A stretch of DNA of 48,913 nucleotides, the filler included, from Stramenopiles sp. TOSAG23-3 (taxonomy: Eukaryota): the NCBI GenBank assembly GCA_900128585.1. It is 4 parts of 4 records of this genome, joined end to end, with 100 filler letters (N's around TTAATTAATTAA, not from the genome) between each part and the next. Parts side by side here need not be neighbours in the genome. Positions count along the whole stretch, not along the records: positions 44,840 to 46,826 come from LT645177.1; 3 more parts are not named here. One strand, 5' to 3'. Below, in pieces: positions 1 through 48,913 of the stretch. A model generated the notes under the pieces. That model ran no database searches. It was given only the letters and a program-made list of their open reading frames with translations, and was not told where the DNA came from. The first letter of the stretch is position 1. The number at the start of each line of letters is the position of its first letter. Both the position numbers and the translations under genes were made by a program.

Positions 1-1101
1 CAAAATGGAAATGGTTATCAAAATAAAAGCAATAAATCCTTCTTCATCTTTTTTTGAAAAAAAAAATAACGACTGTCGTCGTCTATAATTGTACTGATTG
101 TATTCTAAAAGAATAAAATACCTATTTATATGAAGAACGAAAAGAAGTAATAAAAAATAAAACTGTGATTCCTTCCTTCCTTCTTCCCTGGTTACCATTG
201 TGACATTATTAGCTATTATCCATTTATTATAATATACTGAAGTTTTTCTGAGATGAAGAAGAAGTAATAAATAGTCTAGCTAATAAATACGTAAATCACT
301 AAACTCTGAACTCTGATCTGAACTCTGAACGTTAAAATTAGTCCGATCTGGGGTCTGGTCATCTGGGGTCTGGGGATGGAGAGATGGAGAGTAAATGATT
401 GATTTATTGCAATTTAAAATATAACAGAGACAGAGAGAGAGAGACACAAGAATTTCTATTAATGCACTACGTACGTACGAGTATTATTTTGTATACGTAT
501 TTAGACAGAATTTTTACCTATTTAATTTTGTATTGGTGTACCACCTGTATTTAATTCCAGTAGTAGTACGAGTAGTGTGGCTCACATTAATTTTAATACT
601 AGACAACCGACTATGAAACAATGAGGAAAGTATGGCGGGGAACTTAATTACATTAGTCTATACGTAATACAAAAAAAAAGAAGAGAACAGGCAACGTTCA
701 TTGTAAAAGTTAATGGTGTGTTCCTTGTAGAATCTCTCTCTCTCTCAGGAACACCGATCCTTTTTTTGTTTTCCTTCTTATTCTCCTATTGGCCTATGGT
801 ACTAGCTACTCCTCTTTCTTTTTTTTTCTTCTTCTTCTTCTGCTTCTTCGCGCAATCGAATTTTTTTTGCTTTACCCTTGTTGCAGACGAATAGAAGTGT
901 CCTTCGTTAAGAAGTCTTCATCTATGGTTTGACATCACTTTTTTTCACATATTGTTTCTTACAATAACAGTTATAAAGCGGTATCAAAATCATCAAGAAG
1001 AGTAATATTTTTTGAGTCACACCGAAACCAGCATTACAACGCAATAAATTTATCTATCCCATACACCCCTTTCCACATTTAGCACCAGGTACGACAAAAC
1101 C

Positions 1102-2322
1102 ATGGCTACGTTTTCACCTTCCGTGTACAAACAGCGCTTTGGGCTGAAGGACACAACCAACACTAGGCAGAGGCCATCTGCGATGAATCTTTTGATGGAA
1201 GCAAATGTTGAAGTTACAAAAGAACGTAAAAATAAAACGAACGAGATTATAGCTCATCGGATGCAAAGGAAAGAAAACCAGTACGCTCAGAAAATGGAAG
1301 AGCAGGAAGAAGAGGATCGCCGAACAGCTGCTAAGATGCAGCTGGAAGAGAATGATAGCGCTTATGCAGAGGCATTGCTCGCAAAAGAAGAAATGGAAAA
1401 AGAGAGAAAAATTCAGCAAGAGAAAGAAAACGAGTCAAAAAGCTTACTTTTTGCCAAAAAACTCAGGGAGGAAGAAAAGAAAGAAGAGCAGCAAATGTCG
1501 AAGAAATTGAAGAAGCAGTCTTCCAAGGACGAGAAACTTGCAAAAAAGTTTCAGCAAAAAGAGAACCGTGAGTGGAAGCAGGAGCAAGCGTTGAAAGAAA
1601 GGCAAGAGCTCAAAAAGGAAAGGCAAGAGCTTAGGGAGAAGAATGCCCGACTGAAGGAGGAACAGAAAAATTTGGGGTTAGCCCGAAATCTGTATTTGAA
1701 GGAGGAGAAAGAACGCGAGCTAGCCAGCAAAGAGAGACAGAGAATTGCGCAAAGGGACATGGAAATGGCACGCAAGCTACAGGAAGAAGAGCTGTCGGAT
1801 GTTATTGATACAACCGATAAGGTAGTGCAAAATTGGAAAGAGCCGACGGTAGAGGTCGAAGAAAAAAGCAGTGGAGTTATGTTGGTTGTTGAGTTGCAGG
1901 GAGTCCGCAGAATGGAAGTCGATTTGGACGAAGAGGAAAAAGTAGTGTACGTGACTGCCATACCAAAGTCCAAAACCTACGATCCCTTGCATGACCACCA
2001 CCCCGAGCTGAGAAAGCTTGCGTGTAAGGATAAGCTTGAAGAATCAAAATTTCACATTGATTTAAACGCTATAGCAGACGGGTTTTTTACCCATGAAGAT
2101 ATTGAAAGCAACTACAACCCGAAATCAGGAGAGCTGGAAATTTTTATTCACAATGTACGCCTATGCTCAATGCAAAAAAGGAATAAATTTCTTTCAAAAA
2201 TATCGTCGAATCTGTCGAAAATATTCAGGCGCAAAAGCCGGAACAAGGACGATGAGCATGAAAAACAAGTAGGGGAAGGACTTCCAGCTGCAGCTATAAG
2301 GCGCAGGTATTCAAAGAAGTAA
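1102..2322 (+). CDS. Coiled-coil protein with repeated MIU-like ubiquitin-binding motifs and a C-terminal alpha-crystallin/HSP20-like domain
   Basis: 406-aa ATG ORF. Repeated DxxLAxxLxxEE-type motifs (DSAYAEALLAKEE, DEKLAKKFQQKE, DMEMARKLQEEE). C-terminal beta pattern VEVEEKSSGVMLVVELQGV...IESNYNPKSGELEIFI resembles an ACD. Confidence 0.6.
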   Translation: MATFSPSVYKQRFGLKDTTNTRQRPSAMNLLMEANVEVTKERKNKTNEIIAHRMQRKENQYAQKMEEQEEEDRRTAAKMQLEENDSAYAEALLAKEEMEKERKIQQEKENESKSLLFAKKLREEEKKEEQQMSKKLKKQSSKDEKLAKKFQQKENREWKQEQALKERQELKKERQELREKNARLKEEQKNLGLARNLYLKEEKERELASKERQRIAQRDMEMARKLQEEELSDVIDTTDKVVQNWKEPTVEVEEKSSGVMLVVELQGVRRMEVDLDEEEKVVYVTAIPKSKTYDPLHDHHPELRKLACKDKLEESKFHIDLNAIADGFFTHEDIESNYNPKSGELEIFIHNVRLCSMQKRNKFLSKISSNLSKIFRRKSRNKDDEHEKQVGEGLPAAAIRRRYSKK

Positions 2323-2606
2323 ATTGGACGAAGCATTTTATTTGTTCTCAAATGCTTCAGTTACCACAATGATCGAAAACAAAACACAAGGTCTTATTTG
2401 TTCATCAAACCAGACTGCCCCCGTACTCTACTACAAGAAGCAAGTGAACGTGCGCTTTGGATTCACGAGCTTTACACTCAGAAAAAGGAAAAACGTTTCT
2501 TTAATTATTTGTAGTAACTAAAGAACTAAAACAAGAAAATTGGCTGTTATTTAAGTAATTAAATTTAGCTTCGTCATACCCTAATCCTAACTTGGTTCTG
2601 TAATTT

Positions 2607-2654
2607 NNNNNNNNNNNNNNNNNNNNNNNNNNNNNNNNNNNNNNNNNNNNNNNN
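2607..2654. other. Assembly gap (N run)
   Basis: Run of n characters. Confidence 1.
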
Positions 2655-2997
2655 CCGATATCTCACTCATAGATAAATCAATCATTGTACCATCTTCCAA
2701 GCAGCGGCTTATTTGTTGTTTAGGTGCTCGTTGTCTGTCTTTTTTAGAACTTTCACATTAAAGCGCTTATATTTTTGTAAACTTAAAACTTATTACGCAT
2801 TTCGGTTTTTTATTATTTCAAAACGTATTTAAAATGACTATTTATAAATTTTTATATATTTTGTTTTTCAGTATTTTTAAAATGATTAATCAAGAGATAT
2901 TTGCATTTTGGTCTTTTAAAAAATAACAGCCAAATTTTTCTTGTTTTTTATGTCAGAACCGGACGCGTAAATCACCAACCCCCGTTGTTAGTTTACA

Positions 2998-3666
2998 CTA
3001 CACGTCTTTGCACAGCGCTCGAAATTTGCATCTCATCGCTCGTACGAATTCTGAGAAATCGTTGCTTGAATTAAGAGTTGCAAGCAATTCCTCGGTGCCA
3101 CTAACAGCAGGCGAACAGTCGATCATATTGTACTTATCTGTCTCGTCTACGTGAATCGAAAAGGAAAAAACTAAGCTGTGGTTTCTAGGATCAACCTGGG
3201 TAAAACTCAGCTTTAAACGGTTTGCACCTAACCGCTGAAAATCGAGGCCAAGCCTCTTTTTAAATGCAATAATTCCATACGTCAAATCATTGTTCATTTG
3301 ATTTGTCTCTTTTGAATGTTGCTGCACTTCCGTGGAAAGGTGCGAAAGCTTTCTTCGAGCCATTTCCTCCTTTGTTCGAAGCTCCGAAAGCCTCTCTGGC
3401 ATCTCCCGGTATTGCCTTTGCAAATTTTCACTCTCCTCCTCCAATTTCTTCTCCAACGCTTTCACTGTCACTAAATCTCCTTTCATTTTCGTGGCTTCTG
3501 TACGGTATGCATCGATTTCATTGCGCAATGCATTCTTTTTATGTCCTGCTTTTTGCATGAAGTTGTTGTGCCCAGCAATTTTTGTGTCCGCGTCTTGTAG
3601 CATCGATGCACAAAACTCGTTCAGGCGTCGCTTTGAACGTTCCATATCTCTCTGTAGCAAATTCAT
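2998..3666 (-). CDS. SPC25: Kinetochore NDC80-complex subunit Spc25
   Basis: N-terminal coiled coil followed by the Spc25 RWD-type motif LGLDFQRLGANRLKLSFTQVDP...FSFSIHVD...DCSPAV...LNSSNDFSEFVRAMRCKF. First ATG at 3666 (ORF track starts at TTG 3675). Confidence 0.85.
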   Translation of the reverse strand: MNLLQRDMERSKRRLNEFCASMLQDADTKIAGHNNFMQKAGHKKNALRNEIDAYRTEATKMKGDLVTVKALEKKLEEESENLQRQYREMPERLSELRTKEEMARRKLSHLSTEVQQHSKETNQMNNDLTYGIIAFKKRLGLDFQRLGANRLKLSFTQVDPRNHSLVFSFSIHVDETDKYNMIDCSPAVSGTEELLATLNSSNDFSEFVRAMRCKFRALCKDV

Positions 3667-5141
3667 TACCTCCAAATTTTCTACAAAATCGTTTTAAATT
3701 AAGAGTAGAAACAATGAATCAATATTTAACCGCGACTTTTGCACGTCTAGTTTCTACCATCCAAACAAATACACAATCCAATTTGCCGATATAAGAAAAG
3801 AAATGGCATTACATTGTTTGTTGTCTATTACATCATACTCATCGGTTAGTTTTTTTTGCCTCTTCCTCGAATATTAATTATTATTTTTTTAATAAATAAT
3901 TACTACTGTAGTATTAATAATTTTTTTTTTCAAAAAAAGAAAAAGAAAAAAAAAAAAGTGAAGAAGAAGAATGAAATAAAAAAAGAAGCAGCAGTGGTGG
4001 AAGCTCAATGTACGTACATTAGTCTAGTATATAATATTATACAATAATAAAATAATAATAGACGACTATGAAGAAATAGTGTGAAGAAGTTTTACGGGAG
4101 AGAGAAGAAAAAAAGAATTTACTACTGTACGTTGGAGAGAGAGAGAGAGAAATAGTGAGGCGAAATAAATTAGTACTAATAATTATATTTGTATTTATAT
4201 GTCCTATATATATTCGTATTCTATATACAATATAGTTGTTTAATAATATAGTGCACCTTGTAAAATACTGTAAATTCAAAAACAAATTACAATGAACGAC
4301 AAAACACCCTCATATTTATATTGATATTTACAGTACAGCGTTCCTGTATTTAAATAACGTTAAAACAAATAGTAGGCAGGCCACTACCAGGAGGCTAGGC
4401 TACGAGGACTTACTACGAGGATTAGGCTCTCTCTCATCTCAAGTGGATCAAGGCGGCGACTTGGCTTGGCTTGGCCTTTCTCTCTCCTCTTCTTATTTTA
4501 TACCCGTTCCGTTGCTGAGGATTTTTTGAGGAAATAAAACGGTTTTTGATCTGTTTAAAATAAATAACATTAAATAAATATTCTTGAACATTCATTAATG
4601 AAGAGTAGAATTAATTAATACATATTTACTAATATTGACTTTTCAAACGCGGTCGATTCAATTCCAAGAAAAAAAAAGGAAAAAACAAAACAAAACAGAA
4701 AAGCACAAAAGGAGCAAAGAGGAGGAGGTGAGATCATTATTCTTCCTTCGGTGAGGGAGGGTTATTTTCTAAATAAGAAGAGAAGATGACCTCTTTTCTT
4801 TTTCTAATAAAATAATAATAAAAAATAAATTGCAACTACAGCAACATTACATGTACACACTACTGGGATACCAGGGAGCTAATTTAAAGAGAATCATCAT
4901 CATCCTTCTTTCTTCTTCTTTCTTCATCATCATCAATCGCCTGGTGGCCGTTTTTCTTTTTGTTGGCATCTCCTCACTGCTGTTGTTTGGACGCTTTACT
5001 TTGGTGGATCTATTAGAACGTGCGAAATTTTTGTACGTAAAGGCAGTAACACACTTATATCCAAAAAATATATAGTGTAATATAATTGAAGGAACGGGGT
5101 TTGCTTATATCTTACCGCAAGCAATTGGTATCTTGCATATT

Positions 5142-7406
5142 ATGTCGAATCCGAAGAGGGACAACACGAAGGAGTTTGGTTGTATTGACGTTCGCTATGG
5201 TAGCGGCAAGTCGGCTTTGTACATAAACAGAGATAATTCAGGTTTTGCGTATTATGAAAGTGGCCGAGTTGCGGTGTGTGTCAGTTCGTTGATAAATGGA
5301 TACCAAGTAAAAAGTTTCTTTTATGCCGATGACCACGCGAAAACGCTCATCGGAACAATTGACGAGAACGTGTGCGGTTTCGCGTACGACTTCACAGGCG
5401 ATGACGAAAAGTATAGGAAAGGGAACCAGTTCCGAGGCCGAAAGTTTCTAATGACAGGTTCTGGGTGCATATATACGGATTCAGAGGGAAATATCGTTAA
5501 GGAGTGGAAATGGAACCCGAAGGCCCAAGGCGCGGGGACTCCCCCGGACAGACCAATTGAATTCAATCTGAACGATCAGCTAAAGTTCAAGTTCATTGAT
5601 AGAAAAAAAATTATTGTGTATTTTCGTGTCCCTTCGGAGGGATTGCAGTACGCATTTGACTGTGGAGAAAAGTTGAGAAGGACAAAGACGTACATCGACA
5701 ATGGGCAGTACAGCAAAGTCATCAAGGGGAAAATTGATCTTACAGTTGAGACCCCAAGTCTCATCCAGCGATTTGATGAAGAAGAGGCCTTGAACCGGCT
5801 GAACAAGTCGAACGTTAGCAGCAAGGATATTAGTGACCCAGAGATAGCGGCTGCCATGAGAGCCCAGGAGCTGATCACGGAAGAGTACAAGGATAGAATC
5901 ATCAATCACAAATACGTAACCCCGTACATGGACGCGTGTTGGCACAAAGATGCGCTAAACAAAACCGTGCGGGAGGTTCCAAAAATTTCGGAAACGGGAA
6001 CAGAAATCGGACCGAAACCAGAAGATCCAACAGCAGGTATATATTGTCTGGGCAGCACGCAGCGACAAGATGCCAGCATCAAGCCAAGCGCTGGCACGTT
6101 GAGAAAGAAAAACATAGTCGAGGAGGGCGAGTTGGAGACTTCAAAACGTTTACATAAGGAGAACCCAAAGTTGCCAAGGCCATTTGTGCTACGAGCTGCC
6201 AGCGGGAGGTATACTCGAGACATGCCTGTTGAAGTGGAATTGGACATTTCAGTCCCATTGGAACCTGTCACCCCCAAGACTTTTGATTCGTACGTCAAGG
6301 AAATAGCAGCCCCAGACCAGCTTTGTGTCATTTTGTGCTATCGCGCAGACACGCAAGAGCACGTTTGGGCAGACCAGCTGTTTCAGTATGTCCTAGGGTC
6401 TGTGGTAACGGCCGGATCAAAGCCTGGAAAGCGCATTCGGAGGGAGAAGGATTTAGGGAAAATTTTATACCGGATGGGAAAATTTGACATGGCACAATCT
6501 CGGCTTTTGGTCAAGCGTTACAACGTCAAGTCTTTGCCGTGTTACTTGGCCTTTTACGATGGGAAGCTAGTCTGTTCGAATGCTTTAGGCGCAAAGGCGA
6601 TTGCTTTGACCAAGTCTGACGATAGTCCTAGAACGTTGCTATACGAACCTAACTTTACAGATCAGATTAAAACGGAGAAAATACTTAAAAAACTAAGGTA
6701 CGAGTGGGACCTTTCCTTGACGTCTGCTGCGGGAGTGGCACGAGCCAAGGACCTGGCGGACTCTGGGCGGCATCTTGGAGCCGACCGCCAAGATGAGTAT
6801 GCGTTTTCGTTAGTACTAGTAAATAACGAAATGGTCACCGCAGAAGACGTTAAAACCCTAAAGTCCTTCATATCTCGGACGGGAGTCGCTGGCCCTACAA
6901 AATCAGGAGCGTTGTTTTGTTCGATGGTAAAAATGGGAACTGTTCCTCTGGCGAAGCTGCCTCTGGACTTGTCTCTCGCCCCAGAGCAGCAAGGTTATAC
7001 TGCACCAATTGCGTGTCCTCGTACTGGCATAGTCCTGGGCGCTTCTGCCGAGCATTTGTGCCATGATACTTGTACTACGGCGGTAGTAAAAGACATTCGA
7101 CGTGGAACGTTAGACGCAATGAGCAAGCAAGTACAGATTATCAAACAAAAGGCGATGGATGCCGCTGTAGCAGCCCGGAGCAAAGCAGCTGGTACCGAGG
7201 CCCCGCGCGAAGAAGTAGATGGGAGGCACATGGGGCACACTAAGACAGATCTTTTGCAAGAGTTTGCTGAAGCTCTAGCTAAAGGAAGGCGGGGCCAATT
7301 TCAGAAAAAGGACTTTAAATATGGTCTCAAGCTAACCACTTCAACTACTAATTTTCGTGGCCAGGTTCTGGGAGAAAAATATAGAAAAAGAAGAGCACAA
7401 CGATAA
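5142..7406 (+). CDS. FAM194/C3orf20 (ERICH6-related) protein with thioredoxin-like and degenerate receiver-like domains
   Basis: FAM194-like N-terminus (SGFAYYESGRVAVCVSS...FFYADD...IGTIDENVCGF...KEWKW...EFNLNDQLKFKFIDRKKIIVYF). Thioredoxin-fold-like segment (KFDMAQSRLLVKRYNVKSLPCYLAFYDGKLV). First ATG at 5142. Confidence 0.7.
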   Translation: MSNPKRDNTKEFGCIDVRYGSGKSALYINRDNSGFAYYESGRVAVCVSSLINGYQVKSFFYADDHAKTLIGTIDENVCGFAYDFTGDDEKYRKGNQFRGRKFLMTGSGCIYTDSEGNIVKEWKWNPKAQGAGTPPDRPIEFNLNDQLKFKFIDRKKIIVYFRVPSEGLQYAFDCGEKLRRTKTYIDNGQYSKVIKGKIDLTVETPSLIQRFDEEEALNRLNKSNVSSKDISDPEIAAAMRAQELITEEYKDRIINHKYVTPYMDACWHKDALNKTVREVPKISETGTEIGPKPEDPTAGIYCLGSTQRQDASIKPSAGTLRKKNIVEEGELETSKRLHKENPKLPRPFVLRAASGRYTRDMPVEVELDISVPLEPVTPKTFDSYVKEIAAPDQLCVILCYRADTQEHVWADQLFQYVLGSVVTAGSKPGKRIRREKDLGKILYRMGKFDMAQSRLLVKRYNVKSLPCYLAFYDGKLVCSNALGAKAIALTKSDDSPRTLLYEPNFTDQIKTEKILKKLRYEWDLSLTSAAGVARAKDLADSGRHLGADRQDEYAFSLVLVNNEMVTAEDVKTLKSFISRTGVAGPTKSGALFCSMVKMGTVPLAKLPLDLSLAPEQQGYTAPIACPRTGIVLGASAEHLCHDTCTTAVVKDIRRGTLDAMSKQVQIIKQKAMDAAVAARSKAAGTEAPREEVDGRHMGHTKTDLLQEFAEALAKGRRGQFQKKDFKYGLKLTTSTTNFRGQVLGEKYRKRRAQR

Positions 7407-7477
7407 ACATATGATAAGAGAGTTGAATCTCTCGCCCATTAATTTGTGTGTCGCGAGACTGGTTTGCGCCATGTGTG

Positions 7478-7535
7478 TATGATAGGTTTAAAAACAAGAA
7501 AATTGGCTATGATAGGTTTAAAAACAAGAAAATTG
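7478..7535 (+). repeat. Tandem duplication, 28 bp identical at 30-bp period, containing the convergent-intergenic motif
   Basis: tatgataggtttaaaaacaagaaaattg occurs at 7478 and 7508. Confidence 0.9.
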
Positions 7536-7899
7536 TTATGAGTGCTGGAAAAACATCTTTTTTAAAAAAACAAAATATATAGTATATTTTAAGATCTTAA
7601 ATATGTACCATAATAACTGGCTGGCTGTTATTTTACGTGTAGATGATTTAAAGTTTATGCCTGGGTTCGGTACCGATACCTACCGTACCTGGTATTGTCT
7701 GTGGATCCGTAAACTTACCTGTACATGCACCTGTGGATCCGAAACCACCGAAGAATCCAATTCTCCCACCTTTTAAAAGGAAGAGAAAAATATTGCATAT
7801 GTCATATTTACAATATTTTTTAAAACAACAAGAGAAAATTGGCTATGATATTACAATATTTTTTATCATATGTAATGTATTCCGTAAATGCATGCGTGT

Positions 7900-10349
7900 T
7901 CAATTGCTTTGGCAATTTTTCAGTATAATATTTCCTTTCTTGTGGGATGGATCCAGCTTTATGGTTCGAAGAGCCCATCTTGATGCCTCAGTGCAATCAT
8001 TTTTGTGCTTATAGTATATGATCGCGATGTTTGAAAGTGCATCCGTTGCCGGTGGGCCCAGTTCTAGACTTCTTTTGTACATAACGACTGCTTCCTCGTA
8101 TTTTTTCAGTTTGTTGTACACATTTCCCGCGTTGAAGGCCGCGTCGGCATTGCTCGGGTTGTTAGAAAGTTCTGTGAATAACATATCTAGCTTTTTGTCT
8201 AGTTTCACCTCGAACCTTGCCATTTTCTCGTTAATCACCGGCAAAAGTGGATTTAAAAGATACGCTTTTTGAAAGCATTCATAAGCTGTAAAAATACCAT
8301 TGGGGTTACCGTTTGCTTGCACAGCATTACCGTATGCCAACCAGTATTCTGCACTCTTAAGGACACGCTTACTATCTGATTTTGAACTTCGCATCCCATA
8401 AGCTTCCTTGTACGACGACAGGTCTGCTGCTAGGTATGCTTTTTCATACCAGTGAAGTGCAGACATGGACTCTTCAAGGCCATCATACGATATAGCAACA
8501 TTCGCCATCGCCTCGGGCATTTTAGGATCAATTTCCAGGGCTTTTTTTCCAGAAATCAGGGCTTCCTTGTATCGTTTCATTTCCAGCAATAAATTCGCCT
8601 TGTTGTTATACGCAGAAGCGGAACGGTTGAACAAAGCGATTGCATCGTTATGAAGCAGCAGTGATTTTTCTAAGTTATCAAATTCTCGGTATGCATCCGC
8701 AAGATTTAAAGTAATTTCCGTGCCGTAAGCAGCCTGCTTGGGTTTTTCGAAACTCAAGCGATCAAATACATATTGATGCGCATGATCCCACAAACGTATT
8801 GAATTTTCCCAAGGTTTTTGAGCTTCGTGGCAACTCACAATTAATCTCACACAAATGAAACAATAGAGTCCCCCAAAAATGTAAGATATAAATCTGTATC
8901 TATTTTTACGTGACTGGGAAAATGTTACTATATTGTCAAAGAGTGCCGCAAGACAGGGTGCTATCACAATCGCGCTTGATATGTACAAATACCTGTCCGC
9001 ACCGACCGTCACTTTTTAGTTCAAAAGATAGACGTTTCTTTTGTTAGATCGCTTAATGTTGGAATATTTTGCATTGGCTGAAGGGTGTACTTACAATAAC
9101 CATGCTGGATTAATCCCATGACTGGCAGCATCACAAGCGTATATTGAAGCCAGTGGTTATACGCAGAGAAAAGAATGCCGAAAGGTTCAACGGAAGGTCC
9201 AGTGCGTAATAACATTGCCCGAACACTGCAAAATGTGAGGAGCGTAAACGCTATTATTGAGGCAGTAAATTCCGTGGACCAGAGAGAAAACTCCGAATTT
9301 GGCAAAGGATAAACAATATTTGGCTCACTAAAAACGAGTGTTCTGTATAAATACCAAAACAAGCTATAACATGCGCGAGCAACTCTTTGTGGTGTTGTAA
9401 GGCCATGAGACTCAGAGACTACGTTTGCTTTGTATGCAATTAAAAAAGCTGCCACAGTGATGATAATTTCGTAGACATGGCTTTTCAATGAATAGAAAAC
9501 TCGCTCCTTGAAAACTTTTGCACCTGAATCCGGTGGTTTTTGACGGCCGTTTCTGTATTTAGATTTGCCTGCCTTTCCTAATGCGTAGGGACACTTAAGA
9601 AACGAGCGAAACAAAAAATACGGCAGTAATCCAATCGCAGGACTTTTGCTCGTCACAGCAAGAACAAAAAAGATGGCTCGTTTTTTACCATTACCTTCAA
9701 AGACTTTCACGCTTTGCAAGCAAAAAAAACACGAAAGCACGTCTAAGAAATATGTGATGCATGTTAGTCGGCAGGTGAAACATAGAAATATCAAGCCAAA
9801 TAGCAAAACTTACAAGGAAGGCATGATGCCCAACAGACGGGTTCCACCCTCAAGGGATGGCTGTGACAACAATAATACAAGTTCTGTCAGAGATAATTTC
9901 GTTGAAGGTGCAACTTCGAAAAACACTTACACGGCGAATATTAAAGATGCCAAGAATTTCGATAATGGAAAACCAGGGCAGATATCAAAAACCGCCAAAG
10001 AATTCAAACAATGCAGACATAGACTAAATGCTATGAACGGCTGCGGTGAAATGGGGTCTTCGGGGGCACTGCCTAACACCAATCTTCCAGCACTGACAAT
10101 TGTTAACTTCGTGATTATTGCTGTTGGCTCGTAGACTCCTAATAAAGTCCCATCACTTATAGCCCACAACATGGAAGCTTTTGACAGGCCCCTTTTGATT
10201 ACATCGTTTTGCCTGTAGTTTTCATTATCATCCCAGGAGACGAAATCGTGCCGTAAAACTGAATGAAAGGCAATCGCTATTAGAAAGACAAGCAAACCCT
10301 TACAAAAGCCATTATGCAAATTACCAACGCCAAAAAAATTGTTCATCAT
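7900..10349 (-). CDS. TMTC-like protein O-mannosyltransferase (GT-C membrane domain plus TPR repeats), 4 exons: 10349-9931, 9860-9814, 9742-9095, 9011-7900 (741 aa)
   Basis: Three track ORFs join in frame via GTAAGT...AG introns (9930-9861, 9813-9743, 9094-9012). Splicing restores the family motifs FVSWDD, IFAVHPLRVEPVCWAS, SKSPA, GADRYLY and WENSIRLW, followed by TPRs. Exon total 2226 nt is divisible by 3. Confidence 0.85.
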
Positions 10350-11292
10350 GAGCGATTTTTCTTGGTATACTATTGATTGACTGCAAGGGAAACCAGCAAA
10401 CAATTTTATAAACAATACAAACGATCGAAACGCTTCCCAAAGTATTGAAATACGTTTGTTCTTTGTCGTTTTAAGCAACGTTTGTATTTGACCCTGCAAT
10501 TCATTCTTTTTTATTCATTCGCTCTATCTGGTTGTTTCTTTTAGTTCTCAACGCCACTCTTATTAATTGTAATAATTATTTATTTGATTGACAGACATAG
10601 CTATATAGACTTTCTTCTTCTTATATATTTATTTATTATACTACTCTTCCTTCATCTACTCTAAATCATACTGTTGGCCAATTATAAAGATTATAAGAGA
10701 TTATTAACAGAGGGTACACCAGGTATTATAAAAAAACCGAACCACCGCGGTTGTAATAAATATTATTTTTGAATAGAATAATAGAAGAATAATAATAATA
10801 TAAATAAATATTTATTATATAATTAATAATATATTTTTGAATTCGCCTTCTCACTTGACTCTTCTTCTCCTTTTCTTCTTCCTTCTTCTTCATCATGTCA
10901 TCTGTCTTCTCACTACTCATTTTTCAATAAAAAAAAACGAACTGGTAATTTATTTTTTAATAAAAAAATATTATTATTTTTAATGTTGTTATTAATAGTC
11001 GTTCTTCTTTCTTATTATTATTATTAGGACTATATTATTATTTATTATTTTTTTAAATATTATTACTGTATACTGCGGAAGAGGTGCTTCACATTTCCCA
11101 CGAACAAAATATCTGTCTACAAAAATTATGTGGTCTTGCGAAATGATTCACCAAGAGCAAAAAGTACACCCTTGAAGAATAATTGTAATCGTCCAACTCC
11201 GTAGCTGAAACCGTCATCAAATTTGGAGTGATATTGTAATATATTAATTCAAGTGTACAGCTGAAGTGGAGCAGGGCTTTTTTTTAGGGCCA

Positions 11293-12147
11293 ATGAACCC
11301 TTTGCTTTTTGCAGCGGTCGTCGGTTTTTGTGTTCTTCGACGGGATAAAAGGAAATTATGTATTAGAAAAAAATTTGAAGTGTCTCCTGAAAAATTACGT
11401 AAGTTTAAAAAGAACGGATATGTAGTAATAGACAGTGCCATATCACAACATCTTTTAGCGGCCTGCGCTAGAGAGGCCGAGCTGCTTCGAAACGACATGA
11501 AGCCGGGGAAAATCTCCCGTGGACTTGACTTAGAGGATGGACAAACCGCTGTTTCGGTTGTTCGATCAGACAAAATGCTTTGGTTGAAAAACCAAAGTTC
11601 CTCGAGAACTGCAGCACTGTATTTGGTACAACAAAAGTTGGATAATCTCAGAATGGAATTGAACAAAACAATATTGAGTAGTTTCGAAACTTCTACAGAC
11701 AAGTGTGCCTTTATGTTGGCAGTATACCCAGGCGAAGGAAAAGGTTATAAACGACATAAAGACGCGACTGAAAACGGAGGCAGAAAATTGACTGCTATTG
11801 TGTACCTTAATAGCGACTGGGATAAGCGATTCGGGGGCTGCCTTCGAATTTGGGGCAAGAATGCAAGTGGCCCGGCGCCAGATACGATAGAACCAGTAGG
11901 AGGCCGACTTGTAATATTTTTTTCTAACTTATGGCACGAAGTGCTTCCACTTCATTACAATTTTCACCGCACTGCACTTTCGGCATTCTTTATAAATAAA
12001 CAGGATCTTGCAAAAGAAATATTGGGCGAAGAAAGAACTGTTCAGGAAGAAAAGGAGAGAAATCGTGCAGAATTTCTTGAAATGGTTGCCAAAAAAATAG
12101 CCCTTCGAAAATTATTGGGGAAGAAGAAGAGAGAGAGAAAAAAGTAA
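11293..12147 (+). CDS. 2OG-Fe(II) dioxygenase, EGLN/PHD prolyl-hydroxylase-like
   Basis: VRSDKMLWL, AVYPGEGKGYKRHKD (HxD), RKLTAIVYLN, GGCLRI, WHEVLP (distal His), RTALS (2OG-binding Arg). First ATG at 11293. Confidence 0.85.
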   Translation: MNPLLFAAVVGFCVLRRDKRKLCIRKKFEVSPEKLRKFKKNGYVVIDSAISQHLLAACAREAELLRNDMKPGKISRGLDLEDGQTAVSVVRSDKMLWLKNQSSSRTAALYLVQQKLDNLRMELNKTILSSFETSTDKCAFMLAVYPGEGKGYKRHKDATENGGRKLTAIVYLNSDWDKRFGGCLRIWGKNASGPAPDTIEPVGGRLVIFFSNLWHEVLPLHYNFHRTALSAFFINKQDLAKEILGEERTVQEEKERNRAEFLEMVAKKIALRKLLGKKKRERKK

Positions 12148-12707
12148 TAATACCCTATCAAATACAAGTAGTATATTTTGTATTAATTATTTTGATGGAA
12201 TCATCTCTGAAAAATACTTCGCTACAAAAAAATAAAATGAACAGCCGTTTCGTTTCTTCCGTCTCTATATAATAATATAAATGCCAATAAAGCTATATAA
12301 TGTATTAATATATAATTACCACCAAGGTAATAATAATATTATTATTTTATACCGGTTAAAATTATTCTCTATTACAACGCCCAATAACAAGGAGAAAAAC
12401 GAGAAGACGACGACGAAAAAAAGAAGGAGGAGGAGAAGAAGAAGAAAGAAGGATTTGTTCATTCCGTTGTTCGTACTGGTACGTAATAACCACTACTATA
12501 AACAAAAGAAATTCAGACAACTTGGGAATAGTCGTAATGCAACGAACGAGAAAACAACAGCGAAAACAGTGTTTTTCGTTTCAGTCTTTTATTTTTTATT
12601 TAATCATTTTTGACAAGAAAAGGTTCTGCAAAGCATAATTCCGAAGAAAAGAAAAGGGTAATCCTAGGGGTTTGATTTAAGCTATTGGTCAGGGCGTGCA
12701 TTTGGAC

Positions 12708-14264
12708 ATGGATAACCTCAACGCGGTGACTTTGGAAACGAAGGACTCTCGCAGGAGGCGCCAGCGATGGCCAAGATACGACTTTTGGCACTCAAAGGTG
12801 AGCCGGCGGCCGTATGAGACGAAGATGAATTTGATCAGAGAGCCCTGGATATTTCCGATGTCGGCCTTAAATCTAGCAGCTGTTCAAATACAAAGAACTT
12901 GGCGGGGCGTCTTTATACGTTCTCGGCTGCGGTCGCTAGGGGCCTCTGTTGGGATTCTGAAAGCCGTTCAAAGGATCCGAGGTCTTACGTGGCGCCCACA
13001 CTGGCGTCGAACATGGAGCAAATCTTCTGGCAAGCTATTTTTGAAGTATAAAGCGTGGAAGCACCGTGCGAACAGCGAGTATGCACAAAAGATGGAAGAG
13101 GGCGAGGAAGAGGGGGGGCTGGTGTTCGCAGAGGACCCAGAGGCAAACAGCTGGTTGTGCACTCGGCTGCAAGCCTGGTGGCGTATGATTGCAACCCGGA
13201 GGGAATATAATCTCAGCAGGTTTTCGATATATCATATTGCTGCAATGCAAATACAATATCTGTGGCGGTTTTATTACCAGTCGAGGTTCATTGGAATGAT
13301 GGCTCAGTCACCTCAAGAATCAGCTGTACGCAAGATCCAGAATCTGTGGCGTCGCTATACCAACCGTCGAATTTTCTTTTATTACAGAGATCTTATTAAG
13401 TTTCGAAATGCTGGAGATCCGGCCCTGATGCTTCGTTGCATTAACCCTCGGGAGGCATCGTTGCTCGACTCTGCTGCCGGTGTTCATATCCGTTTCAGAC
13501 TGGGGGGGTCTTCGTTCCCTCCCGTTATTTTGTACAAAGTGTACACACACAAGCCTTTGTGCGATGTAAATGCGTTTGCACCCCGGGATTACTCAGTATC
13601 GAAGAGCAAAGGTGCAAAATATGAAAACAACCACAGTAACTCAGGAAAACAAAAGAACAAGCGTTGGAGAACATCGAGCAATTATTTGCAAGTGGGAAAT
13701 GCTAGGTTTGAAACCAAGTATGGGGATTCATACGACGATGACGATGGTTCTTGGTACCAGAGGAACGATATGAACAATTGGCGCCCTGTTGCAGCAGGGG
13801 TATTACAAGAAGCGGACATGCTACCGGAGCAGCGAAACTTGAAAAGTTTGAGAAAGCGGTTTCACTATTCCAGACAAGTTCGGAAACAAGACAAGGTAGC
13901 TTCCCAAAAGCGAAAGAAGCGACAGTGGATGATGAAACTTTACAAAGAAGGGCTTGCAAGTAACAAAGATTTTCCGCAGGGGAAAAAGAAAACAACAAAG
14001 ACCATTTTTCGAAGAAGAAAGCAAGACAATTGGGAGGAACAAGCTGAGGAATTGTTAGAATGGAGTTCGGCGCTTGATTTTGATGAGTATCTTCAGGAAT
14101 GGACTGGTCTAGGAACAAGTGGTCCATCTAATCAAGCACATTACGAAAAATCTGTTCTTGTAGATAGTGCCATGTCAGGTGTTTCTGGGATGGGTGGCAG
14201 TAACGCGCCTATACGGCTTGGCCAGAACGAGGCAGAGATTTTACTTGGGGATGAAGATTTTTAG
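12708..14264 (+). CDS. IQ-motif protein, C11orf65/MFI homologue
   Basis: IQ motifs (AAVQIQRTWRG, IAAMQIQYLWR, KIQNLWRRY) and the conserved block FRNAGDPALMLRCINPREASLLDSAAGVHIRFRLGGSSFPPVILYKVYTH; also LLEWSSALDFDEYLQEW. First ATG at 12708. Confidence 0.8.
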   Translation: MDNLNAVTLETKDSRRRRQRWPRYDFWHSKVSRRPYETKMNLIREPWIFPMSALNLAAVQIQRTWRGVFIRSRLRSLGASVGILKAVQRIRGLTWRPHWRRTWSKSSGKLFLKYKAWKHRANSEYAQKMEEGEEEGGLVFAEDPEANSWLCTRLQAWWRMIATRREYNLSRFSIYHIAAMQIQYLWRFYYQSRFIGMMAQSPQESAVRKIQNLWRRYTNRRIFFYYRDLIKFRNAGDPALMLRCINPREASLLDSAAGVHIRFRLGGSSFPPVILYKVYTHKPLCDVNAFAPRDYSVSKSKGAKYENNHSNSGKQKNKRWRTSSNYLQVGNARFETKYGDSYDDDDGSWYQRNDMNNWRPVAAGVLQEADMLPEQRNLKSLRKRFHYSRQVRKQDKVASQKRKKRQWMMKLYKEGLASNKDFPQGKKKTTKTIFRRRKQDNWEEQAEELLEWSSALDFDEYLQEWTGLGTSGPSNQAHYEKSVLVDSAMSGVSGMGGSNAPIRLGQNEAEILLGDEDF

Positions 14265-14542
14265 TTGAGAAACGGCGGCAGTGTAGTCCCAGTAACAAAC
14301 TTAAATTGTTTTTAAATAACAGCCAATTTTCTTGTTTTAATTGTTTTTACTTCTTGGCGTACACTCGATATATTGGAGTGTCTTAAAACGTACTAATATA
14401 CAACTTGTTTTTTTTAATATGAGTTAGTTGGTTACTATATATTTTGGGTTTTTTGAGTTAGTTGGTTTACGAGAGTAGCTTTTATCTTGCATCCACATTT
14501 TGGTGTCTCCTCGCCAATACCCCGCGCTCTTCGTTTTCGTGT

Positions 14543-17245
14543 TTATACCATGGTCTCATCTAATGGACTTAATTGTTTTTCATGGGATTCCAGTCCAGCA
14601 CTGTTAATTGGTAAGCTCGGTGGAGGCGGCGGTGGCGGTGGGGGCTCGACAAGAAGCGGCTTAATCTCATAATCTAAAATTTCCTTGGAATGCTCTCGGC
14701 GTTCTTTCTTGATTTGTTGAATGTACATTTTATTGTCTTCCTTTAATTGCTGAATTTTGTAATTACTGTTTTGCAACTGATTTACCTTTGTCCTTATTTC
14801 ATTTTCTAACCTAGCCTTAGTTTCTCTGAAATGTCCAAGGAGTTGGTTTTTTACAACCTCCCCAACGCCAAATATTTTCTTCTCGACTTCAATGGCAACG
14901 GTTTTCTTCCTAAGTAATTTTTTCACGAGTTCATTCTTCTTGTGGACGGTCGGGTCTACGATTGTTTTTCCTCTCGCGCGCGAACTTACAGATTCCCTCG
15001 TGGTTTTGGGGGCTTTCAATAGTCTTAATTCCATTTCTTCTGATGATGACGGGTCACTTAGGTTCTTACTCTCATGTTTGTGTTTTTCGTAAGTATCAAA
15101 GTTTGTGACAAAGTTCTCAATAAGATAACCGGTTAAAATAGGAACGAACATCATCGTCATTATTATACGGAAGGAGAAGAAGTACGTTTCCACCCAAAAT
15201 GTCCCTACCCCAACCATTTTGTCAGTGGCAATCATTACCATATTCCAACTGGCCAAAGTTGAAACCGAAAATAGCGTCAGCAGGGAATTAGGATATGTTC
15301 CAAAATTGAGCTCAGACCGAAATGGATACCACGGCGTATCCGCAGCTTTCGAAGCATTCTCTTCGTTCATGCTCTCATGAAACAGTTGGCATGAAATTAC
15401 CGAAAAAATATACAAGGGAACAAATAAGATAAAGAATAGCTGAAGCAGAGATTTACCTAAACGCAATATGGTTTCTAACAACCCATGTAGAGTTTCGCTT
15501 AGCCAGAGAAACTTCAGTATCCTTAATGTCCGAATTGTGAGGGCCATGTTGTAAATATCAGCATTCTTACTTCCAAACAGCCTCTCGTAAAGAAGAATTA
15601 GTATGCCCGCGCTCACACAGAAAAAATCCAAATTGTGCTCGGCTACAGAAATGTAGCGCTTCCAGCCATATGCAAAGATCTTCAAAGCCGCCTCAAGCGT
15701 AAAAGCAATAAGAATTAAAAGGCCTGCAATGGACCATGCTTGATCTTCTGGAAACTTGACTGACATGTAAAGTTGATACACCGAAGCAACCACGAATATA
15801 TCAGCCAACATATGCGAGGGTGTAAAGCCGACTCCCGTTGAAGTTTGGAACCCACTGACCCCACATACATAAAATTTGTAACGCAACGCATGCCGGAAGG
15901 ATTTCTGAACTCTTTCCAGATTGGTAAGTTCATGCGGTTCGTGCAATTCAAGGTGTTTTACGGTGTTGCCAGTATGCTTCGATATTTCACATAGCTTTGA
16001 GAAGGGTTCAAATTCAATGTAACCGTTTCCGGGTATAAAGCTATAATCTTCATCGATTGCATCAAACAAAGCACCTGCAACCAGAGGATGATGGGTGCCT
16101 TTAAGTTTTGCAAAGACTTTGTGCCAAACAGCACGGTTCAAGTTTCCAAACGGGGCAATCAGTGAAAAGGCTTTTCTAGCAGCTGCTTTATAGTTATGCA
16201 GGACTTTTAGGTATTGTTGTTTTTGGTATGCTTTATAGGATCTGTATGCAGTTGCCAAAACTAGTTTTTGAAAGATCATGGTAGTAATTACCATAAACGT
16301 AACAAAGTAATACGAGGCCAAACCATCCGAGGCAGCAAATAAATGCGCCAGGTCTCCCAACATACTTCCTGGGGCGGTTAGCACAAGTAACATCGTTCGC
16401 ATCCCGTTCAAAGGCGTATCAAAGTTCTTTGCTGAGTCAATTTTTCCAAATAAAACAAAGCCGACGAAACCGAAAAATATAACATCGCAGGAAATCAGTA
16501 ACAGCACTTTCGAAATTTGGGTACCAGCAACCAAGCACACAACGAAGGCAGTTCGAAGTTTAAAATTTCGAAACACAAGAAAAAAAAGTCTTGAGAATGT
16601 AGAAAACCGAACAAACCGTCTGGCGGTCACTACAGACACAGCAAAATCCACCGCCGTAATGAAGAGCAGACTAGCGCGAAGTTTGATCCAAACCATATCG
16701 CTGATTTCGTTTGTTTTGTCAGAATCAGACGTAGAACTTAAATGCAACTTTCTCATCAGCATTATGTCCAATCCCACAGTTAGAATAACGCCCACTTCGA
16801 GACCTTGATGGATCGTTTGCCACCCCGGGGCGGCAATTCCAAATTCTTCTGGAATAAATATTTGGAAAGAAAAGACGAGCGAAATGACATTGTAAAACGT
16901 CTTCCACCAACTTCTGTTTAAAAATTTGTACGTTTTAAAGGAATTGTGGCTTGTGTCGTGCGCAGTGCTTCTTCCATCCCATGCGTCCATGATGTACATC
17001 GCCGCCTTTTCAATGGAATCATCGGTGGCATAATAAATAGTTGGGTCAGAGTGGCCTTCAATGTCAACGTCTGCAGACTTTGATTCAATCGCACTCTCTT
17101 TATACACGGCCTGTAACTTTGACCATAGATAGCTTTTCTCTTTCGCGCCACCATTCGCAGCAGAAGGGAACGAAGGAGCACCATTCACGGACAGCAAAGG
17201 TTCGTTCATTTTGCTCCGTCCACTTCCTGGTGTGTTAATGTTCAT
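14543..17245 (-). CDS. Two-pore channel (TPC family cation channel)
   Basis: Two 6-TM domains, N-terminal dileucine EPLL, IEKAAMYIMDAW, basic S4 (IRTLRILK), linker with EF-hand-like LFDAIDED...GYIEFEPF, pore loops NFDTPLNGMRTMLLVLT and NFGTYPNSLLTLFSVST, C-terminal coiled coil. First ATG at 17245. Confidence 0.85.
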   Translation of the reverse strand: MNINTPGSGRSKMNEPLLSVNGAPSFPSAANGGAKEKSYLWSKLQAVYKESAIESKSADVDIEGHSDPTIYYATDDSIEKAAMYIMDAWDGRSTAHDTSHNSFKTYKFLNRSWWKTFYNVISLVFSFQIFIPEEFGIAAPGWQTIHQGLEVGVILTVGLDIMLMRKLHLSSTSDSDKTNEISDMVWIKLRASLLFITAVDFAVSVVTARRFVRFSTFSRLFFLVFRNFKLRTAFVVCLVAGTQISKVLLLISCDVIFFGFVGFVLFGKIDSAKNFDTPLNGMRTMLLVLTAPGSMLGDLAHLFAASDGLASYYFVTFMVITTMIFQKLVLATAYRSYKAYQKQQYLKVLHNYKAAARKAFSLIAPFGNLNRAVWHKVFAKLKGTHHPLVAGALFDAIDEDYSFIPGNGYIEFEPFSKLCEISKHTGNTVKHLELHEPHELTNLERVQKSFRHALRYKFYVCGVSGFQTSTGVGFTPSHMLADIFVVASVYQLYMSVKFPEDQAWSIAGLLILIAFTLEAALKIFAYGWKRYISVAEHNLDFFCVSAGILILLYERLFGSKNADIYNMALTIRTLRILKFLWLSETLHGLLETILRLGKSLLQLFFILFVPLYIFSVISCQLFHESMNEENASKAADTPWYPFRSELNFGTYPNSLLTLFSVSTLASWNMVMIATDKMVGVGTFWVETYFFSFRIIMTMMFVPILTGYLIENFVTNFDTYEKHKHESKNLSDPSSSEEMELRLLKAPKTTRESVSSRARGKTIVDPTVHKKNELVKKLLRKKTVAIEVEKKIFGVGEVVKNQLLGHFRETKARLENEIRTKVNQLQNSNYKIQQLKEDNKMYIQQIKKERREHSKEILDYEIKPLLVEPPPPPPPPPSLPINSAGLESHEKQLSPLDETMV

Positions 17246-17630
17246 TTTTGTGACTATTCGTTTACAAATAAGAGGTGTGTATTTCAACGGATTGTTTGCG
17301 TTTTAAGACGAAAACAGAAAGTAGAATAAGAATGGTTTTGAAAGTCACTAAGACCACTGTAAGTGGACGTTATTTCATTCATAAATTGCTCAATTATCTA
17401 AATTGCATTCGTCGTAATAACACTTGATTTTTATTTAAACATTTTTTAACAACACTTCTTTTTGGCAACCAAATAATAAAAAATTTATTGATGAATGAAC
17501 CAACAACAACAACCAGTAAATTATGAAACATGAAACCACCATTGCAAATATATAAAACTATTGTTGCGGTGTGTGGTGCTAATCTATGGATTTTATTATA
17601 TATAGTAACGAATTTTTTATCGCGCGGACA

Positions 17631-17735
17631 TACCAGGTACCACAGTACGGTACCAGGAACCAGGTACAGGAACCGACCCTTCCTGGTGATTCCCGTACCG
17701 GTACCTGGTACCAGGTACCTGGTTCCTGGTACCGT
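17631..17735. repeat. GGTACC/CCAGG-built palindromic element with a perfect 21-bp inverted repeat
   Basis: acggtaccaggaaccaggtac (17647-17667) is the reverse complement of gtacctggttcctggtaccgt (17715-17735). An internal 20-bp palindrome ggtacctggtaccaggtacc lies at 17700-17719. Confidence 0.85.
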
Positions 17736-17886
17736 TATCAGATATTCTAGTCGTCTTTCTCTTCTACACTCCACACTTTATTAATTTTATATTTCGAGAG
17801 TTAAATTGTTTTTATTATATGAATACTCGTACTACTTGGTATTACCACCAACGAAGAACAAGGCCACAAACAAATACTGTTTTTTT

Positions 17887-18663
17887 TTATCTTGTCCTTG
17901 GTCCTGAAGGAATCGGGATGTACATAGCCATGAGCAAAATCACAACCCCGGCTACGAGGAGCATGCGTGAAAAACAGAGATTGGAAGTCCTGTCCATGCT
18001 CCCATACTCCTGCGGTTCTGCCGTGTCCTGGGGTTCTGCAGTGTCCGGGGCTGTAGATAACCAATAACGGCAAAACCTATCACACATGTTTTCCGAAGCT
18101 GTCGCATGACCGTCTCGTGGCGGCTGGTGTTCATCTTTTCGTTGCTTTGTCGCTATATTTGACAAAAGCTTCAAAAACGAGGAATCTTTCAGACCCTCCG
18201 CAATAGACAGTGCGGTGGCACCGCTGTCATTCGCTGTCAAAACATCAGGGTTATATCCCAATACTATTCTACATAAATCAATACGGCCATACTTTAACAG
18301 TAAGAGAAGTAACGTATTGCCCCCGTCCTGCGTTTTTACATCCAAATCTGCACCAGCGTCTATCCAGTTTACGAGTTCCTCCTCGCTTACATCTTTACAA
18401 ACTCGGCAAAGCCGTTCTCCTTGTTTTCTTCGAAAGTCCTGAATCATATTCCTAAGCACCAAATTAGGAATGATGTCATTGGATGGCAAAACTTCGTTCG
18501 TAATCGGACTTGGAAAAAAAGGATATTTCATCTTAAACCATTTCATTATTGAGTCGCACTCGTACGTATATCCATCTCGAGCGACCACTGGGTTTTCCAA
18601 TAACACATGGGTAATTGGACAAATAAACTCTGGCGGCGTCGGTATAATTTTAGTATCTTCCAT
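17887..18663 (-). CDS. U-box E3 ligase with ankyrin repeats and C-terminal transmembrane anchor
   Basis: U-box PPEFICPITHVLLENPVVARDGYTYE...SPITNEVL...IPNLVLRNMI. Ankyrin motifs GADLD...GNTLLLL...SGATALSIA. Hydrophobic tail MLLVAGVVILLMAMYIPI. Confidence 0.85.
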   Translation of the reverse strand: MEDTKIIPTPPEFICPITHVLLENPVVARDGYTYECDSIMKWFKMKYPFFPSPITNEVLPSNDIIPNLVLRNMIQDFRRKQGERLCRVCKDVSEEELVNWIDAGADLDVKTQDGGNTLLLLLLKYGRIDLCRIVLGYNPDVLTANDSGATALSIAEGLKDSSFLKLLSNIATKQRKDEHQPPRDGHATASENMCDRFCRYWLSTAPDTAEPQDTAEPQEYGSMDRTSNLCFSRMLLVAGVVILLMAMYIPIPSGPRTR

Positions 18664-19235
18664 GGTAACTGTACTGGACCAGTCGGAATCTATCCCCCTT
18701 TAAAATCCCCTTAATTAATGCAACGAATTCATTCTCGGCGTTGTCCATAATTTATAAACTTTTGCGCGAATAATTTCGTTGTTTTCTTGTATTGACTGTA
18801 CTTGTTACTATAAACCCACTTCGTCCAGAAATTTTCCAAACAAGTAGATTTTAGATATATTTGTAAGTACTGGTACGGGGGTACGGTAGCGGAAAAAAAG
18901 TGTGTGGAGCGTGGTGGTGCGACGAACTTCTTCTTTTTTTTTTGCTGCTGCTGCATGCTGCTCGACGCTCTTTATTCGGTATTTCGTATTTATTACTATC
19001 GGTATTAATAATACCAAGGTAGAACGGTAGGAAGGGTCTATTTGTAGCGCCGCCAATAATAAATTGACGGCACAACAACAATACCCTCACGACAACACCA
19101 CTTCCTTTTTTTTTTAAGATGAAGTACAAAGAAAATCCTCACCACCCCACCCCGTAACGATAGTAATAATTGAGATGATTATTAAAAATGTAAATACTTT
19201 TTGAACTTGCTTGGAACAGAGAAAGAAGTAATTTA

Positions 19236-21776
19236 TTACAAACCGGGATCGTTCCTCAACTCCACCCCTGCTTCTTCGCCTTGTACAACATGGATATCGG
19301 CAGTGCTTTCTTCGACCGTGTCCTCTAGAAATGCTCGATCCAGGTCACTTCCAAACTCTTCGTCACTGACTTCGATTCCGGCCTCTGTTAGAGGCAACGA
19401 CAATGCGAGCCTTGCTAACTTTTCTTCGCTGAAGGTACATAGGTCACCGAAATATTTGTGGCTGCAAAGGTCTTTTGCCGATGGCCTTTCCTTTGAGTTT
19501 AAAGTCAACAAACTGCCGCACAGTTCGGCAAACAGGGAAACCTCAGCATTGTCAGCCTTAAAAATTTCTTTGCACTGATCGTAAATGTTTTTCTGACTGC
19601 TAACATGCAGCTGGCTTTCACTGTTGTTGCGACCATCCACAGGATAACGAAGGACATGGTCGTCAGTAAAAAAATCGTGAACCTCATTTCTGCCCGTGCC
19701 TTTAACTATCGCCTCTTTGTTTCCTTGGATCATTTCTGGCGGGAACTTCCCGCACAAACACTGCATCAAAGCCAAATGTTCAAAACTGTCGTGGGTTTGG
19801 AACAACAGGCGCCCGGTAAGCAATTCCATGGCCATACACCCTAGGCCCCATACGTCCGAGGGAAAGCTCCACGAGTTTCCTAGAACTACTTCCGGAGCCC
19901 TGTATTGTCTAGTATTAATTATGGAGCTGTGGTAGTCTTGCTCGTATGCTGCACTCCCGAAGTCAATTAATTTTATTTGCAATGTTTTGGGCACGAGGCG
20001 CACCGATGCAGATTCCTCCGGGAACTCGAAGTATTCGTCAGACACAAAAAGTATGTTTTCCAGTTTTAGATCGGTGTGCACCACACCACACTTATCGTGC
20101 AAAAACGCGAGGGCGTTGATTATTTGAAACACAATGTACTGCAAGTGCTTGCCTTTAAAACCGTAGACGCCACGACGCCGATTGCGCTTCATAAAATAGT
20201 AAAGGTTCGGCCCACACGTCTCAAAGACCAAGCAAACATGTTTTCGATAAACAAAGGAATTGAACATTCGAATTACAAAGGGGGAGGCTCCCGGCCTTTC
20301 GTTCTTTTCGAGTTCGTTCAAATTCGTAAGGATATCGGCCTCAATTTTTGCAGCATCTCCATAACGTCTAATTTTTCGCACGACTTTTATTGCAACCGTT
20401 TCCGGTTCATCGTTCCCATCGCTGGGGCCTTTCAATTCACATTCCAGGACGCGACCAAACGTGCCCACGCCCAGTTCTTGCAATATTTTGTACTTTCCAA
20501 CAGAGTCCCCTTCCATGCCCTCAAAATTTCCCGCGTCGTCGTCACCGTCTTCGTCCAAGGAGGAGCCGCTGCATTCTGATTCTTCCTCCTGTTCTGGTAT
20601 GCCTTTTTGCGGGACATATTCACTTGGGTAGTACTTTTTACCAGCGAAATGAGGCACAAAAGGGAGGTCCATATCCTTTTCTGTGTACGACGGCAGCCCT
20701 TCTGCGAAAGATGGGTCCACATCGGACGGTGCATGTGCGTCTACCGCGCCTTCGTTTGGAGCGTAGTCTGCGTTCAAATCAGAGATGCTGTTCTGCTCGA
20801 CCGGTGCACACCTGCTATCCATGACAAGGCTAGAGGCTCTTGGCGACTGGTTGTCTTTGCCCCAAAAGCCTGAATCTGATAACTGCTCCTTAAACTTTTC
20901 CACCGGAGTCGATACCGAGAGCCCGGTGTCGGAGCCCGCGGTCAAACGGTCAGCACGGCGCGATTTATTCTCAGAATTGTTCCCTTTCCCACGCTTCCCC
21001 TCGCGCCCAGGATGCCGATTTCGCTTCCTGTCGGGATCTCCCCTTTTTTGATGCTTCTGGCGCATTTTAGATCCCCGCTTCGAATCGCGGCGCCTCTGGC
21101 GCCACAAGTGCCGCGGGGGAGAACGGGACACCCAGCGCCTACCATGACCATGTCGCCTGAAGCCTGGCCTATCGCCTTTCCTAGCTTGCAGATTCGAGGG
21201 TCGAGACGACCGCTTCCCGTAGTGCTCATTCTCCCCGCCTTCACTATTGAGGCGCATTCTAAATTTCTTCGTTTTCGTCCTAAATTTTTTCGAGCTAGGC
21301 TTTCGCAGCCGCTTCCTCCTCTTCCTAGGAGCTGAAGATTCGTTCTGGTGGGCCGAGGCACTCCGTTTTCGACTGTCGGCCAAGTCACCTGCTGGTGTGT
21401 TTCCTCCGCCACCCCTCTTCGAGAATTTTCCTGCAGAGTACTTGTTGCGCGGGAGGCGTTTTTTTGAGAAAGAAGACCTCTGCTGCTGGTATTTTGACGT
21501 GCTGCCGCCTTGCGAAAATGGGGTTGTCCTTGCTGAGTCCTTCCTTTTGGGTTTCCTCGACGATTCTCTTACGTTAGGGGTTGAAGAGTGGGCAACGCGT
21601 TGGTGGCCTTCCCTGTTTCTCACAGATTTAGAAAAAGGGTGTCTATTGAATTTCAGACCACTGCGCCCATTCTTAGCCTTGGAGCGCCTGTCCGTACCAT
21701 GGAGGGTGCCCGACGGCCGAGGCGTCGTGTAACGCTTGCGCGCCGGCTCCACAATTTCCCCTTCCTCCGCCTCCAT
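19236..21776 (-). CDS. CLK/LAMMER family dual-specificity kinase with long Arg/Lys/Ser-rich N-terminus
   Basis: LGVGTFG, VAIKVVR, AAKIEADIL, HTDLKLENIL, IDFGSA, INTRQYRAPEVVLG, and LFQTHDSFEHLALMQ (LAMMER signature variant). First ATG at 21776. Confidence 0.9.
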   Translation of the reverse strand: MEAEEGEIVEPARKRYTTPRPSGTLHGTDRRSKAKNGRSGLKFNRHPFSKSVRNREGHQRVAHSSTPNVRESSRKPKRKDSARTTPFSQGGSTSKYQQQRSSFSKKRLPRNKYSAGKFSKRGGGGNTPAGDLADSRKRSASAHQNESSAPRKRRKRLRKPSSKKFRTKTKKFRMRLNSEGGENEHYGKRSSRPSNLQARKGDRPGFRRHGHGRRWVSRSPPRHLWRQRRRDSKRGSKMRQKHQKRGDPDRKRNRHPGREGKRGKGNNSENKSRRADRLTAGSDTGLSVSTPVEKFKEQLSDSGFWGKDNQSPRASSLVMDSRCAPVEQNSISDLNADYAPNEGAVDAHAPSDVDPSFAEGLPSYTEKDMDLPFVPHFAGKKYYPSEYVPQKGIPEQEEESECSGSSLDEDGDDDAGNFEGMEGDSVGKYKILQELGVGTFGRVLECELKGPSDGNDEPETVAIKVVRKIRRYGDAAKIEADILTNLNELEKNERPGASPFVIRMFNSFVYRKHVCLVFETCGPNLYYFMKRNRRRGVYGFKGKHLQYIVFQIINALAFLHDKCGVVHTDLKLENILFVSDEYFEFPEESASVRLVPKTLQIKLIDFGSAAYEQDYHSSIINTRQYRAPEVVLGNSWSFPSDVWGLGCMAMELLTGRLLFQTHDSFEHLALMQCLCGKFPPEMIQGNKEAIVKGTGRNEVHDFFTDDHVLRYPVDGRNNSESQLHVSSQKNIYDQCKEIFKADNAEVSLFAELCGSLLTLNSKERPSAKDLCSHKYFGDLCTFSEEKLARLALSLPLTEAGIEVSDEEFGSDLDRAFLEDTVEESTADIHVVQGEEAGVELRNDPGL

Positions 21777-22342
21777 ACCGAGACTGCTACCAGGCCAAAA
21801 CTGTACAGTATGCTGCTGCTTCAGTCGACTATGAACTAGGCCCACGGTTTTATCTGTATTTTTTTACTCTATCGGCCGATATTCTTCCGGCAAATAACCT
21901 ACAATTTAAAATTCTCTTTTCAATAAAATCTTTCGTTCACTTTCTTATCTATCATCGTACATGAAAATATCTACTATTTCTTTTTTGTTCCCAACATTTA
22001 ATTGTTCTGCACAATTTTCGGTTTTTACTTTTTTTTCTTCTTCTTCTTTTCTTTCTTCAGCTTGTTGTTGCTTACTACTTTTTTTTTACTTAACTGCTCT
22101 TCCTTTTTTCTTCTTTTTTTATTTCTTTGTACACGCACGCACTGCTGCTGTGTGACCTCTGACGTACACAGACATTGTTGTCATTCTTATTCTTATTCGA
22201 TTGAGATGTTGTACGAGGTACGCGTAGACGACTACGTACAACAATTATAATTAAAAGTTCGAATTAAATAAAAGCTAAATAAGGACACGACTAAAGAAAG
22301 GCCACGGAATGTAATATTACAATAAAATACAATAATACAATA

Positions 22343-22442
22343 NNNNNNNNNNNNNNNNNNNNNNNNNNNNNNNNNNNNNNNNNNNNTTAATTAATTAANN
22401 NNNNNNNNNNNNNNNNNNNNNNNNNNNNNNNNNNNNNNNNNN
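22343..22442. other. Artificial scaffold spacer N44-TTAATTAATTAA-N44
   Basis: All-frame stop linker at 22387-22398 between two N runs; the identical structure recurs twice more. Confidence 0.95.
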
Positions 22443-22444
22443 AA

Positions 22445-22591
22445 GCTTTCCAAAACAGAAAGAAAAACATTTTGGCAGAAGGGCGACGAAGGTATTTGGA
22501 GAGGCAGCGACGAATTGAAGCCGCCGCAGCGCGTGGGGGTATGATGAATAGAGCAAGTCAAGTTTGGCGTTCAATTACTTCAAGCATTTAA
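22445..22591 (+). CDS. 3' end of a gene truncated by the gap, encoding a G2BR/U7BR-like (E2-binding) motif
   Basis: Open frame AFQNRKKNILAEGRRRYLERQRRIEAAAARGGMMNRASQVWRSITSSI*. GC-richer than its flanks. Not listed in the ORF track. Confidence 0.5.
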   Translation, partial: AFQNRKKNILAEGRRRYLERQRRIEAAAARGGMMNRASQVWRSITSSI

Positions 22592-22908
22592 TATTGAGAA
22601 CGAGTATGAAGTTGGATTGCCGCTGATCGTTGATCGACAGTAACAAATGAAGTGATAAGTTAAATTACTTCTCGTAATGATATGTATCTCTTAAAAAGTG
22701 TAAGGAAAAGAAAAACCTAATTCAGCTGTTTTATCTAAATTATAAACTTAAAGTTTTACAGCATTAACTTAAGTTTAATGTTTTAAAAACAAGAAAAAGT
22801 GGCTGTTTTATTTTATTATTAATTAAAATTAATGTTTTAAAAATATATTTGTTTAAATTAATGTTCAATATAAGTTTTAAGGTGTACCGGTACACTCAAG
22901 TTTGAGAT

Positions 22909-23745
22909 TTAATCGTTGCTTGTTGCTACTTGCCATTTTGACCGATTCAAACTTCCCCGAGAAAGGGCACTTTTTACATGAAAACGAGGAGACAGGGAAG
23001 GGCTGGTCAGATCGTCGGACTCGTAATCATCTTCGCTCAGCGTCGGAGCCCGCAGATACCGCGATGAATCGGTTTCCCCATCGGATAAAAGCCTCCCACT
23101 GATCTCGACATACCGCGGCACATCGCGAGGCCAGCACAACATAAGAATTGACAAGAGCAAGTTAAGCGCAAACCGAACCACATCTACGCATGCAATGAAA
23201 TACAACGGAGGCTTTTTGTGGTCCGCGTAAAATTCCATTATCCCTCGAGGGCGGCAGTAAAGAATAAATAAAGACGAGACGAACTGCGAAGCAACGAAGG
23301 CTCGTAAAGCTTTCGACTGAGAGCATGCCCGGTTGTATCCTATCCATAAGCTTGCCGAACAGCACAACCACACAATTGCATGCAACACCTCCATTGACGT
23401 TTCGTTTAAAACCACATAATCCTCATTTTTATACAAAGAAACCCACAGCCCCAAATCCATCAGGCAAGTAAAAAGCAATAGCACGCAACTCAAGATTTTC
23501 ATACGAAAATTGCACAGCGGTGGAGCCGCAACGACCGGGTTTTCCAAAAGACGGCGAATGTCGATACAAAGAACCGGTAGAAAAATTATAGCAGGAACGC
23601 CCATAATAACGAAAGACAGAAAACACTGCGACACTGGCCCGGTTTCACCCTTTCGAACCATCCAATACTCTGGGCTCAAACATGCAGACGCCAATATCGG
23701 AACGTTCCCGATTGTAGTCGGGATCGCAGAACCGTTCTGATACAT
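22909..23745 (-). CDS. Five-TM membrane protein resembling the TMD0 domain of ABCC/ABCB6-type transporters
   Basis: 278-aa ATG ORF with about 5 hydrophobic helices, a luminal Cys pair (ACLSP...SQCFLSFV), and an acidic/Ser tail with RLL. Confidence 0.5.
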   Translation of the reverse strand: MYQNGSAIPTTIGNVPILASACLSPEYWMVRKGETGPVSQCFLSFVIMGVPAIIFLPVLCIDIRRLLENPVVAAPPLCNFRMKILSCVLLLFTCLMDLGLWVSLYKNEDYVVLNETSMEVLHAIVWLCCSASLWIGYNRACSQSKALRAFVASQFVSSLFILYCRPRGIMEFYADHKKPPLYFIACVDVVRFALNLLLSILMLCWPRDVPRYVEISGRLLSDGETDSSRYLRAPTLSEDDYESDDLTSPSLSPRFHVKSALSRGSLNRSKWQVATSND

Positions 23746-24274
23746 GGAACCGTTTAACTTTAAATGTTCAAGGCGCCAAAGGTGCCGAACGTTTGCCCTT
23801 CTTGCAATGCTATTTCAAACACGGTTACTGTTTCAGTGCGACACGATTAAATTTGGAAAGCATAACTGACTCTTAACTTTTAGAAAAATGCTCTATAGAA
23901 AGAAACATTCAATGTCCCAATGTGAATATTATAATGATGATCGAATTCGAATTTCTTAATAAATAAAATAATAATAATAAAAAAAAAAAATAAAAAATAT
24001 TACTACTATAAAAAAATAATAGTAGAAGACACTTCTTCCCTACCGCGGTACAGGTATAATACCTAGGTACCGGTACATTATATTGATGTAGTATTGATTA
24101 TATCCACGATTAAGAAGAGGAGGCGGCAGAGAAGAACCCACCAGATGGTGTTGTGGGTAGGGTACGGTACGGGTATTAATGTAATACCGTCCTCGCCGTT
24201 TTAGTACCACCACCGACGACCGACGGTTTCTTTCCTGTGCTGCTGCTGTGTTATTATCATTATTTATTATCATA

Positions 24275-27253
24275 CTAGCGAGCTGACTTTGATGTTGTTG
24301 GGGTTTGTATCAGATTGGTGAGTTCAACACCTTGGTTCTGTTCGGAAAAGTTAATTTGGCTGCCAGCTGCTGTAGAACTTCTGCTGACGCCCATCTCAAT
24401 CTGATCCCAGCCTACAAACGCTTCCACCGCGTCGTTGCTATCCCCCAAGTCATTGTTCACCTCGGTAGACTCAGAATTGTTTTCACCGGCGCCCGTGACA
24501 TTCAACCCGCTTGGGTGTGATGGCAGCGGTCCGCCCTGTCTGGGCGGGGGTCCTATGGCTATTTTTCGTTCTTCCCCATCTATAGATGTGAGGTGCAATA
24601 CCGTTCTGCCGTGTTTATCAACTGAAGATAGCGTCCGTTTCGACCTAATATTTTTTGTGGAAGCAAACGACTTCATTGATTTCAATGACTTTGCACTTTC
24701 CAGATGCATGTGCCGGATAGAACGGTGGGCGTCTAATTTTTTGGGGTTGTAATAGCTATCCGTTGCGTGCAAATGCTTTTTGCTTGGGTGCCGGGGTAAG
24801 GTATCGCCGTAAGGTATCACCATAGCCAGTGGCATAGGTGGCGGTGGTGGATAGTCGTCCAGAGTCAAAGCAGCCCCGGGGCCCTCTACATACATTCTTT
24901 TCTTATGTTTGTAGCCGGCGTAGCTACCAAGTGCGCCGAACGACAGGGTGATCACTATAATGGCAATTGCAATCGAGTCTAAATTTCCATTTCTACTTTT
25001 TCCTTGTCCTCCTCCCCCAAAAAAATTCACCGTTTCTGTTGTGTTGTCGTTAATTCGACAATTGCGATCTATGGCAGACAAAAGCCACGACTCTTCCCGG
25101 TCTTTCTCTGCCTCTGATCTGTCCGGCACCAGGGAGCTTGCTATTCCGACAGTGCCATGCGCAACAATTATGGACGAAGCGTCGGAATGTTTGACAAGAA
25201 CACACGCTTTCCCCACAAGATGGCCCAATCCACTATACGGGATGGACTCTTTGAAACGGGTCATGATGTTAGCAGAGCGGGACTGGAAAACGCCAAAGCT
25301 TCCCACTTCTGTAGCCCCCACGCCTTTGTTTTGGTTGCAAGACGTTGCACTCTGCAAACTGTCTGGCACAATGGGCCCGCCAAGAAACGACCCGCCTCTG
25401 TCGTCGCATTTGGAGTACAACAATGTCTGGTACGTTGCATACCTCTCAATGCCCGAAAAGAAGGCGTCGGCCTCAAATGCAGCACTGTCGCTGCCCGTGC
25501 TCCTAGAAAGGCGCATTTCAACTCGCCCTTTAATCCCCAAGGTCGCGTTTTCCAATTGGCATATCGCTTCGGTCCCAGCCCCCAATGCTGCGCCCATGGC
25601 GGAATTCCTTACTTCGCCGTTTTCATTTGGGTTTGATTGTCGTGGAGGAGTACCAACGCCGATCACTCCCCATAGCATTGGGTTCCCCACGCGCCCGTTT
25701 GGTTGCGAGCCGTCGTCGTGACTTTCGTACACGACAAACATTCTTCCAATGATGGACTTTACCGAATCTCTCAAGGAAACGCTGGCCGTTTCTCCTTGAG
25801 GAAAGCTTAGAAAGTGCACGCAAGAACCATTCACGACCTTAGCGGACTGGATATTCCCAAGGTCGCCAACCATGCGCATCAAGAATGGTGGTCGCCCATG
25901 AAAGTTGTTAGCGAGTGTTGGGTTAAACCGCGCAAGGTCCGATGCGCCTCGATAGTCCCCGTGTTGAAGGATGCCGATGCCGTACCGGGAGCTTGCTGTG
26001 GTTCCTGGAGAGTGTCCGTCAAGCTGGATTCGGATGGATATTTCGCCGTTGCTTCGCTCCGAACCAAAAATTTCAACCAGTCCAGACAACGAGCTTTCAT
26101 TAGTCGTCGGTATCAGCTTACCCCGCCCATACGGAGCAGAAAAACTCGTGCAGTCGTAATCCACCGAAGCGATTTGCTCTGTTGCTTCGATCACCGACGG
26201 GTGCAATTCAGATGCCATCCCAATCACCCCTCGAGCGACTAAATGTTGGTTTTGACTGTACTCAACGCAGCCTGAATCCCAAGATTCGCAAATTACGTCA
26301 GGCTTTGAGTAAATGGCGCACGATCGGCCCACCAAGTCCGCAAATGACACGGGCTCCCGGAACGCTCCCCTGTACTTGGCATTGCCTCCCCCATTTGAAC
26401 CTTGGATATTCCCCAAATCGCCAAATCGGCGCCCTGGGGCGCATGGGATCCCATGCTTGCTATTGACGTTCCCGTACACTTCTCCTAGTGAATTGGAAGA
26501 TAGATCAGCAAATTTTTGAATTTTTAACGCGTGGGAGCCTCCAGCCACGTTGCTTAATTGCACAAATACTTCGTGCCCAGGAACACCTCTGTTTTGGTGG
26601 CTTATAAGCATCACCCCCTCGACATCTGGGTGCGCGCTTGTGCCTGTGAAAAAACACACTGCTTTGTCAATGGGGTAGAAATCGTGTATTTCAGACGACC
26701 CCCCAGCAATATTGCGAAGGCCCAGCGACAGACCAACTACACCGGTCGAGACTGCGGTGCACACGTCGTCGTCCTGCGTGTTCGGAGATACAAATAGATT
26801 CGGGCAAGCTTCCACAATGACACTCCTTCCCACAATAGAATGGTTGTCTCTTTTCGTCAATGAAAACGTTGAGTCTATTGGAGCGACTATGCCCTGGGGC
26901 ATCGTTCCATTGAATAATAGATACAAATGGTTTGCGTTAAACCCCACAACCGCCAAGTCGTTCGACGGGACAGCCGCTGCCAAAGGTTTTTCAGCCGACG
27001 GGTAAACTGATACTTTGTAGCGAACGGATGCGTTCATGCCATTTAACTGAAAAGACACAGACACTGCGGAGCTAGATATATCTTCATCGAAGGTTATATT
27101 TCCATTTATGCCACCCCCGGCCACTTTCGGCAAAACGACAACAGCCCGCTTAAAATCTGCCGAAGCAGAAGCATCCCTGCATATACCCAATGTCAGGCAC
27201 AGCACGTGGAAATATAACACTGCCCAAGGAGATAAATTCATGTTATTGCGCAT
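24275..27253 (-). CDS. Type I membrane protein with four tandem Cu/Zn-SOD-fold domains lacking most metal ligands
   Basis: Signal peptide; four repeats with SIVGRSVIV / LVGRSCAIY / SIIGRMFVVY / LVGKACVLV and terminal GVVG/GVIG/GVIG/GTVG; GDLGNI twice; TM IAIAIIVITLSFGALGSYAGY; Pro-rich tail. ATG at 27253 (or 27241). Confidence 0.8.
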   Translation of the reverse strand: MRNNMNLSPWAVLYFHVLCLTLGICRDASASADFKRAVVVLPKVAGGGINGNITFDEDISSSAVSVSFQLNGMNASVRYKVSVYPSAEKPLAAAVPSNDLAVVGFNANHLYLLFNGTMPQGIVAPIDSTFSLTKRDNHSIVGRSVIVEACPNLFVSPNTQDDDVCTAVSTGVVGLSLGLRNIAGGSSEIHDFYPIDKAVCFFTGTSAHPDVEGVMLISHQNRGVPGHEVFVQLSNVAGGSHALKIQKFADLSSNSLGEVYGNVNSKHGIPCAPGRRFGDLGNIQGSNGGGNAKYRGAFREPVSFADLVGRSCAIYSKPDVICESWDSGCVEYSQNQHLVARGVIGMASELHPSVIEATEQIASVDYDCTSFSAPYGRGKLIPTTNESSLSGLVEIFGSERSNGEISIRIQLDGHSPGTTASSRYGIGILQHGDYRGASDLARFNPTLANNFHGRPPFLMRMVGDLGNIQSAKVVNGSCVHFLSFPQGETASVSLRDSVKSIIGRMFVVYESHDDGSQPNGRVGNPMLWGVIGVGTPPRQSNPNENGEVRNSAMGAALGAGTEAICQLENATLGIKGRVEMRLSRSTGSDSAAFEADAFFSGIERYATYQTLLYSKCDDRGGSFLGGPIVPDSLQSATSCNQNKGVGATEVGSFGVFQSRSANIMTRFKESIPYSGLGHLVGKACVLVKHSDASSIIVAHGTVGIASSLVPDRSEAEKDREESWLLSAIDRNCRINDNTTETVNFFGGGGQGKSRNGNLDSIAIAIIVITLSFGALGSYAGYKHKKRMYVEGPGAALTLDDYPPPPPMPLAMVIPYGDTLPRHPSKKHLHATDSYYNPKKLDAHRSIRHMHLESAKSLKSMKSFASTKNIRSKRTLSSVDKHGRTVLHLTSIDGEERKIAIGPPPRQGGPLPSHPSGLNVTGAGENNSESTEVNNDLGDSNDAVEAFVGWDQIEMGVSRSSTAAGSQINFSEQNQGVELTNLIQTPTTSKSAR

Positions 27254-28440
27254 TTGACAGGGGTTCCCGCATTGGTTTGTAATAACTAGGAGGCTGATTT
27301 GCACCCATTTTGCAACGACTGACAAAAAGAAGCGACAGCAAGTACTAATAAATGGAAGCTTGGACCGGAGTGGTGGGGCCTCATATTGTTGTCATCGAAT
27401 CCGCCTTGGTAATATTTATAGATACCTTGGTAATAGATATCCTCATCATCATCAGGTCTTCTCCTCTTCCTCCTCCTCTGATGATGCATGCAGTGAGTGT
27501 GGTGCATGCACCAACAATTAAAAAAATTAAAAAAAAGAAGAAGACGACTTGTACCATGCCTGTACCATCCTTATTATACCGGTATTAATTGTCTCTATTA
27601 TTCGTGCTGCTTTTTTATTACTGCGACGTTGTCGTCTGTTTAAAACCGCACGGTCCGGTCCCTTCGGAAGAATTATTATCGATTTTACAAAAAAAAGAAC
27701 ATTTATTTATTATAGAATACAGTATCATCGTCGATAATAAAAATTATTAAAAAAATATAATAATAAATAATAATATCTATTACTAATATTAATATATAAA
27801 AGTATAATATCAGCACAGCAGCAAGTTTTTAAAATAATTTTTTTTTTGTAAAGTAGAAAAAAATAATATAATAAAAAAATATCTTCTTCTTTTTAATTAT
27901 ATTTTATTATTATTAGCCCCTATTTATACGTATTCCAAATAATATCCTCCACCAATTATTAAATTTTATTTATAGCTTTATTTTTATATATTTAATAAAT
28001 ATACATAACCACAGCAAAGCAGATAACTTGTGGAAATTATACATTGTATTATTATATTTATAAAAATTATTGGGATCTTTTTTCTACTTCTTCATACTGC
28101 TTCTTCGCTGTTGTTTATTTGCACACATTGTGTTGTGTCATTTTTCATTACCCGCTACGCTACCGGTATTATTATTACGGAATGGGTACCTGGTACCGTA
28201 GTACGGAAGCTGTGATCCAGCATCCAGCAACGCCTCCTCCGTCCTCGTCGTCGATGGAGAGGATGATGATGATATAGAACGACTATTATTTATTAGGCAG
28301 CGAAGAACAGCGAAAGCATATGCTCGTAGAGTAATACGAAAAGCTGACCAAGAAATATTTTTCAGGTGTAGGTTTCATTTTTCTTGTTGAAAATTATTGG
28401 CGGTCGAGCCTTTCAGTTTGTGCAACGATTAGACAACGCC

Positions 28441-31400
28441 ATGCAACTTTATCACGATAAAGCTGTGAAGCTGCAAGTGGTTTTGCTGGGGGTTTTATAC
28501 CTACTCTGCAGCACCCAAGGGTCGCATTCGCCGGCCATTGAAACCCTGGTACACGGGGCACACAGTGCCCCTGAACATTTTTCGCACGTCCATAGTGTCC
28601 AACTAGACGACACCGGTTTCAAAGAAGACCCGTGGCGAGTCGGCGTACAGAAAGGGAGGCGCTTGGAAGAGTTGGGCTCCGATGGGTTTCCACTTCCCTC
28701 AACGGCTCGCACGCCTCCCTTTGGGAAGCACGTATTTTTCAGTATGGCCGTGGAAGGTCGCGTCAACGCAACGTTCAACAAAGTCAAGCTGAAGCATCAC
28801 AGAAACCTTGTTCATGAAGATGCTGTACTAGAATTTCACGACAACGGCGGTTCCCCCCGAACTGTGCCGTTTCCCAACTCCGTGTACCATGCCAAGGACG
28901 ATGACGGAAAACGATGGATATACTTATCTATGATCACCCAGGACAGGTTCAAAGTTTGGATTCACGACCACGGTCAGACCATCGTGGTTGAGCCCACACA
29001 GCACATTCAAAAATATCCTCACCACAGTCGAAGAAGGCTAAAAGGGTTTTTCGATGCTCATGAAAGAAAATTTGGGGCATTCCCGAAATTGTTGGCGTAT
29101 GAATCAAATCAATTCACAGCAAAGCAGGGAGAATGTAGAAGAAAACTGGGGAGCGAGCGATGGGACAATTGGAAAACGCGCACGGACGAAAAATCGGCAA
29201 AACCCGTTTCGCCGACAAGTAATTTGGGACCATACACACCACTGGATTGTGGCCTTACAAGTTTGCATATAATGCAGATAGGGTACGGAGTCGACACGGG
29301 CTTTTTTAAACGTATAACGGGAGACACTGGCACTGGCAGCGCGGAAGCTTACCTTGAGGTTGCAGCAGAAGTTGCGATAATGACGGCATTAATCAACCCA
29401 CCGTACATTCAGCAATTCAATGTGTTTTTGCAAATAAAATATATCAACGCATTTCACAGCACCGCTTCCGGTCCCTCTTGGAACGATGAGCCACTTAATT
29501 GGGCCCAAGCTTCTGGGAGTACCCTACGCACATACGGGTGCAAACATTCGCGGAATGGAGAGGGAAGCAGTCAGTATTTGCAAAAAATTGCGTCTTGGGG
29601 GAGTGCAAATATAGAGAGCACACCTTGCAAAAACTGTGGCTCTTTTCAAGTCTTTACCGCGTGTTATAAACCTTCTGGGGTAATGGGGATCGCATTCTTG
29701 GGCGTTGTTTGCAAAAAGAGCCATTTTTATGGCATGAACAGTTACTATACGCATGGAAAACAGACGATGGGAACCTTGGCACACGAACTGGGGCATACGT
29801 TTGGCGCAGGCCACTCTACCCGCGGCGTGATGGATTACACTACGTTTGATGAACTCAGGTTTTGGAACGAGAAATGGAGCGGGCAAACAAACAATTATGC
29901 AGATATGTGTCGTGCAATAAATAGTGGTAAAAATGGTGGGTGGGGTAGGGTGACGAATTGCTTTCTGCCTTTGACGAACGTAGGGCCAAGTTACACCGAC
30001 CGTTGCGGCAACTCTGTAGTCGAGGAGGGAGAAGAATGCGATGGCGGCGATTGTTGCACGGACAAGTGTAAATTAAAAGCTGCGGCACAGTGCGATACAA
30101 CTTTTACAATTATGAAAAAAGATGGAACACACGAAGAGATTAACGATGGGTGTTGCACGGACCAATGCAAATTTGAATTGCCGACACAGCAATGCAACAT
30201 AATGCCAACGATACACTCCAACGACGTGCGAGTTGGGGTATGCATGAACGGAGAGTGCAGGGACTTCTGCAAAGCACCGGCGAAAACAGGCTACCGGTTG
30301 TATGTTAACCAGTGCCCATCAACCATCCTAGATCCATGCAAACTGCGATGCGCATCAGGTTCTATATCGTCGCAGAACGCGTGCAAGGACGGCAAAGAGG
30401 TAAACGCTAATATTGCGGAGTTTCTGCCTGCAGGGACCGTGTGTGGAGTTACGCCAGTCCTCCAAAGGTGCTCTGGGACTGGCAAATGTTGCCCTGACTG
30501 TCAGAATGGGGGGGCTGCAATTACAGACGCTAACGAGCATTGCGCGTGTTCGTGTGCAGAGGGCTTTTCTGGTAATAATTGTGAAAACGATGATGGGGGT
30601 GGGTCATCGCCGTCACCTGGGCCATCTTTACCGCCCTGGGTACTTATCAATGCCCCAATCAAAGATGCAAAATGGAACGTTGGAGCAAAAAATCGACCGG
30701 TTCCAGAAATCCACCAGGTTCTGTGGCAATCGGGGAATGTTGGATCAGGCACGTTTACAATTGAGATCGAACTTAAAGTGTCTGGCAGCGTTTATAAAAA
30801 GGCAACTTCGCTGACCTCCGACGCCAAAGATACAGGGATTTATCAAATAGATTTGGACGCTTTGTCGGACGACCTGAACACTTGCGGTCCATACCGCATC
30901 AAAATGCAATTGAACTCCGAAGGCGGAGCATCTTTCTATTCTCAAGATTTTACTATCATGCCTGCATCGGAAGCTGTGGTTTCCATCACACTTAAAAATA
31001 TGGACAATGGGCTGGGGACTACAACTCTCATAAAAAATGGAAGAACACAAATAACCGCAACACGAAGCTGTAAAGACTCGAGCAGTTTTACCGTGGGCTT
31101 TGACTTGTACAGAAATGGTTCCAAGGTTAAGGAGATAAACAGAGTATCTGGTCGAAACCAGAACTATGTATCCCAAGAGTGGACGGTTCCGATTGATCTG
31201 CCTGTTGGATCATCCCATACGATTTTGGTAAAATGGTCGGGGCTTCCGGCAAAGCATAGCGAAGTCGTTGATGTCTCGACGCCATCGACGCCCGCGACCG
31301 TTCTAGTTACCGTACCGAAACCATTCTGGGTTATTGACGTTGTTGACGATGCCACCATTATGTGGAGCACAACGGGCCCAATATACTATGTTAATGTCGA

Positions 31401-34400
31401 TGTGTGCCGTGTTAGTGATGGCGTGGTTATGATGTCCGTTGGTAGCAATGTCCCAGCAGCCCAGGGCAGTATAAAATTTAGTGTTTCCAACAGCGATTTG
31501 CCAGAAAAAAGTAAGGGATATTTTGCACGAGTCTCAAAAGCAGATGATTCAAACGTGAAAGGAGACTCACCCCCAATAAGTACGAAACCGCCACCAACGG
31601 GATTGGAATTTACACTTACCAAAATCACTGTGTCGGAACAATGTTTGGAGAGTTCCGCTCCTTACATCATTTCCTGGATAGCTACAAATGCCCCAAAGGG
31701 GGAGGAGGTGGAAATTGGATATACCCGAGAAGGCACTAAGATTGCAACTGTTATGGCCCGGGGTGTCAGTGCCACCAGTCTGTTCCATGTGTTTTCAGCA
31801 CCAGTCGACATTCGGCCAGCGTCCTATTCCTTCACCGTTCGGTCGATGTTAGTACCAGACGAAATATATGGCACAACCTCGTCTTTCGTTACCATGCGAC
31901 GAGAATTAACCGTCTCGATATTGGATCAACCCGACTGGCACCACGGCGCGTCTGCTCTGCTGCAATGGACCGTCACGGGGTGCCCTCTTGCGAAAACGTT
32001 AGAGATGGACGTCTACCTTGTCGATAATATTGGCAATGTTGTCGCGCTGTTAAAACATAATCTAGAAATTGCAGCGGTCGGGCAAGGTGAGTTAAAAATA
32101 GACTCTGTAAGCTCTCAGTGGCCAGGAGGAAAAAGTTACATGGTTAAAGTGAGAAACAAAGCGAACGGAAGATTTTGGACAAGTTCTAAATTTATGATAA
32201 ATGCGGCAGAGGCTCTTGAAATAAAATCTATAACCCTGCCGACAGAACATAGTGGTAAAGTTGTACTTGCCTGGAAGACGGAAGGCTACGTGCCGGATGT
32301 CAACATTGAAATATTTAAGGACGGGAGCTTGTACAAAACGCTGGCCAGCCTTTGGCCAAATGCGGGAAAGTTCATGTTTTCCACAAAACAATATCCTTCC
32401 TCGTCACAATATCGCGTGAAGATCGCTGGCATGGGAACCACAAAACCAGCGGCGGCAATTTCGGACCCTTTCGCACTGAATGAAGGCAGCGATTTGAGCA
32501 TAAAGATTCTGAAGCCCGAGTTTGGCAGATCTTACCTTGCAGGGGAAACCATTGGCATTACATACGAAACTAAGGGTGGAACAGGTTCAGGCAATGTATT
32601 CGTTGATGTCTACCTTTGCGACGCAGATGGTAGCACTAAATTAATGAACATATTCACTAAATCGCAAAGCCCCAAAAATCAAAAGGCCGTGAAGCAATTT
32701 TCGCTGCCACAAAATGGATCGTATTTGAGCGCATCGATCGGTTTTAGAATATGTATAGAAAAGTGGCAAGGCAATTCTGGCACATCGTTTAACCAAAATG
32801 TTAAGGGGGCTGAACATGCTAGTCAAATGTTTTACATTGAGGCCCTTCCTTCCATAGAAATAGCTTCAGTAACGTTTACCAACATTGGAGAATACATGTT
32901 TATTAAATGGCGGAGCACGGGAATGCCGGTTCGCACTTTAGACATCTACCTGGAAAACGTGATGGGAGGAGAAGCGGGTGGGACAAAGCACACATTGGCA
33001 GCAGACTTGCAAAATATCGACCAAGTGAGGGTGTTAGTTCCAGCCAACAGTGGGATAAAGAACGAGACGGATTATACCCTTCGCATTGAAATCAGGGTCC
33101 CCCCGTCAAAGATTGACACAAAAACGTTTTCCCACTCTATGCTGATACGGTTTGCCTCGTCGTCTACGCATTTGTCCCCAAAAGTCTTGCAACCGGTTGC
33201 ATCCAGCGCAGTTAGCAGCAGTGAAAATTTGATAATAGAGTGGCAAGCTTCTGAAGGTGCCGCATTTGCCACAGTTACTATGGAACAGTTTGGAACGGCC
33301 ACTAGAAACAGCTTACTGACGACCCTCGCATCGTCCGCAGCTAGTACAGGATACCTGAAAATAGATTTGTCCTCGCACTCAGTAATTCCTAATCTTCGGA
33401 ATGTGGTGCAGGTAAAAATTTCGGACAAGAACAGCCAGGTAATACATGAGCTTACAAGCGAGGTTTTCTCAATAACAGAACCCGAAGCTAAAGTGGAGAT
33501 TATCTCTGTGTCTGGGGGCGAACGTGCTGGTTTGTTGCCGTACAAGATAGTGTTTGGGAGACCGTTTGATTTCTTGTGGAGCATTCAAGGAAATGTAGGA
33601 TCAGTCGCCCTGGAACTTTGGGAGTGTGAAACGGCAGGCTGTTACAACTCTGAATTCGCAATGTCTATTGACTCGGTCGACTCGTCGAATTACTTGAACA
33701 AATCAAAACATGAATTGAAAACATCTTGGACTCCGTCATCGTGGACGCAACCACCAAAGGTGGATGGTTTCTATCGAGTGGTTGTTCGATCAATACAATA
33801 CTCGAATAAGTATTTTGCAACAAGCCCAGAAATTCTCACAGTGTCCCCTAATATATGTATAATTGGGGAAGGGGGCTGCTCGAATGTTCAAATTCGCCTC
33901 TTGGTTGATTCTCCAACTCAGGACCAAGTCGTGATGACCGGCAGCCTGGTGCATATAAACTGGAAAATTATCGTATCGAACCCGAATGAATGGAGGCCTC
34001 CCACGTACGTATCCATCAGTCTGCGGCGAAATGGAAAGCATGTTTTGACAATCGCACCAGAGGTTGAAAATACTGGTTCTTACGCATGGCCTGTCAGCGA
34101 AGCATTAGAAGGCAACGACAAATATTCTGTAATCGTAAAAGCTGTCACTGTTTCGGGAAGTTCAAAGGCAGTTGCTTGCCCGAATACAAATGCCGCGCAA
34201 GACGGGAGTTGCCAAAGCGGGTTATTCCGAGTAAGAAGCTTGAACACTGCCGGTGCAATTAGGGAGCTTTTTCTTACTTTAGAACAGGAAAACAGAGATG
34301 ATAGTAGTGGTTGGAGCCCAGTGTCGGATGGTTCCGCGCTTCATACGAACGTGGTCTCGGTTGGTCAGTTCTTGCGCGTGTCCTGGTTTTCCGTAGGTTC

Positions 34401-36186
34401 CGTTCGTGGCCCGTTCACGATTGCCATAGTTGACAGCAACAATGCAGTGCTTGCCCTTTGGGAAGACATCGTCGAAGTGGCGGGTACATTGCGATTCCGA
34501 ATACCATCGTCTATACTGTCAAAGCTAAAAAACGATGTCTACAGAATAAGAATACAGTCATCAAACCGCGCACTCCGTTTCTCTAAGGGGTTTTACATTG
34601 TAAGCAGGAAGAGTCTGAACGTACTGCCGCGAACAAATATGGTTCGGGGTAGTACATTTTTTTTGGAATGGTCACAGCCTGAAAAACCGTTTATGTTGCG
34701 TTCGCGTTTCGTTCGGCGTGCGTTTATAGAAGGGTTTTCAGGCAGCTCGAAACGACGCTCTCGGCAGCTGTCTTCCAGCGAGGGTAAAATTATGTGGAAA
34801 ACTGCGCGGGGAGTTTCCTGCGTTCCGTTTATATGGGAAAACACGATGCAGAACCAGTGCGTTTCGGGTGTGAAACCGACAAAGTTTGATGGCCAGCCGT
34901 GGTGCGCAACGGCCGTGAATAAGGGTGGGGAACCAATAGCGACGGGTGTATGCCCCCAATTGGAAGTATTTGAAGTGCAGCCAGGAAAAGCGTCGGCCGA
35001 TTCAAAAGTCCTGGACACCAACACCGGATATGTGCGGGTAACACTCCCCGGGGGGTCAGCTTTACCAGGAGCTGGCGATGGCTACTATATGGAAATGTTT
35101 GATGGAAATACTGGAAACGTAGTTGCAAGATCGAACTCGTTTAGCATAGCGTGTTCGCCTTTCGAAATACAGTTCGAGTACGAGGCAGTAAATTCGTCTC
35201 TCTCGCAGTGCCACCAGCAAATAATCGACTCGACCGGATTTTCAAAGGACAAAGTTAAATTGACAAAGCAAGATGGGGCAGAGGCTACTGTGTGGTTGCT
35301 AACGGGTGGACTGGAAGACACGGACTTTTCGAATTGCCCCGAGCAAAAGCTTTCGACTATATCGAAACTCCCGTGTGTTCATCAAAGTTCGTTTTCCTTC
35401 AAAACCCTTGACCTGTATTCAGAGGCTCCACCACAGCCCGAAAGTAAAAGAAATCAAAACGCGGAAGACAATACGTTGCTTATAGTCGGTATTTCAATAG
35501 GGGCCATGGTCCTTATTGGAATCGTACTTGGCGCGTATTATATCCGCTCCCACAGAGAGCAGTTGCAAAAGATGTACGGGAAGTGGAAAACAGCAAAATT
35601 GACTTCAAAGACGGTTTATTATGTGAAACCAAGCACAGGAGAAACGAGCTGGCTGCCCAGCTTTTTTGCCGACAAACAACAACGTGAAGAGGACAGCACG
35701 CCAAATAAAGAAGTTGCTAATAAAGAAGTTGCTGGTCTCAGCTTGCCAGAGGGGTGGCACGAAGGAAAGGCTGACGACGGAAGAGTTTTCTATTTTCATG
35801 ACGATGGGGAAAGCACTTCTTGGGAACTCCCTCAAGGTCAGCCGAAGAAAACTGCAAAGCAGATCGATGCTGCGAAGTTGCCACCAGGTTGGCACAAAGA
35901 CATCGCTGCGGCTGGTAGAATTTATTACTGGCACGACGATGGGAAAACGACTTCGTGGGAGTTGCCAGATTGGATTCCGGAAGGTTGGGGCCTGAATCCT
36001 GGCGCCAATACTGGCACTCCAGGAACGTTGGCAAAGAGCTGGAAAAAGGTAGAAATAGGAGGGAACGGGAAAGAGATACACTACCACTACAACGAAGAAA
36101 CATGCCAATCTTCATGGGAGAACCCACAACAAAAGCAAGAACGCAAAAAGCCTGCAATAGCTACGGAAAAGGGCGACTGGTTGTAA
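28441..36186 (+). CDS. Giant ADAM/reprolysin (M12B)-like metalloprotease: prodomain, catalytic, disintegrin, EGF, about 13 Ig-like repeats, FN2, TM, 4 WW domains
   Basis: Signal peptide; HELGHTFGAGH plus Met-turn GVMDY; CGNSVVEEGEECD disintegrin; CSCAEGFSGNNCE EGF; repeated W..G..Y..S..F.I beta modules; FN2 CVPFIWEN...PWCAT; TM; WW motifs. First ATG at 28441; no introns needed. Confidence 0.9.
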   Translation: MQLYHDKAVKLQVVLLGVLYLLCSTQGSHSPAIETLVHGAHSAPEHFSHVHSVQLDDTGFKEDPWRVGVQKGRRLEELGSDGFPLPSTARTPPFGKHVFFSMAVEGRVNATFNKVKLKHHRNLVHEDAVLEFHDNGGSPRTVPFPNSVYHAKDDDGKRWIYLSMITQDRFKVWIHDHGQTIVVEPTQHIQKYPHHSRRRLKGFFDAHERKFGAFPKLLAYESNQFTAKQGECRRKLGSERWDNWKTRTDEKSAKPVSPTSNLGPYTPLDCGLTSLHIMQIGYGVDTGFFKRITGDTGTGSAEAYLEVAAEVAIMTALINPPYIQQFNVFLQIKYINAFHSTASGPSWNDEPLNWAQASGSTLRTYGCKHSRNGEGSSQYLQKIASWGSANIESTPCKNCGSFQVFTACYKPSGVMGIAFLGVVCKKSHFYGMNSYYTHGKQTMGTLAHELGHTFGAGHSTRGVMDYTTFDELRFWNEKWSGQTNNYADMCRAINSGKNGGWGRVTNCFLPLTNVGPSYTDRCGNSVVEEGEECDGGDCCTDKCKLKAAAQCDTTFTIMKKDGTHEEINDGCCTDQCKFELPTQQCNIMPTIHSNDVRVGVCMNGECRDFCKAPAKTGYRLYVNQCPSTILDPCKLRCASGSISSQNACKDGKEVNANIAEFLPAGTVCGVTPVLQRCSGTGKCCPDCQNGGAAITDANEHCACSCAEGFSGNNCENDDGGGSSPSPGPSLPPWVLINAPIKDAKWNVGAKNRPVPEIHQVLWQSGNVGSGTFTIEIELKVSGSVYKKATSLTSDAKDTGIYQIDLDALSDDLNTCGPYRIKMQLNSEGGASFYSQDFTIMPASEAVVSITLKNMDNGLGTTTLIKNGRTQITATRSCKDSSSFTVGFDLYRNGSKVKEINRVSGRNQNYVSQEWTVPIDLPVGSSHTILVKWSGLPAKHSEVVDVSTPSTPATVLVTVPKPFWVIDVVDDATIMWSTTGPIYYVNVDVCRVSDGVVMMSVGSNVPAAQGSIKFSVSNSDLPEKSKGYFARVSKADDSNVKGDSPPISTKPPPTGLEFTLTKITVSEQCLESSAPYIISWIATNAPKGEEVEIGYTREGTKIATVMARGVSATSLFHVFSAPVDIRPASYSFTVRSMLVPDEIYGTTSSFVTMRRELTVSILDQPDWHHGASALLQWTVTGCPLAKTLEMDVYLVDNIGNVVALLKHNLEIAAVGQGELKIDSVSSQWPGGKSYMVKVRNKANGRFWTSSKFMINAAEALEIKSITLPTEHSGKVVLAWKTEGYVPDVNIEIFKDGSLYKTLASLWPNAGKFMFSTKQYPSSSQYRVKIAGMGTTKPAAAISDPFALNEGSDLSIKILKPEFGRSYLAGETIGITYETKGGTGSGNVFVDVYLCDADGSTKLMNIFTKSQSPKNQKAVKQFSLPQNGSYLSASIGFRICIEKWQGNSGTSFNQNVKGAEHASQMFYIEALPSIEIASVTFTNIGEYMFIKWRSTGMPVRTLDIYLENVMGGEAGGTKHTLAADLQNIDQVRVLVPANSGIKNETDYTLRIEIRVPPSKIDTKTFSHSMLIRFASSSTHLSPKVLQPVASSAVSSSENLIIEWQASEGAAFATVTMEQFGTATRNSLLTTLASSAASTGYLKIDLSSHSVIPNLRNVVQVKISDKNSQVIHELTSEVFSITEPEAKVEIISVSGGERAGLLPYKIVFGRPFDFLWSIQGNVGSVALELWECETAGCYNSEFAMSIDSVDSSNYLNKSKHELKTSWTPSSWTQPPKVDGFYRVVVRSIQYSNKYFATSPEILTVSPNICIIGEGGCSNVQIRLLVDSPTQDQVVMTGSLVHINWKIIVSNPNEWRPPTYVSISLRRNGKHVLTIAPEVENTGSYAWPVSEALEGNDKYSVIVKAVTVSGSSKAVACPNTNAAQDGSCQSGLFRVRSLNTAGAIRELFLTLEQENRDDSSGWSPVSDGSALHTNVVSVGQFLRVSWFSVGSVRGPFTIAIVDSNNAVLALWEDIVEVAGTLRFRIPSSILSKLKNDVYRIRIQSSNRALRFSKGFYIVSRKSLNVLPRTNMVRGSTFFLEWSQPEKPFMLRSRFVRRAFIEGFSGSSKRRSRQLSSSEGKIMWKTARGVSCVPFIWENTMQNQCVSGVKPTKFDGQPWCATAVNKGGEPIATGVCPQLEVFEVQPGKASADSKVLDTNTGYVRVTLPGGSALPGAGDGYYMEMFDGNTGNVVARSNSFSIACSPFEIQFEYEAVNSSLSQCHQQIIDSTGFSKDKVKLTKQDGAEATVWLLTGGLEDTDFSNCPEQKLSTISKLPCVHQSSFSFKTLDLYSEAPPQPESKRNQNAEDNTLLIVGISIGAMVLIGIVLGAYYIRSHREQLQKMYGKWKTAKLTSKTVYYVKPSTGETSWLPSFFADKQQREEDSTPNKEVANKEVAGLSLPEGWHEGKADDGRVFYFHDDGESTSWELPQGQPKKTAKQIDAAKLPPGWHKDIAAAGRIYYWHDDGKTTSWELPDWIPEGWGLNPGANTGTPGTLAKSWKKVEIGGNGKEIHYHYNEETCQSSWENPQQKQERKKPAIATEKGDWL

Positions 36187-36330
36187 GTTAAATTTGGGCG
36201 CACGGCGGGGGTAATCGGGGGTGGCATGTAATACCAGCTTTTCATAATATCAAAAAAAACAAATTATATAGTATGTTTTAAGACTCTCAAAAAAGAAAAG
36301 AAAAAAGAAGGTAAAACCGTTCAAGAACCC

Positions 36331-36452
36331 NNNNNNNNNNNNNNNNNNNNNNNNNNNNNNNNNNNNNNNNNNNNNNNNNNNNNNNNNNNNNNNNNNNNNN
36401 NNNNNNNNNNNNNNNNNNNNNNNNNNNNNNNNNNNNNNNNNNNNNNNNNNNN
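36331..36452. other. Assembly gap (N run)
   Basis: Run of n characters. Confidence 1.
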
Positions 36453-36765
36453 ATCCAAGTCTACTAAGAGTATCATGGATTTTCCACTTCAGGGCGTATT
36501 CGTATTCATCATTCAAACTATCGTAAAATTGCCATAATAATATCATATACTTATTACTCGTCAACAAACTAGTGTAAAAATTATGTTATTTGTTACACGT
36601 TTTATTCCGCGAATAAATTAAATAATAGAAAATTGGCTGCTATTTAAGTAATTAAAATTAATGTACTGCGAACTGAACTCTAGATTTAAATAAATTATCC
36701 TATTTACTAGATATAGTCAGGGGTAGCTGCGTGTTTTGATCAACAGTTTTGCAGTCGACAACAAC

Positions 36766-39474
36766 TTACGCCCGTCTCCCGAAAGCAACACTCGTGCCCA
36801 CCGCCACCTTTTCTTTCTTTGCTAGAACGTTTTTGGCCAGTGCTTTTGCCTGCTGCTCTTGCAAGGGGTTCTTCTTGTGCCCCAACGCTACGGCTATGGC
36901 AGAAGGACTGTTTTTCCCTCTGTTTAAGTTGCCAAGGGATGGCAAATCTCCGCGCACAGCAAGAAACAATAACAATATTGTACCGGTGTAGACAAACACC
37001 AAAACAAAAGACAGAATGCATGCAATTTGCGCGGTCAACCCTTTTAGCGCGTCTCCACAATTCAGGGCACTCATGGATAAAGATACCAGGCTTAAAAAGT
37101 CAAACACCAAAAACACTTGGAAATATTTCTTGTCGGGTCCAAAGTATTTGTCTCGTTTGCCTTTGTCCAAGATCGATGCCGACAATTGGACGCTAGCGAC
37201 CAAAATGTGCACGGACGATATGGTGCACAAGGCTATGGCAGATGCATGCATTGCAAAGAATGGGCTAATTGCTACAAGCACCAAAATAGCAATCGAAGCC
37301 AAAACCTGGGCTGCGCGGCAATTTCGCATCAATCTATCGCCTTTCCCACGGTGAGTTCTTAGCTCCGCGCCAAGGCCAGCATCTGGGGCCCCATCAACGT
37401 GCCATGCTGCGTACGTAAGAAACGACGAAATGCAACAGAGTATACACGTAAGGAACATGCATGTTTGCATAAATATGAACGTAGTCTTTGGCGCGGGGTT
37501 AAAGTTTTTTGTCTCTATGGAAGAGACAGTCACCGCAGAAATACCCGTCAACATTACAAACGAAAGATCAAGGAATGCGAAGACGCAAATTGCAGTATGA
37601 TTCTTTGTAAATTGGTCTGCGCTGAACCCGATCTTGATACACTTTTGCCGACCCAAAAGTTTAAACGTGGCCCAAAGAAAGAGAAGAAAGTGCGAACTTA
37701 TCCACCACTGGGACAACCAACTGGACTCAAAATCTGTCATTGCAAACAGGATTGAGAACACCACTATCGACGCGACAGCTTGTGACACATAGAGGGCTAC
37801 ATACGCGCACGTTTTCTTCAAAGAAAACCGATCCATCGTTCGATCTACCGCGGTGTTCTTACGAGATCGCGTGTGTTTCAAATGGGAAGGAAATTTTGCC
37901 GAAAACTTTCCCGACCGATGGGCATTGTCTAACTGGCGAGAGAACCGACCTTCGAAAAGCGCGTGGTGGGCGTTTGCGAAGAATAGTACAGCCAGGAAAA
38001 CAAACACCACGGTTCCCCCGACCAACCCACCTTCGTAATTTATTTCCCCGACCAACTCTATCGCTGGTATGGCACGCACGCGGGACCGCACCTCCCAGCC
38101 AGGCGATATGAATGCCGTGTCGCACTCTTTTGACAAGTAGCAGTTGGTCTTTTCAAGCTGCGTCACGTCGTAGTTGGGGACATCCCTGGGGCGTTTTGAA
38201 GTCTCATCGAGCATGCCTGCCGGCGCGCATAAATTCCCGTAACCCGCATACTTTTGCAACTCGGTCTTTGGGGGACAATCGGGTTTGTCTCCCGTTTTGT
38301 AAGGCTTTTCTCCAGTAAATTTTGCAGCTGCAACATAGTTGCATACAATAAGCGTACCTCCGAAAGCGAGGTTTGCAATTGTAGGGCACTTTGCAACCCC
38401 ACAGCCAACGCGGTTCGATGTAGCCCAAATGGCTTGGATGTAGTGCCGACACTGGCTTGGGTGCGTGCACTGCCCAGAGCCATACGCATAGTCATTCCCT
38501 TCATCGTTCCACAAATCAACGCTTAACGTGGGGCTCATGTCAAATCCGACCGCTAGATTTTCTCCTACTTGTCCTTTCCCGCCTTCGCTCTGGTAGTCAT
38601 TATCACGATTGTCGTTCTTATTCCACGCACACAAATTGGCGTGCTCTTGTGCGACCTTTTGCAGTTTTTCGTCCCAGGCCATATATTCCATGTTAGTGTG
38701 GTCTTTCGTCGACGCGCGCCATTTGTTATGGGCCTGTAAAAAAGCACTCTTGTCCTGCTCGCTCACCGAGCCCGTGCCCATGTCCAGAGAACGCCCTTTC
38801 CGCATCCGGGGCTGGGGCGCATCGTTGGACTTATGCTGGTCCCCAAAGTTGCGTTTGGTCAATTCTGAAGCCCCTCGGCTGCTACTAATTACAATTGTAC
38901 CGACCTTATCAGAGGCCCGCGAAAGTTGCCGCCGACTTTCGCACGTAGGCAACTGCCATGAGCCACTGCGATAGTCTGCATTCGTGCACGCAGGGCATTC
39001 TGCTACGGTTTTTCCGTGGCACGGAGGGCGGCAGTTTGCAATTGGCTGAGGGCACCCTTGACTTGAGGACGATACGCACAGCTTCATGTAAGGGCAGCAG
39101 AACCCCCCCGTTTCACACTGGTCATGACTGAGGCATTTTGAACAATCGTTTTTAACGCTGTTCTTCGCAATGCACTTCGTTTCTTTGTTCTCTGGGTCTT
39201 TCAGAAAGTTTGCGTCCGTCGAAGTGATGGGCTTGTTGTCCTTGCTGCACTGCATCGGGGCATTCAGCTTGTCCTCGTCCGACGTTTTGAACGTAACATA
39301 TCGGCACCATTTATGCTTTGAGCACTCAAGCTGGCAGTTTGAGAGACTATCGACGCTTGGAACAACCAAAGCAGGCTTGTTGCACACTTGGTTATCGCCT
39401 CTGCTGTCGAAGCTTATTGGGCAGGATAGGCCACCCTCTGCCAGGAAGAGCAGGAAGAGCAAACGAACCATCAT
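36766..39474 (-). CDS. Secretory-pathway membrane protein: PAN/apple-like, Cys-rich module and CAP (SCP/PR-1) domain, followed by about 9 TM helices (two MARVEL-like 4-TM units)
   Basis: Signal peptide; CAP motifs FLQAHNKWRA, WDEKL...AQEHANLC, GENLA, WNDE, HYIQAIWATSNRVGCG, LIVCNY; one TM followed by two 4-TM blocks. Confidence 0.8.
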   Translation of the reverse strand: MMVRLLFLLFLAEGGLSCPISFDSRGDNQVCNKPALVVPSVDSLSNCQLECSKHKWCRYVTFKTSDEDKLNAPMQCSKDNKPITSTDANFLKDPENKETKCIAKNSVKNDCSKCLSHDQCETGGFCCPYMKLCVSSSSQGCPQPIANCRPPCHGKTVAECPACTNADYRSGSWQLPTCESRRQLSRASDKVGTIVISSSRGASELTKRNFGDQHKSNDAPQPRMRKGRSLDMGTGSVSEQDKSAFLQAHNKWRASTKDHTNMEYMAWDEKLQKVAQEHANLCAWNKNDNRDNDYQSEGGKGQVGENLAVGFDMSPTLSVDLWNDEGNDYAYGSGQCTHPSQCRHYIQAIWATSNRVGCGVAKCPTIANLAFGGTLIVCNYVAAAKFTGEKPYKTGDKPDCPPKTELQKYAGYGNLCAPAGMLDETSKRPRDVPNYDVTQLEKTNCYLSKECDTAFISPGWEVRSRVRAIPAIELVGEINYEGGLVGGTVVFVFLAVLFFANAHHALFEGRFSRQLDNAHRSGKFSAKFPSHLKHTRSRKNTAVDRTMDRFSLKKTCAYVALYVSQAVASIVVFSILFAMTDFESSWLSQWWISSHFLLFLWATFKLLGRQKCIKIGFSADQFTKNHTAICVFAFLDLSFVMLTGISAVTVSSIETKNFNPAPKTTFIFMQTCMFLTCILCCISSFLTYAAWHVDGAPDAGLGAELRTHRGKGDRLMRNCRAAQVLASIAILVLVAISPFFAMHASAIALCTISSVHILVASVQLSASILDKGKRDKYFGPDKKYFQVFLVFDFLSLVSLSMSALNCGDALKGLTAQIACILSFVLVFVYTGTILLLFLAVRGDLPSLGNLNRGKNSPSAIAVALGHKKNPLQEQQAKALAKNVLAKKEKVAVGTSVAFGRRA

Positions 39475-40422
39475 GTTTTGCAGAATGATGTGTTGCTTTG
39501 TCGAATGGTCTGCAATGAGAAAATGAACCTGTGGCGATGCGGTCTCCTTTGGACACGCCGGGAAACTGCTTTCACAAGCAACACGTCACTCTAAGCACGC
39601 CACTCTCAACGCAATTGTACTTGTACGAAGAAGGGATATACAAAACGGAAAGCTAGTAGCTGCTAGGAGGGATACCGTACCGGTAGCAATAATAATAGTA
39701 ATAATTATAGACACTTAAATTATTATCCACAGTACGGTAGCGTCGTCGTCTTCTCTCGCGTTTCTAGCTGTAATATTGTGTGCATATTTATTTTTCTCTT
39801 CATTCATTCATTCATCACGATAATCCTCGTAGATAATACCAATAATTAAATAAAATGGGACGCCAGACGCCAGTATAAGTTAAAAACTCACCCCACAGCA
39901 GCATAGTGCAATGTAATAAAATTTTAAATCTTAAGAAAGTGGAGTGGACTCATAATGACATCATTACAATTTAATAAATATATAGATAATATCTTTTTTT
40001 TTTCATCAAAAAAACAACCACCACCACCACCATCATTTAAATATTTTTATAAAAAAATTAGTTTAGAAGAAGATCGTCGATCTTCTTTTTTTTCTTCTTC
40101 TTCATCATTCTCTCTCCTCGATCTTTTTTTGATTAATATAAACACAGCAACAATAAAAATTTATTTCCATTATTTTATAGCTGCTGTATTTAGTCCGTAT
40201 AACTATTCTTCTTCTCCGCGATGATAAGCACAAAGAAGGGTTGGAAACAACAGCAATGGGCAGAAGGCAGAAGACCATCAATCGGAATTTCCTAGTTGGT
40301 CGTGCGTGCCTCAAATTACGACTGAATAAAAATTTAAAATTCGTTTTGTAAATTACACAATATTACTGAAGTAATTCAAAAAGTTTAAAACAAAAAATGT
40401 GATGGGCTGTGTCGCCAGGCCA

Positions 40423-41737
40423 TTAAGCAGGGTTGTCCACCTTCGCCTCTGCCATTGGGTTCTTCTGCATATTCGCTGCGTCCCCCTTTTCCGTCACGCT
40501 CGCTGGAGTTTCACGGCAGAACGCGCACGCCAACTTTGGAAAAGGAGTCCAGCGCAACCCAACAAGGACGCAACCAACGAGCATAAGCACGATGCCCCCT
40601 GAGATGGCCCAGCCCCCCCCCCTCAGGGACATACACCCACTCTTGAAAGAAAAACACCCCTCCCAACATTGTGAGGGCCGAAACGACACCGTATTCGATG
40701 GGGAGAACGCGGGAGACAGGCAGGTTGAGCAATGCTTTGCGCAGCCACCATACCTGGCCGCCCATTAAACAAATAAGGGAACATCCCATGATCCAGAAAA
40801 TTGGAAAAGAAATCTGCGAGTCGCCATCAAGGCTGCGATAGAACAAACGCGAGGCCGCTACTAGGCAGACAGTCATCAACGACTCGATCACGCCTACGAC
40901 CATCGGGTAGGCAAACGGCATAAAAATTAGTCGATACCGGGCACAACCCCTCTTCGGTAACACCCGGTCCAACGATGCAAGCGTGTACCTCCTCGGAATG
41001 GTATTGGATCCCTCACTATCACTGCTAGGAAGCGGCCCACTCACTTTATCCTCCAGGACCGTCAGCTCAACCTCTTGGTTCAAACTTTTTCGATTTGCCT
41101 GAACCGGGCTTGGGCTTGGGCTCTCACTGAAACGTTTCCGGTTGACTCGGATGGGGCTTGAGAGTGGGCTCCCCGTAATCCTCCGACCGTATTCGTCCCG
41201 CTCTATTTCTCGCACGGCGTACACGAGCCGTTCGTGCCAGAGAAGCATTGTAAGGAGGCCCAGTAGCAGAACAATCGTGAACACTAAGTATGCTATTCCC
41301 GTGGGTTCCTCAAATAGCGCGTTGAGTTGCACCGCATCGTGATCTACGCTCGTGGTTGGTCCCCAAGCCTGGGCCAGCGCTATTCCGATCAAAATAAGGA
41401 AACCGCCATGGTAGTCGCATACCACGAGGCGCTCCCCAAGCAGGATTCGCGCTATGATCCCGTTCCACACGACTATAGTCCCCATGAGTGCAGAACACAA
41501 GGTTGCTGGCGCCAGCGTTACCGCATACGTATAGAACATGTTTCCTGTAAAGTAGATCCCCCAACCCATCCCCCAAACAGCGTATCCCCGGGAGATACAG
41601 CCGCACCGTTCACCTTTCGGTTCAACTATCACAAGGCCGTACCGCTGGAAGTTCGACCCAAGCGCAATGCAGCCGGTCGCCAACAGGCAGAGCAAGAGCC
41701 CCATGGCCACACGGAACCCTGAACTTTCATCTGCCAT
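40423..41737 (-). CDS. NIPA-family (DMT) Mg2+ transporter, with a +1 frameshift in a G10 run at 40613-40622
   Basis: CIALGSNFQRYG, WGMGWGIY, APATLCSALM...ARILLGERL, GGVFFFQE. The last TM (WAISGGIVLMLVGCVLVG) lies in the neighbouring frame (track ORF 40423-40689). First ATG at 41737. Confidence 0.8.
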
Positions 41738-41899
41738 ATCGAACAAATATCGTTTTTCTTCGTGGTCATCTGATTAGCTGTTCTATCCATCCAATTCTTT
41801 AAAAACAAAAAGCCTTTCTCTTCTTTTCATTAAAATGACATTACCCTATAAAATGAAAGAAATTATCAATATATAAAAAGATCGGAGAAGAAGAAAGAA

Positions 41900-42072
41900 G
41901 ATCCTCCTTCTTCTTCTTCTTTTTTTTCTTTTCTTCTTCTTCTTCTTCTTCTTCTTTTTTTTCTCTTCTGCTGCTCTTCTTCTTCTTCTTCTTTTTTTTT
42001 TCTTCTTCTTTCTTGTTGCTTCTTCTTCTTTCATTGTTATTTATCTTCTTTCTTTGTTTTTTTCTTCTTCTC
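41900..42072 (+). repeat. Imperfect (CTT)n/poly-T pyrimidine tract in a divergent intergenic region
   Basis: Long runs of ttcttcttc; these generate the spurious K/R/E ORF 41846-42034. Confidence 0.85.
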
Positions 42073-42522
42073 TCTGCTGCATGTTCATTTGAATGATTGG
42101 TACGGTACCATACCTGTAGTACGGTATAATACCAAGGAGGTAATATTAATATACGTACGAGGAGCGAGGAGCGAGGAGGAGGAAAATAATAATATTATTA
42201 TTAAAATAATATGATGTTGTAGTAGGAGGATGGGTGTCGTGAGCTCATTATAATACCGGCGGTAAATATATCGATCTCTTCTTCTTCTTCTACTTCAATA
42301 AAAAATGATGATGATGTTGAATGTTGAATTCACTCAATTATTCAAGAAGTTTTATTTGTTTATTATATATTATTCAAATGTTGCGTATGATGATTGAGGG
42401 AAAAATTATTGCGGCCATTGCTTAGAAATACAAATAAGTGAGTTTCTAGTAGTATTTTTTATGAAGCTTTCATTTCGATTAGTACAGTTTAATACGCATT
42501 AGTTTAAAAAAGGTACAGTTGC

Positions 42523-44016
42523 ATGAGCGAACAGTTTGACACCGTCTGCGACGGGATAGAGTTGACGCAGCCACAGGAAGGGTTGGGCGCGAAAGTTTCG
42601 AATGAACCCGGAAATTCGCCCGTGAATGCTAGTCCTGGGGGGGGAACGATGTGTGCAAAGTCTGCTAGGTGTTGGGGGAAATGCTGCTGCTGTGTGCCAA
42701 CCTCGTGCTGTGGAAAACGAGAGAGCAAAATAGTAGCCGTGTTGAAAGTTTTTGACGCTGTTGCAAAAGTAATGCTGGGGATCCTCACTGCCACCAGTGG
42801 TTTTGAAAGCCGCAGTTTCTTTATTTTGACGTTAATATTCCGCACATTTTTCGGCGGATTTATATTTTTTGATGCAGTGGCCAAATGCGTGGCGTATTGC
42901 TTTGAATTTATCCTGCCTTGGTCTGGGAAAAGTTGCGAACCACCTTCCGATTCTCGCTGGCCTCTCCCCGTTCGAGTGTTGAGGGCAACTTGCCTCCTTG
43001 TATCACCTATTCTAATTTGCGTCCCGTTCACGAAAGCTGGTGTGATAGAGGCCCAACTACGGAAGGACGTGACGAACTTATGGGGCAGCCAACGTTTGCC
43101 ATACCCGGTTGGTGTGACACCGAGCATATTTGCGTGGTCGATCGGCCCGCTAGTTTCACTGTCTACCATTTTCAGACGACCGGACGAGACAAGAACGTAC
43201 AAAGAAATAACCGGCGAGAAGCCTCCATTGACAAAGTTGACGTATGGGATTTTTGATTACCGCAACGAGCCTTTTCCTTCAAAGATGAAGCTTGACGCGT
43301 ACTTCCCGCAACAAAAATCTTTGAAACCACCGAGCGGGTTGTGGCCCGTCGTTGTGTATTTTCATGGTGGAGGATGGACTTACCGCAACCGAAGGGATAT
43401 CCCAGTGGGCATTGTTGATTTTTTACTGGAGCGCGGTGTGGCGTTTGTCAGTGTTGAATACAGGTTGTTGCAGCATGGGTGGAATGGATCCCATATCTTA
43501 GCAGATGCAGCAGATGCAATGGCCTACCTCCATATGAACGGTGCAAAGGAATTGAGCGTAAACATGAACAAGTCCGTTATCTCTGGGAACTCCGCAGGGG
43601 GGCATTTAGCCTTGGTGACTGGGCTGACCTCTCCAAAAAATCAAATGGTACGAGGGATCATCGATTTTTGTGGCGTGAAACCCAGCGAAAAGGACTTAAA
43701 TAGAGATTACGCAGAGACGTCGAGCTACTACAGATTTACAGAGAACAAGCGCTGGATGAAACGATATTTTGTCCCAACGCTGCATGTGCGAAAGACATCC
43801 CCGCCAGTTTTTATGGTTCATGGAATGGACGACGTTTTGGTACCAATTTCTGTCTCTCGTCACCTGGCCAATGTGCTGAAAAACAGTAGCGTAAAGCATC
43901 AGTTGATTGCCGTGCCTGGTCAAATCCATGCCTGTGAAATTGAACCGTTTAGCCCATGCAGTCAGTATGCAAGTTTTGCCCTTCAATCGTTCCTTGCAAA
44001 TGTATTCGATTCGTAA
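42523..44016 (+). CDS. Alpha/beta-hydrolase esterase/lipase (HGGG, HSL/BD-FAE type) with N-terminal Cys-rich and TM segments
   Basis: PVVVYFHGGGW, SVEYRL, GNSAGGHLA (nucleophile), MVHGMDDVLVP (Asp), GQIH (His). N-terminal CWGKCCCCVPTSCC and hydrophobic helices. Confidence 0.9.
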   Translation: MSEQFDTVCDGIELTQPQEGLGAKVSNEPGNSPVNASPGGGTMCAKSARCWGKCCCCVPTSCCGKRESKIVAVLKVFDAVAKVMLGILTATSGFESRSFFILTLIFRTFFGGFIFFDAVAKCVAYCFEFILPWSGKSCEPPSDSRWPLPVRVLRATCLLVSPILICVPFTKAGVIEAQLRKDVTNLWGSQRLPYPVGVTPSIFAWSIGPLVSLSTIFRRPDETRTYKEITGEKPPLTKLTYGIFDYRNEPFPSKMKLDAYFPQQKSLKPPSGLWPVVVYFHGGGWTYRNRRDIPVGIVDFLLERGVAFVSVEYRLLQHGWNGSHILADAADAMAYLHMNGAKELSVNMNKSVISGNSAGGHLALVTGLTSPKNQMVRGIIDFCGVKPSEKDLNRDYAETSSYYRFTENKRWMKRYFVPTLHVRKTSPPVFMVHGMDDVLVPISVSRHLANVLKNSSVKHQLIAVPGQIHACEIEPFSPCSQYASFALQSFLANVFDS

Positions 44017-44326
44017 CACTTAGCTCTCCTTGTACCAGATTAATTGATTTGCCATCTGGTATTTCAATGTGTAAATTGAAATAAATTTGATTAGTCCTTT
44101 TGCTTTTTGTCGTCTTCTTGATAAACTTTTTTGTATAGAGATTCTCTTACTAATAAATGAAAAAAGGAACTGCTGTATATTTATAATATTAGTGGAAATT
44201 AGACGACTACACCCCCACAGTAACTTCTGCATGCTAATCATTTTATTGTAGTTCAAAAAATAGGCACACCTCTTCGGGTTATTAAGACCATGCCATGTTA
44301 CATAGGATTAACATGTACTTATTAGT

Positions 44327-44593
44327 ATGATTGATCCTCCAAGTGACTCCGATGAGTTCGGTGACGAAGTGATCTACTCACAAGAGTCTCCAAAGGTGGA
44401 TGACTTTATCACGGACTTCGACTGGGAATTGGATCGTTTTGTTGAGTTCAGATCGCCTTTCACAAGAAAAGAAATATTATCACCCGGTAATAATTCTTCT
44501 CATTGGAATAAAAATAATTCCTCAGCGATTGACAAACAACGACGAAACGAAATTAAAAAATTAAAAAATCAAGTAGTTAAACCATCAAGATAG
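44327..44593 (+). CDS. Hypothetical small acidic protein or gene fragment
   Basis: 88-aa ATG ORF with a protein-like acidic N-terminus; no recognised motif; near a gap. Confidence 0.25.
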   Translation: MIDPPSDSDEFGDEVIYSQESPKVDDFITDFDWELDRFVEFRSPFTRKEILSPGNNSSHWNKNNSSAIDKQRRNEIKKLKNQVVKPSR

Positions 44594-44739
44594 GATTAGG
44601 GTTGGAACTGAAATAGTAATATAATAATCATACCAAGTAGTACTTTGTACCAAATATAAGATTGTACTTCTTCTTGCGTCAAAGCTCTTGACGGCATCGG
44701 GCCACTTTTGATCTCTAAGGTCGCTACTACGAGAAATCC

Positions 44740-44839
44740 NNNNNNNNNNNNNNNNNNNNNNNNNNNNNNNNNNNNNNNNNNNNTTAATTAATTAANNNNN
44801 NNNNNNNNNNNNNNNNNNNNNNNNNNNNNNNNNNNNNNN
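44740..44839. other. Artificial scaffold spacer N44-TTAATTAATTAA-N44
   Basis: Linker at 44784-44795. Confidence 0.95.
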
Positions 44840-46711
44840 AGCTCGCGAGCTGGGCGGCGTATTCGTATTCTCTTCGAGGGTCTTCATCTTTGTTCACCCA
44901 TTGCGCCGTCAAAAGGGAGCGCCCTCTCCCGTCTAAGGCAAGGTTAGCTATCGCCGAGCACGCCGTGGCGCGAGTGAAATTCGAACGGCTAGCGAGCATC
45001 GCGCAGATGCTCGGAATGCAGTGGTTTGTGGCTACTTTAGACCGAACCAAATCGACGACCCCGTCAAAATTCCAATACGCGGAGTTCTCGGAGAAAATCC
45101 TTGGGAACAACCGGAAGTCACGCAAAGGACCCCAGTTTTCTCCGCCCTCGTAACTGTTCCCAAGAGTGAAGACTCTGGACTCCGGTCTGTAACCGACAAG
45201 AGTGTCTCCCATCTTCTTCCCGTTTAGAAAGAAGTCCATCACGGGCTGGTTCTCTAGGCCTTCCGCCCTCTGCCTTGAATAACCCATCAGGCAGAGATGA
45301 AACCACTTGGACTCCGTGCAATCCTCGTCATCGATTAGCGAAACACCCAAACAGTGCCAATGGGCGTACAGTGAGCTCGGGTCGGCGTTTCCGGCCTGCA
45401 ACGATCCTATTCGCCCTTCATCATCCGTACAAACGATTTTGTCCCCGTTCGTGCTCTGGATCAGTGTGTGCAGCTGACCCTTTTTTAGCCAAGCCCCTCC
45501 CCAAAACCAAACAGAAATGGTGAATTCCTTAGGAAGCTGAATGCCGTTGGGGTCTAGAATTATCGTGTCCATTTTTGAAAAGAAAACGACCCCAGGGGCC
45601 ACGCCTTTCCTTACGCCGCCCTGCTCCACGACCTTGGACTCGCTCTTTTTTGAAACGTGAACGGGCAGCGTGCCCTTCTTGGCCGCCGGAAAGTAATTCC
45701 CGCTCGAATCCAGAAACAGCCTTTCCTGGGACTCAAATGTCATCCAAAGCAAAAGTCCCCCGGGTGATTTTGCAAGACTGGAGAGGACAGAAAGAGACTG
45801 GGCCCGGGAGGAAACTTTAACGCTTAAGGTGTAAACGGTCATGGTTTGCTCCAGCCGCATGCACTGGTTCACGTAGTCCAGGCACGCCTCGTCGCAAATC
45901 CCTTCTCGGATCGAGTCAAAATGGGAAAGATTCGCGAGGCAGCTCATTGCCATCCACTTCTTTGTTGGGTCTGGTCGGCCGGTAAAGATACGTTTTACGA
46001 CCACCAGGATTGACTTCAGGTCAATTGCAAAATCGTTGTCGGGAGTGGTCCGTTAGTGACGTTTGATCGAATGGAATAGAAGGAAAGAAAGAACGGGGGT
46101 ACTTACCATCTGTGAAAACAAAATAAAAAATAGAAGAATATTGGAGGTAGTGTCCGTTAGTGACGTTTAATCGAATGAATAAAAATTAAAGAAAGAACGG
46201 GGGTACTTACCAAGGGTTTGAATGCCATCAGACGAATGTACTCTCCACGAAGGAACACATGGGCGGAGCTGAGGACGATAATTTGGAGAAGGATCTCCGT
46301 CTGGTCCGGGATGTTCTGAACGAGCATGTCAACGATGGTCCGCGGGCCTTTGTTCGAAAACGCCCTGACCGTTTGGCTGTACCGCAGCTCGTCGTCCTCA
46401 GATGCAAATACCCCGATGTCCAGCTGAAACCACTCCCTGATTATCAGCAGTGCCTCCCCTCTCACGTTTTCGTTGGGGCTATTGCAACAGGCTACAACAG
46501 TCTCGACGTCGTCCTTGAAGCTCCGCTGGGAGATCCCATGATCCTTCACCTGCTTGTCGCGAAAAAGGACGAGCTCGTTCACCACGTCTGTCGTGATCGC
46601 ATGCCTGATCTGCTGAAGCACGTCGTGCGCATGATCTTCCTCCTTTGCTTCGACAAGGAAATGCAACTCGTTCAGGAGTGAGAAAACGGGGAGGGATGCT
46701 TCGTTTCCCAT
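44840..46711 (-). CDS. N-myristoylated armadillo-repeat protein with an inserted LamG/concanavalin-like domain; exons 46711-46211, 46109-46107, 46013-44840 (3' truncated by gap)
   Basis: Start MGNEAS. ARM-like helices (AMSCLANLS, ACSAIANLA). LamG motifs EFTISVWF, WFHLCLM, FFLNGK, FTLGN...GPLRDFRLF. Two track ORFs joined by phase-0 GTAAGT introns give KPL-M-SIL. Confidence 0.65.
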
Positions 46712-46826
46712 GGAGTTTTCTGAAAGGAACAACCTAACCTACTTACTATAAAAAAATCTCCAAATTTCACTTGTATTCTTCATCAATTAGCACTTTGAAC
46801 TTATTTTAAATTACAGAAGACTGATT

Positions 46827-46926
46827 NNNNNNNNNNNNNNNNNNNNNNNNNNNNNNNNNNNNNNNNNNNNTTAATTAATTAANNNNNNNNNNNNNNNNNN
46901 NNNNNNNNNNNNNNNNNNNNNNNNNN
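46827..46926. other. Artificial scaffold spacer N44-TTAATTAATTAA-N44
   Basis: Linker at 46871-46882. Confidence 0.95.
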
Positions 46927-47005
46927 AAGAGAAGGAAAGAGAAGGAAAGAGAAGGAAAGAGAAGGAAAGAGAAGGAAAGAGAAGGAAAGAGAAGGAAAGA
47001 GAAGG
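46927..47005 (+). repeat. Decamer tandem repeat (GAAGGAAAGA)n, about 8 copies, running into the gap
   Basis: Perfect 10-nt period seen directly. Confidence 0.95.
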
Positions 47006-47331
47006 CCTTCAATTTTCTTGTTTAGAGAAGGCCTAATCAAACGAAAATCTGATGCATTTCCGGAAATCGTGAAACTAGCATTCGAGGTTCCGGACCGACC
47101 TAATTTGGCGGCTCGTGCAATCTTTACGCTCAATAAACTATATTATAAATTACATTGATTCTCACAAAGATGCGTTCTATAAGGGGTTTTCCTGCGTCAG
47201 AAAATTTAAGTTGAGTGTGGAACGTATGAATATTTTCAAAGTACCCAATTCTGGGTATGATATGTTGCAAAGTTTATTGTACAGTCAACAGGGATATACA
47301 ATGGACATAAGACAAAGTCTCGCGGGGATGG

Positions 47332-48441
47332 TCATACACGTTGACCATTACAAATCCACTCCTCTGTTACCCTTTTGTACTTGATGGTCTCCCGAAGATA
47401 GGTATACATGACATGGATGTTGCCATCGCTAGTCTGCAGAACAGTAGGATAACTAAATTCATAGGGTCCCTTATTTTTCCCCTCGAAATATTTTTCTGAC
47501 ACCCCGTGCTGAAGATTGCGTTGACAAGTCCAAGATTTTCCATTATCTTTTGAAATAGCAATGGCCAAAGGATCGCGCCAGTGTGTTGTTGGGTTGAAAA
47601 CCAGTACTATGTCACCAGATATCAACGTGTTTGCTTCGATGCCAGCATTATTGTTTGGTAACTGCGTTGGGCTTGGATCGCTCCAATCATTTGACATAAG
47701 AACTTTTGCACTGGATGCATAAATGTTCTTTGAACGCCTGTCTCGAAACAAGGTTAACCATGAATCACTCAAGTGAACCGTCGATGGTTGGACCAAATAT
47801 TGACTTCCCGCCAAAGGCATGAAATTCCATCCTTCAGTCGAACCAATATTTCTATCTGGTCCTGAAAAGCCAAAGATAGCGTAATTCTGATTGTCGAATT
47901 TCGAATTTGCATTGCTGGCATTGTAGAACGGAAACATTACTCCCCCATCGCCCGAAGGAATTATACGATTGCGCGAGAAGGCTCCAGGAACAGTTAACCA
48001 AGCTTTAGGTTTTGTCCAAGTGTCACCAAGATCATCACTTTGTAAATGCCATATTTGCGCCATAGCTTCTCCGCTGGATGCTGCTGCTTGGGAATGAAAT
48101 AAGTGCAGTCGTTTCTGAACTTTGTCATAAAATAACACAGGGTTTTGGTTCGAATACCCGTCTCTTTTCGAGAGCGTTGCAGCCGTGGTCCAACTAGTAC
48201 CATTCAGCCTAGAAAACACGATGGCACAGCCCGAGGCTTCTTCAGCCTTTCCCGAAAACCATGCAGCTGCCAGTCGTCCGTCTGGCAAAACTTCAATTGT
48301 CGATGCATGATTCGATGCATACGGAGGAATCATGTACGCACTGAATGATCCGTCTCCTTCTGGACGTATGACACCATCAAAGGCTGGGTGACCAAAGGCA
48401 ATAGGGAGTGCGCACACCAAAGAAAGAAGACACAGCAACAT
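47332..48441 (-). CDS. Secreted BNR/Asp-box beta-propeller glycosidase (sialidase-like, BNR_2 type)
   Basis: Signal peptide MLLCLLSLVCALPIAFG; HASTIEVLPDGRLAAAWFSG; NPVLF; Asp boxes SDDLGDTW and SKDNGKSW; EFSYP; IHVMYTYLRETIKY. First ATG at 48441. Confidence 0.85.
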   Translation of the reverse strand: MLLCLLSLVCALPIAFGHPAFDGVIRPEGDGSFSAYMIPPYASNHASTIEVLPDGRLAAAWFSGKAEEASGCAIVFSRLNGTSWTTAATLSKRDGYSNQNPVLFYDKVQKRLHLFHSQAAASSGEAMAQIWHLQSDDLGDTWTKPKAWLTVPGAFSRNRIIPSGDGGVMFPFYNASNANSKFDNQNYAIFGFSGPDRNIGSTEGWNFMPLAGSQYLVQPSTVHLSDSWLTLFRDRRSKNIYASSAKVLMSNDWSDPSPTQLPNNNAGIEANTLISGDIVLVFNPTTHWRDPLAIAISKDNGKSWTCQRNLQHGVSEKYFEGKNKGPYEFSYPTVLQTSDGNIHVMYTYLRETIKYKRVTEEWICNGQRV

Positions 48442-48913
48442 AGTACAAAGAAAAATCACAACTGTTATCCTGACAGCGAAGAGAAAATTTCTGTGAAGTT
48501 TTTCCAAAGGAACCTAATTGTTTTAGCCTTTCCGTTTTAAACAGAACAGGGATAATGGAATCAATGTACACTAACACCGCAACGTATTAACAACAAACAA
48601 ACAAGAAAACAGGATATGCATGTAAGCAAAAAGCCATTTCCAACCAAATATAATGACATACAACAACAACATTACAACACCACAGAGACAAAATAATAGT
48701 GATAATAAATAAAAAAATAGAAGACGACTTCTTCCTTCTTCTTTTTTTTGTGGTGCCTTCTTTCGATCCTATACTGTGTCCTATACTTTGCTTGTTGCAA
48801 TCCTATAATTTATTATCTTTTAATTATATAATTAAAAAAAATATTAAAAAATGAACTGACTTCATATTCCAGAGTTTTGTAATAAGTAGCTAGTAGTCTA
48901 TAATCTAATTAAT

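Follow-up and report, generated by a model that had tools for sequence, protein, structure and literature searches.

A gene from a marine protist recorded as Stramenopiles sp. TOSAG23-3 encodes a membrane-anchored chain of four Cu/Zn superoxide dismutase (SOD) barrels, none of which appears, from residue-by-residue alignment, to retain a copper site, a zinc site, the catalytic arginine, or the canonical disulfide. Purifying selection has maintained the family without these metal sites, and we consider it probable that the protein is a glycosylated type I plasma-membrane pseudoenzyme that functions through binding, either as a receptor or as an adhesin. The gene lies on record LT642339.1 (assembly GCA_900128585.1), within the window (i.e., the whole 48,913-nucleotide stretch of joined records that was analyzed). 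Its open reading frame (ORF) encodes, in order, a signal peptide, four Cu/Zn-SOD-fold domains (D1 to D4), one transmembrane (TM) helix, and a 211-aa tail; the range of 25140–27160 given in the first-pass annotation corresponds to aa 32–704, that is, to the four repeats. The features, in window coordinates, are as follows.

24275..27253, minus strand: coding sequence, 992 codons plus stop, an intron-free single ORF
27158..27253, minus strand: signal peptide, aa 1–32, with a hydrophobic core at aa 7–25 and ASA ahead of the presumed cut
26714..27157, minus strand: domain 1 (D1), aa 33–180, a probable degenerate SOD-fold barrel
26210..26698, minus strand: domain 2 (D2), aa 186–348, SOD-like
25649..26146, minus strand: domain 3 (D3), aa 370–535, the best-conserved SOD-like domain
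25139..25597, minus strand: domain 4 (D4), aa 553–705, a probable degenerate SOD-fold barrel that keeps none of the ligands
24974..25138, minus strand: stalk, aa 706–760, one predicted helix and then a low-confidence stretch, with C732 and N737 conserved
24911..24973, minus strand: TM helix, aa 761–781, with KHKKR directly after it
24278..24910, minus strand: cytoplasmic tail, aa 782–992

The signal-peptide core has a hydropathy of 1.72, and the cut after ASA is placed by the -3/-1 rule for signal-peptide cleavage. Linkers, measured between profile envelopes whose boundaries are approximate, comprise ~9 residues between D1 and D2, ~21 between D2 and D3 (with a predicted helix), and ~17 between D3 and D4. 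The ectodomain carries nine N-x-S/T sequons and nine invariant cysteines; C150 and C165 are conserved in D1.

Do all four repeats retain the SOD fold? Pfam PF00080 (Sod_Cu) matched the whole protein over two stretches (E 2.3e-24, 86.7 bits vs. a cut-off of 28.9). Searched singly, D2 (E 1e-10) and D3 (E 4.5e-11) both pass, D1 falls below the threshold (E 0.021, 15.7 bits), and D4 gives no match, in line with the earlier remark that repeats 1 and 4 are the more degenerate. A profile iterated on relatives recovers all four domains: D1 at aa 24–176 (E 6.6e-5), D2 at aa 186–348 (E 4e-32), D3 at aa 370–535 (E 1e-30), and D4 at aa 553–705 (E 1.6e-4), with Z set to 1000 for these E-values; the D4 equivalent in orthologue P0004 reaches E 2.7e-10 with the iterated profile. 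The sole Protein Atlas match was a generic SOD-domain cluster (score 0.91). AlphaFold2 modeling, which had been proposed with the first-pass annotation, gave eight strands in each domain in two models (pLDDT 78.1, pTM 0.73 and pLDDT 82.2, pTM 0.85), as its claim of a retained SOD fold would predict. The D1 model has its eight strands at a pLDDT of mostly 80–94; the alignments behind D1 and D4 are shallow, at 4–5 family sequences. Predicted single domains match SOD structures at Z 18–20 (D2 at Z 20.6 to 7b4o, D3 at Z ~18 to many SOD1 structures), and the modeled domain pairs match the tethered SOD1 dimer 6dtk_A, D1+D2 at Z 27.2 (rmsd 3.0, 276 residues aligned) and D3+D4 at Z 28.5 (rmsd 2.6, 275 residues aligned). 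Profiles and models together support retention of the barrel in all four repeats, and D1–D2 and D3–D4 are predicted to form two intra-chain, SOD1-dimer-like pairs—a packing that AlphaFold, trained on many SOD1 dimers, may favor.

Which of the residues that bind metal or catalyze in SOD1 remain? We transferred ligand numbering by alignment to the canonical SODs P0144 and P0153, taking H46, H48, H63, and H120 to be the copper histidines of human SOD1, H63, H71, H80, and D83 its zinc ligands, Arg143 its catalytic arginine, and C57–C146 its disulfide. None of the four domains has an intact copper histidine set: these positions read K/S/A/E in D1, K/Q/V/Y in D2, G/L/R/Y in D3, and L/-/P/V in D4, and the ligand positions of D1 as a whole read K S - A L H L E. 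The zinc set is likewise intact in 0/4 domains, with the H71 and D83 equivalents found only in D2 and D3 and neither of them in D1 or D4. At the R143 position, A, L, P, or a gap takes the place of Arg in all four domains, and at the C146 position T, R, W, or a gap takes the place of Cys. D2 keeps H71 and D83, with H46 changed to K, H48 to Q, H63 to V, H80 to R, H120 to Y, R143 to L, and C146 to R; D3 keeps the same two residues, with H46 changed to G, H48 to L, H63 to R, H80 to M, H120 to Y, R143 to P, and C146 to W. The first-pass annotation had reported that the copper ligands are lost and that only the H71 and D83 equivalents remain, which holds for D2 and D3, and every motif that it quoted for the retained and replaced ligands can be located: HALKIQ, RRFGDLGNI, and AIY in D2 and, in D3, YGIGIL for HGFHIH, ARFNP (H63 to R), and RMVGDLGNI (H80 to M); the change of H120 to Y that it listed for D3 lies in VVY. 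It had called R143 absent from repeat 3; there is indeed no Arg, and the alignment places Pro at that position.

The same losses recur across the family. Orthologues have the same architecture and align along their whole length at 33–40% identity, and intact Cu or Zn sets are absent from all domains found in P0154/P0003, P0004, and P0005; in the comparison set of 236 complete domains (151 proteins), the Cu set is intact in 180 and the Zn set in 174. Even at just this level of identity, the orthologues have the ligand replacements (Arg, Tyr, Gly-Leu, and Pro-Trp) in common. D3 has G46, L48, R63, H71, D83, Y120, P143, and W146 in 4/4 orthologues, and D2 has V63, R80, D83, and Y120 in 4/4. The H71 equivalent is kept in 3/4 orthologues in D2 and 4/4 in D3, and the D83 equivalent in 4/4 in both.

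What lies on the cytoplasmic side? The first-pass annotation described a TM helix followed by a Pro-rich tail of ~210 aa. The helix (Kyte-Doolittle 2.1 at aa 761–779, then KHKKR) and the length (~207–213 aa) stand, and the tail is just moderately rich in Pro (8.7%, with a single PPPPPMP run). Invariant residues occupy 41 of its 211 positions, and eight motifs spread across ~170 residues are invariant in 5/5 family tails: EGP..A, PPPPP.P (802–808), LP.HPS.K (819–826), S.YNP..L...RS (833–845), GR (882–883), IG.P (900–903), LP.HPS..N (910–918), and WDQ...GV (949–956). LPxHPSx(K/R) and PPPPPxP resemble what we take to be the consensus of SH3-, WW-, or EVH1-type docking sites. No Pfam family was found for the tail, a single-sequence search with the tail alone returned its own cluster only, and all six matches of a tail profile among longer proteins were SOD-like proteins of the same family; six clusters at 90% identity combine the same ectodomain and tail. 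A C-terminal hydrophobic segment is present in 53 of 91 multi-domain relatives, and among these 53 proteins tails of >200 aa occur only in this family. Membrane anchoring is, then, common among multi-SOD relatives, and the long tail alone is special to the family described here. As a candidate tail-binding partner, we also considered the adjacent 2581-aa protein, which has cytoplasmic WW domains; the neighbors in the orthologue contig L002 are unrelated (BLASTP of three neighbor pairs, best E 0.89, 0.91, and 5.3), and the idea was therefore dropped.

How might such a protein work? Its type I topology and conserved tail fit a surface receptor or adhesin. Because we infer the binding role from the lost capacities and the architecture, the receptor or adhesion reading, at which the first-pass annotation had also arrived, is reasonable but only partly supported. 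D2 and D3 align along the full-length Zn-loop (xFNP...HGxP...RxxGDLGN) of bimetallic SODs and keep the loop VII motif of those enzymes (DDGxQPNGxVG in D3). In D3, 13/28 positions of the Zn-loop equivalent are invariant, as are 23/37 positions of strand 7, loop VII, and strand 8 vs. 16/97 elsewhere in the domain; overall, the ex-active-site loops of D2 and D3 are conserved far above the barrel strands. We propose that the ectodomain would form two SOD1-dimer-like barrel pairs (D1–D2 and D3–D4) on one chain, in which the inner domains D2 and D3 would retain the loops that shape the superoxide channel in real SODs. With their metal ligands apparently replaced by invariant Arg/Lys, Tyr, His, and Asp, an Arg would take over the place of the metal ion opposite the Asp83 equivalent that is still present; this contact would keep the loops in their conformation, and a putative conserved pocket that could accept an extracellular ligand would remain. 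The two LPxHPSx(K/R) motifs and the PPPPPxP run would couple the ectodomain to putative cytoplasmic adaptors or the cytoskeleton. Contacts between domains could equally explain the conservation of the loops.

The protein might instead be a passive surface-coat or spacer protein, its barrels serving as rigid glycosylated modules and its tail for sorting only. Its nine sequons, and paired barrels that are rigid by design and rich in disulfides, would suit this role, as would the poor conservation of D1, D4, and the stalk (12, 10, and 4% of positions invariant, respectively). However, a mere spacer would have no need of ex-active-site loops conserved so far beyond the strands in D2 and D3, and the tail carries eight invariant motifs over ~170 residues; we regard this explanation as unlikely.

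Could a metal site have been rebuilt within the barrels? The protein would then still be a metalloprotein or redox enzyme, binding Cu(I) or Zn and sensing or buffering extracellular metal, and its ligands could come from the four cysteines that are invariant in D2 or from His71 and Asp83 joined by new partners. These cysteines (C271, C312, C322, and C329, invariant in 4/4 orthologues) lie in the equivalents of the Zn-loop, strand 7, and loop VII and could hold a metal rather than pair up as two disulfides; D2 and D3, as described above, nearly always keep their H71 and D83 equivalents; and metal binding is reported for dominin, a SOD-like protein, in the accessible part of PMC6530089. On the other hand, the oxidizing exterior makes disulfides the more likely state of the ectodomain cysteines, and the canonical C57–C146 pair is gone, so new disulfides are expected. 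A copper site rebuilt from alternative histidines, raised in the first-pass annotation as a challenge to its own claim, is unsupported because only H241 and H452 are invariant among the ectodomain histidines; in no domain does the number of invariant histidines reach three. Across all domains and all orthologues, other residues occupy the positions of the bridging His63, the catalytic His120, and Arg143, and the positive charge of Arg/Lys where ligands would sit speaks against the binding of cations there. We therefore see a rebuilt site as a poor prospect and retain the metal-free binding protein as the preferred reading.

How does the family relate to other tandem SODs? It belongs to a larger class, the membrane-anchored tandem SODs of marine metagenomes, of which we found no description in open-access papers and preprints. 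Domain counts are even in 82 of 91 multi-domain proteins, and odd- and even-numbered domains of the marine-metagenome tandem SODs form separate clades (SH-like support 0.86–0.98). A split with support 0.78 separates 61 canonical domains from all pseudo-SOD domains, including those of a second pseudo-SOD group with the ligand pattern SH..RDW / SQ.TRRDH; D2 groups weakly with domain 1 of this second group (SH-like support 0.49) and D4 with its domain 3 (0.36). The closest relatives include the tandem SODs P0008, P0009, P0018, and P0026, which are membrane-anchored and have all of their ligands, the Cu sites of P0008 being complete in 8/8. Many natural marine tandem SODs resemble the protein described here in having a signal peptide and a C-terminal anchor, and they and 6dtk, an engineered construct, share with it the predicted arrangement of two barrels per chain packed as a SOD1 homodimer. 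Unlike this family, the natural tandem SODs have complete Cu and Zn ligand sets and tails of 0–80 residues. Outside this class, Bacillus subtilis 1s4i, which its PDB depositors titled only a SOD-like protein, has the Cu/Zn-SOD fold and aligns to the D2 model at Z 14.3 (rmsd 2.8, 132 residues). It is a bacterial single-domain lipoprotein that is not known to have all of the Cu ligands or activity.

With full-ligand, anchored tandem SODs among the closest relatives and in similar samples, might the protein be an accessory subunit that docks to these true enzymes to load copper, stabilize, or regulate them? D2 fits the SOD-like domain II of the copper chaperone CCS as well as it fits SODs (Z 20.2 to 1do5 vs. 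20.6; rmsd 2.4 over 141 residues for the D2 model against human 1do5_B), and that domain is likewise a SOD-like barrel that has lost its Cu site and works via contacts at the SOD dimer face. CCS, however, is a cytosolic protein whose one SOD-like domain sits between copper-binding domains, and none of these features was found here: Sod_Cu was the only Pfam match, with no Atx1-like flanking domain or C-terminal copper-binding motif, and the architecture is extracellular. The SOD1-type dimer faces would, according to the models, already be occupied within the chain, the Pfam search found no copper-handling motif or HMA domain, and a long conserved cytoplasmic tail would be unnecessary for such a role. 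An accessory function thus seems improbable to us.

Is the gene maintained and present in natural communities? In the L001/L002 pair (88.6% aa identity), the one sequence pair on which these values rest, dN/dS is 0.29 overall, 0.22–0.33 in each domain and the tail (0.33 for the tail), and 0.11 in the TM helix. The gene is covered, at 95% identity or higher, by contigs from four RNA libraries of four studies (one library was oligo-dT); contigs from four runs span 24104–27505 piecewise with no joints, which suggests transcript ends near 24100 and 27500, and gaps in the cover within single runs carry no evidential meaning. These contigs are not strict proof of transcription because DNA carry-over is possible. 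Among the runs listed, the gene or part of it occurs in 20 of 24, from 14 studies, in marine metagenomes. The loss of all catalytic residues and the barely recognizable D1 and D4 sequences might suggest a functionless gene, either a decaying SOD or an artefact of annotation, but this reading is close to refuted by an open 992-codon frame, the same architecture in orthologues at 33–40% identity, the dN/dS of 0.29, and the presence in RNA libraries and in these runs.

How new is a metal-free SOD-repeat protein? The first-pass annotation held that the Cu-only SOD-repeat proteins (CSRPs) of animals keep their Cu histidines, which is only partly right: the available text of PMC13017621 describes arthropod and tardigrade CSRPs as missing any obvious Cu site, and the metal-free idea itself is therefore not new. 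Copper-less arthropod and tardigrade CSRPs, oyster dominin, and CCS domain II are already in print, and all three are given there as Cu-free SOD-like domains that act by binding (PMC13017621, in the part available). CSRPs resemble the protein described here in carrying a signal peptide and, on a single extracellular chain, multiple SOD-fold domains in tandem; certain members have no Cu site at all and are nonetheless expressed and folded (PMC13017621, same portion).

The protein is nevertheless, by its aligned residues and by the published description of CSRPs, apparently not of the Cu-only/CSRP type. CSRP domains are described as having no Zn site and no extended loop VII (PMC13017621, as far as its accessible text goes), whereas D2 and D3 retain both the Zn-loop and loop VII. 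CSRP repeats have a conserved intradomain disulfide, and here the disulfide positions are lost and other cysteines conserved; CSRP linkers are 5–9 residues long, and two of the three linkers here are ~17–21. CSRPs are GPI-anchored or secreted, in contrast to the true TM helix and conserved 211-aa tail of this protein, and they are proteins of opisthokonts, whereas this one comes from a marine protist. In the accessible text of PMC13017621, repeat proteins are confined to opisthokonts and transmembrane forms go unmentioned, and a search of open-access papers and preprints turned up no account of tandem SOD proteins of protists that are non-opisthokont, transmembrane, or metal-free. Oyster dominin (cavortin-type) is a further likeness, as an extracellular Cu/Zn-SOD-like protein that has no intact Cu site or SOD activity and is said to recognize bacteria (PMC13017621, in part); it is called a plasma protein in PMC6530089, and the accessible text of the two sources mentions no anchor or tail. 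On the CSRP side, a C-terminal TM segment is even predicted for BmSOD6 (PMC6379424), and a developmental, non-antioxidant phenotype is described for TcSOD6 (PMC9046187), each in the available part of its source.

Taken together with the wider class, the receptor or adhesin reading leads us to a broader and distinctly tentative proposal, one that we would not expect to hold in full: that marine protists have an undescribed branch of tethered-SOD-dimer surface proteins with a metal-free, receptor-class offshoot. Most members of this branch may be Cu/Zn SODs with multiple sites, anchored in the membrane and exposed to seawater, and the offshoot may consist of the family described here and the second group (SH..RDW / SQ.TRRDH). 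In this offshoot, the superoxide channel may have become a metal-free ligand pocket, with arginine replacing the metals, and a signaling tail with SH3-type docking motifs may have been gained. If true, this would be a new receptor class descended from an antioxidant enzyme. On the receptor or adhesin reading, the protein itself is a clean case, from beyond the animals and fungi, of an enzyme fold taken over for work at the cell surface that involves no catalysis. The paired-barrel design, in which a tethered SOD1-like dimer would be what was duplicated, can be put to structural test. There is also a practical consequence: orthologues P0155 and P0156 are automatically annotated as Cu/Zn superoxide dismutase, and genes of this kind would thus raise SOD counts artificially when marine metagenomes and metatranscriptomes are surveyed for oxidative-stress capacity. 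The wider class of tandem Cu/Zn SODs, for its part, may be relevant to the ways in which plankton deal with superoxide outside the cell.

Do all four domains of the pseudo-SOD retain the SOD fold? The gene is a single 992-codon ORF (window 24275-27253, minus strand) whose product matches Pfam Sod_Cu in two stretches (E 2.3e-24), and a PDB sequence search returned SOD1-type enzymes (E ~4e-8) for aa 197-349 and aa 390-534. Searched singly against Pfam, D2 (1e-10) and D3 (4.5e-11) passed, D1 was sub-threshold (E 0.021), and neither D4 nor the tail alone had any match. HMMER, run exhaustively over 1.84 billion representatives, gave 215 proteins at E<=1e-3; the best 150 were used, and an iterated profile built from these matches covered each domain over nearly its full length:

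D1, aa 24-176 (gene on minus strand): SOD-like domain, iterated profile E 6.6e-5
D2, aa 186-348 (gene on minus strand): SOD-like domain, iterated profile E 4e-32
D3, aa 370-535 (gene on minus strand): SOD-like domain, iterated profile E 1e-30
D4, aa 553-705 (gene on minus strand): SOD-like domain, iterated profile E 1.6e-4

AlphaFold2 models of aa 25-753 (26-row alignment, pLDDT 78.1, pTM 0.73) and aa 25-352 (19 rows, pLDDT 82.2, pTM 0.85) both place eight strands in each domain, so that profile matches and models together bear out the SOD fold proposed for the four repeats in the first-pass annotation. By VIA-align, the D2 model matched bacterial Cu/Zn SOD 7b4o (Z 20.6) and resembled domain II of the human copper chaperone for SOD1, CCS (1do5, Z 20.2), and the D3 model matched dozens of SOD1 structures (Z ~18). 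The top match for each ectodomain half was 6dtk_A, an engineered single-chain SOD1 dimer: Z 28.5, rmsd 2.6 over 275/312 residues for D3+D4, and Z 27.2, rmsd 3.0 over 276 residues for D1+D2, for which the best non-SOD fold among 48,161 chains reached only Z 6.9. Given these alignments, D1 and D4 are, as modeled, barrels of the SOD type; the predicted ectodomain consists of two SOD1-dimer-like pairs, D1+D2 and D3+D4, a packing toward which AlphaFold may be biased.

Independent support for such pairing comes from the relatives. Among the matches listed, the odd domains of natural tandem SODs group apart from the even ones, each in their own clades (SH-like support 0.86-0.98), and the domain count is even in 82 of 91 multi-domain proteins; both observations fit duplication of a two-domain unit. 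Five marine-metagenome proteins (P0008, P0009, P0012, P0018, and P0026) carry 4-8 tandem Cu/Zn-SOD domains with full Cu and Zn ligand sets (P0008 has intact Cu sites in all eight); they begin with a signal peptide, and their C termini are of TM or GPI-like type. In these, the odd/even clades suggest that a tethered-dimer unit may have been duplicated. Such proteins are without mention in the parts of the Cu-only SOD repeat protein (CSRP) review drawn on here (PMC13017621).

How much of the metal sites remains? We tabulated eleven positions in human SOD1 numbering (H46, H48, C57, H63, H71, H80, D83, H120, D124, R143, and C146) across 279 domains of 151 proteins, the relatives being the best 150 of 215 matches. 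Among the matches listed, all four Cu histidines are present in 180 of 236 complete domains and all four Zn ligands in 174; the query has an intact Cu or Zn set in 0/4 domains, and its orthologues likewise have none. Aligned to the canonical SODs P0144 and P0153, every motif quoted earlier was recovered, both in D3 (YGIGIL, ARFNP, RMVGDLGNI, VVY, with Pro at R143 and Trp at C146) and in D2 (HALKIQ, RRFGDLGNI, AIY), and the claimed loss of copper ligands stands. In all four orthologues the same residues are fixed in D3 (G46, L48, R63, H71, D83, Y120, P143, W146) and D2 (V63, R80, D83, Y120). A Cu site rebuilt from other histidines finds little room in the alignment because few are conserved: only H241 and H452 are invariant in the ectodomain, H227, H241, and H267 of D2 are kept in 3/4 orthologues, and the orthologue alignment has no conserved histidine in D1 or D4. 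Four invariant D2 cysteines (271, 312, 322, and 329) would most simply form two new disulfides in place of the lost C57-C146; a Cys-based metal site built from the same residues is a minor alternative to these putative disulfides. Two orthologues in the cluster of P0004 (P0155 and P0156) lack an intact ligand set and are named "Cu/Zn superoxide dismutase" by one source, probably a functional mis-annotation via the domain name.

The pseudo-SOD family is small, comprising six clusters at 90% identity, with members 33-40% identical to the query. Orthologues on two metagenome contigs (L001 and L002) share 88.6% protein identity, and this single pair gives a dN/dS of 0.29 overall (D1 0.30, D2 0.22, D3 0.23, D4 0.31, TM 0.11, tail 0.33). 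Because invariant D3 positions cluster in the Zn-loop equivalent (13/28) and in strand 7/loop VII/strand 8 (23/37; elsewhere 16/97), the one-time active-site channel is the most constrained part of D3. Contigs of four RNA libraries (four studies, one oligo-dT) map to 24104-27505 at >=95% identity with no joints, consistent with unspliced mRNA, with DNA carry-over possible. In the presumed 5' leader, ahead of the start codon, one of them (run X20) lacks 8 bases and has 6 inserted ones relative to the window (positions 27423 and 27461), probably strain variation. Two antisense ORFs overlapping the gene (window 24960-25721, plus strand, 253 aa; 25157-25636, plus strand, 159 aa) probably stand open by chance in a coding region richer in GC.

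The protein has a hydrophobic N-terminal core (aa 7-25), an ectodomain with 9 sequons and 9 invariant cysteines, and a TM helix (aa 761-779) followed by KHKKR. Its tail had been called Pro-rich; PPPPP.P is present, and a proline content of 8.7% makes the term a mild overstatement. Eight motifs are invariant in 5/5 family tails (EGP..A, PPPPP.P, LP.HPS.K, S.YNP..L...RS, GR, IG.P, LP.HPS..N, and WDQ...GV). Class II SH3 ligands follow the pattern PxxPx(K/R), which the two LPxHPSx(K/R) copies presumably fit, a lead rather than a result. All six matches of a tail profile search also carry PF00080, and no other protein was found. A weak match to the P0175 C terminus (E 2.5e-4, common motif GR..IG..LPxHPS) connects the tail with a second group of SOD-like membrane proteins that lack metal sites (P0014, P0017, P0019/P0175, P0024, P0071, P0074, P0080, P0105, and P0147). 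That group has the ligand pattern SH..RDW / SQ.TRRDH, and several of its gene models apparently end too early, just past the TM helix. Among the matches listed, only the pseudo-SOD family, of 53 multi-SOD relatives, has >200 residues behind the C-terminal hydrophobic segment; the remaining anchored relatives have 0-80 and are thus GPI-like or short-tailed.

The locus is compact and eukaryotic with long intron-free genes, and the window encodes a kinase, an ion channel, a FAM194 homologue, a CAP-domain protein, and an ADAM-like protein. The stretch, whole or partial, is present in 20 of 24 public runs listed; the labelled ones are marine or seawater metagenomes, except a run that may be the source. 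The ADAM-like protein (window 28441-36186, plus strand; intron-free, 2581 aa, signal-like start) has an unusual domain combination: its reprolysin/ADAM-type metalloprotease contains HELGH, its Kre9/KNH-like Ig-like domain comes with a long repetitive region, and it also has a TM helix and, on the cytoplasmic side, two or more WW domains. Its gene adjoins the pseudo-SOD gene and is not syntenic with it in L002, where the neighboring genes are not conserved; the WW-domain protein is therefore unsupported as a partner. The CAP (cysteine-rich secretory protein) domain lies at aa 246-380 of a 902-aa protein (window 36766-39474, minus strand), outside which Pfam matches nothing.

How does the pseudo-SOD compare with known systems? 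The 2026 Peterson and Culotta review (PMC13017621), in the parts drawn on here, covers CCS domain II, fungal and oomycete Cu-only SODs, and animal CSRPs, the last being GPI-anchored or secreted opisthokont proteins with 4-12 Cu-only repeats, linkers of 5-9 residues, and a retained disulfide but no Zn site or loop VII. According to the review, Cu sites are absent from oyster dominin and from the CSRPs of arthropods and tardigrades, all of which probably act in another way, so the general idea of a SOD fold retained with copper lost is already in print. A term search of the review's whole text returned no mention of transmembrane, stramenopile, diatom, or algal forms. In the sections consulted of PMC6379424 and PMC9046187, insect SOD6 is described as having a TM segment by prediction and a role in development. 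What sets the pseudo-SOD apart is its bimetallic-type descent, with the Zn-loop and loop VII retained, the loss of the canonical disulfide, a genuine TM helix followed by an extended, conserved tail, and the predicted paired-barrel design. It occurs in a marine protist and belongs to a broader group of tandem SODs anchored in the membrane, for which we found no description in the literature searched. The receptor or adhesion role first proposed is partly supported: architecture and site loss are well supported, and the binding and signaling steps are ones we infer. With moderate confidence, we consider the protein best explained as a pseudo-SOD free of metal that serves as a receptor or adhesin, whose ectodomain would bind and which would then signal.

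Follow-up and report, generated by a model that had tools for sequence, protein, structure and literature searches.

A putative 3-nt exon between two sister introns of a gene in Stramenopiles sp. TOSAG23-3, overlaid by an assembly-level gap

The window analyzed here, a stretch of 48,913 nt from Stramenopiles sp. TOSAG23-3, consists of contigs chained through N linkers, and the gene of interest lies on the minus strand of one of them (C6803; 1,987 nt, window positions 44840–46826). The parent assembly, G000, comprises 28.4 Mb of eukaryotic sequence and is fragmented into 7,088 contigs. In the order of transcription, the contig holds exon 1 (46211–46711; 167 codons, ending ...AFKPL in phase 0), intron A (46110–46210), an ATG triplet (46107–46109; Met168), the 5′ part of intron B (46051–46106), a breakpoint (46048–46050), and the late part of a long last exon (44840–46049), which encodes an ARM/HEAT-like and a LamG-like region and runs off the contig end. 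Exon 1 is 57% identical to a homologous protein, P0001, and is represented among same-species open reading frames (P0002 and P0013–P0016); a contig from an RNA library spans 46205–46690 on this side of the gene. The host protein, of ~1,620 residues, gives weak HEAT and LamG signals (the Laminin_G_3 match, with an E-value of 0.0014, falls below the cut-off), and leads from the ESM Atlas at 0.85–0.91 point to ARM and LamG (neurobeachin/ALFY-like) regions. A distant paralogue of the LamG-like region (28–36% identity) lies on the plus strand elsewhere in the assembly (L012/L015, G000:C6651:11819–12835). The next contig of the window carries, on the minus strand at 47332–48441, an intronless gene for a secreted-type protein with BNR repeats (sialidase-like; Pfam BNR_2, E-value 1.3e-46).

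Among the holders of this stretch other than its source (word share of at least 0.5), the best 13 either are metagenomes of marine or seawater origin or carry no label. Comparisons with wild DNA were based on 10 contig pieces from four DNA runs, and those with RNA on seven pieces of assembled contigs from three RNA runs; parts of the locus that these pieces leave uncovered count as no evidence. The exons vary little among runs, by a few bases per kb. Wild contigs of runs X15 and X6 have a substitution at 46397 in common, and those of X6 and X17 show a one-base length polymorphism at 46742–46743, upstream of the start.

Both introns open with GTAAGT and contain a CACTAAC branch motif. In intron A (101 nt), the motif lies at 46162–46156 and the predicted splice would use a CAG acceptor; these signals, together with the ATG at 46109–46107, had been proposed in a preliminary description of this DNA and are borne out by the sequence. 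Retention of intron A would bring an in-frame stop after 17 codons. The ATG, which falls in the size class of exons of at most 15 nt, is flanked by canonical sites in this single assembly (CAG-ATG-GTAAGT) and would be included in the mRNA. The donor of intron B begins at 46106 and its branch motif lies at 46058–46052; this 5′ part is known from G000 alone, and the true 3′ end of the intron is absent from the assembly.

The two introns were originally described as identical over their first 23 nt, and they are. Aligned without gaps (46212–46152 with 46108–46048), they agree at 54 of 61 positions with a repeat period of 104 nt; inside the introns, where only the 5′ 59 nt are comparable, 52 of 59 positions (88%) are identical. 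The similarity begins 2 nt (TG) before each donor, and the introns are like each other but unlike the exons on either side. Even with the donor and branch motifs left out, the alignment scores 56, compared to a maximum of 32 in 20,000 shuffles. It is also the top score among the 528 pairs that can be formed from 33 motif-matched candidate introns in the fetched loci; a pair from two different contigs, unrelated to this locus, follows at 53, and the next pair reaches 24. That runner-up pair, L032 (C750:7243–7311) and L034 (C1401:7692–7746), both on the minus strand, has a donor-to-branch-like stretch in common and could represent two introns of low copy number or, alternatively, a repeat located between genes. 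The differences between A and B had been attributed to substitutions and indels. The substitutions stand, and all seven differences are of this kind; the indels do not, as they lay beyond the breakpoint and came from aligning intron with exon.

Where, then, does intron B end? It had been drawn as a 93-nt intron (46106–46014), with the caveat that it might be a misjoin or might have captured exon sequence. The caveat was correct: the 3′ end was misplaced, and 46049–46014 is conserved coding sequence. Contigs of runs X3 and X9, which are metagenomes from two studies, match the gene up to 46050 and then continue with the same 30 different letters, which are coding and end in N-E-L-Y-E. P0001 (1,734 residues), the closest full-length homologue, aligns with exon 1 up to residue 206; the alignment resumes at residue 1185 (1185–1638), exactly at the TPDNDF of the supposed intron tail, so that the peptide PDNDFAIDLK, previously taken as part of intron B, belongs to an exon. 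In a cluster of same-species proteins, eight of nine have the N-E-L-Y-E sequence before TTPDNDF (the ninth is a later-starting fragment), and seven of those eight have at least 850 residues upstream. The C-terminal 402 residues encoded in the window are identical at 401 positions to one of these proteins, P0025, from its residue 959, and 956 codons (2,868 nt) of P0025 are absent from the contig along with the end of B. From the exit of the wild contigs at 46050 and the ~956 additional codons, we conclude that 46049–46014 belongs to an exon and that a deletion or misjoin of ~2.9 kb has brought it next to B. The product FKPL-M-SILVVVKR suggested earlier is thus not the natural one, because the exon continues upstream of 46050 in natural DNA.

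The wild contigs, the protein comparison, a 3-nt microhomology (GAC, common to B and the exon) at 46048–46050, and the lack of the missing middle in a search across G000 together mark 46050 as a deletion-type junction. A non-canonical acceptor directly after the branch motif of B was also considered; given the gap, it is unnecessary. The gap is an event separate from the proposed copying of an intron, and amplification chimera, misassembly (misjoin), and a deletion confined to the source DNA are equally open as its cause. Chimeras of the deletion-junction form do arise during amplification, usually with 2–21 nt of complementarity, and direct joins of less than 10 kb made up only 11 of the 475 chimeras reported (PMC1855051). 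A practical lesson follows: an in-frame assembly gap of 2.9 kb can mimic the end of an intron.

The protein comparisons also bear on the ATG itself. All five homologues examined, which represent three divergent lineages with mutual identities of 38–60%, have Met at the microexon column and read P-[LI]-M-L-Y with no gap; ATG is thus the expected codon. Of three splice models, the one that joins exon 1, Met, and the exon beginning LYIIP is gapless and scores best against all five, leading by 11–16 points, which is essentially one gap penalty; relative to the homologues, a one-intron model inserts a Gln, and skipping of the microexon deletes the Met. The preliminary description had proposed a comparison with orthologues for the presence of the introns, and this was informative: the orthologous locus L014, whose translation matches P0001, is uninterrupted and intronless across the site. 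Two further homologues, P0020 and P0022, are continuous reading-frame calls through the site; this suggests that there is no intron there, and transcript contigs could be an alternative source of the continuity. P0023 is a gene model given without its intron structure. The case for intron gain is one of parsimony and of the youth of A and B. Whatever the tree, at least one of the introns is young, given that A and B agree at 88% of positions and the nearest protein shows 44% identity. Three elements of the original description are supported: that the introns are homologous twins, that they enclose a microexon for Met, and that an intron was gained recently.

Is the A–ATG–B arrangement present in nature? 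On indirect evidence, we consider this probable. Direct coverage is sparse: none of the 10 contig pieces from the four DNA runs covers 46051–46345, the exact A–ATG–B pattern occurs in neither metagenome nor viral contigs, and none of 20 candidates in prokaryote genomes displays the twin pattern. Out of 203 candidates, a protein-level scan for wild DNA over the twin retained a single locus, that of L014, the distant orthologue. Spliced joints were absent from the three RNA runs, none of whose seven contig pieces crosses the whole site; the single RNA-library contig that reaches it enters A by 6 nt, unspliced. Within the known sequence, no reading frame of at least 30 residues with an ATG start crosses A–ATG–B. 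No contig of run X2 (word share 0.95) could be placed on the locus, and the word shares of X2 and X3 are compatible with one-intron and two-intron models alike. Further evidence comes from a same-species cluster of exon-1 proteins (six members from 20 contigs of up to 58.6 kb, which may include G000 itself). Five of the six read into A-type sequence, none reads into B-type sequence, and the sixth ends before the site. Intron A is thus real, and the notion that B is an allele of A is ruled out. Nor can B be placed in the missing middle, because that middle is one open frame in P0025.

If only A were real, the gene would continue directly as ATG-CAG, and B would stem from a second chimeric join or from a merge of cells or haplotypes. 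The contig is, after all, rearranged 59 nt downstream of the ATG, B appears in no other data examined, and two of nine same-species downstream reading frames (P0025 and P0030) begin with M-Q followed by LYIIP, a start that can be read as a genuine ATG-CAG after a single intron. The simplest reading of the M-Q start, however, is that the call was initiated within B, at its final six bases (xTG-CAG), an ending found in three of the 33 candidate introns. Moreover, six of eight long downstream calls start ~100 codons further downstream, which would fit a weak, non-ATG, or variable upstream start. A single-intron gene would also carry a Gln that is absent from all five homologues, two joins would have to fall within 60 nt of each other, and the template for B would have to be 12% diverged from A, being neither its allele nor present elsewhere in G000, a divergence that contrasts with the few differences per kb among exons. 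We accordingly hold this explanation to be improbable.

The preliminary description had raised the possibility of introner activity and had proposed a genome-wide search for copies of the intron in unrelated genes. Such activity is not supported. A DNA search placed the intron at one site only, and a pattern search of G000 (28.4 Mb) for both conserved blocks, with up to three mismatches allowed, returned two copies, both in this gene. One extra match to a 13-mer is antisense within an open coding stretch that appears Kelch-like by eye, and a one-mismatch search gave nine matches, which is at control level (11 in total, compared to 12 in the control). Intron A has no stable fold (−5.4 kcal/mol, z = −0.20); no inverted repeat is listed within A or B, and the flanks of A (TTG and ATG) share TG only. 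The published introner survey retains families with four or more similar members spread over genes that are not paralogous (PMC9860276), compared with the two copies in one gene found here. That A and B could belong to a genome-wide introner family is very improbable, despite their near-identity, the greater frequency of introners in aquatic species (39/230 vs. 35/1367; PMC9860276), and the fragmentation of the assembly, in which further copies could have escaped assembly.

How might the second intron have arisen? Our favored account, which we regard as somewhat better than an even proposition, is that one intron was copied 3 bases away in the same gene, leaving the conserved Met as a 3-nt exon. 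Here the intron alone would have been copied by seamless local transposition—for example, by splicing in reverse back into its own transcript or gene—rather than by segmental duplication. Simple reverse splicing into a mature mRNA would be insufficient, because any route through cDNA would need to retain the intron that was copied. In nature, B would be complete and would end in a phase-0 CAG before L-Y-I-I-P. Both introns would be spliced, and as each has a strong donor and a branch motif of its own, each could be defined alone. They would be removed one after the other, the first removal fusing the ATG to a neighboring exon and thereby avoiding crowding; skipping of the microexon would delete only Met168, in frame. 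The long intact reading frame of wild DNA argues that the splicing works.

The 104-nt period equals intron A plus 3 nt, and the similarity reaches 2 nt (TG) upstream of the donors. These features would also be expected if the twin were real and had arisen at the DNA level, by a 104-bp tandem duplication of the intron with its ATG followed by loss of a codon, or by a crossover between alleles slid by 3 nt. About half of fungal same-gene intron duplicates are segmental (PMC3609843), and TTG-ATG could provide a TG microhomology for the 3-nt loss. A plain tandem duplication would, however, add a codon that is seen neither in the homologues nor in the wild reading frame, so that a second event is needed, and such an origin would leave a set of sister introns in a second gene (see below) unexplained. 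Transposition and segmental duplication would differ in where the copied unit ends on its right side, and this edge is lost with the 3′ end of B. We judge a DNA-level origin to be unlikely, though more probable than the other alternatives. The creation of a new intron from a duplicated AGGT-containing exon segment, a published model (PMC3443670), was rejected given that A and B are unlike the flanking exons.

The second gene, L037 (G000:C2387, 729–1210, plus strand), encodes an EF-hand protein and has three sister introns, the first of 91 nt in phase 0, the second of 65 nt in phase 2, and the third of 67 nt in phase 1, with unrelated exons of 14 and 17 nt between them. Its spliced product is a clean, open EF-hand reading frame, and the scores of the three intron pairs were reached by 0, 0, and 2 of 5000 shuffles. 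These sisters differ in phase, and the exons that separate them are unrelated; for this reason, and because the protein at the A/B locus is unchanged, copying of the intron alone is favored. Intron 1 of C2387 has a doubled branch block and a flanking repeat of 5 of 6 nt (codons V-P|V-P), a hint that a duplication at the DNA level occurred in that gene.

After two duplicate loci were merged, G000 contained 39 pairs of closely spaced donors. Branch motifs accompany both donors in five of these pairs, three of which are sisters (A/B and two in C2387) and two of which are not; three of the other 34 pairs are similar but have no branch motifs. Among 12 other anchors with a neighboring candidate within 1.5 kb, one has a sister, and it lies in the same C2387 gene. 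These samples are small and motif-selected. With sisters in three of five branch-motif pairs, from two genes, local copying may explain a real share of the clustered introns in G000. Genome-wide, short-exon patterns numbered fewer than in reversed controls (11 vs. 25, 17 vs. 94, and 22 vs. 94) and are thus candidates, not an enrichment. The similar donor-like words lacking branch motifs, at L064, L078, and L085, are probably tandem repeats. At L055 (G000:C6626:3500–3640, plus strand), a 15-nt exon lies between two dissimilar introns; its unspliced DNA has no Rfam match at E-values up to 1. We offer only tentatively the broader idea that this lineage possesses a sequence-independent route that copies introns to within a few bases of the parent and so creates microexons de novo, with the ATG exon as a newborn example and the C2387 triplet as the same process repeated.

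These observations touch on two open questions: the gain of individual introns other than in bursts of transposons, and the origin of microexons. A and B, 88% identical, one codon apart, and facing intronless relatives, would represent a dated birth of a microexon by local intron copying. If both introns are spliced as proposed, the short-intron spliceosome of this protist tolerates a 3-nt exon.

Several known systems invite comparison. Introners resemble A and B in being similar introns with canonical splice signals in aquatic eukaryotes (PMC9860276), but they occupy at least four unrelated genes, compared to one gene here, and A has neither inverted ends nor a stable fold. The sister stwintrons of the Hypoxylaceae combine, as A and B would, a low-frequency, seamless spread of related introns with ordered splicing (PMC8469720). 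In A and B, however, both donors are intact in the DNA, removal of A leaves an exon codon before the donor of B, and the terminal inverted repeats described for the stwintrons (PMC8469720) are missing. Intron transposition in Oikopleura and Mycosphaerella placed homologous introns at new positions with the coding sequence unchanged, as is proposed here, with 14 events counted and indirect evidence only at the time of a 2012 review (PMC3443670, PMC4122922); unlike those cases, the insertion site of A/B would be one codon from the parent. The microexons of plants and animals (1–15 nt) are in-frame coding units that can be as short as 1 nt and have a canonical intron on either side (PMC8831610). 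The ATG exon is equally tiny and similarly placed, but those microexons are described as old and conserved (PMC8831610), whereas it would be young and lineage-specific; the introns on its two sides can still be recognized as copies, which makes its origin legible. A full-text literature search, which took in few subscription papers, turned up no example of a 3-nt exon bordered by sister introns.

The closest match is the fungal class of same-gene duplicated (SGD) introns, which counts 82 members from 11 of 24 species; half are segmental, and half may have been transposed within a transcript (PMC3609843). Like these, A and B are near-identical introns of ordinary length, restricted to one gene as far as a fragmented assembly displays them, low in copy number, and of no special stability, and if both are spliced they fit the class as described (PMC3609843). 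They differ in that the copies lie 3 nt apart and isolate one codon, and in that the host is not a fungus; the fungal account, in its description of the class, gives no spacing and no microexon case (PMC3609843). What would be new here is therefore not the class, which is already known, but the spacing, a single codon and thus an extreme for introns duplicated within one gene, at a locus where a gap in the assembly is superimposed.
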